The translations under genes were made by a program, and so were the position numbers. Shown here in pieces: positions 1-40,157 of a stretch of 40,157 nucleotides of DNA. The stretch's first letter is position 1; each line of letters begins with the position of its first letter. The stretch is taken from NCBI GenBank assembly GCA_041649655.1, contig JBAZMO010000002.1:1-40157 (forward strand), given 5' to 3'. The notes beneath the pieces are model-generated. The model worked only from the letters and a program-made list of their open reading frames with translations. It had not been told where the DNA came from and ran no database searches. This DNA is from Patescibacteria group bacterium. GTDB taxonomy: Bacteria > Patescibacteriota > Patescibacteriia > 2-01-FULL-39-33.

Positions 1-160
1 ATCGTCGAAATTTAACTTCATATTTGGGGCTTTTAAGCCATTGCCGATCCTACCACCTAAGGCAGGAGATTATTGATCTGGTTTTGAGCCGGTCAGAGTT
101 GCCGGGAGCGAGTTTAAAATGCTACAATTAATCTATAAAATGATTTGATGAAGAAGTTTT

Positions 161-2221
161 ATGCCAAATACACCGGAAGCCGGACAGCCGGGAAAATTTA
201 AAGGCGAATTGGCGGAAATAAAGGATTTTTTCGGCCGGCATCGGCAATTTTTAGAAAAATACGCCGGTGATTCGTCAATCAGGATCGAACCGTCGCCGGA
301 GGGTTTGGGCACTTTTGCGATTGATTTGGAAAACGGCACGATTTTTGTCGAGCCGAGTCGTTATAAAGAGAAGGGTTGGGACAAAGGAAAAATCATGTCC
401 AGTGTCTGCCATGAATTCGAACATTTCCGAGAAATGAAGGAATTATTAGCTGAAGACGGCGGAGATGGAATTTGGCAAAGGCACATAAGAAAAATCAAAG
501 CCAATCGCCGTTTCGGCATTCTGGACAATTGCTATGGCGATGTAAAAATGGATTGGCGTGTGGCTTCGCGGGCGCCCGTATTGACAGACGCGATAGAAAG
601 GAAATATCGCGAAGATCTTTTTCCGGAAAATAATTTGACTGATCAGCCGAAGCATTTGCAATTCGCTTACGCCTTAAAGCAGCGCGCCATGCTTACGGAG
701 GAATTGGTCTTAGATCTGGAAGTGCAGGCGGAAATAGACAAATTAGAAACGATTGAAAGCAACGGAGTGAAATTATTAGAATACGCCACGCGGCCGGATA
801 CGCCGATGTCCATGCGGCTGAGATTGCAGGCCAGATTTTTGGAGCCGATTTATGAGAGATTGTTTAAAGAAGATGTGGAAGAGAAAAGACAAGAAAATAA
901 AGGCAAGAGCAGCGGAGATGGAAATCCTGAATCGGGAGAGGGCGGAGATCGGACTGAAGGCGAGCCGGAAGACGGCGATGAGGGCGCTGAGTCGAACGAC
1001 GGAAGTGAAAAGAAAAAACCAAAAGGCAAATCAAAAAAAACGGATAAGAAATCGGAGGGCAATAAGCGGGCTGGTCCGAGCGTTGAAGATGCCGAAGAAT
1101 CGGGCGAGCCGATTAATCCGGAGGATTATTTCCGGGATGAATACGATGATTTTGACGTTAAGAATATTGAGCCGATTGATTATTCATCGGATAAAATCGA
1201 GAAAAAAATAAAAGATTATATCGAGTCGCAGCGCGGCCGGGATGCCGAGCAAGCGGCGCGAGAGGCCTATGCGCGAGCCGAGGGCGTCAGTTGGCAGGAG
1301 ATTAAGGATTACCAGGCATATTTTTCGCAATTGGAAAATTTGGAAAATCCGGAGACGGGCGAGCAAGTGATAGAAGAGCTGCGAAAAATTTTTCGTCGGA
1401 TTATCGCCGAACGGCGGCAAGAGCGCTATGCGCCCAAGCATCCGCTGAATGAGGGGGAAATATTAATCCGTCCGGCTGAAGCGGTGGCGGCAGTGATGAG
1501 CGGCGAGAACGAACCGGAGGTTTGGGAGTCGCAGGAAAAAAAGGACTTGCCGCAGGAATTATACGGCGATTTCGATGTTGTTTTGGTCGGCGATCGCAGC
1601 GGTTCCATGAACGGCGCTAAGGCGCGCGAACAACGTCAAGCTATAATGCTGGCTTTAGAGGCGTTGAAGGAGTTTTGCGACGAGCTGGAGGAAGCGCGTT
1701 CTGACTTGAAACACGATTTGAATGTCAGAAGCGAAGTTTGGAGTTTCGGCGGTCAGGCGGAAGTGAAAATACTGAAACCGCTATCCGAACAATTGACGGA
1801 AAAACAAAGAGTCAGTGTTTATAAGGACTTGGCTACCGCGCCTGGCAGCAGCACCATGGATTTTTTAGTTTTAGAGAAGATTAGAGATGAGGTGACGCCG
1901 GAAGAATGGCAAAAAATAAAAGATAAAAAATTACGCAAGGTGGTTATTGTTTTTACTGATGGCGAGAGCGACGATCCCGCCAGGGTCAAGTCGGCTTTGG
2001 ATGGCGGCCGGGTGAAAAACAATCAGGGTGAAGAAGTTTACATTTCTGGCTTGCGCGATCGCGGCATTGCCGTTGTCGCTATCGGCGTTACCGCTTCCGG
2101 CCGGGCGGCGGAGACAACCTATTCCCCGGACGGCCAAACCTGCGAGAGTATTGATAGATTGGCTGTTGTTCTGGCTGATTTATTGAAAGAATATTTGAAA
2201 GATTTGCTGATAAAAAAATAA
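161..2221 (+). CDS. HExxH metallopeptidase-like / von Willebrand factor A (vWA) fusion protein
   Basis: 686-aa ORF. N-terminal HEFEH (HExxH) motif. Acidic/Lys-rich low-complexity linker. C-terminal vWA MIDAS signature DRSGSMNG ... SST ... FTDGESDD. Confidence 0.75.
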   Translation: MPNTPEAGQPGKFKGELAEIKDFFGRHRQFLEKYAGDSSIRIEPSPEGLGTFAIDLENGTIFVEPSRYKEKGWDKGKIMSSVCHEFEHFREMKELLAEDGGDGIWQRHIRKIKANRRFGILDNCYGDVKMDWRVASRAPVLTDAIERKYREDLFPENNLTDQPKHLQFAYALKQRAMLTEELVLDLEVQAEIDKLETIESNGVKLLEYATRPDTPMSMRLRLQARFLEPIYERLFKEDVEEKRQENKGKSSGDGNPESGEGGDRTEGEPEDGDEGAESNDGSEKKKPKGKSKKTDKKSEGNKRAGPSVEDAEESGEPINPEDYFRDEYDDFDVKNIEPIDYSSDKIEKKIKDYIESQRGRDAEQAAREAYARAEGVSWQEIKDYQAYFSQLENLENPETGEQVIEELRKIFRRIIAERRQERYAPKHPLNEGEILIRPAEAVAAVMSGENEPEVWESQEKKDLPQELYGDFDVVLVGDRSGSMNGAKAREQRQAIMLALEALKEFCDELEEARSDLKHDLNVRSEVWSFGGQAEVKILKPLSEQLTEKQRVSVYKDLATAPGSSTMDFLVLEKIRDEVTPEEWQKIKDKKLRKVVIVFTDGESDDPARVKSALDGGRVKNNQGEEVYISGLRDRGIAVVAIGVTASGRAAETTYSPDGQTCESIDRLAVVLADLLKEYLKDLLIKK

Positions 2222-2233
2222 CCGCGATTAATT

Positions 2234-3199
2234 ATGGCTAAAAAAATACTGCTTTCCGGCGTCAAGCCGACCAACCGGATCCATATCGGCAATTACTTCG
2301 GCGCCATGAAGCAATTCGTCGATCTGCAAGGCGAATTTGACAATTATATTTTTATCGCCGATTACCATGCGTTGAATCAACTGAAGAATCCGGACGAATT
2401 GCGCGATTACACTTGGAATCTTATTTTGGATTATCTGGCGATCGGTTTGGATCCGAAGCGGACCGTGCTATTCAAGCAATCGGATGTGCCGCAGGTTTGC
2501 GAGTTGCAATGGATTTTCAATTGCCTGCTGCCCTTGCCATATCTGGAGCGCGCTCATGCTTATAAAGACGCGGTCGCCAAACGGCAAGAGATCAATATGG
2601 GGTTGTTCTGTTATCCGGTGCTGATGGCCGCGGATATCCTGCTTTATGATGCTGATTTGGTGCCGGTCGGCCAAGATCAGAAACAGCATTTGGAAATGGC
2701 CGCCGAGCTGGCCAATAAATTCAACCATGCTTATCAGCCGCTGTTCAAAGAGCCGAAGCCCTATATCATGTCGGAGCTAACGATTAAGGGGACTGACGGC
2801 GAGAAAATGTCCAAGAGCCGAGGCAATACTATCGGCTTGTTTGAGGATGAGGCGACGCTGCGGAAAAAAATCATGTCAATCAAGACCGATTCCAAGGGCG
2901 TGGCGGACAAGAAGCATTCGGAAGAAGACAATGTTTTCACTTTTCATAAATTATTCTCGCTGCCGATGCTGGATGAATTGCGTGATCGCTATGAGCAGGG
3001 CGGGATCGGCTATCAGGAGTCCAAAGAGATTCTGTTGAATAATATTTTAGAATACACCGCAGCTTTTCGGACTAAACGGGCCGAGTTGGCCAAAGATAAG
3101 GATTATATTTTTGGTGTTTTGGAGGCCGGCGCTAAATCAGCTGGCGCTAAAGCTGATGCCAAATTAGTCCAAGTCCGGCAAGCGATCGGGGTGAGATGA
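2234..3199 (+). CDS. trpS: tryptophanyl-tRNA synthetase
   Basis: 321 aa. Class I HIGH-type motif (NRIHIGNYFG) and KMSKS (GEKMSKSRG). Length typical of TrpRS. Confidence 0.9.
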   Translation: MAKKILLSGVKPTNRIHIGNYFGAMKQFVDLQGEFDNYIFIADYHALNQLKNPDELRDYTWNLILDYLAIGLDPKRTVLFKQSDVPQVCELQWIFNCLLPLPYLERAHAYKDAVAKRQEINMGLFCYPVLMAADILLYDADLVPVGQDQKQHLEMAAELANKFNHAYQPLFKEPKPYIMSELTIKGTDGEKMSKSRGNTIGLFEDEATLRKKIMSIKTDSKGVADKKHSEEDNVFTFHKLFSLPMLDELRDRYEQGGIGYQESKEILLNNILEYTAAFRTKRAELAKDKDYIFGVLEAGAKSAGAKADAKLVQVRQAIGVR

Positions 3200-3228
3200 A
3201 TTGTTTGTGATAAAATTTAAATTAAAAA

Positions 3229-3266
3229 AAACACGCCTTTAGCCAAAATAACCGCGTGTTTTTTTG
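3229..3266 (+). terminator. intrinsic terminator after trpS
   Basis: A-run, stem acacgc/gcgtgt with a 17-nt loop, then a T-run (gcgtgttttttt). Confidence 0.55.
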
Positions 3267-3331
3267 GGTTTTTTGATTGTCAGCCAGCTTAAAAACGCAA
3301 TAGCGTCAAAGTTGCCAGAGCGGCCGGTTTT

Positions 3332-4390
3332 GTGTTAAGATTTAATTGTATGGAGTCATCGGCAACAGACAAAACCCGCCGTTTTCTCTGGGAGGTGTGC
3401 GGCCATGGCCGGATTACCGATTATTTGAAATCATCCATTGTCAATAACCAGGTTTCGCATGCTTATATTTTTGCCGGCGGCAACGGGTTGGGCAAGGAAA
3501 CGACCGTGGCTAAATTCATCAAGACGCTTTTTTGCTCTGGCCGCGGCGAATATCTTCCTTGCAACGAATGTCCGGCTTGCCGGCAGATCGACAGTAAGAT
3601 CCATCCTGATATTTATTATTTGCGGCGGCTGATTGATGAGAAAACCAGTAAATTGAAACGCGATATCTCGGTCGAGCAGGTGCGTGAATTGAAGTCAAAA
3701 TTGTCGCAAAGCACGCTGTTGCGCGGCTGGAAAATCGCCATTATCGAGGAAGCGGAAGCGCTCAACGGCAATTCGGCCAATTCCTTGCTGAAGGTTTTGG
3801 AAGAACCGACCGCAAAAACGGCGATTATCCTGATCACCTCGGATATTTCCCGATTGCCTAAGACCGTTTTGTCACGATCACTGGTGCTTAATTTTTTGCC
3901 GGTCAGAAAAGAAGAAATCAAGGAGTTTTTGCTCAGCCGCGGCGTCGGCGAGGAAAAAGCCGGCCGGATTTCTCGTTTGGCCTTAGGGCGTCCGGGAACA
4001 GCGATGACGCTGGCGGAAAACCCCGAGGCCCTGGCGGAAAAACAGCAGCGTTTTGCCGATTTCATTAATCTGTTCCGATCTGATTTGTCGGCGCGTCTCT
4101 CATCGATTGATACTGTTATTAGCTGGGAAAAAGATGAGTCGCTCAATATTAAAAAATTAATCGGTTTACTGGCTGATTGGCAGACCGCCTTGCGCGATTT
4201 GATTTTGGCGCGAAACGGCAATCAAGCCGATTTGGCCGATCTTCGAGCCGTGAAGGAAATGTCCGGTTCGGAACAACTAAGCTGGGGGCGGATTTTGAGA
4301 GCCGATTATTTTTTGGCTGAAGCGAAAAGAATGCTCGACGCCAATATTTCCAGCAAGAATATTCTAGAGAACTTGGTTATTAATTTGTAA
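3332..4390 (+). CDS. holB: DNA polymerase III delta-prime subunit
   Basis: AAA+ clamp-loader N-terminus (HAYIFAGGNGLGKET), Zn module CNECPACRQI, LKVLEEP box. GTG start at 3332; alternative ATG at 3350. Confidence 0.8.
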   Translation: MLRFNCMESSATDKTRRFLWEVCGHGRITDYLKSSIVNNQVSHAYIFAGGNGLGKETTVAKFIKTLFCSGRGEYLPCNECPACRQIDSKIHPDIYYLRRLIDEKTSKLKRDISVEQVRELKSKLSQSTLLRGWKIAIIEEAEALNGNSANSLLKVLEEPTAKTAIILITSDISRLPKTVLSRSLVLNFLPVRKEEIKEFLLSRGVGEEKAGRISRLALGRPGTAMTLAENPEALAEKQQRFADFINLFRSDLSARLSSIDTVISWEKDESLNIKKLIGLLADWQTALRDLILARNGNQADLADLRAVKEMSGSEQLSWGRILRADYFLAEAKRMLDANISSKNILENLVINL

Positions 4391-4422
4391 AGATACTAAG
4401 ATACTATTTAACCACAAAAAAT

Positions 4423-5493
4423 ATGGCAAATCCCTTAGGCAGAGTGATTGCGTTGGCGGCGGCGGCCGTCCTGCTGTCCGGCTGCACGCTGGCTTCGACC
4501 AATCAGACATCCTCAGCCAAGTCGAGCGGCGGCGTTTGGCGATCCAACGACGGCGCCAAGACCTTTATGCAAATCAACGATCTAATGGCCACTCGAGGCC
4601 GGATTTTGACCTTGAATACCGCCGATATCAACAGTTTGACGCTCGATCCGCAGGATCCGTTGACGGTTTACGCCGCCTCCGCAGCCAATGGCATTTTTTA
4701 TACCATTGACGGCGGTAATTCCTGGCAGCAATTCAAAGCGTTGACCGCTGGCAGCATTAATGACATTTCGGTTGACAGCCAGAATAAATGCGTCATTTAC
4801 GCGACTGCCGCCAATAAATTATTCAAGACGGAAAATTGCGGCCGCGATTGGAATAATATTTATTATCATCAGAAAAGCCAAGTTGTTTTGACGGCCTTGG
4901 CGGTTGATCCGAAGAGCGGCGGCGTTGTCTATTTAGGCACGAGCGAGGGCGAGGTGCTTAAAAGCTTAGACGGCGGCCATGCTTGGGTGACGTCTTATCG
5001 GTTAGAGCGGGATAAGATCATGGATATCGTGATTGATCCGTTTGAGCCGAGGATCGTTTTTGTCGGTTCGGCCAAGAAAGGCCTGTTCAAAAGTTTGACT
5101 GGCGGCGCGAGTTGGAGTTCGCTTGGCGCCGGACTGGAGTCCTATGTCGGCAGCCACGAATACCGCAAGCTGATTTATGATGCGGCGACGCCTAATTCCT
5201 TGCTGTTCATTTCTAAGTTCGGCTTATTGAAAACGGTTGACGGCGGCAATACCTGGCGGATTATCGAATTATTGCCGGCTCACAAGACGACCAATATCCT
5301 GATGGTGGCGGTGAATCCGGCTAATAGCAATGAATTTTATTACGCTACCGCTTCGACTTTGGTCAAGACATCTGACGGCGGCCTTTCTTGGTCATCTAAG
5401 CAGTTGCCCTACAGCCGTTCGACGACCGATATCAAAATCAGCCCGGCCAGCGGCAATGTCGTCTATTTGACAACCAAGCAATCAAGCAATTAA
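4423..5493 (+). CDS. BNR/Asp-box repeat beta-propeller lipoprotein (Ycf48/sialidase-like fold)
   Basis: Signal peptide plus lipobox LLSGC. At least 7 SxDxGxxW-type repeats (TIDGGNSW, SLDGGHAW, TVDGGNTW, TSDGGLSW ...). Confidence 0.75.
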   Translation: MANPLGRVIALAAAAVLLSGCTLASTNQTSSAKSSGGVWRSNDGAKTFMQINDLMATRGRILTLNTADINSLTLDPQDPLTVYAASAANGIFYTIDGGNSWQQFKALTAGSINDISVDSQNKCVIYATAANKLFKTENCGRDWNNIYYHQKSQVVLTALAVDPKSGGVVYLGTSEGEVLKSLDGGHAWVTSYRLERDKIMDIVIDPFEPRIVFVGSAKKGLFKSLTGGASWSSLGAGLESYVGSHEYRKLIYDAATPNSLLFISKFGLLKTVDGGNTWRIIELLPAHKTTNILMVAVNPANSNEFYYATASTLVKTSDGGLSWSSKQLPYSRSTTDIKISPASGNVVYLTTKQSSN

Positions 5494-5580
5494 TTATCTG
5501 GTGTCTATAATTCACCCGCCTGCAACGCTTTGCGCAGCGTAGCAATGCGGGCAGGTAATTCATAATTCATAATTTCCCAT

Positions 5581-6132
5581 ATGAGCATTATCGACAATCA
5601 TAAAGGAGAGTTTGCCAAGGCCATTGAACATTTCCAAACGGAAATTGGCGGCTTAAAAACCGGTCGGGCCAATCCGGCCATTCTCGATAGCGTCCGCGTG
5701 GAGGCCTATGGCGCGATGAATCCGATCATCAATGTCGCCAGCGTCAATGTGCCTGACGCCCGCTGTCTGGTAATCCAGCCCTGGGATAAAAGTATTATCA
5801 AAGAAATCGAAAAGGGCATTATCGAAGCTAATTTGAATCTTAATCCGGTTAATGATGGCGATAAAATCAGGATTAATCTGCCGCCGCTGACCGAGGAGTC
5901 GCGCAAAGAAATCGCTAAAATCCTGAATCAAAAAACTGAAGACGCCAAGATTGCCATCAGAATCGCCAGAGACAAGGCCAAAGAAGAAGTCATTGAGGCG
6001 GAAAAAAACAAGGAGTTCGGCGAGGATGAGAAATTCGGCTTATTGGCAGAGTTGGACAAGCAGGTCGGCGCCTATAACGATCAAATCAAGGATTTGGCAG
6101 ATCGGAAAGAAGCGGAAATCATGACTGTGTAG
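5581..6132 (+). CDS. frr: ribosome recycling factor
   Basis: 183 aa with typical RRF sequence (GLKTGRANPAILDSVRVEAYG ... LPPLTEESRKE). Confidence 0.92.
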   Translation: MSIIDNHKGEFAKAIEHFQTEIGGLKTGRANPAILDSVRVEAYGAMNPIINVASVNVPDARCLVIQPWDKSIIKEIEKGIIEANLNLNPVNDGDKIRINLPPLTEESRKEIAKILNQKTEDAKIAIRIARDKAKEEVIEAEKNKEFGEDEKFGLLAELDKQVGAYNDQIKDLADRKEAEIMTV

Positions 6133-6148
6133 ATCCAATCAATAAATT

Positions 6149-7363
6149 ATGATCATCACTATATTAGTATTTGCTTTGATACTTTCCTTGCTCGTGTTCG
6201 TGCACGAGCTCGGTCATTTTTTAATGGCTCGGCTGTTCGGCGTCAGAATCGATGAATTCGGCATGGGCTTGCCGCCGCGATTGGCGGGTTGGCAATTCTG
6301 GCGGGCTGGCCGGCCGGAGAAAATTGTCGACGGCCAAGAGAGCCGGGTTCCGGCGGCTAAGAAAAAATGGCGGCTGGTTTGGGGCAATCGCGAAGTCCGG
6401 CCGAATGAGCCGATGATTTATTCGCTTAATTGGATTCCAGTCGGCGGTTTCGTCAAGATTAAAGGCGAAAATGGCGAAGCGGCGGCTGATGAAGACAGTT
6501 TCGGCCATCGCCGGATTTGGCAGAGAGCGATGATACTAGCGGCCGGCGTGGCGATGAATGTTTTGCTTTGCGTCGGTTTGCTGGCCCTTGGCTTTATGAT
6601 CGGCATGCCGACTTCAGTCGGCAACAATCCTGGCGGCCGGTTTATTTCCGCGCCTCAAGTGCAGATCGCCGAAGTGCTGGCCGATTCTCCGGCAGCCGGA
6701 GCCGGCTTGCAAGCCGGCGATATAATTTCTGAAGTCGATGACGCGGCCATCGGCTCCGGCGACGAACTTAAAGCTTATTTGGCGGCTAAGGAAAATCAGC
6801 CGGTGATGGTGAAGTTGGATCGTAGCGGTGTTTTTTTGGAAAAAGAAATTATCATAGCCGAAACGGATGGAATAATCGGCTTAGGCGTGGCCATCGTTGA
6901 TATCGGTATCGTCCGTTACCCTTGGTATTTGGCTTTGCGGGAAGCGCTGGCTGTCACTTGGTTTTGGCTGGCGACGATTATTTTGGCGATTTTTGGTCTA
7001 ATCAAGCAATTATTCGGCGGCCCCTCGGCTGGTTTGGATTTTGCCGGTCCGGTCGGCATTGCGGTCATGACCGGGCAGGCAGCCAAGTTGGGCTGGATTT
7101 ATGTTTTGCAATTCGCCGCTCTATTGTCTTTGAATCTGGCAATCATTAATATCTTGCCTTTTCCGGCCCTCGATGGCGGACGAATTATGTTTTTAGCGAT
7201 TGAAAAAATGCGAGGCAAAGCCGCTGACAGCAAGTTAGAGAACACTGTCCACAATATCGGTTTTATTTTGCTGATGATTTTAATCGTTGCCATCACTTAC
7301 CGCGATCTGGCCAAATACGGCGCTAAGATAATGCAGGCCTTGGGACGATTGATCGGCTGGTAA
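6149..7363 (+). CDS. rseP: RIP site-2 zinc metalloprotease (M50, RseP family) with PDZ domain
   Basis: HELGHF motif in TM1, PDZ-like segment (SPAAGAGLQAGDII), C-terminal NILPFPALDGG motif. Confidence 0.88.
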   Translation: MIITILVFALILSLLVFVHELGHFLMARLFGVRIDEFGMGLPPRLAGWQFWRAGRPEKIVDGQESRVPAAKKKWRLVWGNREVRPNEPMIYSLNWIPVGGFVKIKGENGEAAADEDSFGHRRIWQRAMILAAGVAMNVLLCVGLLALGFMIGMPTSVGNNPGGRFISAPQVQIAEVLADSPAAGAGLQAGDIISEVDDAAIGSGDELKAYLAAKENQPVMVKLDRSGVFLEKEIIIAETDGIIGLGVAIVDIGIVRYPWYLALREALAVTWFWLATIILAIFGLIKQLFGGPSAGLDFAGPVGIAVMTGQAAKLGWIYVLQFAALLSLNLAIINILPFPALDGGRIMFLAIEKMRGKAADSKLENTVHNIGFILLMILIVAITYRDLAKYGAKIMQALGRLIGW

Positions 7364-7373
7364 AAATTAAGAT

Positions 7374-7400
7374 GAAAAAAATCCCGACAAGTCGGGATTG
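7374..7400 (-). terminator. intrinsic terminator (minus-strand small gene; possibly bidirectional)
   Basis: Stem atcccgac/gtcgggat with an A-run on the plus side, which is a T-run on the minus strand. Confidence 0.65.
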
Positions 7401-7425
7401 AGCGATAAGAGCGAGGTCAATTTCA

Positions 7426-7635
7426 TTAAGCTTCTAATTTTTCAACGTCTTCGTAGATAAGGGTTACGCAAAGTAGAGTTTTAGTCCCCTCAATGGTGGT
7501 TAGTGAAGTTGATTGGTGGATAACTTTTTTGCCATCGGTTAGAAATCTGTTAACTCTCTCGTCAAGGTCGTTTTGAGGGGTGCAAGTTGCTATCCAACTG
7601 TCGACCGCTGTAAAAATTTTGCATCTCTGCGCCAT
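7426..7635 (-). CDS. small hypothetical protein (69 aa)
   Basis: Strong SD (GGAGGTGA) 6-7 nt upstream of the ATG, with its own terminator. No recognisable domain. Confidence 0.6.
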   Translation of the reverse strand: MAQRCKIFTAVDSWIATCTPQNDLDERVNRFLTDGKKVIHQSTSLTTIEGTKTLLCVTLIYEDVEKLEA

Positions 7636-7738
7636 GGCCTCACCTCCATTGGTTGGGGAAAATTATAATAGAAAGAGCCAGCCGGTTTAATCAATGTATT
7701 ATCAGTATATTATAACCAACTAAAAAAGTCAATCAAAT

Positions 7739-8101
7739 ATGAAAATACCGGTTTTGCCAGAATTGAATGCGATTGAAGTTGTCCGTCGAGCTGGCTATGG
7801 CCAAGTGAACGATCCTCGCGCCGCCGAACCGAGCTGGTCGCGCCGATTAGGTTCGGGTTTTTATCCGCGTTTCCATATTTACATCAGTTCCGGCGAAATC
7901 AATCTTCATCTTGATCAGAAACAGGCCTCTTACGAGGGTTCGAGCGCCCATAATGGCGAGTATGAGGGCGAGGCCGTCGAGGCGGAGGCCGCTAGAATCA
8001 CCGGTGCGATGGCCAAATTGAAAGAGGAGCGGTTTTCCAGCCGCGTCACGCCGGCAATTGAAGAAAAAAAAGGCCTTTTTGGCCGGATTTTCGGAGTTTG
8101 A
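7739..8101 (+). CDS. hypothetical protein (120 aa)
   Basis: Clean ORF in an intergenic gap with non-repetitive composition (FYPRFHIY ... HNGEYEGEAVE). No family recognised. Confidence 0.5.
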   Translation: MKIPVLPELNAIEVVRRAGYGQVNDPRAAEPSWSRRLGSGFYPRFHIYISSGEINLHLDQKQASYEGSSAHNGEYEGEAVEAEAARITGAMAKLKEERFSSRVTPAIEEKKGLFGRIFGV

Positions 8102-8155
8102 CAAAGCCGGTTATTAACCTTAAAATACCGCTATCAGCCCTAAGCTAACCAATTT

Positions 8156-9376
8156 ATGCTCCAATCAAAATTATTTCCCAAAACCCTGAAAAACCCGCCC
8201 AAAGATGCGGTTTCTGCCAGCCATAAATATTTGGTTCAAGGCGGTTATATCGATATGTTGCAGGCCGGCGTCTACACTTATCTGCCGCTGGGCTGGCGCG
8301 TGCTGGAAAAGATTTCGGCGATTGTCCGGTCGGAAATGAATGCCGTCGGCGGCCAGGAATTGCTTATGCCGGCCTTGCAGCCGAAGAATATTTGGGAGGA
8401 AACCGGCCGTTGGGAGTCGCTTAAAGAAGTCATGTATCAATTCCAGGATGCCAGCGACAAGGATCTGGGTTTGGCGGCGACGCATGAAGAAGTCGTTTAT
8501 GATCTGATCCGCCGTTTCATCAATTCCTACAAGGATCTGCCCCTGTCCGTGTATCAGATCCAGAATAAATTCCGCGCCGAGTTGCGGGCGAAGGGTGGCT
8601 TGATGCGCGGCCGGGAATTCATGATGAAGGACCTCTACAGTTTCCACGCCAGCCAGGCCGATCTTGATCAGTATTATCAGCAGTTGATCGACGCTTATTT
8701 GAAGATTTATCGGCGGCTGGGGCTGGACGCGAAAGTGGTGGAGGCCTCGGGCGGCATTTTCACTCAGAAATTTTCCCACGAATTCCAAGTGGTCTCCGAG
8801 GCGGGCGAGGATCGGATTTTTTATTGCGGGTCTTGCGATTGGGCGCAGAATAGCGAAATTACTGAGGTCAAAGCCGGCGATGCCTGCCCCAAGTGCGGCG
8901 TTGTCGTCCAAGAGGGCAAAAGCATCGAAGTCGGCAATATTTTTCAATTTGGCGATAAGTATGCCAAAGACATGAATGGCTATGTCAATGATGAAAACAG
9001 CCGGAAAATTCCGATCTTGATGGCTTCTTACGGCATCGGCATTTCCCGTTTGGCCGCGACGATCGTCGAGTTGCATCATGATGACCGAGGAATTGTTTGG
9101 CCGGAGAGCGTGGCGCCGTTTGCCGTCCATTTGATTTCTTTGAAACGGGATGAGGCGGCGCGCGAGCTTTATGATCGGCTGGTCGCCGCCGATGTCGAGG
9201 TTTTATATGATGATCGCGATGTTTCGGCCGGACAGAAATTCGTCGACAGCGATCTGCTGGGTTTGCCTTGGCGTTTGGTGGTCAGCGAGAAGACCGGCGG
9301 CAAGGTTGAAGTGAAACAGCGGGGCGGAGAACAGTCGGAATTGATGGATTTTAAGGAGGCGATTAATAAACTCTAA
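8156..9376 (+). CDS. proS: prolyl-tRNA synthetase, bacterial type lacking the INS editing domain
   Basis: Class II motifs (FRAELRAKGGLMRGREFMMKDLYSFH; SYGIGISRL) and an N-terminus collinear with bacterial ProRS. It is only 406 aa. A CxxC...CxxC segment (CGSCDW...CPKCG) sits where INS normally is. Confidence 0.88.
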   Translation: MLQSKLFPKTLKNPPKDAVSASHKYLVQGGYIDMLQAGVYTYLPLGWRVLEKISAIVRSEMNAVGGQELLMPALQPKNIWEETGRWESLKEVMYQFQDASDKDLGLAATHEEVVYDLIRRFINSYKDLPLSVYQIQNKFRAELRAKGGLMRGREFMMKDLYSFHASQADLDQYYQQLIDAYLKIYRRLGLDAKVVEASGGIFTQKFSHEFQVVSEAGEDRIFYCGSCDWAQNSEITEVKAGDACPKCGVVVQEGKSIEVGNIFQFGDKYAKDMNGYVNDENSRKIPILMASYGIGISRLAATIVELHHDDRGIVWPESVAPFAVHLISLKRDEAARELYDRLVAADVEVLYDDRDVSAGQKFVDSDLLGLPWRLVVSEKTGGKVEVKQRGGEQSELMDFKEAINKL

Positions 9377-9381
9377 TTATC

Positions 9382-10419
9382 GTGTTTAAAAAATTTTTCG
9401 GCAAATTCAATAAGGGCTTGGGCATCGACCTGGGCAGCTGCAATACCCTGGTTTTCCAGCAGGATCGGGGTATTGTTATTAATGAGTCCTCGGTCGTGGC
9501 GATTAATAACCGCACCGACCAGATTTTGGCGATCGGCGATGAGGCCCGGCGGATGCTGGGCAAGACCCCGCCGCATATCACCGCCACTAAGCCGCTGGAA
9601 TTCGGCATTATTTCCGATTTCGAGGTGACGGAAAAAATCCTCAAGTATTTCATCAATAAGGTTAAATTGAGCAAGCTGTCTTTTTCCGCCATGCCGCGAG
9701 TCATTGTCGGCGTGCCGCTGGACGTCACGGCGGTGGAGAAGAAGGCGGTGGAAGATGTCCTGTTGGCCGCCGGCGCCAGCGAAGTCGGCCTGGTGGAGAA
9801 TATTATGGCGACGGCGATCGGCGCTCGGATTCCCATTCAAGATCCGACCGGCTCGATGGTGGTTAATCTGGGCGGCGGATTGACTGAGGTCGCTGTCATT
9901 TCTTTGGACGGCATCGTCAATTGGAAAAGCTCGCGCGTGGCCGGCTTAGCCATGGATCGGGATATCATTAATTTCGCTCGCGATGAATTCTCTTTGGTTT
10001 TGGGAGAAATGGTGGCCGAGGATATCAAGAAAAAAATCGGTTCGGCTTCGCCGTTGCCGGAAGCATTGGAAATGCCGATGCGCGGCCGGGATATTCTGAC
10101 CGGTCTGCCCAAGGAGGTCAGGATCAATGACGCCCAGGTTCGAGAGGCCTTGGAAAAATCAGTCGCTAAAATCATCGACACAATCAAGGCCACTTTAGAA
10201 ACAACCCCGCCGGAATTGGTTTCTGATATTTATCAGAAAGGAATCTATTTGACCGGCGGCGGCGCTCAGCTGAAGGGCTTGGACATTCTGGTTTCCAGGG
10301 CCATTGAGATTCCCGTGCATGTGGCCGATGATCCGCAGACCTGCGCGGTCCGCGGCTTGGGCTTCTTATTGGATGACACTTTATTGCTTAAAGATATCGT
10401 TTTGCCGACTTCGCAGTAA
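9382..10419 (+). CDS. mreB: rod shape-determining actin homologue MreB
   Basis: GIDLGSCNTLV phosphate-1 motif, GGG(L)TEVAVIS, YLTGGGAQLKGLD. GTG start. Confidence 0.92.
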   Translation: MFKKFFGKFNKGLGIDLGSCNTLVFQQDRGIVINESSVVAINNRTDQILAIGDEARRMLGKTPPHITATKPLEFGIISDFEVTEKILKYFINKVKLSKLSFSAMPRVIVGVPLDVTAVEKKAVEDVLLAAGASEVGLVENIMATAIGARIPIQDPTGSMVVNLGGGLTEVAVISLDGIVNWKSSRVAGLAMDRDIINFARDEFSLVLGEMVAEDIKKKIGSASPLPEALEMPMRGRDILTGLPKEVRINDAQVREALEKSVAKIIDTIKATLETTPPELVSDIYQKGIYLTGGGAQLKGLDILVSRAIEIPVHVADDPQTCAVRGLGFLLDDTLLLKDIVLPTSQ

Positions 10420-10428
10420 TTTTTTCAG

Positions 10429-11232
10429 TTGGCTATGTTTGACAAAATGATCAAATCATCGATTATCGGGCTAACGGCGATTCTTTTGGCCGTTTTTTTC
10501 CATTATATCGGCTGGTTGCGGCCGATCGAGGGCGTGATTGCGGCCGTTTTCAGCCCGGTTCAGCAATTAGCCGGAAGTATTTACGGCGGCGGGGCCGGCG
10601 TTTATGACTTTTGGCTGAAGAAACGCGACTTGATCAAGGAGAACGAATCGCTTCGGGCGGAATTAGTCGCAGCGGCGATCGATGCCTCGAGATTCAAGGC
10701 ATTGGAAGAAGAGAATGCGTTGTTGAAAAAAGAAATGAATTTCATCGATGAGAATGATTTCAAGTTCGTTGCCGCCAAGATCATTTCCGGAGTTTCTGAT
10801 CCCTTATCCCGGTCAGTTATCATCAATCGCGGCCGCCGGGACGGTTTGGAAAAGGGTTTGGCGGTGATCGCCGATAGCGGCATTTTAATCGGCAAGATCA
10901 GCGAAGTATCGGATGATTTTTCCAAAGTCGTGCTTTTGTCGGATAATCGAAGCCGGGTGGCGGCGACGATCCAGAATCTTGATCATACGGTCGGCCTGGT
11001 CGAAGGCCAATACGGCTTGTCGTTCTCAATGACCAATATCCCGCAGAATCAAGAAATCAGGGACGGCGATTTGGTCGTTACTTCCGGCTTGGAGGGAAAA
11101 ATACCTAAAAATCTTTTGATTGCCAAGGTGGCCGGCGTGCGTTCGGTGGAGAGTGAAATTTTTAAAACGGCCATTTTAACGCCGATTATCGCCTTGGACG
11201 GCTTAAGCGATGTTTTGGCGATTATTCCTTAA
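10429..11232 (+). CDS. mreC: rod shape-determining protein MreC
   Basis: Sits immediately after mreB. N-terminal TM, coiled coil (ENESLRAEL...ENALLKKE) and C-terminal beta domain (VVTSGLEGKIPKNLLIAKV). Alternative ATG at 10435. Confidence 0.8.
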   Translation: MAMFDKMIKSSIIGLTAILLAVFFHYIGWLRPIEGVIAAVFSPVQQLAGSIYGGGAGVYDFWLKKRDLIKENESLRAELVAAAIDASRFKALEEENALLKKEMNFIDENDFKFVAAKIISGVSDPLSRSVIINRGRRDGLEKGLAVIADSGILIGKISEVSDDFSKVVLLSDNRSRVAATIQNLDHTVGLVEGQYGLSFSMTNIPQNQEIRDGDLVVTSGLEGKIPKNLLIAKVAGVRSVESEIFKTAILTPIIALDGLSDVLAIIP

Positions 11233-11241
11233 ATTCTGCCG

Positions 11242-11754
11242 ATGAAAAATAAATCTTATATCGCTTTGGCGGTTGCCCTAGTTATCCTTCAATTAGTTGC
11301 CGGCAGCAGCATCAGCTTTTTTAACGGCCGGATCAATTTGGTTTTGGCGGTTTTGATTATCTTGGTGAACCTAGCTGATTTCCATTGGGTGGTTTTATTC
11401 GCGACGGCCTCCGGCTTGCTGCTGGATGTTTATTCCGGCTTGCCTTTCGGCTTGCTGGCCGGCTCTTTATTCCTGACCGCCTTGGCGCTGAAGCTGTTGT
11501 TTGATAATTTGTTTTCTAATTTTTCTTTTCATTCTTTATTATTGTTCGGCTTGATTGCCGTTTTATTGCATAATTTGTTTTTTGCCGGCTTGGTCGCTTC
11601 GGCTTATCTGCTCGGCTTCAGCGATTATTTTCCGCAGCGTGATTATTTTTATAAGGTGTTGTGGCAGATTGCCACGACGGAATTATTGATGGTTGGAGCT
11701 TATTATTTCATTAATTTTTGGTCGAAAAAATTCAAGCCGGTATTCATAACTTAA
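11242..11754 (+). CDS. mreD: rod shape-determining protein MreD
   Basis: 170-aa polytopic membrane protein in the canonical mreBCD position. Confidence 0.7.
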   Translation: MKNKSYIALAVALVILQLVAGSSISFFNGRINLVLAVLIILVNLADFHWVVLFATASGLLLDVYSGLPFGLLAGSLFLTALALKLLFDNLFSNFSFHSLLLFGLIAVLLHNLFFAGLVASAYLLGFSDYFPQRDYFYKVLWQIATTELLMVGAYYFINFWSKKFKPVFIT

Positions 11755-11760
11755 GCCGCC

Positions 11761-13677
11761 ATGGTTGATCCTTTTGCAAAACTTGAGCCGATCGCCCTGG
11801 ACCGGAAGAATTCCTTGGGTTGGGTGGAAGAGAGCTGCAATTTGTCAGGCGATTGCTCCAGCGGCATTCAAACCGGCTATTTGAGCTTGGCGCTCAGCCG
11901 CAGGAAGATCTTGGCTTTATTCTTGGCGATTATTGCGATCTTAGTCGTGCTTTTGGCCAAGAGTTTTTGGCTGCAGATCGTGGGCGGCGAGCGATATTTC
12001 GCTTTGGCTGAGAATAACCGCATCAAGATCGAATACGACAAAGCCCATCGCGGCGTGATTTTGGATCGCAATAATAAAGTCCTGGTCAATAATCTATTCG
12101 GCTTTTCGGTTTCGCTTTTGCCTTCCGATTTGCCCAAAGACGAGGCGGCTTTGGCGGCAGAGTTGGATCGCCTAGCCGCCATTATCAAGGTGCCGGCCGC
12201 GGAGATGGCCGAGCGCTTGGCCAAAGCCGATCAGAATTATTACCAGCCCGTCCAGTTGCGGGCCGGCATTCCTTATGACGCCGGCATGGAGATAAAGATT
12301 TTGGCCGAGGAACTGCCCGGCGTCGAGCTTAACGTCGATGCTTGGCGGCAATATCCGTTGGCTGAATCATTATCCCATGTCTTGGGTTATATCGGAAAAA
12401 TTGACGCCGATGAATACAGCCAGCTGTCAGATCGATATCTTTTGAATGACAATATCGGCAAAGCCGGCTTGGAGAAGCAATACGAGGCCAATCTTAAGGG
12501 CGTTCATGGCGAGGATCGGATCGAGGTCGACGCGCTTGGACGGAAGAAAAAAGTCGTTTCGCAATCCGATCCGATTCCGGGCGATAATATCGTCTTGGCG
12601 ATCGATGCTGAGTTGCAGGAAAAAGTTCATGATATTCTGAAAGATAAGATTCCCGCTGGCCGGGGCGTTGTCATCATCAGCAATCCGCAGACCGGCGAAA
12701 TATTGTCGCTGGTCGATTATCCTTCTTTCGACAATAATCTTTTTACCGGCGGCATCAATTCGGCCGAGTATGCCAAATTGCTGGCTGATCCAGATAATCC
12801 TTTATTCACTCGCTCGATTTTTGGCGAATATCCGTCCGGCTCGACGATTAAGCCGGTTTATGCCGCGGCCGCTTTGCAGGAAAAAATCATTACTAAGGAG
12901 ACCAAGGTCTTGTCAGTCGGCGGCATCAGCGTCGGCCAGTGGCGGTTTCCCGATTGGAAGGCCGGCGGCCACGGCTCGGTCAATGTGGTTTCGGCGATCG
13001 CTAATTCCGTCAATACGTTCTTTTACTATATCGGCGGCGGCTATGGCGACTTCCAGGGTTTGGGTTTGGATCGGCTGGTTGAATATCTTAAGATGTTCGG
13101 ACTGGGCAGCCGTACCGGCCTTGATTTGCCGGGTGAACGCAGCGGCTTCGTGCCGGATGCCAAATGGAAAGAAGATGCTAAGGATCAGGTTTGGTTTATC
13201 GGCGATACTTATCATCTGGCGATCGGCCAAGGCGATTTGCTGGTTACTCCGATGCAAGTTAACGGCTATTTGACGGCTGTGGCCAATGGCGGAAAGTTAT
13301 TCAAGCCGCGGCTGGCGCTTGAGGCGATCCGGCCTGACGGCGCCAAAGTGTCTTTTCTGCCGGAATTGATCCGGGGGGTGGCGATTGATCCCGTTAATTT
13401 GGCGATTGTCCGAGAGGGGATGCGCGAGGCAGTCGTTTCCGGCTCGGCTCGAAGCTTAAGCGCCCTGCCGGTGGCGGCGGCCGGCAAGACCGGCACGGCC
13501 CAATGGAATAGCTCCAAGCCCAACCATGCCTGGTTTATTGGCTTTGCCCCTTATGAAAAGCCGTCTTTTGCCATTACCATCCTAGTCGAGGAAGGAGGCG
13601 AGGGTTCATCGGTCGCCGCGCCGATTGCCAGGGATATCATGCAGTGGTGGTTTAAAGATCGGCTGGCCGCCCGTTAA
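11761..13677 (+). CDS. mrdA: penicillin-binding protein 2 (elongasome transpeptidase)
   Basis: N-terminal TM plus dimerisation domain. Transpeptidase motifs STIK (SxxK), SVN (SxN), KTGTA. Confidence 0.88.
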   Translation: MVDPFAKLEPIALDRKNSLGWVEESCNLSGDCSSGIQTGYLSLALSRRKILALFLAIIAILVVLLAKSFWLQIVGGERYFALAENNRIKIEYDKAHRGVILDRNNKVLVNNLFGFSVSLLPSDLPKDEAALAAELDRLAAIIKVPAAEMAERLAKADQNYYQPVQLRAGIPYDAGMEIKILAEELPGVELNVDAWRQYPLAESLSHVLGYIGKIDADEYSQLSDRYLLNDNIGKAGLEKQYEANLKGVHGEDRIEVDALGRKKKVVSQSDPIPGDNIVLAIDAELQEKVHDILKDKIPAGRGVVIISNPQTGEILSLVDYPSFDNNLFTGGINSAEYAKLLADPDNPLFTRSIFGEYPSGSTIKPVYAAAALQEKIITKETKVLSVGGISVGQWRFPDWKAGGHGSVNVVSAIANSVNTFFYYIGGGYGDFQGLGLDRLVEYLKMFGLGSRTGLDLPGERSGFVPDAKWKEDAKDQVWFIGDTYHLAIGQGDLLVTPMQVNGYLTAVANGGKLFKPRLALEAIRPDGAKVSFLPELIRGVAIDPVNLAIVREGMREAVVSGSARSLSALPVAAAGKTGTAQWNSSKPNHAWFIGFAPYEKPSFAITILVEEGGEGSSVAAPIARDIMQWWFKDRLAAR

Positions 13678-13733
13678 TTTTTTGCCGTATTCCTGGGGTT
13701 TTTCGTTGTTTTATCATTTATTGGTCCCAGGTG

Positions 13734-13762
13734 TTGACAGTTTTGCCGGCTTTTGCTATACT
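13734..13762 (+). promoter_or_regulatory. sigma70-type promoter upstream of greA
   Basis: TTGACA, 17 nt spacer, TATACT. Confidence 0.6.
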
Positions 13763-13833
13763 TATCTTATTATAAATTTCTCAAAAAAGCGCTTTGGCCG
13801 TTTTTTTGAATTGCATTAAATTTTACCAAAACC

Positions 13834-14292
13834 ATGAGTGATTCCTATATTTCCCCGGAAGGGTTGAAAAAAATAAAAGAAGAATTAGAAGTCCTAAAGA
13901 CCGCCGAACGGCCGGAGGTTATCGATCGCATTGCCAAGGCCAGGGATTTGGGCGACTTGTCGGAGAATGCCGAATATCATGATGCTCGCGAGAAGCAGAG
14001 CTTTATCGAAGGCCGGATCCAGGAGTTGGAAGCCATCATTAAGAACGCCGTCATTATTAAATCCAAGAAATCAGATATCGTGCAAATCGGTTCGACCGTT
14101 CACGCTTCTTGCGACAACGGCACGAAGGTCAAATACCAAATCGTCGGACAAAGCGAGGCCGATCCGGCTGAAGGCCGAATTTCTCATGAGTCGCCTTTGG
14201 GCAAGGCCTTTTTGGGCAAGAGCATCGGCCATGAATTCGAATTGAAGATTCCGGCCGGCGTCCTGAAATGCCAGATCGATAATATTGAATAG
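13834..14292 (+). CDS. greA: transcription elongation factor GreA
   Basis: 152 aa with a coiled-coil N-terminus carrying GDLSENAEYHDAREKQ. Confidence 0.9.
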   Translation: MSDSYISPEGLKKIKEELEVLKTAERPEVIDRIAKARDLGDLSENAEYHDAREKQSFIEGRIQELEAIIKNAVIIKSKKSDIVQIGSTVHASCDNGTKVKYQIVGQSEADPAEGRISHESPLGKAFLGKSIGHEFELKIPAGVLKCQIDNIE

Positions 14293-14475
14293 TGTTAATA
14301 ATATTGAGTAATCAACCAATGGGAGGGTCGGAAGATGGCTGGAGGATCTGGAGAGGGTTTTAGCGGTTTTTTTAGCGCTGAATAGCTAGCGGAAATAAAA
14401 GAAATTTAAAAAGCCATAGAACAGCTGTACTCAATTTTATTATTTTTTCTTAACAACAGTACGATTTAACCAAAC

Positions 14476-14505
14476 ACCGCTCTGGCAATAGCCAGAGCGG
14501 TTTTC
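14476..14505 (+). terminator. intrinsic terminator
   Basis: 11-bp stem accgctctggc/gccagagcggt followed by TTTTC. Confidence 0.75.
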
Positions 14506-14517
14506 TTAATTCAATGG

Positions 14518-14535
14518 TGTTTTTAGTTATCCACA
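14518..14535 (+). promoter_or_regulatory. conserved motif TGTTTTTAGTTATCCACA containing a perfect DnaA box (copy R1)
   Basis: TTATCCACA at 14527-14535, 9 nt upstream of a -35 TTGACA. The same 18-19-mer recurs at 14784 and 16251. Confidence 0.6.
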
Positions 14536-14544
14536 ACATTGGCC

Positions 14545-14572
14545 TTGACAAAATGATCTAGTGTGATATAAT
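14545..14572 (+). promoter_or_regulatory. consensus sigma70 promoter with extended -10
   Basis: TTGACA, 16 nt spacer, TGaTATAAT. Confidence 0.7.
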
Positions 14573-14578
14573 GAATTT

Positions 14579-14657
14579 AAGGGAATGTGTTCCGTTAATT
14601 ACGGAATCCTCGGTCTTCGCAGATAAAATCTCGGTTAATACCCGAGATTTTATTTTT
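14579..14657 (+). ncRNA. candidate ~80-nt leader or small RNA (promoter, hairpin, intrinsic terminator) upstream of a tRNA
   Basis: Lies between the consensus promoter and a 10-bp-stem terminator (aaaatctcgg/ccgagatttt plus ATTTTT, 14625-14657). Contains hairpin ttccg-ttaatta-cggaa. CCTCGG (14608) and TCTCGG (14629) can both pair with CCGAGA. Confidence 0.35.
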
Positions 14658-14682
14658 GTGTTAAAATTACTATGGTCTGACC

Positions 14683-14754
14683 GGGCCCGTAGTTTAGCGG
14701 TTAGAACACATTCTTGCGAAGACTGAGACGCCGGTTCGAATCCGGTCGGGTCCA
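14683..14754 (+). tRNA. tRNA, hand-folded anticodon GCG (Arg), atypical
   Basis: Cloverleaf: acceptor GGGCCCG/CGGGTCC, D stem GTTT/GAAC with a GG loop, anticodon loop TTGCGAA, T arm GCCGG-TTCGAAT-CCGGT, discriminator A. Carries G3:U70 and a U:C mismatch in the anticodon stem. Confidence 0.7.
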
Positions 14755-14783
14755 GACCCTAAGGGCATTCCGTTTCGGCGGAG

Positions 14784-14821
14784 TGTTTTTAGTTATCCAC
14801 AGCCGGCAGTTTGTTAGTTTG
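14784..14821 (+). promoter_or_regulatory. DnaA-box repeat unit R2 (TGTTTTTAGTTATCCACAG-N8-TTGTTAGTTTG)
   Basis: Perfect TTATCCACA at 14793-14801. The 19-nt and 11-nt blocks are identical to the unit at 16251-16287. Confidence 0.6.
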
Positions 14822-14838
14822 CGTTGGGGGGGTATAAT
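14811..14838 (+). promoter_or_regulatory. putative promoter with a G7 tract in the spacer
   Basis: TTGTTA, 16 nt spacer, TATAAT. The spacer ends in GGGGGGG (14826-14832). Confidence 0.45.
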
Positions 14839-14888
14839 TAAAGGTGAGAGATTCATTAACTCATTTTTATTTATTAACTAAAAAAAAT

Positions 14889-15506
14889 ATGTTTCAAAAA
14901 AAACAAGTTGCTGTTCAAACCAAAATGGTTTCCAGTACAAAATTAGTCAGCGTCACAGCGCTTTTGGTCGGAGTCGTTTTGGGCGGATTCGTGCTTAATA
15001 TGGCGGGAGCGGCGACTGTTTGCAGGGAAAATAGCTGTACAATCGTCAATAAAATAAACGTCGCTTCAAGGTCAATTCAGGATTATATTAATAGTCGGGC
15101 GAATGAGTCGGACTGGAATCTTGTTTATAGTCCTGATAGTAAAGATATGGCTAAATTAATTAAAGGTGTTGATAGCGGTCTTGAAACAAAGGTGGTTGTC
15201 ACTCAGCAAATTAATAATAGTATGGGTCAAAAATTGTCATACACTTGCAATAGTATAACTACAAGTCAAGCACCCAACAATAATGTAGTCACTTGTGACA
15301 CAGGAACTTTTTTAAACACAAAAGCATCGTCAGATGGCGTTTCTGCTTATAGTGTTTCCTCTTATCAATTCGCAACTAATCATAATGGCCTTTTAAATAT
15401 GATTACTTATGACAAGCTTGGTAAAGTAGTGGATATCATTAATATGGGTATGGGGCCTAAGGAAGCTGGTCAGGTTTATTTTATCAGATGGTATCAGAAA
15501 AAATAA
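14889..15506 (+). CDS. membrane-anchored/secreted hypothetical protein
   Basis: ATG at 14889 is preferred over the GTG at 14844, which overlaps the predicted TSS. N-terminal TM (LVSVTALLVGVVLGGFVL), a Ser/Thr/Asn-rich domain with 4 Cys, and AT-rich codon usage unlike the flanks. Confidence 0.6.
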   Translation: MFQKKQVAVQTKMVSSTKLVSVTALLVGVVLGGFVLNMAGAATVCRENSCTIVNKINVASRSIQDYINSRANESDWNLVYSPDSKDMAKLIKGVDSGLETKVVVTQQINNSMGQKLSYTCNSITTSQAPNNNVVTCDTGTFLNTKASSDGVSAYSVSSYQFATNHNGLLNMITYDKLGKVVDIINMGMGPKEAGQVYFIRWYQKK

Positions 15507-15519
15507 TTTGTTTTCATAC

Positions 15520-15551
15520 AAAAAATCCTGATCGAACGGTCAGGATTTTTA
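15520..15551 (+). terminator. intrinsic terminator
   Basis: Stem atcctga/tcaggat flanked by an A-run and TTTTATTGTTTT. Confidence 0.75.
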
Positions 15552-15566
15552 TTGTTTTAAATTAGT

Positions 15567-15575
15567 TGTGGATAA
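15567..15575 (-). promoter_or_regulatory. perfect DnaA box (TGTGGATAA on the plus strand)
   Basis: Lies 6 nt upstream of the -35 of the dinJ-yafQ promoter. Confidence 0.55.
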
Positions 15576-15581
15576 CTTATG

Positions 15582-15610
15582 TTGACATTGTATTGGCAAT
15601 GTAATACAAT
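15582..15610 (+). promoter_or_regulatory. sigma70 promoter of the toxin-antitoxin operon
   Basis: TTGACA, 17 nt spacer, TACAAT. Confidence 0.65.
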
Positions 15611-15635
15611 GAAAACAGCAAATAATTATAAAAAT

Positions 15636-15920
15636 ATGACTGAATTAGTTCAAGCTCGCGTTGATAAAAAAATTAAAAATAAAGCGACCAAGATATTTCA
15701 TAGTTTAGGGCTTGATATGAGTACGGGCATTAAGATTTATTTGAATAAGGTTGTTAGTGAACAGGGCGTGCCTTTCCAACTCTTGACGGAAAACGGATTT
15801 ACGGTTGAGCAGGAACAGAGTTTGTTGGACAGCATAGCTGAAATGAGGGCAGATTATAAATCCGGACGATTAAAGCCAGCTAAGAATTTTAGAGAGTTGC
15901 AAAAAGAATTGTTGGCATAA
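15636..15920 (+). CDS. dinJ: RelB/DinJ-family type II antitoxin
   Basis: The MTELVQARVDKKIKNKATKIFHSLGLDMSTGIKIYLNKVV ribbon-helix-helix pattern is typical of DinJ. The upstream ATGs (15579, 15609) overlap the promoter, so the start is set at 15636. Confidence 0.8.
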   Translation: MTELVQARVDKKIKNKATKIFHSLGLDMSTGIKIYLNKVVSEQGVPFQLLTENGFTVEQEQSLLDSIAEMRADYKSGRLKPAKNFRELQKELLA

Positions 15921-15923
15921 TTT

Positions 15924-16205
15924 ATGTCCTATACGATACGTCGTTCTAATAAATTCAAGCGGCAATACAGAAAATTGCAGAGATCAGGCAATATTAAGCT
16001 TGTTAAAGAATTAGATTGTATAATTGTTTTATTGGCTGGCGGTGAAATATTGCCCTTAAAGAATAATAATCATAGATTAATGGGAAATTTGAGGTTTCTT
16101 TATGAATGCCATATCGCCTCAAATTGGTTATTGGTCTATTGTTATGATCATGAAATTCTGTCATTAGAATTGATAGCGACCGGCTCGCATAGCGATTTGT
16201 TTTAA
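15924..16205 (+). CDS. yafQ: YafQ/RelE-family mRNA interferase toxin
   Basis: 93 aa, starting 3 nt after the antitoxin stop. Motifs KFKRQYRKL ... HRLMGNL ... ECHI..NWLLVY ... TGSHSDLF. Confidence 0.85.
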   Translation: MSYTIRRSNKFKRQYRKLQRSGNIKLVKELDCIIVLLAGGEILPLKNNNHRLMGNLRFLYECHIASNWLLVYCYDHEILSLELIATGSHSDLF

Positions 16206-16220
16206 AACTTGAATCAATTA

Positions 16221-16258
16221 AAAAAAAACACCGCTGGAATTATCCAATGGTGTTTTTA
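16221..16258 (+). terminator. imperfect hairpin terminator, possibly bidirectional (yafQ / gyrB)
   Basis: A8 run, stem aacaccgctgg/ccaatggtgtt (one mismatch, one G:U), then TTTTT. Confidence 0.5.
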
Positions 16259-16287
16259 GTTATCCACAGGATCAGCTTGTTAGTTTG
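16251..16287 (+). promoter_or_regulatory. DnaA-box repeat unit R3
   Basis: TGTTTTTAGTTATCCACAG-N7-TTGTTAGTTTG, with perfect TTATCCACA at 16260-16268. Direct repeat of 14784-14821. Confidence 0.6.
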
Positions 16288-16310
16288 TAATACAAAAAAT
16301 TAATTAAATG

Positions 16311-16353
16311 CAAGGGATTCCTCCACTTCGCCCTGCTTCGGTCGGAATGACAC
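16311..16353 (-). repeat. half-copy of a REP/MITE-like palindromic element (GTGTCATTCCGACCG...GTGGAGGAATCCCTTG)
   Basis: Begins 5 nt after the gyrB stop. In minus orientation it closely matches the left arm of the 25546-25665 element. Confidence 0.7.
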
Positions 16354-16357
16354 TGAA

Positions 16358-18535
<2,178 letters not shown>

Positions 18536-18559
18536 CGGTTAAATCAGTCAAATTCGGGG

Positions 18560-18568
18560 TTTTCCACA
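18560..18568 (+). promoter_or_regulatory. near-consensus DnaA box TTTTCCACA
   Basis: One mismatch to TTATCCACA. Adjacent to the AT-rich tract. Confidence 0.3.
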
Positions 18569-18727
18569 TCCTTATTTTAGCATTTTTTAGGGGCGGAGGC
18601 AAGAGGAAATCCGGCTTTATTTCCAGCATGGTTATTGACTTTTTGATTGAGCCATTGTAAGGTATTTTCAGTGGTTTTTAGAGCACCTTTAAAACATAAT
18701 AAGCAACCCGAAGGAGGAACAGGCCAT

Positions 18728-19924
18728 ATGGTTAAGAATCGTTTGGATCCAGTTTTACGGGCGCAGGAGTTGCATCAATTATTGAACCGTGGCGGTTTTG
18801 GCCAGCGAGAAATTTTAGTGGCGGATTTTTCTGAGACCTTGCAGGGCAAAGATACTTCTCGAGTAATTGATTTGATGTCCAATCATGATCATCGTTTTTT
18901 GTTTCGGGTTAAATTTAATGCTAAGGATGTCGATCCGTTAGCTGCCGAGGAGTATGGCAAGGATTTTGTGGATATCCGCGAGTTGTCTGATGAGCAGATT
19001 CAAGAGCATCTGAAGCGGCAGGAATTTGATTTCGCTCTTTGGTTCAAGCATGTGCCTGGGTTTTCTTTCGGGCGCATCTTGGATTATAACGTGCCATTTA
19101 TTGTTCAAGTAGCCGGCTGTAATTTTCACGATGGTTCTCCGACAGGCGGGTGTCGGTTTTGCTTTGTTGATAATGAATCTAATGATGGAATTGACGGGCC
19201 TAAGAAGGTTTGGTTATCGGTAAATGATTGTTTGGATAGTTTTTTGGCGGCGAGAGAGAAAGTCAAAAAACATTATCTGGATAAAACCGGGCAAGAAGTG
19301 ATGTTGCGCGTTTTGCGTATTTCCGGCGGCGAGCCGACGTTAGTCATAGATTGGATTGAGGAATTATGGCAGGAAATCGAGCGGCGGGGCTTGCTCTGCA
19401 ATATTTGCGGGCAAGTTGACACCAATCTGTCCACGGGCAGTTTGCTGTCCAAGAAACAATTGGCGCGTTTGGCTCGTTATCCGATCAAGTTTTTGGCTGG
19501 TATGAAGGGTTGCGACAGCGGGAATATTGCTGGTAATGTCCAAGCGATTCAGACCTTAACCGCTCAAATGAAGGCCTTGCGAGATTTAGTGGATTGCGGG
19601 TTGGATGTTTATCCCCAGTTGTATAGCCCCAACCCCGATAGTTTGCGTGATTTATTGGAAATGACTGATGCTTTTTGTGTTAAGAACTTCTCACTTCGTT
19701 TGCACATCGGGCCATTGAAGTTGTATGGCCCTAATCGTCTTCGGCTGGAATTAGAAGCTGAAGAGGAACATTGGGATGCCGATACTTATATAGAAGATGA
19801 AATTTCTTTTTGGGAAGATAATTATAAGGCGGCAATTGCGGTTTTGGATGATTATTTGTCTGGTGTTTATGGTTGCCGTTATAAAGATACTGTCAGATCA
19901 GATGTTAGGTTAGTAGCACTTTAA
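18728..19924 (+). CDS. radical-SAM-like enzyme with non-canonical CX11CX2C motif and ~140-aa N-terminal extension
   Basis: AAGGAGG SD precedes the ATG at 18728; the track start at 18647 is non-ATG with no SD. Motifs VAGCNFHDGSPTGGCRFCFVDN, SAM-binding ISGGEPTL, downstream VDTNLS. Confidence 0.6.
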   Translation: MVKNRLDPVLRAQELHQLLNRGGFGQREILVADFSETLQGKDTSRVIDLMSNHDHRFLFRVKFNAKDVDPLAAEEYGKDFVDIRELSDEQIQEHLKRQEFDFALWFKHVPGFSFGRILDYNVPFIVQVAGCNFHDGSPTGGCRFCFVDNESNDGIDGPKKVWLSVNDCLDSFLAAREKVKKHYLDKTGQEVMLRVLRISGGEPTLVIDWIEELWQEIERRGLLCNICGQVDTNLSTGSLLSKKQLARLARYPIKFLAGMKGCDSGNIAGNVQAIQTLTAQMKALRDLVDCGLDVYPQLYSPNPDSLRDLLEMTDAFCVKNFSLRLHIGPLKLYGPNRLRLELEAEEEHWDADTYIEDEISFWEDNYKAAIAVLDDYLSGVYGCRYKDTVRSDVRLVAL

Positions 19925-19935
19925 GATTAATTCAT

Positions 19936-19964
19936 GCCGCGATCCGCAAGGGTTGCGGCTTTTT
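19936..19964 (+). terminator. intrinsic terminator
   Basis: Stem gccgcga/ttgcggc followed by TTTTTC. Confidence 0.65.
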
Positions 19965-20073
19965 CATTCATTTGCATTTAAAATCTGATTTTGTTATAAT
20001 ATATTAGAAAGTTCTCATCAATATCGTCATCCCGAGCGTATAATTGTTAGATTATTAAGCCGAGGGATATCCA

Positions 20074-20394
20074 TTGGAAACACTAAATATGACTGATTTA
20101 AATAAAATTCAAGAGCAAATCAAACCTATTCTGCAAGAGTATAATGTTGGCTATTGCGGAGTTTTTGGCTCATTTGCTCGCGGCGATGAAAGGCCTAACA
20201 GTGATTTGGATTTGCTGGTGGAGTTTACTAAGCCCATCGGTTTATTCGATTTAGTCGGTATGGAGCAGGAGTTGACGGAAAAATTGGGAAGGAAAGTGGA
20301 TGTGTTGACTGTCGGCACTGATTTTAATCCAATTTTTAAAAAACATATGGAAAAAGATCTAAAACATATTTATGGACCAGCTCGAACGCGATGA
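20074..20394 (+). CDS. minimal nucleotidyltransferase (MNT/MntA-type antitoxin)
   Basis: GVFGSFARGDERPNSDLDLLVEF (GSxxRG...DxD) motif. TTG start at 20074 or ATG at 20089. Confidence 0.85.
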   Translation: METLNMTDLNKIQEQIKPILQEYNVGYCGVFGSFARGDERPNSDLDLLVEFTKPIGLFDLVGMEQELTEKLGRKVDVLTVGTDFNPIFKKHMEKDLKHIYGPARTR

Positions 20395-20722
20395 GTTATA
20401 CATTAGCCATATTCTGATTGCCGCAGAACATGTCGGGCAATTTATTATTGATGTCACTTATGAAAAATATTTGAAGGATCTGATGCTTCAGAATGCTTTA
20501 GTCAAGGAATTGGAAGTAATTGGCGAGGCAGCCAGGCGTCTGTCGGCTGACTTTATAATAAAGAATGATAAGATTGATTGGAAACAAATTATCGGCATGC
20601 GTCATAAGTTAGTGCATGATTATTTTGAAATCAATCTGAAAGAAGTTTGGGACACAGCTAATAATGATGTGCCGAAATTAAAGAAGGCATTAGGTAAAAT
20701 TAATACAGGGGGTAACTTGTAA
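20372..20722 (+). CDS. HEPN/DUF86 (HepT-type toxin)
   Basis: Overlaps the MNT gene by 23 nt. R-x4-H motif in GMRHKLVHDY. Confidence 0.85.
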   Translation: MDQLERDELYISHILIAAEHVGQFIIDVTYEKYLKDLMLQNALVKELEVIGEAARRLSADFIIKNDKIDWKQIIGMRHKLVHDYFEINLKEVWDTANNDVPKLKKALGKINTGGNL

Positions 20723-20731
20723 ACAAAATAT

Positions 20732-22186
20732 ATGGAACGAACAATGATCAAGGAGGTGATTGGCCAGGCAGGACAAACCGTAACCGTCAAGGGTTGGGTG
20801 CAGACGCGCCGCGACCACGGCAAGTTGATTTTCATCGATGTCCGCGATCGCAGCGGGCTTCTGCAAGTCGTTTTTATTCCGTCCAATAAAGAAGCGCATG
20901 AAATCGCTCAAAAATTGCGCAGCGAGTTCGTGGTGGCGATTACAGGCCAGATTAATGAACGGCCGGCCAATATGGTTAATGACAAGATCCCGACTGGCGG
21001 CGTGGAAATGCTCGCGACGGGTTTGGAAATCATCAATGAGGCCAAGACCCCACCGTTTGAGATCGATCAAGACACTTTTGCCGTCAATGAGGACTTGCGT
21101 CTGAGATACCGCTATTTGGATTTGCGCACCCCGCGCATGACCAATAATATCATGATGCGCCACAAATTGAACAAGTTTTTCCGCGATTATCTCGATAACA
21201 AGGGATTTTTGGAGATTGAAACTCCGATTTTGACTAAGGGTACGCCGGAAGGAGCCAGGGAATACTTGGTGCCGTCGCGTTTGTGGCCGGGCAAATTCTA
21301 TGTTTTGCCGCAATCGCCCCAGCAATTCAAGCAATTGCTCATGGTCGCGGGGCAGGAAAAATATTTTCAAATCAGCCGCTGTTTCCGCGATGAAGATCAG
21401 CGCGGCGATCGCCAGCCGGAATTCACTCAACTCGACATCGAGATGAGTTTTGTTGAACAGGAAGATGTTTTAAGCTTGATTGAAGAAATGATGATTAATA
21501 TGGTGGAAACGCTTTATCCGGGCAAAAAACTGACCGCCAAGCCGTTTCCTCGCCTGCCGTTTGCCGAATCTATGGAAAAATACGGCAATGACAAACCTGA
21601 TTTGCGCGCGGACAAGAATGACAAGGACGAACTGGCTTTTTGTTGGATAATTGACGCTCCGATGTTCAAATACAGCGAGACCGAGAAGAAATTAGTCGCT
21701 CAACATCATCCCTTTTGCATGCCTCAGAAGGAGGATTTGGAAAAATATCCAGACGAGCCGCTGAAATGGAAGGCCTACAGCTATGATTTGGTTTTAAACG
21801 GTTTCGAATTGGCCTCGGGCTCGATCAGGATCCATTTGGCCGATGTTCAACAGAGGATTTTTGAGTTGTTGGGCGTTGGCGAGCAGGAAATCAAAGAGCG
21901 GTTCGGCCACATGCTGGAAGCGTTCGAATTCGGCGCGCCGCCGCACGGCGGCATTGCCCCCGGCATTGACCGCCTGATTGCGTTATTGCAAAATGAGCCT
22001 AACATCAGGGAAATTATCGCTTTTCCCAAAACAGGAGACGCCAGGGATCCGATGATGGACGCCCCGAGTTACACTTCTTTGAAGGCCTTGCGCGAGGCCA
22101 ATATCCGTCTGCCGGAAAAGTTGGAAGCCGAGGCCAAAGCCAAAGGCATCAATTTGTACGGCGAGCAGACCCAGACAGCGGACTAG
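20732..22186 (+). CDS. aspS: aspartyl-tRNA synthetase, bacterial type without GAD insertion
   Basis: OB-fold N-terminus and class II motifs (FRDEDQRGDRQPEFTQLDIEMSF; GGIAPGIDRL). 484 aa, against roughly 590 typical for bacteria. Confidence 0.9.
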   Translation: MERTMIKEVIGQAGQTVTVKGWVQTRRDHGKLIFIDVRDRSGLLQVVFIPSNKEAHEIAQKLRSEFVVAITGQINERPANMVNDKIPTGGVEMLATGLEIINEAKTPPFEIDQDTFAVNEDLRLRYRYLDLRTPRMTNNIMMRHKLNKFFRDYLDNKGFLEIETPILTKGTPEGAREYLVPSRLWPGKFYVLPQSPQQFKQLLMVAGQEKYFQISRCFRDEDQRGDRQPEFTQLDIEMSFVEQEDVLSLIEEMMINMVETLYPGKKLTAKPFPRLPFAESMEKYGNDKPDLRADKNDKDELAFCWIIDAPMFKYSETEKKLVAQHHPFCMPQKEDLEKYPDEPLKWKAYSYDLVLNGFELASGSIRIHLADVQQRIFELLGVGEQEIKERFGHMLEAFEFGAPPHGGIAPGIDRLIALLQNEPNIREIIAFPKTGDARDPMMDAPSYTSLKALREANIRLPEKLEAEAKAKGINLYGEQTQTAD

Positions 22187-22315
22187 AATTGGTTTATAAA
22201 GTTAGAAAGTTTGTAAAGTTTATAAAGTAACTTCCTAATTGATAATTACGAATAATAATAATCTCAATAACTCTGCCCGCTTCGGCTAGAATCGAGGCGA
22301 GGAAGGTGGCGAACT

Positions 22316-22984
22316 ATGAAAAAATTAACTTTGGAGGAAGTTAAAAACAATCCATTCATCGATGATTTCATCCTGCAGACGGAAATATATTTGAAAGCGC
22401 TGGGTTTTACCGATCACGGCTATCGGCATGTCAATATCGTCGCCGATCGCTGCCAGCTGCTGGCGCGCCAATTAAAATTAAGCCAGCGCGAGATCGACTT
22501 GGCGGGCATTGCCGGCTATTGCCATGATATGGGCAATTTTTTGGGCCGCACCCAGCATCATTATTGGGCGGCCATGCTGTTTTCCCAGATTTTCATTCCC
22601 CAGTGCGAACCGCGGGATATCTCGCGGATCGCTCAAGCCATCGTTTCTCACGATAAGGATGAAGTCAAGATCGTTGACAAGATTTCCGCTATCCTGATTT
22701 TGGCCGACAAGTCCGATGTGCATCGCGATCGAGTCATTCGCCGGGATTTTAAGGGGATCAAGGGCGATATCCATGACCGCGTCAATTACGCCGCTACCAG
22801 CAACACTTTGAAAGTCAATAATTTGCGGCGGCAGGTAATTTTAAAAATTGCGATCGATACCAAAGAATCCAATGCTATGGATTATTTTGAGATTTTTTCC
22901 GAACGCATGAGTTTTTGCCGCGTGGCCGCTGAATATCTGGGCTATAAATTCATCTTGATCATTAATAATTTTAAATTATCTTAA
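22316..22984 (+). CDS. HD-domain phosphohydrolase
   Basis: H...HD metal ligands (HGYRHVNIV, YCHDMGN, VSHDKD). GGAAGGTGG SD. Confidence 0.7.
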   Translation: MKKLTLEEVKNNPFIDDFILQTEIYLKALGFTDHGYRHVNIVADRCQLLARQLKLSQREIDLAGIAGYCHDMGNFLGRTQHHYWAAMLFSQIFIPQCEPRDISRIAQAIVSHDKDEVKIVDKISAILILADKSDVHRDRVIRRDFKGIKGDIHDRVNYAATSNTLKVNNLRRQVILKIAIDTKESNAMDYFEIFSERMSFCRVAAEYLGYKFILIINNFKLS

Positions 22985-22988
22985 CTTT

Positions 22989-23984
22989 ATGGAACAAAAA
23001 AAAGACCAGCCCCGCCAGGGGCAAGGAGCGTTAGACGCTTTTTTGAATCTATTATCACTGATTACGCTCGGCTGGCTGGCCGGAGCGATCGGCACGATAA
23101 TTTTTCAATTGATCAACCGGTATTTCGGGGGAATCGGCTATAGTTCAGCGTATTTTTCCGAGCCGGCCGTCAAATATGGCATTGCTTCGATCATCGTCAT
23201 TGCGCCGGTTTACTATGCGGCGCTTAATGTTCTGCATAATCGGTACAAACGGGGCGAATTGAATCACGCCGGCGGCATTTATCGCTGGCTGACTTATCTG
23301 ATGCTATTGGTCTCGGCCTTGACGATCATCGGTTCGTTCATCGCCTTGATTTCCGGTTTTTTGAATGGCGATTATACCGTCAATACGCTTTTGAAAATTT
23401 TGGCCGTAGCCGTTATCGCCGGTTTTATTTTCGGCTATTATCTGTTTGATTTGCGCCGCCGGGATTATTCCAAAATCAATCGCTGGTCGCTAGGCGTCGG
23501 CGTCGTCGTGGCGGTTTTGCTGGCCGCCGCCGTTATTGTCGGCTTTTTGAATGTGGAGACCCCCCAGACCGCCCGCTTGCGTCTGGCTGACAGCCGGGTT
23601 CAGCAGGCCTTGACGGCCCTTTCTTACTCGATTTCCAATGCTTATGTCGCCAGCGGCGAGTTGGCTGAGACGGTCAATCTGGCTGATTTTGTCACGCCGA
23701 GCCGGGAATATGATTTGATGGGCATCACTTATCGCAAAGTCAGCGATAAAGAGTTTCAGCTTTGCGTTAATTTTAATCTGGATTCGACCGATCCGGCGGT
23801 TAATGGCCAGTCCTATGTTGATCCGATGTATAAATGGGTGCGTTATCAGCGGGGCTATCAATGTTATACGATCAATGCCGCCAGCGAAATGGAGAAATAC
23901 AATAAAGCGGCCGTACCGGATATTCAGGGAGAAATTAATAAGGGTCCGAATCCGCCTGCGCCGACCGGCCAGCCGATTAATTAA
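22989..23984 (+). CDS. polytopic membrane protein with C-terminal extracytoplasmic domain (possibly DUF5671-like)
   Basis: About 5-6 hydrophobic helices in the first 190 aa, then a soluble Cys-containing tail. The family name comes from memory only. Confidence 0.5.
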   Translation: MEQKKDQPRQGQGALDAFLNLLSLITLGWLAGAIGTIIFQLINRYFGGIGYSSAYFSEPAVKYGIASIIVIAPVYYAALNVLHNRYKRGELNHAGGIYRWLTYLMLLVSALTIIGSFIALISGFLNGDYTVNTLLKILAVAVIAGFIFGYYLFDLRRRDYSKINRWSLGVGVVVAVLLAAAVIVGFLNVETPQTARLRLADSRVQQALTALSYSISNAYVASGELAETVNLADFVTPSREYDLMGITYRKVSDKEFQLCVNFNLDSTDPAVNGQSYVDPMYKWVRYQRGYQCYTINAASEMEKYNKAAVPDIQGEINKGPNPPAPTGQPIN

Positions 23985-24043
23985 TTAACAAGCGATATTT
24001 AATTTTCTTATTTTCTTAATTTTTAATCATTAACCCCGAATGT

Positions 24044-24712
24044 ATGTCCATACCGATTAAAGTCAAGAAGTATCTTGATAGCAAGGGAATCGATTATGAG
24101 GAGCTGGCTCATAAGACGGTCTATACCGCCTATGACGCGGCCAATACCCTGAAGAAAAAACTCAGCGAAATCGCCAAAACGATTTTGATTGAGGCGGATA
24201 AGACGCATGTCTTGGTGGTTTTGCCGGCCGACAAGAAAATTGACATGGCTAAATTAAAAAAGGCCTTGGGCGTCAAAAGCGTTAAGATTCCCGATGAAAA
24301 AGTGATGATTAAACTGCTTAAGATCAAGCCGGGAACACTGTCATCATTCGGCAAGCTTCATGATTTGGAACTTTTAGTCGATAAAGCGATGTTGGGCGCG
24401 AAAAAAGTCGTTGTTTCGACTGGCAGTTTTACCGACAGTGTTTTTATGAAAGCCAAGGATTTGGTCAGGATTGAAGAAGCCAAGCTGGCCGATATCGCTA
24501 TGAAAGGCGGCTATCAATTGCCGGCCAAGGTCAAGAAAGCTATGGCCAAGGTTAAAAAGCAAGTCAAGGCGAAAAAGGGCCGGACGACCAAGATCAAGCT
24601 GCCGAAATCAATCAAGAAAATCGGCAAGTCGGTCAAGAAATTGGCGAAGAAGCGTCCGCCGATTAGTGGAAAGAAAATTGTCAAAAAGAAAATTACCAAG
24701 AAGAAGAAATAA
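24044..24712 (+). CDS. YbaK/ProX-type aminoacyl-tRNA trans-editing deacylase with Lys-rich C-terminal tail
   Basis: YbaK-like core (AKTILIEADKTHVLVVLPADKKIDMAKLKKALG ... KPGTLSSFG) plus a ~60-aa KKxxK tail. Confidence 0.7.
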   Translation: MSIPIKVKKYLDSKGIDYEELAHKTVYTAYDAANTLKKKLSEIAKTILIEADKTHVLVVLPADKKIDMAKLKKALGVKSVKIPDEKVMIKLLKIKPGTLSSFGKLHDLELLVDKAMLGAKKVVVSTGSFTDSVFMKAKDLVRIEEAKLADIAMKGGYQLPAKVKKAMAKVKKQVKAKKGRTTKIKLPKSIKKIGKSVKKLAKKRPPISGKKIVKKKITKKKK

Positions 24713-24832
24713 TTTTTGAATTTTTAATTTTATAATTTTGTAAATAATTTATTAAGGTTTGAATTTTTAAACATTATAAATTAAGGCATTATTTAAAAAT
24801 TAAAAATTACAAAATTAAAAATTTTATCTGTA

Positions 24833-25528
24833 ATGCTGAATTACGCTTTAGAAAAATTTTCCGGCCCGCTCGATTTGTTGTTGAATCTGATCGAACAGCA
24901 GGAGCTGGATATTTCCCAGGTCGCGCTTGCCAAAGTGACTGATCAGTATTTGGCTTATTTGGAGGATCGGAATGATTTGCCGGCCGATGATTTGGCTGAT
25001 TTTCTGACTATTGCTACGAAGCTGCTGGTAATCAAGTCCAAGCTTTTATTGCCGGAAATGGCCGATGAGGAAGAAGATAGCGCTGAACAATTGGAGGCCC
25101 AATTGAAGATGTATAAGGAGTATTTGGAGGCGGCGAAGAAAGTTGAGGCCTTGCTGGCCGAGAATAAGCGGTTTTTTACGCGTGAGCGCCTGCCTTTGGA
25201 TTATCGGCCGAAGTTTTCTCCGCCGGCCGGTTTTGAACCGGCTGATTTGGCTGTGATTTTTGCGGAGATTTTGAAACGCATCGAGTATATCACCCAATTG
25301 CCGGAAAAAATCATGGAACGGGTGATGAGTTTGAAGGAGATGGTGGATGGCATCCGTTCGGCGCTGGCCGCGGCGCAAAAAATGAGTTTTCGAGAAGTGA
25401 CGGCTCAGGCCAAGTCCAAAGCTGAAATCGTCGTTTGTTTTATGGCGCTCTTGGAACTAATCAAGTCCGGCGAAGCGGCCGTCAATCAAGCAGGGATTTT
25501 CGATGAGATCGAAGTGGAGCGTGTGTAG
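24833..25528 (+). CDS. scpA: segregation and condensation protein A
   Basis: FSGPLDLLLNLIEQQELDISQVALAKVTDQYLAYL N-terminus. 231 aa. Confidence 0.88.
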   Translation: MLNYALEKFSGPLDLLLNLIEQQELDISQVALAKVTDQYLAYLEDRNDLPADDLADFLTIATKLLVIKSKLLLPEMADEEEDSAEQLEAQLKMYKEYLEAAKKVEALLAENKRFFTRERLPLDYRPKFSPPAGFEPADLAVIFAEILKRIEYITQLPEKIMERVMSLKEMVDGIRSALAAAQKMSFREVTAQAKSKAEIVVCFMALLELIKSGEAAVNQAGIFDEIEVERV

Positions 25529-25545
25529 TAAGCAACATACTTAAG

Positions 25546-25665
25546 TGTCATTCCGACCGCAGCGAAGCGGAGTGGAGGAATCCCTTGAATTTATTATTTT
25601 AATTTAATTTAATACAAGGGATCCCTCCACTACATCCGGAGTACCGGATTCCGGTCGGGATGACA
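25546..25665. repeat. 120-bp palindromic REP/MITE-like element between scpA and scpB
   Basis: Outer arms TGTCATTCCGACCG / CGGTCGGGATGACA, inner arms GTGGAGGAATCCCTTG / CAAGGGATCCCTCCAC, around an AT-rich centre. Confidence 0.8.
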
Positions 25666-25706
25666 ACGAATAATAGATAATAATTATGAATTAAGAATTA
25701 AGAATT

Positions 25707-26270
25707 ATGGCTGAGGACAATAATGAAATTAAAAATAAAATAGAATCTCTATTATTTATTTCCCATAAACCTCTGGCGGTTTCAGAATTGGCTAAGCTGA
25801 CGGAAATGGATAAGCCAGCCGTAGAAAATGCGCTGATGGAATTGAGTCTCGAGTATAAACAGAAAAACGGCGGTATTGAATTGTTGCAGTTGGCTGATAA
25901 ATATCAATTCGCGACTGCGGCTGCCAATGCCGATCTGGTCGGCCAGTTTTTAAATACGGAGGTTAGCGGCGAACTGACTCGCCCCTCTCTGGAAGCTCTG
26001 ACGATCATCGCTTACCGCGGCCCGGTCTCTAAGGCCGAATTGGAGCTGATCCGCGGCGTCAATTGCTCGCTGATTTTGAGGAATCTGCTGATGCGCGGCT
26101 TGATTGAGGCGACAGAAGATCAAGTCAGGGCGACGACGGTTTATTCCATCACTTTTGAATTTTTGAAATATTTGGGTTTGGCGAATGTTTCCCAATTGCC
26201 GGATTTTGAACGACTCAACCGTAATAATAATCTTGATAAATTGTTAGCGGGATTAAAAATTGAAAATTAA
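25707..26270 (+). CDS. scpB: segregation and condensation protein B
   Basis: IESLLFISHKPLAVSELAKL winged-helix N-terminus. Follows scpA. Confidence 0.88.
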   Translation: MAEDNNEIKNKIESLLFISHKPLAVSELAKLTEMDKPAVENALMELSLEYKQKNGGIELLQLADKYQFATAAANADLVGQFLNTEVSGELTRPSLEALTIIAYRGPVSKAELELIRGVNCSLILRNLLMRGLIEATEDQVRATTVYSITFEFLKYLGLANVSQLPDFERLNRNNNLDKLLAGLKIEN

Positions 26271-26299
26271 AAATTAATATTCATCAATAAATATTTATC

Positions 26300-27223
26300 A
26301 TGTTCGACGTTATTCTAAATCTGATCGCGGCCTCGATTTTTTTGCGGGTTTCGGCGGTCAGTCCGGCCGGCCTTAACCTGCCGGCTAACACTCTGCCCTT
26401 GGCCGAGAAAAAAATCGAAGCCAGGCTGCCAGAACGCGACCGGGCCGGCGAAAGCTTGGGCGTCCAAGTGACGGCCCGAAGCTTCATTGTCGTCGAACCG
26501 GAAAGCGGCTCGGTCTTGTATGAAAAGAATTCTCAAGATCCGCGCGCCATTGCTTCCATTACCAAATTGATGACCGCTTTGGTGTTTTTGGATCGCGCGC
26601 CCGATTGGACCAAACCGGTAACCATGATGCCGGAGGACTTTCGAGATGGAGCCCAGCCCAGCTTGCTTATCGGCGATCAAGTGACGGTCAAGGACTTGTT
26701 TTATGCCATGATGGTGGCCTCAAGCAATGAAGCGGCTAATGCCCTGGCCCGCTCGACCGGTTTATCTCCAGTAGATTTTATCGATCAAATGAATCTGCAC
26801 GCTCGGCTGTTGCGCATGGACGATTCGCAGTTTGTCGAACCGACCGGTTTGTCGGCCGGCAATCAAGCTTCGGCGGAGGATGTCATTAAATTGATCAAAG
26901 TGGCCTTTTCCCATTCGGAGATGCGCCAAGCCGGCGCTTCCAAGAATTACACCGTCCAGATTTTGAATAAGAAATTGTCGCGGCGGCTGGAGAGCACTGA
27001 TAAAATTTTGAAACAGGATTTCGGCATCGGCGATAACGGCTATAAGATCGAGCTGGGCAAAACCGGCTTCATTAATGCCGCCGGCTATTGTTTCGCCAGC
27101 CAAGTCAGGGATGACCAAAATCGCCAATTATTAATTGCCGTGCTCGGCAGCTCCTCGACCTACGATCGCTTTACAGATACGAAATCGCTGGCCTATTGGG
27201 TTTTTAATAATTATAAGTGGTAG
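26300..27223 (+). CDS. D-alanyl-D-alanine carboxypeptidase (S11, PBP5/6-like)
   Basis: SITK (SxxK), SSN (SxN) and KTGF (KTG) motifs. N-terminal signal/anchor. Confidence 0.85.
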   Translation: MFDVILNLIAASIFLRVSAVSPAGLNLPANTLPLAEKKIEARLPERDRAGESLGVQVTARSFIVVEPESGSVLYEKNSQDPRAIASITKLMTALVFLDRAPDWTKPVTMMPEDFRDGAQPSLLIGDQVTVKDLFYAMMVASSNEAANALARSTGLSPVDFIDQMNLHARLLRMDDSQFVEPTGLSAGNQASAEDVIKLIKVAFSHSEMRQAGASKNYTVQILNKKLSRRLESTDKILKQDFGIGDNGYKIELGKTGFINAAGYCFASQVRDDQNRQLLIAVLGSSSTYDRFTDTKSLAYWVFNNYKW

Positions 27224-27732
27224 CGGTTATGGTTGATTTCTTTATTAATTCATTAGCCGGCATTCCGGCGGCCTGGGCGGTGCTGTTGATCGCCATGATT
27301 CCTATTGTCGAATTGCGCGGCGCTTTGCCGGTGGCTTTGACTTATTACAAGTTGAATCTGGCCCATGCTTATTTTTTGTCAGTAGCGGGAAATATTTTGC
27401 CGGTGATTTTTATTTTGCTGTATATTGGGCCGGTTTCTGATTGGCTGAGAAAAAATAATAAATTAATGGAAAGATTTTTTGCTTGGTTATTTAAGCGCAC
27501 CAGGCATAAAGTCGCCAGTCAATATGAAAAATACGGTTTGGCGGCTTTAGCGATTTTTGTGGCGATTCCCTTGCCAATGACCGGCGCCTGGACTGGCGCT
27601 TTGGCGGCTTGGCTATTTGGCGTGGATAATAAGAGAGGATTTATAGCGATACTCGCGGGGGTGGCACTCGCGGGAGTAATCGTTGCTTTGGCAACTACGG
27701 GCGTAGTGGGGTTTTTAAATTTTTTGCTTTAA
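27217..27732 (+). CDS. small membrane protein (putative small multidrug-export family, COG2426-like)
   Basis: 4 TM segments with a VELRGALPVAL motif. GTG at 27217 overlaps the dac stop; alternative ATG at 27229. Confidence 0.55.
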   Translation: MVAVMVDFFINSLAGIPAAWAVLLIAMIPIVELRGALPVALTYYKLNLAHAYFLSVAGNILPVIFILLYIGPVSDWLRKNNKLMERFFAWLFKRTRHKVASQYEKYGLAALAIFVAIPLPMTGAWTGALAAWLFGVDNKRGFIAILAGVALAGVIVALATTGVVGFLNFLL

Positions 27733-27736
27733 CTTT

Positions 27737-28495
27737 ATGAAATCAATTGTCATTGCCAATTGGAAGATGAAATTGGGTTATCGCGACAGCCGCCGTTTGG
27801 CGGAGGAATTTGCCGATGCTTTCCAGCGCGAAAATTTTTCGGCCGTTGATTTGGCGGTCTGCCCTTCGGCCAGTTCTTTTTTGTTGGTGGCGGAAATATT
27901 GAAAGAGTCGGGGATCGCTTTGGGCGCGCAAGATATTTTTTGGGAGGACCAGGGCGCTTTCACCGGCTGCGAGTCGCCTAAATTTTTGCATGAAGCCGGC
28001 GGCCGTTATGCGATTATCGGCCATTCGGAGCGGCGGCAGTTTTTGGGCGAGACCGACGGGATGATTCATCAAAAAATCAAAGCGGCCTTGGCGGCTGGCT
28101 TGACGCCGATTTTGTGCGTCGGCGAAACGGCTGAAGAGCGGCGCAATTATCAGACCGATCAGGTGATTTTCAACCAGACACTGAAAGCGTTATCCGGCAT
28201 CGATTTGATTCCTTCTGAACAGCTTATTATCGCTTATGAACCGGTCTGGGTAATCGGGACCGGGCGGGCGATCGAGCCGGAGGAAGCCGAGCACGCTTTC
28301 CGGATTATCAATCAGGCCGTGATCGATTTGTGGCCCTTGACCATCAGGCGCAATAATGTCAGGATTATTTATGGCGGTTCGGTTGATGAAGCCAATGCCG
28401 CAAATTTTGCCCAAATTGAGCATTTTAAGGGTTTTTTGGTCGGCGGAGCGAGTGTGAAGACCGAGGAGTTTAAAAAAATTGTTGAATTGTTATAG
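27737..28495 (+). CDS. tpiA: triosephosphate isomerase
   Basis: IANWKM, IIGHSERR, AYEPVWVIGTG, YGGSV. Confidence 0.93.
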   Translation: MKSIVIANWKMKLGYRDSRRLAEEFADAFQRENFSAVDLAVCPSASSFLLVAEILKESGIALGAQDIFWEDQGAFTGCESPKFLHEAGGRYAIIGHSERRQFLGETDGMIHQKIKAALAAGLTPILCVGETAEERRNYQTDQVIFNQTLKALSGIDLIPSEQLIIAYEPVWVIGTGRAIEPEEAEHAFRIINQAVIDLWPLTIRRNNVRIIYGGSVDEANAANFAQIEHFKGFLVGGASVKTEEFKKIVELL

Positions 28496-28597
28496 TTAAC
28501 ATTTATAAGATAAAATTATATGAAAAAACAAGAGCATTGGGCCGGAAATTTTGATCAACATAATCAACAAGATCAACCTAAAGATGACGAATTAGAA

Positions 28598-28606
28598 GGG
28601 GGGGGG
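28598..28606 (+). repeat. G9 homopolymer at the 5' edge of the PRTase-like gene
   Basis: Nine consecutive G counted directly. The tract joins a 32-codon ATG-initiated ORF (28520-28618) to the main ORF, which is in a different frame. Confidence 0.9.
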
Positions 28607-28614
28607 CACGAAAA

Positions 28615-29367
28615 TTGAGTCGTAATGAAATTCAGAGATTTATTGATGAAAAATTGGATTTATTAAAAGTAGCCGAGGAATACAAAAGTGCCGATAGGGA
28701 AATAATGGGTGATTACGCAAAGGGATATGAGGAAAGCATGGTCGAGGATATTGCTTACTTAACAGTTGAACTTAAAGATAAGTTAGTGGATTATGGCGTA
28801 ATAATCAGTGATGACGCGAGTGCGAGGTTGCCATCTTTATTCTTTAGGCGGTTAATTAACAAAGAAAAGGATAAGAAAAAAATGAGTCATGTCGAAACTT
28901 ATTTTATTGCCAGCGGTCGTCATGATGTTGAAGATGTATATAGAGGTATTAAGGATTATTTAAAAGAAAAAGTAATCCCAAATCAACGAGTGTTATTGGT
29001 ATCTGAGTATATTGATACTGGCCGAAGTATTAATAGAATATGCAGAATATTGGATGAATTGGGGGTTGATTATGATTTAGCGGCGGTTTCGAGTGCCGAT
29101 CCCATTGATGATGGTGATAGTTACAGTCGTTATCCGGAAATGAAAAAACATTTAATATCCGGCGGTTGTAATTTGGGGGGCTTGCATTTTCATGATAATA
29201 GAGGTGGTGGCGTAAAAAAAGATGTTCATTATATGGGCAAACCAGTAAAAGATAAGATACATCCGAAAAGAATTACCAAAGGGGATGTTGATGACCAAAG
29301 AAGAATGAATGCTGTTAGAAAAAATATTAATGATTTGGCTGATAAATTATCGCCATTATTAGAATAA
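28615..29367 (+). CDS. phosphoribosyltransferase-fold protein (hypothetical)
   Basis: PRPP-loop-like RVLLVSEYIDTGRSI. AT-rich codon usage. TTG start as drawn; see the G9 finding. Confidence 0.55.
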   Translation: MSRNEIQRFIDEKLDLLKVAEEYKSADREIMGDYAKGYEESMVEDIAYLTVELKDKLVDYGVIISDDASARLPSLFFRRLINKEKDKKKMSHVETYFIASGRHDVEDVYRGIKDYLKEKVIPNQRVLLVSEYIDTGRSINRICRILDELGVDYDLAAVSSADPIDDGDSYSRYPEMKKHLISGGCNLGGLHFHDNRGGGVKKDVHYMGKPVKDKIHPKRITKGDVDDQRRMNAVRKNINDLADKLSPLLE

Positions 29368-29377
29368 AATCTAATTT

Positions 29378-30247
29378 ATGATCGTCCACATCAAATCAAT
29401 CCTCGCCCGCGCCGATAAAGGCGGCTTCGCTGTCGGCGCTTTCAACACTTCCAATCTGGAAGTGACCCTGGGCATTGTCCGGGCGGCCAAGAAAACAAAA
29501 ACTCCGGTGATCATCCAGATATCTGAAGCGACGATCCATTATGCCGGCCTAAAGAATATCGTTAGCTTGATAAAATCGATTGCCGAGACCGACGGCCGGG
29601 ATGTGCCAATCGCCATACATCTGGACCATGGCAAGGATTATGATTTAGTCAAGGCCTGCGTTTTAGGCGGCCTATCGTCCGTTCATTTGGACGCCTCCGC
29701 CTATGATTTTGAAAAGAATATCAAACTGACTAAGCGGGCGGCTGTTTTTGCCCATGAGCATGGCGTTTATGCCCAGGGCGAGTTGGGCAGTTTGCTGGGC
29801 AAGGAGGGACTGACTTTAAAAGAGCTGCCGGAAAACAGGACTGAATACATGACTGATCCGGCCAAGGTCAAGGAGTTCGTCCGCCGCGCCGGCATTGATA
29901 CTTTGGCGATTTCCGTCGGCGCCATGCACGGCTTTTTCCCGGGTCGAGAAAAAATCGACTTTCCGCGCCTGATCAAGATTCATCAGGCCTTGCCCAGGGT
30001 GCCGTTAGTGCTGCACGGAGCGTCCGGCTTGCCGGATAATCACGTCCGAAAAGCGGTCGGTTTGGGCGTTAAGGTGATCAATATCGATACTGATTTGAGG
30101 ATCGCTTTTACGGAGACGCTGAAGAAGACCATTAATGCCGCTTCATTGAAGTCGTATGATCCGCGGAAGATTTTGGCGCCGTCAATCGAGGCAGTGTCCA
30201 AGCAAACGGTAAAAATAATCGGCTTAACCGGCCGGCCGCTCAAATAA
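29378..30247 (+). CDS. fba: class II fructose-bisphosphate aldolase
   Basis: GAFN, HLDHG, VLHGASG motifs. 289 aa. Confidence 0.88.
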   Translation: MIVHIKSILARADKGGFAVGAFNTSNLEVTLGIVRAAKKTKTPVIIQISEATIHYAGLKNIVSLIKSIAETDGRDVPIAIHLDHGKDYDLVKACVLGGLSSVHLDASAYDFEKNIKLTKRAAVFAHEHGVYAQGELGSLLGKEGLTLKELPENRTEYMTDPAKVKEFVRRAGIDTLAISVGAMHGFFPGREKIDFPRLIKIHQALPRVPLVLHGASGLPDNHVRKAVGLGVKVINIDTDLRIAFTETLKKTINAASLKSYDPRKILAPSIEAVSKQTVKIIGLTGRPLK

Positions 30248-30249
30248 TT

Positions 30250-31119
30250 ATGTATTTTTTAATTTTTATCGGCGTTGTTTTCTTGGCCAGCTTGATTCTG
30301 TTAGCGCGGATAATTCTGCGCCATCTTTCCGAATTGAAGGTTTTGGACATCGAAGCTATCCCTCAGGAGAAGCGGGGTTTGAGCAAAAAAAATATTTTGG
30401 AGGCGAAATTTTTGCGTCGCAAGAAAACCGCTGATAAGAAAATCGGCCGGCTTATCAATCCGGTCCGGGGGTATTTCGGCGGCCTGTCAACCAAGCTACA
30501 AGACAGCATTTCCGCCATGGAGAAAAAGTATAAGCGCCAGGGCGAGGTGGCGGAGACCCGATTGAAAAGCATCAATGAATTGTTTGCCGCCGCCAAAGCT
30601 GATCTGGCCGGCGGAGATTATGCCGGCGCCGAGACCGATCTGATTGAAGTGATCGCGCGGGACAAGAAAAATCTGGAGGCCTATGAATTATTGTTCGATA
30701 CTTATCGTTTGAGCAAGAATTACAGCCAGGCCGAGGAAGTCATCAGATATCTGATCAAGCTTAAGTCGCTTAAATATCGCCGGGGCAAAAACACCGATTC
30801 TTTGAAAAAAGAGCGGCTTGAGGACAATGAGGTCGAAGTTTTAGAGACGGTTGACGCGGATGACGGCCTAGCCAAGTATTACAATGATTTAGCCGATGTC
30901 TATGAGTTGATGGATAAAAAGGATAAGGCCTTGGAGTCGTATCTTAAGGCCAATGCCATTCTGCCGAACAATCCTAAGTTTTTGGATAAAGTCATTGAGT
31001 TGGCTATCGTGGTCGGTGACAAGGGGCTGGCGAAAAAAACCTGCAATCGGCTGAAGGAAATCAACCCGGAAAATGCCAAATTGGGCCAGTTCCGGGAAAC
31101 GCTTGAAAAAATGCCGTAG
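30250..31119 (+). CDS. membrane-anchored TPR-repeat protein
   Basis: N-terminal TM plus TPR-like repeats (YAGAETDLIEVI..., LADVYELMDKKDKALESYLKANAILPNNP). Confidence 0.65.
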   Translation: MYFLIFIGVVFLASLILLARIILRHLSELKVLDIEAIPQEKRGLSKKNILEAKFLRRKKTADKKIGRLINPVRGYFGGLSTKLQDSISAMEKKYKRQGEVAETRLKSINELFAAAKADLAGGDYAGAETDLIEVIARDKKNLEAYELLFDTYRLSKNYSQAEEVIRYLIKLKSLKYRRGKNTDSLKKERLEDNEVEVLETVDADDGLAKYYNDLADVYELMDKKDKALESYLKANAILPNNPKFLDKVIELAIVVGDKGLAKKTCNRLKEINPENAKLGQFRETLEKMP

Positions 31120-31185
31120 TTGTGCTAGAATATTGAAAGTTCGTAAAGTTTATAAGGTTTGTAAAGTTTAGGATTTAATTGGGAT

Positions 31186-32907
31186 TTACTTTATAAACTT
31201 TTTAACTTTATAAACTTTTAACTGTTTTTGCCGTTGTAGCTCAGTTGGTAGAGCAACTCCATGGTAAGGAGTAGGTCTGCGGTTCGAATCCGCACAACGG
31301 CTCAAGATGGTAATTATACCGTCATGGGTCGGTACCAAAGCGGTCAAATGGGGGAGACTGTAAATCTCTTGGCTTCGCCTTCGAAGGTTCGAATCCTTCC
31401 CGGCCCACATCACGCAATTTGTCGCTTCGCCGGTGCTTCCAGCACCGGCGTTTGCATTTATTTTCGCCAATAAATCCCAAGGTTTTTTATATTCCATTTC
31501 CATTTTCCCCGCCGTCAAACGGCGGTTCAAACCGACGGCTTTCAAGAAAATTTTGATTTGCTCAAAATTTTCTCTGAGCGCCAGATTTTTGGCTTGGTTG
31601 GCTTCCAAAATCCAGTTCTTGACGAGTTCTAACCGATGATTCCCTTGCCGTTCAAAATTTGATATTTTCTCCTCCAAGTCCTTCTTTTCCAGCGTCAGCG
31701 GATTCTTAATTTCCTTGTATTCGCGGTGCTCAAATGTGCCATCAAGATAGCCGTCATTCAGCCGGGCTATTTTTTGTTTGAGCAAATTGTAGTCCGCTTT
31801 CAAATTTTGAACGGCAATGCCGGACTCGACGCGCGTTTCCTTTTCCCACTCGCTCACTTTCTCGAGGTATTTGTCGCGCCAATCGTCCGGCAAAGAAACT
31901 TTTTGGCAGTATTCTTTCATCTGCGCGGCCAGCCGGTCTTCCCGTAAAAAGCGGTTTTGTTTGCAGTCGTGGTTTTTGCTTTTGTGTGTGCAGTGGTAAT
32001 AGACGAATTTCAGGCCGGTGTGTTTGATATGCCGTTCGGCCGTAACGGAAAAGCCGCACTCGCCGCAAACAAGCAAATTCTTGAACAGAAAGCCGATATC
32101 AAACCGCTTTTTACGGGGCTTGCCGTTGTCGCGCAGAGCGATCTGGTTGAGATCAAAAAGTTTCTTGGAAATCATCGGCGGGTGGCTGCCTTCGTGCAGT
32201 TCGCCCCAATATCTGAAGTGGCCGTAATAGAATGGATTGGCGATCATCCTTTGCACAGTCGAAATCGCCAGCTGTTTGTGTTTGTTGATGCCAACCAAGC
32301 CAAGCGAAAACATTTTCTCCTTAATCTTGGAGAGCGTGTATTCGCCGCTGGAGAATTCCGTCAAAATCTGCTTCATCTTGGCAAAATTTTCGGGGTCGGG
32401 GATTATATTGTGGGTTTTTAGGTCATTGAGGTATCCTAAAGGCGCTTTTGACGGAAATTCTCCTCGACGCAGCTTTTGGCGTATGCCTCGCTGAATGTTT
32501 TCGCTTAAATTGTCGGTGTAGTACTTGGCCTGCCCGAAGGCCACAGAAAGCATGAATTTGCCCTGTGGCGTGGTTTCGAACCAGAAGGTGGGGAATTTTA
32601 GCGCTTGGACCTTTTCGCGGTCTACGAGGTAAATTATCCGTCCGCCGTCGATGCTGTTTCTAGCCAGCCGGTCGGGATTCCAAGCTAAAATTCCCTCGGC
32701 ATTGCCTTTTTCAATTTCTTCCACCATGAGATTGAATATCTCGCGGCCGGGCTCTTTGGCCGTTTTACTCTCATAGAACTCGCGTACGACGACTAGCCCG
32801 TTGTTTTTGGCGTATTCGCGCAATTCCGTGAGCTGGGCGTCGAGGGAGAGGACTTGCCGTTCTTCCTCCTCAGAGGATTTACGGCAGTAGATGAAATAAC
32901 GGATCAT
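31186..32907 (-). CDS. large serine recombinase (integrase); the last ~74 codons are read-through antisense to tRNA-Tyr/tRNA-Thr
   Basis: Resolvase catalytic N-terminus (YCRKSSEEEERQVLSLDAQ), recombinase domain, Zn ribbon (CGECG...YYHCTHKSKNHDC), coiled coil. Element-derived sequence ends at 31405. Confidence 0.88.
   Translation of the reverse strand: MIRYFIYCRKSSEEEERQVLSLDAQLTELREYAKNNGLVVVREFYESKTAKEPGREIFNLMVEEIEKGNAEGILAWNPDRLARNSIDGGRIIYLVDREKVQALKFPTFWFETTPQGKFMLSVAFGQAKYYTDNLSENIQRGIRQKLRRGEFPSKAPLGYLNDLKTHNIIPDPENFAKMKQILTEFSSGEYTLSKIKEKMFSLGLVGINKHKQLAISTVQRMIANPFYYGHFRYWGELHEGSHPPMISKKLFDLNQIALRDNGKPRKKRFDIGFLFKNLLVCGECGFSVTAERHIKHTGLKFVYYHCTHKSKNHDCKQNRFLREDRLAAQMKEYCQKVSLPDDWRDKYLEKVSEWEKETRVESGIAVQNLKADYNLLKQKIARLNDGYLDGTFEHREYKEIKNPLTLEKKDLEEKISNFERQGNHRLELVKNWILEANQAKNLALRENFEQIKIFLKAVGLNRRLTAGKMEMEYKKPWDLLAKINANAGAGSTGEATNCVMWAGKDSNLRRRSQEIYSLPHLTALVPTHDGIITILSRCADSNRRPTPYHGVALPTELQRQKQLKVYKVKKFIK
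31230..31302 (+). tRNA. tRNA-Thr (anticodon GGU)
   Basis: Cloverleaf: GCCGTTG/CAACGGC acceptor, GCTC-AGTTGGTA-GAGC, anticodon loop ATGGTAA, TGCGG-TTCGAAT-CCGCA. Confidence 0.88.
31326..31407 (+). tRNA. tRNA-Tyr (anticodon GUA), long variable arm
   Basis: GGGTCGG/CCGGCCC acceptor, anticodon loop CTGTAAA, long variable arm, GAAGG-TTCGAAT-CCTTC. Confidence 0.88.
31405..31543. repeat. IR1 left copy (integrase 3' coding end)
   Basis: 124 nt identical to the reverse complement of 33035-33158. After a 33-nt indel, a further 14-nt match follows. Confidence 0.9.
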
Positions 32908-32987
32908 ATGTTTAGAGGCTAAATTGAAAAAGGCAATGTCGCACTGACAATTTAGGAAATCTGACGCTTAGCCGCCCGTTAGGGCGA

Positions 32988-33158
32988 GAAAGCCGTCGGT
33001 TCCTGCCATTAATGGCAGTGCAAACTGCGTTTGCGAACCGCCGTTTGACGGCGGGGAAAATGGAAATGGAATATAAAAAACCTTGGGATTTATTGGCGAA
33101 AATAAATGCAAACGCCGGTGCTGGAAGCACCGGCGAAGCGACAAATTGCGTGATGTGG
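32988..33158. repeat. IR1 right copy (inverted)
   Basis: Reverse complement of 31405-31543. Carries a 33-nt insertion (cctgccattaatggcagtgcaaactgcgtttgc) made of two small palindromes. Confidence 0.9.
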
Positions 33159-33203
33159 TGCCTCTTAGACGAAGTTCGAACATTTTACGAAGAAAATCCA
33201 TGA
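32988..33203 (+). pseudogene. 3' fragment of a serine-recombinase gene retaining the native C-terminus and stop
   Basis: Encodes ...NRRLTAGKMEMEYKKPWDLLAKINANAGAGSTGEATNCVMW-CLLDEVRTFYEENP*. Upstream homology is out of frame after the 33-nt indel. Confidence 0.75.
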
Positions 33204-33377
33204 GGATTTTCTCAGAATTTTCGCCGGAGCGGATCGCGGGCAAAAATGACTGGGGGTTTGGGGGGGGGAAGGAATTTTGCCCGCCCGCTCCGGCGCATTT
33301 CCCGCCAGAATTCCAGCTCTTCGCCGAGGGCGAAGATTTTTTGTATTCGCCTTTGCAGAGGCGAATGCGCCGCCGCA
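33156..33377. repeat. IR2 left copy (integrase 3'UTR block)
   Basis: About 185 nt identical to the reverse complement of 37017-37203, except G9 versus C7. A variable hairpin follows, then conserved GCGCCGCCGCA. Confidence 0.9.
33319..33342 (+). terminator. intrinsic terminator inside IR2-L
   Basis: cttcgcc-gag-ggcgaag followed by ATTTTTTG. Confidence 0.7.
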
Positions 33378-33444
33378 GATTTTATGTGCGCTTGCCTCGC
33401 CCTCCCGTGCGCGCGCAAACTGCCCTCCCTATTATAATATCATA

Positions 33445-33463
33445 ATATCTAAATTTTAGATAT
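33445..33463. promoter_or_regulatory. 19-bp perfect palindrome, probable XRE operator
   Basis: ATATCTAAA-T-TTTAGATAT. Flanked by the 11-bp inverted repeat TATAATATCAT (33433) / ATGATATTATA (33482) and TATAAT-like boxes. Confidence 0.55.
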
Positions 33464-33491
33464 TTACATTCCGCATATACCATGATATTAT

Positions 33492-33710
33492 ATGAGCAAG
33501 ACCATTTGGACAAAAGAATATGCTGTATTTATTAAGAAATTGCGGCAAGCCCGGCACGATGCCGGCTTAAAACAGATCGATGTGGCTAAAAAGCTGAAGC
33601 GGCCGCAATCTTATATTTCCCGCGTTGAGTCGGGAGAATACCGCCTTGATATTATGGAGGTTAAGGCATTTGCGAAGCTGTATAAGAAGAATATTAATGA
33701 GTTGATTTAA
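33492..33710 (+). CDS. XRE-family helix-turn-helix regulator
   Basis: 72 aa with HTH_3 pattern LRQARHDAGLKQIDVAKKLKRPQSYISRVESGE. Confidence 0.85.
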   Translation: MSKTIWTKEYAVFIKKLRQARHDAGLKQIDVAKKLKRPQSYISRVESGEYRLDIMEVKAFAKLYKKNINELI

Positions 33711-33714
33711 GAAT

Positions 33715-34311
33715 ATGGATAAACAAGGGATATCGTCTTGGTTAAAAAATGCCTCAGAAAAATCTGAAACAGAAATAGGAACTTTTTTATTGGATGAAAT
33801 TAAAGAACAAAAATTAGATGAGTTGTGGCAAAAGCACTACTTTTTAGAGGATCTGAAAAGAATGTCACAAGATTATCCGAGCAATGTATTAGAAATATTA
33901 GAAAGATTAGAAAATAACATAAAGGATGAAGAAGGCGTCCCAATGTTTAAAAGACATATAGCTTATATTATAGATTGGCTTGTTTATAGTCTATTATTCG
34001 GCATAATTGTATCGGTAATTGATTCTATAAGTCCAGTAAGTAATGGCTTTGTCTTAATGATGTCGGTAATTATTTATTTCGGGTATTTTGTCTTGTGTAT
34101 TTACAAATATAATACCACTGTGGGATCTCATATTTTAAAAATTAATATTACGTTTAATAATATTAGTAATTTGGTTTGGAGCATACTCTTAAGAGAATTA
34201 TTATTCCTTACTGTATTTACTGGGATTGGGTTTATTGTTTATTTAATTATTGGGCCTTACTGGGATAGAGCTACTGGTGCAGAAGTAAAATGGGTTAATG
34301 GAAATATTTGA
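33715..34311 (+). CDS. membrane protein, RDD-like C-terminal domain
   Basis: Soluble ~85-aa N-terminus followed by 3 TM segments. KRHIAYIIDWLVYSLL ... TTVGSHILKINI resembles RDD family spacing. Confidence 0.5.
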   Translation: MDKQGISSWLKNASEKSETEIGTFLLDEIKEQKLDELWQKHYFLEDLKRMSQDYPSNVLEILERLENNIKDEEGVPMFKRHIAYIIDWLVYSLLFGIIVSVIDSISPVSNGFVLMMSVIIYFGYFVLCIYKYNTTVGSHILKINITFNNISNLVWSILLRELLFLTVFTGIGFIVYLIIGPYWDRATGAEVKWVNGNI

Positions 34312-34313
34312 AT

Positions 34314-34427
34314 ATGATACAATCTTATATTTCCCGCATTGAATCGGGGGAATACCGCCTTGATATTATAGAGATTAAGTCTTTTGAGAAGCAATGCAAC
34401 ATTAATATCAATGATTTAATTAAGTAA
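34314..34427 (+). pseudogene. truncated second copy of the XRE gene (C-terminal half only)
   Basis: MIQSYISRIESGEYRLDIIEIKSFEKQCNININDLIK* parallels residues 39-72 of the 33492 gene. The DNA-recognition N-terminal helices are missing. Confidence 0.7.
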
Positions 34428-34437
34428 TGCCTTTATT

Positions 34438-35070
34438 ATGAAAAAGGAAATTGATTGGGAATTACATGATATTGCTTCGAAAATTAACGCACAGGTAGTA
34501 ACCACCACTGCCGTTTTAAATGATACATGGAGAAACGAATTAATAACCTTGAATTTGCCCAATGAGGCATTAAATAAATTATGGTTAGAAACGGCATTCT
34601 TTGGCATATTTCTATTGCTGAAAAGATTTGCGACACCTCTTGGAGAAGAAAAAAATGAATTCGTGAATAATGCTGTTCGAGATGCCTTTCTTTTAGTTGT
34701 TCCGACTTGCGCCTTTGGGGATTCAAAAGGAGAGAATAATGGTTTAAAGGATTATATTGCATCAGATTATGATCGGACACTCGAATTGTATAAAAAATAT
34801 CAGGGCATTGATGTAAGAATGTTATTTCGCGATTTAGTGAAAGATGTTTTTAATTCTTCTGAGGGTTCTAAAATTAAATTCATTCATAATTCATTTGGAA
34901 ATCGGCTCAAGCTTAAAATTGCTTTTATTATTAGCGCATTAGCGGGAAATAAGGAATTTATTGAAGCACATTCAAATGAGGTTTATTTACCAATTGAAAA
35001 TTTAGTTGCTTTCGCAAATAGTGCTACACAAGCATTTGCAGGAATTAGCGATAACGATATTAACGACTAG
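34438..35070 (+). CDS. hypothetical protein (210 aa)
   Basis: Clean AT-rich ORF with one hydrophobic segment (LWLETAFFGIFLLL). No family recognised. Confidence 0.55.
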   Translation: MKKEIDWELHDIASKINAQVVTTTAVLNDTWRNELITLNLPNEALNKLWLETAFFGIFLLLKRFATPLGEEKNEFVNNAVRDAFLLVVPTCAFGDSKGENNGLKDYIASDYDRTLELYKKYQGIDVRMLFRDLVKDVFNSSEGSKIKFIHNSFGNRLKLKIAFIISALAGNKEFIEAHSNEVYLPIENLVAFANSATQAFAGISDNDIND

Positions 35071-35086
35071 CAATAAAGCTATCATT

Positions 35087-35296
35087 ATGGACACTCAATT
35101 TCAACAAAAAATTAATAATGTAAGAGATAATCCAAAAATAAAGAAAGCCATGGATGTGTTTGAGAATGCGCAAAAAAAGTACGATCAAGCAATTGATGCG
35201 ATGACTATTAAGCAACGAAATAAGTATAAAGGTAGCTATTCAAGTTCACTTTCAAAAAAAGACTATTATGCCAATATTTCAACGTCTACTCGCTGA
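35087..35296 (+). CDS. small hypothetical protein (69 aa, helical/Lys-rich)
   Basis: The ATG at 35087 lies within the ORF listed as 35006..35296. Overlaps the next gene by 29 nt. Confidence 0.4.
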   Translation: MDTQFQQKINNVRDNPKIKKAMDVFENAQKKYDQAIDAMTIKQRNKYKGSYSSSLSKKDYYANISTSTR

Positions 35297-36224
35297 GTTA
35301 AATCAGCTTCCGCAACCCGAAAAACAAGTTGAATTTATTGACTCGTTTAGAAGAGAAAAGATAAAAGAGATCAAGGGAATAACTAAGCGAGAAGTTTTAA
35401 TATATTTCTCAGATTTTAAGAAGAATCATCCATTAGGAGCAATTACTTGGGAAGATAAAACATGTTTTGCAGATGTTATTGAGGGTTTAGATAAAAAAGG
35501 AGTTGATATAGTTATCCATAGCCCCGGTGGTTCTGCAGAAGCTACTCAATCATTAGTTTGTATGCTACGTGAGCATTTTGATAATGTTCGTTTTATTGTA
35601 CCCAATATGGCAAAAAGTGCCGCAACAATGATGGTGCTTTCAGGCAATGAAATTTTAATGGATGATCGTTCCGAATTGGGTCCGATTGATCCACAGATAC
35701 AAATAAATGGTAATTTTGTTCCCGCACAAACATTAATTGATGGATTCGAAGAAGCAAAAAAAGTTATTACTGATGCCGGAACGGATATTTTACCTGCATA
35801 TCTACCGCTTCTTAATAAATATGATTTGCATATTTTACAAATTTGTGAGAACGCTAAAAGGCTTTCAGAAGAATTAGTAAAGGATTGGTTAAGTAGGTAT
35901 ATGTTTCTGGGAGATGAAAAGGCAGCCGAAAAAGCCGAAAATATTGCAAAAAACTTAGCAGATCATAAAAAATATTTATCTCATGGTCGACCAATCGGAA
36001 TAAATGAAGCAAGGTCTATCGGCATTAGGATTTCTGATTTGAGAGATAATTTACCACTGCGAGAAAAGATTTGGGAGTTGTATTGTATTCTTGAAATTAT
36101 GCTCGATCGTTCTCCGATAATAAAATTGTATGAGAATAGTAATGGTGTGTTTTTAGCGAAAAATATTCCATTTCAACAAATAATGATTCCTCAAGTGCCT
36201 CAAGAACAAAAAACGTCGAAATAA
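35268..36224 (+). CDS. ClpP/crotonase-fold serine peptidase (SppA/S49-like, SDH 'serine dehydrogenase proteinase' type)
   Basis: VIHSPGGSAEA ... VPNMAKSAATMMVLSGNEILMDDRSELGPIDPQ core. C-terminal SHGRPIGINEARSIG. Confidence 0.7.
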   Translation: MPIFQRLLAELNQLPQPEKQVEFIDSFRREKIKEIKGITKREVLIYFSDFKKNHPLGAITWEDKTCFADVIEGLDKKGVDIVIHSPGGSAEATQSLVCMLREHFDNVRFIVPNMAKSAATMMVLSGNEILMDDRSELGPIDPQIQINGNFVPAQTLIDGFEEAKKVITDAGTDILPAYLPLLNKYDLHILQICENAKRLSEELVKDWLSRYMFLGDEKAAEKAENIAKNLADHKKYLSHGRPIGINEARSIGIRISDLRDNLPLREKIWELYCILEIMLDRSPIIKLYENSNGVFLAKNIPFQQIMIPQVPQEQKTSK

Positions 36225-36269
36225 ATAATAATGAAAGAGAAATTGATTATGAAATGGTGGTTTTTTGGT

Positions 36270-36278
36270 TGTGGATAA
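36270..36278 (-). promoter_or_regulatory. perfect DnaA box (TGTGGATAA) upstream of an extended -10 (TGtTATAAT, 36294-36302)
   Basis: Read directly. This is the fifth perfect copy I found in the window. Confidence 0.45.
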
Positions 36279-36414
36279 CTTTTTATGAATTTGTGTTATA
36301 ATAATATCAATAAAGTTTTCTCCGCCGTTGTTAGATTTTTGGAAGGTGGAATCTAACCGAAAAAAATATGCCTAAGATAGAGTTAAAAAGCAAATGTCTG
36401 CTATTTTTTAATAC

Positions 36415-36443
36415 TTGACATTTTTTTTAATTAGGTATATATT
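36415..36443 (+). promoter_or_regulatory. sigma70 promoter (plus strand)
   Basis: TTGACA, 17 nt spacer, TATATT. Confidence 0.55.
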
Positions 36444-36449
36444 AGAGTT

Positions 36450-36536
36450 CCTAGAGGTAATTTAGATAAAACAAAAAGCTCCGATGTTAACCTCGGAGCT
36501 ATCTGCAAGCCATGGATTAAAACCCATGGTTTTTTC
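36450..36536 (+). ncRNA. candidate ~87-nt small RNA convergent with, and antisense to, the 3' end of the long ncRNA
   Basis: Runs from the promoter at 36415-36443 to terminator ccatgg-attaaaac-ccatgg plus TTTTTT (36510-36536). No ORF. Confidence 0.4.
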
Positions 36537-36928
36537 GTTATTGGATTAAGGGCCAATAAATCCCTTGCTTCCTATTCCTATCGGTCGTCTTTGACACACA
36601 TCGGGAATGGTCGCCGCTTCGCCCGCATTAACTTCCTAGTTTTCGGGTCGCGTCGCGACCACCGAAAAACCAGATGATAACCAGGGGCGCACTGCTTGTA
36701 TGGGTTTGCCATAGTAAGGTGCTTATTAATAAAGCACTGCAAATGCATTTTCTGGGCCCAAACAGTGTTGGCACAAATTAAAAACCCGTGCCAAATTCTG
36801 ACGTAGGCAAGCTTTTATTTTGCCTTTCGGCGTTGATCCTTTTTGAAGACCTACGCCAGAATTTGAAACAGGTTTAACTGTTTAGCTTTTTAACTTTTGA
36901 GAGGGATCAGCTCTTTTTGTAAATTTCT
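36468..36928 (-). ncRNA. candidate ~460-nt GC-rich structured non-coding RNA of unknown class
   Basis: Minus-strand consensus promoter (36935-36963) and minus-strand terminator agctccga-ggttaaca-tcggagct plus TTTTTGTTTT (36500-36466). At least 8 hairpins. A G:U pair and a GAAA tetraloop exist only on the minus strand. No ORF of 60 aa or more. GC visibly higher than the surrounding cargo. Confidence 0.55.
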
Positions 36929-36934
36929 GACATC

Positions 36935-36963
36935 ATTATATCACATCTGAGAGCAAAAGTCAA
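36935..36963 (-). promoter_or_regulatory. consensus sigma70 promoter with extended -10 (minus strand)
   Basis: On the minus strand: TTGACT, 17 nt spacer, TGaTATAAT. The -10 context (GTGATATAATGA) is the same as the promoter at 14545. Confidence 0.7.
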
Positions 36964-36985
36964 AAAATGTCAAGGGTTTTAACGT

Positions 36986-37203
36986 TGCGGCGGCGCGCCG
37001 TGACTTCGTCACGGCAACAAAAAATCTTCGCCCTCGGCGAAGAGCTGGAATTCTGGCGGGAAATGCGCCGGAGCGGGCGGGCAAAATTCCTTCCCCCCCA
37101 AACCCCCAGTCATTTTTGCCCGCGATCCGCTCCGGCGAAAATTCTGAGAAAATCCTCATGGATTTTCTTCGTAAAATGTTCGAACTTCGTCTAAGAGGCA
37201 CCA
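36986..37203. repeat. IR2 right copy (native integrase 3'UTR at attR)
   Basis: Reverse complement of 33156-33377 with C7 instead of G9 and a different hairpin sequence (gccgtgac-gaa-gtcacggc). Confidence 0.9.
37016..37042 (-). terminator. intrinsic terminator inside IR2-R (minus strand)
   Basis: Same cttcgcc/ggcgaag stem plus T-run when read on the minus strand. Confidence 0.7.
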
Positions 37204-37265
37204 AAAATGAAAAAGAGTGGTTAATTGCCGCTCTTTTTGTTATAATAAATCCATAAAATATTTTT

Positions 37266-38120
37266 ATGGCAAACAACAAACAAGTCACTATTTTTGAGGG
37301 TCAAAAAATCCGTCGTCATTATGACGAAAAAAATGAGAAATGGTATTTTTCGGTTATTGATATTATTCAGGCGTTAATCCAGCAAAATGATTATCAAACA
37401 GCTAGAAAGTATTGGAATAAGCTTAAAGAAAGGCTTAAAAAAGAGGGAAATGAGTCGGTGACAAATTGTCACCGACTGAAATTTGAGGCCTCGGATGGTA
37501 AGTTTTATCTGACCGATGCGGCTGATGTAGAAACTATTTTCCGTCTAGTTCAATCCGTGCCGAGCCCTAAAGCCGAGCCGATCAAATTATGGTTGGCCAA
37601 GGTCGGTTATGAAAGAATCGAGGAAATATCCGATCCCGAAAAAGCGCTTAACCGCAGTCGCGATTATTGGCAGAGAATGGGCCGAAGCAAGCAATGGATT
37701 CAGCAAAGGATGATGGGTCAGGAAATCAGGAACAAGCTGACTGATTATTGGAAAGATAATGAAGTTAAAAAACAAGACGAATACGCAATTTTGACTAATA
37801 TTATCCATGAGGAATGGAGCGATTTATCAGTCAAAGACCATAAAAAATTAAAGGGTTTGAAGACGCAGAATCTGCGCGATCATATGAGTGATGCGGAATT
37901 GGTTTTTACGGCCCTGGCTGAACTCTCTACTCGTCAGATTGCGGAAACTATGTCAACAAAGGGTTTAGAAGAAAATAAAATTCCAGCCCAAAAGGGCGGA
38001 CGGATTGCCAAGAATGCGCGGTTGGAATTAGAACAAAAAACTGGTAAGAAAGTCGTCAGTGGAATAAACTTTTTGCAGTCATCTAAAAATAGCAAAAAAT
38101 TAAAAGATAAAAAAATTTAA
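37266..38120 (+). CDS. BRO-N / DinD-like DNA-binding protein
   Basis: N-terminal FEGQKIRRHYDEKNEKWYFSVIDIIQAL (BRO-N pattern), then SPKAEPIKLWLAKVGYERIEE. Basic C-terminus. Confidence 0.6.
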   Translation: MANNKQVTIFEGQKIRRHYDEKNEKWYFSVIDIIQALIQQNDYQTARKYWNKLKERLKKEGNESVTNCHRLKFEASDGKFYLTDAADVETIFRLVQSVPSPKAEPIKLWLAKVGYERIEEISDPEKALNRSRDYWQRMGRSKQWIQQRMMGQEIRNKLTDYWKDNEVKKQDEYAILTNIIHEEWSDLSVKDHKKLKGLKTQNLRDHMSDAELVFTALAELSTRQIAETMSTKGLEENKIPAQKGGRIAKNARLELEQKTGKKVVSGINFLQSSKNSKKLKDKKI

Positions 38121-38154
38121 CCAATGTTTATTAATAATTAAACCCGCTTTCATT

Positions 38155-38568
38155 ATGAGAGAAATATCTTTATCGCCAGAATCAAAAAAAGAAATCACCA
38201 GGGAAGAAGTCATTGCCGCTTATAAGAAATTCATCGAGCGTGGCGTCACAAACCCTAATAATTTAGGTTCTGAAAATCCGGAAGTAAAAGAAGCGAATGA
38301 GCTTTTTTATGCCTGGCAAACGCAGGAAGATGAGCGAGCCGAAGGGGATCATGAACAAGAGCTCAGGGTTAACCTTGCAAAAACCATGCTGTATGTCGAT
38401 GCGGGGTTTAATGACCCTGATTATTTGGCTGAGGTTTTGCATGATTGGCTGGCGCAGGACTCTCAAAATGCGGGAAAACAAAGCGATAACCCGGAAAGGG
38501 CTGAAACTCGCCGGCAGATAGCCCAGGCGATGAATAAGATCAGGGCCATATTAAAAGCTTCAAATTAG
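38155..38568 (+). CDS. hypothetical protein (137 aa, acidic, helical)
   Basis: Clean ORF followed by a terminator. No family recognised. Confidence 0.5.
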   Translation: MREISLSPESKKEITREEVIAAYKKFIERGVTNPNNLGSENPEVKEANELFYAWQTQEDERAEGDHEQELRVNLAKTMLYVDAGFNDPDYLAEVLHDWLAQDSQNAGKQSDNPERAETRRQIAQAMNKIRAILKASN

Positions 38569-38600
38569 ATTTCCCGTTAAAATTAAAATAGGCGGCTTCC

Positions 38601-38645
38601 AATAAAAAAGACGCCGAGAACTTCCTTGTTCTCGGCGTTTGTGTT
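38601..38645. terminator. bidirectional intrinsic terminator
   Basis: 11-bp stem acgccgagaac/gttctcggcgt flanked by an A-run and a T-rich run. Confidence 0.75.
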
Positions 38646-38663
38646 CATAATTCTCCCTGTTTG

Positions 38664-39617
38664 TTAGAATTCCTCTTCATCCATGATTTTTCTCAATGTT
38701 TCCGCCAAAGACAGGACAAAAATGAAATCCAAGTTCAATTTGACCAATTTCGAAGCGATTGAGGGGCAGGAATCCGTCGTGTACAGGCGGTTTATCAGTC
38801 CGGAATCGTGGGCCTCGATTAATCCGTCGATGGCTGCCGGCTCCAGCGGGACATGGGGCACGACCAGATTGATCTTGCCGGCGCCGGCGATTTTTAGGGC
38901 CGCCGCTGCTTCCAACAGCGTTTTGCCGGTCCGTGTCAGATCGTCGACAATCAAGATATCTTTGCCGTCAACCTCACCTTCTTTAATGGAAACGGTTCGC
39001 AATTCGCCGTTTCTAACTTTGTGGCAAAGGATTTGCGGGAACCGAGCCAATGTTCGGCCGAAACGCTTCCAAGCCCCCTCGTCAGGGAAAGCCACTGACC
39101 AATTAGAGAAGCTCTTGGTCAGGGCGGGAACAGCTGTTTCCAGACAGGGGATGACGTTGTCGGAAAAATAGAATCTTTCCGGCAGGGCATGGATATCTAA
39201 AATAAAGATCTTGGCCGGCCCGTCGGCTGCCAGGGGAATGGCGCCCAGCATCCGGGCCAGAGTCATGGCTGTGGCAATGGCGCCTTCCTTATCGACTCGT
39301 TCCATGGTGCCGGTCGGGTAAAACGGCAGGAAGATCTTGAGTGACCGGGCTCGGTATCTTGGCAGGGCGTAAATCACCGCTAGTTGTTGGAAGATTTCCG
39401 TCGGTTCGCTGAAGTCGGCCAAAAACCAGATATGGCTATTTCTGACTGCCCGCGCATCCAAGCGGGTATCCGGGAATCCGTCAGAAAAATTACCCCAATT
39501 AATGAGTGAGTGTTTGACTGGCACAGTGTAGTGTCGGAATAGCCCCGCTGTTTCTCGGGCTAGCCGTTCCATTGACGGGCAACTCATAATAATGGTTTCT
39601 TTCGATCCCATTTCCAC
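38664..39617 (-). CDS. prs: ribose-phosphate pyrophosphokinase family protein
   Basis: 317 aa. FSDGFPDTRL, IFLPFYPTGTMER and PRPP loop ILIVDDLTRTGKTL match the Prs layout. Confidence 0.65.
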   Translation of the reverse strand: MEMGSKETIIMSCPSMERLARETAGLFRHYTVPVKHSLINWGNFSDGFPDTRLDARAVRNSHIWFLADFSEPTEIFQQLAVIYALPRYRARSLKIFLPFYPTGTMERVDKEGAIATAMTLARMLGAIPLAADGPAKIFILDIHALPERFYFSDNVIPCLETAVPALTKSFSNWSVAFPDEGAWKRFGRTLARFPQILCHKVRNGELRTVSIKEGEVDGKDILIVDDLTRTGKTLLEAAAALKIAGAGKINLVVPHVPLEPAAIDGLIEAHDSGLINRLYTTDSCPSIASKLVKLNLDFIFVLSLAETLRKIMDEEEF

Positions 39618-39634
39618 CTCCTAGTTGGTGCCGT

Positions 39635-39907
39635 TTAGAAATTATTGACCTCGTGGTAGAGTCCGTCCGGACCCCTAAGTCCGCTCAGATATTCTAATCT
39701 CGAATCAGTAATCTCTCGCCGATGTTCTCCTTGGGATTCGATAATCTGCCGGGAATATTCTGCCATTCCGGCGCGATGGGCCTCATAGCTCGCTATCAGC
39801 CAGCAATAAATAGCTGCCAGTAGGGGGATAACAATCAACGCAACAAAAATAATGATTCTCTGCTCGCGTTTTTTCCAGTCCATTTTCTCTCGGCTTTGTC
39901 TCAACAT
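39635..39907 (-). CDS. small single-pass membrane protein
   Basis: 90 aa with TM IIIFVALIVIPLLAAIYCWLI. Lies upstream of and co-directional with prs. Confidence 0.45.
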   Translation of the reverse strand: MLRQSREKMDWKKREQRIIIFVALIVIPLLAAIYCWLIASYEAHRAGMAEYSRQIIESQGEHRREITDSRLEYLSGLRGPDGLYHEVNNF

Positions 39908-40157
39908 AACCCGCCTCGCTTTCTTGTCTTTGTTGGATGTTTTAAATGTAAAGAACTCTGATTTTTGATCATCAAGTCATTGTAGCAGACGGCTGTCATT
40001 TTGTCAAACAAATTTTAAAACTCCCAATCGGGGCGAATTAAAAGGCCGAAGCGCAGGGCTTCGGCGTAATCATTAAGCGATTGCTTAAGGGACTAATTAT
40101 TTCTGAGCGAACAATTCCTCGACTTCTCGTCGTCTGGCAGCGCCTTTTTTGAGATTA

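Follow-up and report, generated by a model that had tools for sequence, protein, structure and literature searches.

Several perfect DnaA boxes lie close together beside gyrB in the genome of this uncultivated, ultra-small Patescibacteria bacterium. Do they mark an origin of replication, a sink for DnaA, or the promoters next to which they lie? The window, which here means the whole analysed stretch of 40,157 nucleotides, was scanned for exact matches to TTATCCACA, and five copies were found, at 14527, 14793 and 16260 on the plus strand and at 15567 and 36270 on the minus strand. Dinucleotide-shuffled versions of the window contained 0.30 copies on average, and none of 100 shuffles gave five. 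No box overlaps an ORF. An earlier note on this DNA had claimed five perfect boxes at these positions, all intergenic, and both claims held. The fifth box (36270–36278, minus strand) reads on the plus strand as TGTGGATAA and then TGTTATAAT. The other four form the cluster beside gyrB, with successive distances of 266, 774 and 693 nt and a total span of 1.74 kb; one is inverted, and each is tied to a promoter. They make up 10% of the genome's intergenic boxes. Of 5000 random placements of 40 boxes in intergenic DNA, 1.5% had at least four of them inside 1.8 kb. Because the random placement already allows for the genome-wide enrichment described below, the local density is only modestly unusual.

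The cluster lies in a 2.07-kb interval between greA and gyrB that carries a tRNA-Arg with its leader, a membrane protein gene and relB/yafQ. The features of this interval are on the plus strand unless stated. The terminator scan and an inverted repeat place the greA terminator hairpin (ACCGCTCTGGC..GCCAGAGCGGT plus a T-run) at 14476–14501. Unit A follows at 14517–14535 and consists of the 19-mer GTGTTTTTAGTTATCCACA, which contains box A (14527–14535). Nine nucleotides further on starts TTGACA of the promoter for the leader and tRNA-Arg, TTGACA-16-(TG)TATAAT (14545–14572, 12/12 consensus matches), and the centre of box A falls at about -48 of this promoter. The leader (14579–14682, about 105 nt) has two hairpins according to the terminator scan, inverted repeats and folding. 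The second hairpin (14621–14655) is terminator-like, and the segment 14609–14621 is complementary to the anticodon arm of the tRNA. This leader is kept at 83–84% in genomes G004 and G008. The tRNA-Arg itself, with anticodon GCG, occupies 14683–14754. When 14300–16400 and 36200–37000 were scanned for RNA families, only the tRNA scored above threshold and everything else was far below the gathering scores.

Unit B (14783–14801) carries the same 19-mer with box B at 14793–14801, and in the predicted fold the 5' part of the 19-mer closes the tRNA trailer hairpin. Box B is 9 nt from TTGTTA of the promoter TTGTTA-16-TATAAT (14811–14838, 10/12 matches), with its centre at about -48. This promoter precedes a hypothetical membrane or secreted protein, whose ORF runs from GTG 14844 to 15506 and gave zero matches in a Pfam search. 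The start is likely ATG 14890, which would give a hydrophobic N-terminal segment. The terminator scan found a hairpin 3' of this gene at 15521–15550. The reversed box (15567–15575, minus strand, reading TGTGGATAA on the plus strand) lies 6 nt before the -35 of the relB/yafQ promoter, TTGACA-17-TACAAT (15582–15610, terminator/promoter scan), as the earlier note had stated for the dinJ-yafQ module, and its centre is at about -46. An operator-like inverted repeat (15580–15594/15603–15617) accompanies this promoter. The module extends over 15636–16205 and encodes a RelB (DinJ)-type antitoxin (to 15920; PF04221, E 8.6e-10) and a YafQ-type toxin (15924–16205; PF15738, E 3e-22). Behind yafQ, an A-run/T-run hairpin with a fold of -15.9 kcal/mol is a predicted bidirectional terminator (16219–16262, no strand assigned), and its 3' arm is the beginning of the third 19-mer. 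Unit C (16250–16312) has box C at 16260–16268, 8 nt from TTGTTAGTTTG, and then repeats the promoter of unit B collinearly (TTGTTAGTTTG .. TAATTAAA), with the -10 decayed. It is an orphan: no gene lies downstream, and it points at the 3' end of gyrB (16358–18415, minus strand). The REP-like dispersed element immediately past the gyrB stop codon (CAAGGGATTCCTCCACT..CGGTCGGAATGACA; 16311–16356, no strand assigned) is outside the box system. The distances of 9, 9 and 8 nt behind boxes A, B and C agree with the 8–10 nt to a -35-like hexamer given in the earlier note.

The box was then considered at the scale of the genome. TTATCCACA occurs 50 times in 1.016 Mb against about 9 expected, that is, 50 copies per Mb. 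Intergenic DNA, which is 12% of the genome, holds 40 of these copies against 1.27 expected, a 31-fold excess, and the count in coding DNA is at chance level; genes were called as the longest ORFs of at least 70 aa with greedy choice, and both counts could move by a few boxes. Single-mismatch variants are hardly enriched. The flanks are A-G in front and G/A behind, and hardly any intergenic 9-mer is more over-represented than this word: only the overlapping words of one dispersed REP-like repeat rank higher. The 19-mer, by comparison, is confined to its three local copies at 14517, 14783 and 16250. Genomes of the same genus have 24–60 boxes each versus 0–6 for a reversed-word control, and non-CPR genomes have 16–19 boxes per Mb, where the control words range from about a quarter as frequent as the box to almost as frequent. 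Within 60 nt on either side of the 40 intergenic boxes, 27 second matches with up to two mismatches were found where about 17 would be expected, no spacing recurred among them, and multi-box sites were limited to contigs C17, C8 and C18. A tighter cluster elsewhere has four boxes in 56 bp (C17:8709–8765). The genes led by boxes include tRNA, toxin-antitoxin modules, an integrase, regulators (two of TrmB type and one of MerR type), surface proteins and metabolic enzymes. A Pfam search with 18 downstream proteins gave mixed functions with no common theme, and a coherent replication-linked regulon was not visible among them.

The box also lies at fixed distances from the -35. In this genome, the gaps between box and TTGAC are only 5–7, 16 and 20 nt in the reverse orientation and only 7–10 and 18 nt in the forward orientation, and 13 of 177 near-consensus intergenic promoters (~7%) have a box. 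Across nine genomes of the genus, the two orientations together gave 137 matches versus 1 for the control. The reverse orientation contributed 101 matches against 0 in the control, and 55 of them (54%) have a gap of 5, which defines the major class TGTGGATAA-N5-TTGAC; secondary peaks are at gaps of 15–18 (15 matches) and 25–27 (5 matches), with a period of about 10.5. The relB/yafQ box belongs to this major class, with a gap of N6. The forward orientation contributed 36 matches against 1 in the control, half of them at gaps of 8–10, and units A, B and C belong to this minor class, TTATCCACA-N8-10-TTGAC. The spacing stays fixed across the nine genomes although the linker sequences vary. That the box is a promoter-upstream element on one helix face, just 5' of a sigma-70-type -35, is well supported by this geometry. 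The earlier note had proposed operator-type sites at about -45 of promoters. The spacing bears this out both genome- and genus-wide, and the exception is box C, which has no target gene.

The individual promoters could be followed in relatives. The box at the tRNA-Arg promoter is forward in G000, reversed in G008 and absent in G004, i.e. present in two of three genomes. The relB/yafQ promoter of G004 reads GGTGGATAA-N6-TTGACA, and its box, in the equivalent position, has a single mismatch. At the far side of gyrB, its own promoter TTGCCT-17-(TG)cTAAAAT (18574–18602, minus strand) is followed by a relaxed DnaA box, TTTTCCACA (18560–18568, minus strand), 5 nt downstream of the -10. This box covers about -2 to +8, so its centre at about +3 is over the start site. 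TTWTCCACA is kept there in seven of eight genus genomes, with the perfect TTATCCACA in G003, and TGnTAAAAT-N5/6-TGTGGA(A/T)AA is likewise kept in seven of eight with diverged flanks. The A/T variation at position 3 fits the classical degeneracy TTWTNCACA. The gyrB 5' leader contains 13 copies of the 8-mer TAAGAAAC in tandem (18421–18521), a tract that is not conserved in G001 or G003. The AT-rich tract and the box reported on this side of gyrB (18421–18568) are both present, and can now be described as this 8-mer repeat and the box at 18560–18568.

The local density has a separate history. Units A and C are identical at 26 of 27 nt, and collinearity between units B and C extends over about 63 nt; the left arm of unit C is that of A, and its right arm is that of B. 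Judged by these alignments, the three units are paralogues that go back to one terminator-box-promoter junction, and the chimeric unit C suggests that recombination took place in the core common to them. The "T-run" in the 19-mer belongs to the preceding terminator hairpin, as its U-tail or stem. The identical 19-nt context, which the earlier note had correctly reported for three boxes as 18–19 nt, is local paralogy plus terminator tails and no larger functional unit. An att-site or target-duplication model was rejected; the segment has no integrase, and a unique history could not be reconstructed. In seven sister genomes, greA and gyrB are direct neighbours with gaps of 53–826 nt, and the box-bearing segment is absent. 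By this comparison, the 2.07 kb is lineage-specific cargo in a variable hotspot. The three short transcription units packed into it, each with a compact terminator-box-promoter junction, give the density beside gyrB a local cause.

Could the cluster be nothing more than a by-product of duplication or cassette insertion, one junction copied three times with no regulatory meaning in the copies? The shared 19 nt, the relationships among A, B and C, the lack of a gene downstream of C and the lineage-specific nature of the entire segment fit this account. It explains the 19-mer but not the 9-mer, since the flanks of the 15567 box, and of 46 more boxes across the genome, are unrelated, and the spacing remains fixed in nine genomes despite varied linkers. 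As an explanation of copy number it is compatible with the promoter-element reading and so forms no true alternative; as a complete account it is very improbable. An origin at or around the cluster, with the repeat tract past gyrB as the unwinding element, would be suggested by four perfect boxes near an AT-rich tandem repeat, and gyrB is often near dnaA in bacteria. An oriC would typically have several boxes within about 250–500 bp beside an AT-rich unwinding element, a switch in GC skew and, as a rule, linkage to dnaA/dnaN. However, dnaA, dnaN and rpmH-rnpA are all on contig C8, where boxes are also present and the skew changes. Each of the twenty 2-kb bins of the window has positive GC skew, and almost all genes there are on one strand. 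In the sister genome G002, 360 kb separate the locus from dnaA, and in G003 the distance is at least 126 kb. The boxes are hundreds of nucleotides apart, each with its own promoter, and the AT-rich repeat, 2.1 kb away, is the unconserved gyrB leader. The origin reading is already contradicted, and its probability is close to nil. It is highly unlikely, if slightly less so than the by-product account, that the boxes are primarily a sink for DnaA, acting through titration or datA-like hydrolysis, with promoter proximity resulting from scarce intergenic space and the cluster as a local sink beside gyrB. A tenth of the intergenic boxes in 1.74 kb, a density reached by so few random placements, speaks for a sink, and 40–50 high-affinity boxes in a 1-Mb genome must presumably take up an appreciable share of DnaA regardless. 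But titration needs no fixed, helically phased spacing to the -35. The minimal datA comprises co-oriented boxes and an IHF site within 183–262 bp near oriC (PMC5742627), whereas the present boxes spread over 1.74 kb, one inverted and each at a promoter. A segment that seven sister genomes lack cannot be a conserved control locus; in G002 its site is 360 kb away from dnaA, and a tighter cluster exists on C17. The suggestion of a datA-like or origin-proximal cluster in the earlier note was therefore abandoned: the box is scattered genome-wide at promoters, and dnaA and the skew change are on another contig.

Which protein would read such a promoter-upstream element? DnaA itself is the probable reader. 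The DnaA encoded on C8 aligns to domain IV of the E. coli protein (1J1V, E 4e-17), and the equivalents of the base-contact residues R399, P423, D433, H434, T435 and H439 are identical in the alignment. The 9-mer with G before and G after is the highest-affinity R1/R4 box of E. coli. The same word occurs in the dnaA-rpmH promoter region on C8 and in the four-box cluster on C17, and in G001, G002 and G003 a reverse-orientation box match is no more than about 1 kb away from the dnaA match. The gyrB site varies only between A and T at position 3, as DnaA boxes do. DnaA binding, the sign of regulation and the link to replication state are inferred. The part of the earlier proposal of DnaA-coupled transcription that stands is the box-promoter geometry, with DnaA as its putative reader.

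Several observations count against DnaA. The boxes occur singly at the promoters; in E. coli, ChIP-seq showed that nearly all in-vivo DnaA targets need pairs of boxes 2–3 bp apart (PMC11317965). The box-bearing promoters are already near consensus, and the orthologous tRNA-Arg promoter of G004 works on paper without a box; therefore, the box is dispensable for promoter recognition. The preference for one orientation at N5 would also suit RNA polymerase or another factor, box C has no target gene, and the downstream genes are functionally diverse. It is unlikely, though less so than any alternative above, that a true promoter-upstream site is read by a monomeric Patescibacteria transcription factor or by RNA polymerase (alpha C-terminal domain or a sigma extension), its identity with a DnaA box being coincidental or competitive. 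The single boxes, the favoured spacing and the diverse genes are as this reading would have them, and the TrmB-type and MerR-type genes behind boxes demonstrate that regulators exist in the genome. Against it are the match to the highest-affinity box, the intact contact residues, the shared word at dnaA-rpmH and on C17, and the gyrB variation. TrmB and MerR proteins bind palindromes rather than an asymmetric 9-mer, and the occurrence of both orientations, with sites one or two helical turns further out, is a misfit for a core promoter element. A search of sequencing runs with the locus returned two DNA metagenome runs and no RNA runs, and in the literature library searched no paper was found linking DnaA boxes or TTATCCACA to Patescibacteria/CPR promoters.

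If DnaA is the reader, a single molecule on a high-affinity box centred near -46 to -50 could touch RNA polymerase and modulate it in a class-I-like manner. At gyrB and dnaA, where the boxes overlap the core promoter or +1, binding would repress. Both modes have precedents, since upstream high-affinity boxes can stabilise RNA polymerase at nrdAB and core-promoter boxes repress at dnaA, in a review of DnaA-regulated promoters that covers E. coli dnaA, nrdAB and guaB and the regulons of B. subtilis and Caulobacter (PMC8203912). The present system shares with those regulons a 9-mer box in or beside a sigma-70-type promoter, and over the core promoter at gyrB and in the dnaA region. In contrast, the known regulons are compact and replication-related, whereas here a single perfect box, at a stereotyped and helically phased position, precedes diverse genes at ~7% of strong promoters and is common to the whole lineage. 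The DnaA-box clusters (DBCs) of B. subtilis are also strong boxes outside oriC, some of which regulate neighbouring genes (PMC3245932). The likeness to these and to datA ends at several strong boxes outside oriC, as the four boxes here have mixed orientation over 1.74 kb in a segment absent from sister species. At the E. coli R1/R4 sites, DnaA monomers bind irrespective of nucleotide. The core TTATCCACA is identical to those sites, with the same flanks, but R1 and R4 anchor an origin complex, and the present boxes are spread over promoters a long way from dnaA and adjoin neither a DnaA-box array nor an unwinding element. Like class I activator sites (for example CRP at -61.5 or -72.5), the boxes are upstream of the -35 at steps of about a helical turn (gaps 5, 16 and 26); they differ in being asymmetric, in working geometrically in either orientation with a 4-nt offset, and in the near-consensus state of their promoters.

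These comparisons point to the four boxes as local copies of a lineage-wide promoter-upstream element, and to gene control by the initiator rather than an origin. The consequence for annotation is that clusters of perfect DnaA boxes in Patescibacteria do not mark origins, and box-counting origin finders would be misled by them. Besides initiating replication, DnaA is known to control a small regulon. A wider role is conceivable, although we hold it with more doubt than belief: in a lineage poor in transcription factors, DnaA would be the most widely used one, with one molecule per perfect box at about -46 to -50 coupling ~7% of strong promoters to the initiator's state, boxes over +1 repressing gyrB and dnaA, and mobile cargo using the box it carries as a portable "plug" to connect to the cell cycle of its host. 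The promoters linked in this way may be those of tRNA, regulators, surface proteins, metabolic genes and incoming cassettes such as toxin-antitoxin modules and integrases, and the shared terminator tail and box core may serve as a recombination point for cassettes, as the hybrid unit C would illustrate. If DnaA reads these sites, single-box binding would suffice in vivo, unlike in E. coli, and minimal cells would couple broad transcription to replication status through one protein.

The window contains exactly five perfect copies of the DnaA-box 9-mer (TTATCCACA forward, TGTGGATAA reversed; 12-mer form AGTTATCCACAG), at 14527+, 14793+, 15567-, 16260+ and 36270-. None of them lies in an ORF, and the five intergenic boxes counted in the earlier note are thus confirmed. 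Dinucleotide-preserving shuffles of the window gave a mean of 0.30 boxes, and 0 of 100 shuffles reached five. The whole genome carries 50 perfect boxes, while base composition predicts about 9. Forty of these are intergenic versus 1.27 expected under an order-3 Markov model (31-fold), with intergenic DNA making up 12% of the genome; the other ten are in coding DNA, which is the chance level. Among the top intergenic 9-mers, TTATCCACA is outranked only by overlapping words of a REP-like element. Genome-wide, single-mismatch variants are hardly enriched, and the preferred flanks are A-G on the 5' side and G/A on the 3' side. The earlier note had left open whether the 19-mer GTGTTTTTAGTTATCCACA is scattered through the genome. 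The 9-mer is dispersed, but the 19-mer is restricted to three copies in the window (14517, 14783 and 16250), with no further copy anywhere in the 1.016-Mb, 99-contig genome.

The boxes keep a defined distance to promoters. In the source genome, 27 boxes have a sigma-70-like promoter beginning 2–22 nt away, and at 13 of the 177 near-consensus intergenic promoters a box is present in the 30 nt preceding the -35. TTGAC within 40 nt past TGTGGATAA occurs only at gaps of 5–7, 16 or 20 nt, and past TTATCCACA only at gaps of 7–10 or 18 nt. Across the nine genus genomes, TGTGGATAA-N(0-30)-TTGAC gave 101 matches versus 0 for the control word. Of these gaps, 55 are at 5 nt and 72 at 4–7 nt, and secondary peaks appear at 15–18 nt (15 matches) and 25–27 nt (5 matches), giving a period of about 10.5 bp. 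The forward pattern TTATCCACA-N(0-30)-TTGAC gave 36 matches versus 1 for the control, half of them at gaps of 8–10 nt. The linker sequences vary, so the spacing rule does not come from one copied cassette. These results show that the box is a genome-wide promoter-upstream element, namely a stereotyped, phased and conserved site upstream of -35 hexamers. The fixed spacing, found both genome-wide and across the genus, is what would be expected of the operator-type sites upstream of promoters proposed earlier.

At the locus itself, mreC, a PBP2-type transpeptidase gene and greA (13834–14292) precede the cluster, and the greA terminator hairpin lies at 14476–14501. The distances from boxes A, B, C and the relB box to -35-like hexamers agree with the earlier description. 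Box A is followed after 9 nt by the TTGACA of promoter A (TTGACA-16-TATAAT, 14545–14572, 12/12 consensus matches) and then by tRNA-Arg(GCG) (14683–14754). Box B is followed after 9 nt by the TTGTTA of the unit B promoter (TTGTTA-16-TATAAT, 14811–14838), ahead of a hypothetical protein without Pfam match (14844/14890–15506). Six nt past the reversed box at 15567 begins the TTGACA of the relB/yafQ (dinJ) promoter (TTGACA-17-TACAAT, 15582–15610), and the RelB-type antitoxin and YafQ-type toxin genes behind it end at 16205. Box C, next to an A-run/T-run hairpin (16219–16262), has TTGTTAGTTTG 8 nt further on. The convergent gyrB (16358–18415, minus strand) follows, and past it lie genes for a radical-SAM protein and a class II aminoacyl-tRNA synthetase. 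Assuming that transcription begins about 7 nt past the -10, boxes A and B lie at about -52 to -44 and the relB box at about -50 to -42. Every short unit has a hairpin terminator at its boundary and a sigma-70-type promoter at its start. The T-run of the 19-mer belongs to the terminator just before it, as its tail or the 3' arm of its stem (the greA hairpin, the tRNA trailer hairpin and the 16219–16262 hairpin), so the "repeated unit" is a compact terminator-box-promoter junction.

Some regions behind the boxes have features of their own. The leader between promoter A and tRNA-Arg (14579–14682, roughly 105 nt) is 83–84% conserved at loci of two sister genomes (L092 of G004 and L093 of G008). 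Its segment CTCGGTCTTCGCA is complementary at 12/13 positions to the anticodon arm of its own tRNA (14715–14727), a CGC codon facing the anticodon GCG, and a terminator-like hairpin (14621–14655) lies downstream. Leader and anticodon arm covary among relatives (GTC/GAC in the source genome, ATC/GAT in the relatives), and the two may pair and thereby control processing or read-through. The region past the fifth box (36270–36540) lacks any ORF of 70 aa or more but has two promoter-like sites, TGTTATAAT at about 36296 and TTGACA-17-TATATT at 36416, as well as two terminator hairpins; small RNAs or peptides may be encoded there. Shine-Dalgarno-like sequences are rare in front of ORFs behind box promoters, and several of these ORFs start only 4–25 nt past the -10, a hint that their mRNAs have short leaders or none.

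Units A and C are identical at 26/27 nt (ATTCAATGG.. / ATCCAATGG..), and units B and C are collinear over about 63 nt, via TTGTTAGTTTG as far as TAATTAAA. Unit C therefore reads as A-left plus B-right, and by their sequence the three 19-mer copies are evidently paralogues. The -10 of unit C has decayed to TTAATT and only a dispersed REP-like element and the gyrB 3' end lie downstream; having no gene behind it, unit C is an orphan. When the 40 intergenic boxes were dealt randomly over the intergenic DNA, at least four fell within 1.8 kb in 1.5% of trials, so the local density is only modestly unusual. The cluster is explained by short cargo genes and the paralogy of the three units. The REP-like element (CAAGGGATTCCTCCACT, a variable hairpin, then CGGTCGGAATGACA) lies at 16311–16356 and also at about 25538–25600. 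It has about 60–70 genomic copies, often in inverted pairs, supplies the intergenic 8- to 10-mers with the highest over-representation in the genome, and is also carried by same-genus genomes.

Seven other same-genus genomes have greA and gyrB side by side in convergent orientation, 53 to 826 nt apart (53–80 nt in G005, G006 and G007), and the gap in the source genome is 2,065 nt (14293–16357). What occupies the gap in the source genome, G001, G002 and G008 is unrelated: small secreted-protein or pilin-like genes, REP elements or toxin-antitoxin cargo. G001 and G008 carry other small genes, G003 carries REP-like elements, and G002 carries a small membrane protein gene behind TGTGGATAA-N5-TTGACA-17-TATAAT. 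The leader and tRNA-Arg module sits at other loci in G004 and G008. Judged from this comparison, the segment is lineage-specific cargo and the gap an insertion hotspot in the genus.

The alternative that the cluster is origin-proximal or datA-like did not hold. The dnaA gene (11539–13002, minus strand), dnaN and the divergent rpmH-rnpA are on another contig (C8), where GC skew switches sign around dnaN/dnaA. Skew in the window is positive in all 20 2-kb bins, with nearly all genes on one strand. In G002 greA is 360 kb from dnaA on the same contig of a 1.2-Mb genome, and in G003 no contig end lies closer than 126 kb to the greA-gyrB locus, with dnaA on a different contig. Minimal datA, which lies near oriC, packs its co-oriented boxes and an IHF site into 183–262 bp (PMC5742627), whereas the four boxes here, one of them inverted, are separated by 266, 774 and 693 nt. 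The AT-rich tract noticed beyond gyrB does exist (18421–18521); it belongs to the gyrB 5' leader, where the 8-mer TAAGAAAC (read as AGTTTCTT on the gyrB strand) is repeated 13 times in tandem. Neither G001 nor G003 preserves the tract, and the leaders of both have other inserts. The tightest box cluster of the genome is on contig C17, with four boxes in 56 bp (8709–8765). Two of these four are perfect and the others are TTATCAACA and TTTTCCACA; the site (8700–8770) lies between two convergent genes and adjoins an AT-rich stretch. If the genome has a true DnaA-box cluster or a secondary origin-like site, this is the best candidate.

DnaA is the likely reader of the promoter boxes. The 9-mer is identical to the strongest canonical DnaA box, and its flanks agree with those of E. 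coli R1/R4. In an alignment of the source-organism DnaA with 1J1V, the structure of E. coli domain IV on DNA, the equivalents of R399, P423, D433, H434, T435 and H439 are identical. The dnaA-rpmH region has a perfect box, between -35 and -10 in the dnaA direction, which would fit autorepression, and G001, G002 and G003 have a reverse-orientation box match within about 1 kb of the dnaA match. The gyrB promoter block TTGnnn-17-TGnTAAAAT-N5/6-TGTGGA(A/T)AA is kept in 7/8 genus genomes although spacer and flanks diverge. Its box spans about -2 to +8, a putative repressor position over the start, and varies solely by A/T at box position 3, where DnaA boxes are known to vary. The strong preference for one orientation and one spacing could also fit a reader other than DnaA. 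The genome also encodes TrmB and MerR regulators, which bind palindromes; an asymmetric site used in both orientations fits a monomeric reader such as domain IV instead. At the tRNA-Arg promoter the box is forward in the source genome, reversed in G008 and absent in G004, and G004 relB/yafQ has a box with one mismatch in the same position. Such turnover speaks for a protein site under selection and against an inherited repeat. Counting against a DnaA role, box-bearing promoters already match the consensus closely, and that of tRNA-Arg in G004 has no box. E. coli DnaA in ChIP-seq needs box pairs 2–3 bp apart (PMC11317965), whereas the source-genome promoter boxes are single and none forms such a pair.

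Same-genus genomes have 24–60 boxes apiece (reversed-word control 0–6), and family and class genomes have 5–59. Among named CPR lineages, Buchanan-, Uhr-, Falkow-, Wolfe-, Staskawicz-, Gracili-, Peri- and Saccharibacteria have 5–36 per genome. Bacillus, Alkaliphilus, Pelolinea and Bacteroidota genomes have 10–19 boxes per Mb, the control word in these non-CPR genomes ranging from about a quarter of the box count (Pelolinea) to about equal.

DnaA would bind the single high-affinity box and, at about -46 to -50 or one or two helical turns further out, contact RNA polymerase. E. coli cases, with stabilisation at low occupancy and repression once ATP-DnaA oligomerises, suggest that the promoter boxes could act likewise (PMC8203912). 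Box sites over the start are present at gyrB and dnaA, and DnaA there would block initiation. The genes behind boxes include tRNA-Arg, two RelB/YafQ modules, an Xer-type integrase, MerR- and TrmB-type regulators, GNAT, a glycosyltransferase, an ADP-forming acyl-CoA synthetase and large surface proteins. Given this diversity, the element would behave like a general promoter accessory, often on mobile cargo. The 40–50 strong boxes together would presumably also titrate DnaA, an effect that can coexist with a transcriptional role and does not compete with it. DnaA is already established as a transcription factor (PMC8203912), and the literature search found no report of single boxes at a fixed spacing serving a whole genome and a whole lineage in this way. 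At the sequence level, the evidence supports the operator reading.
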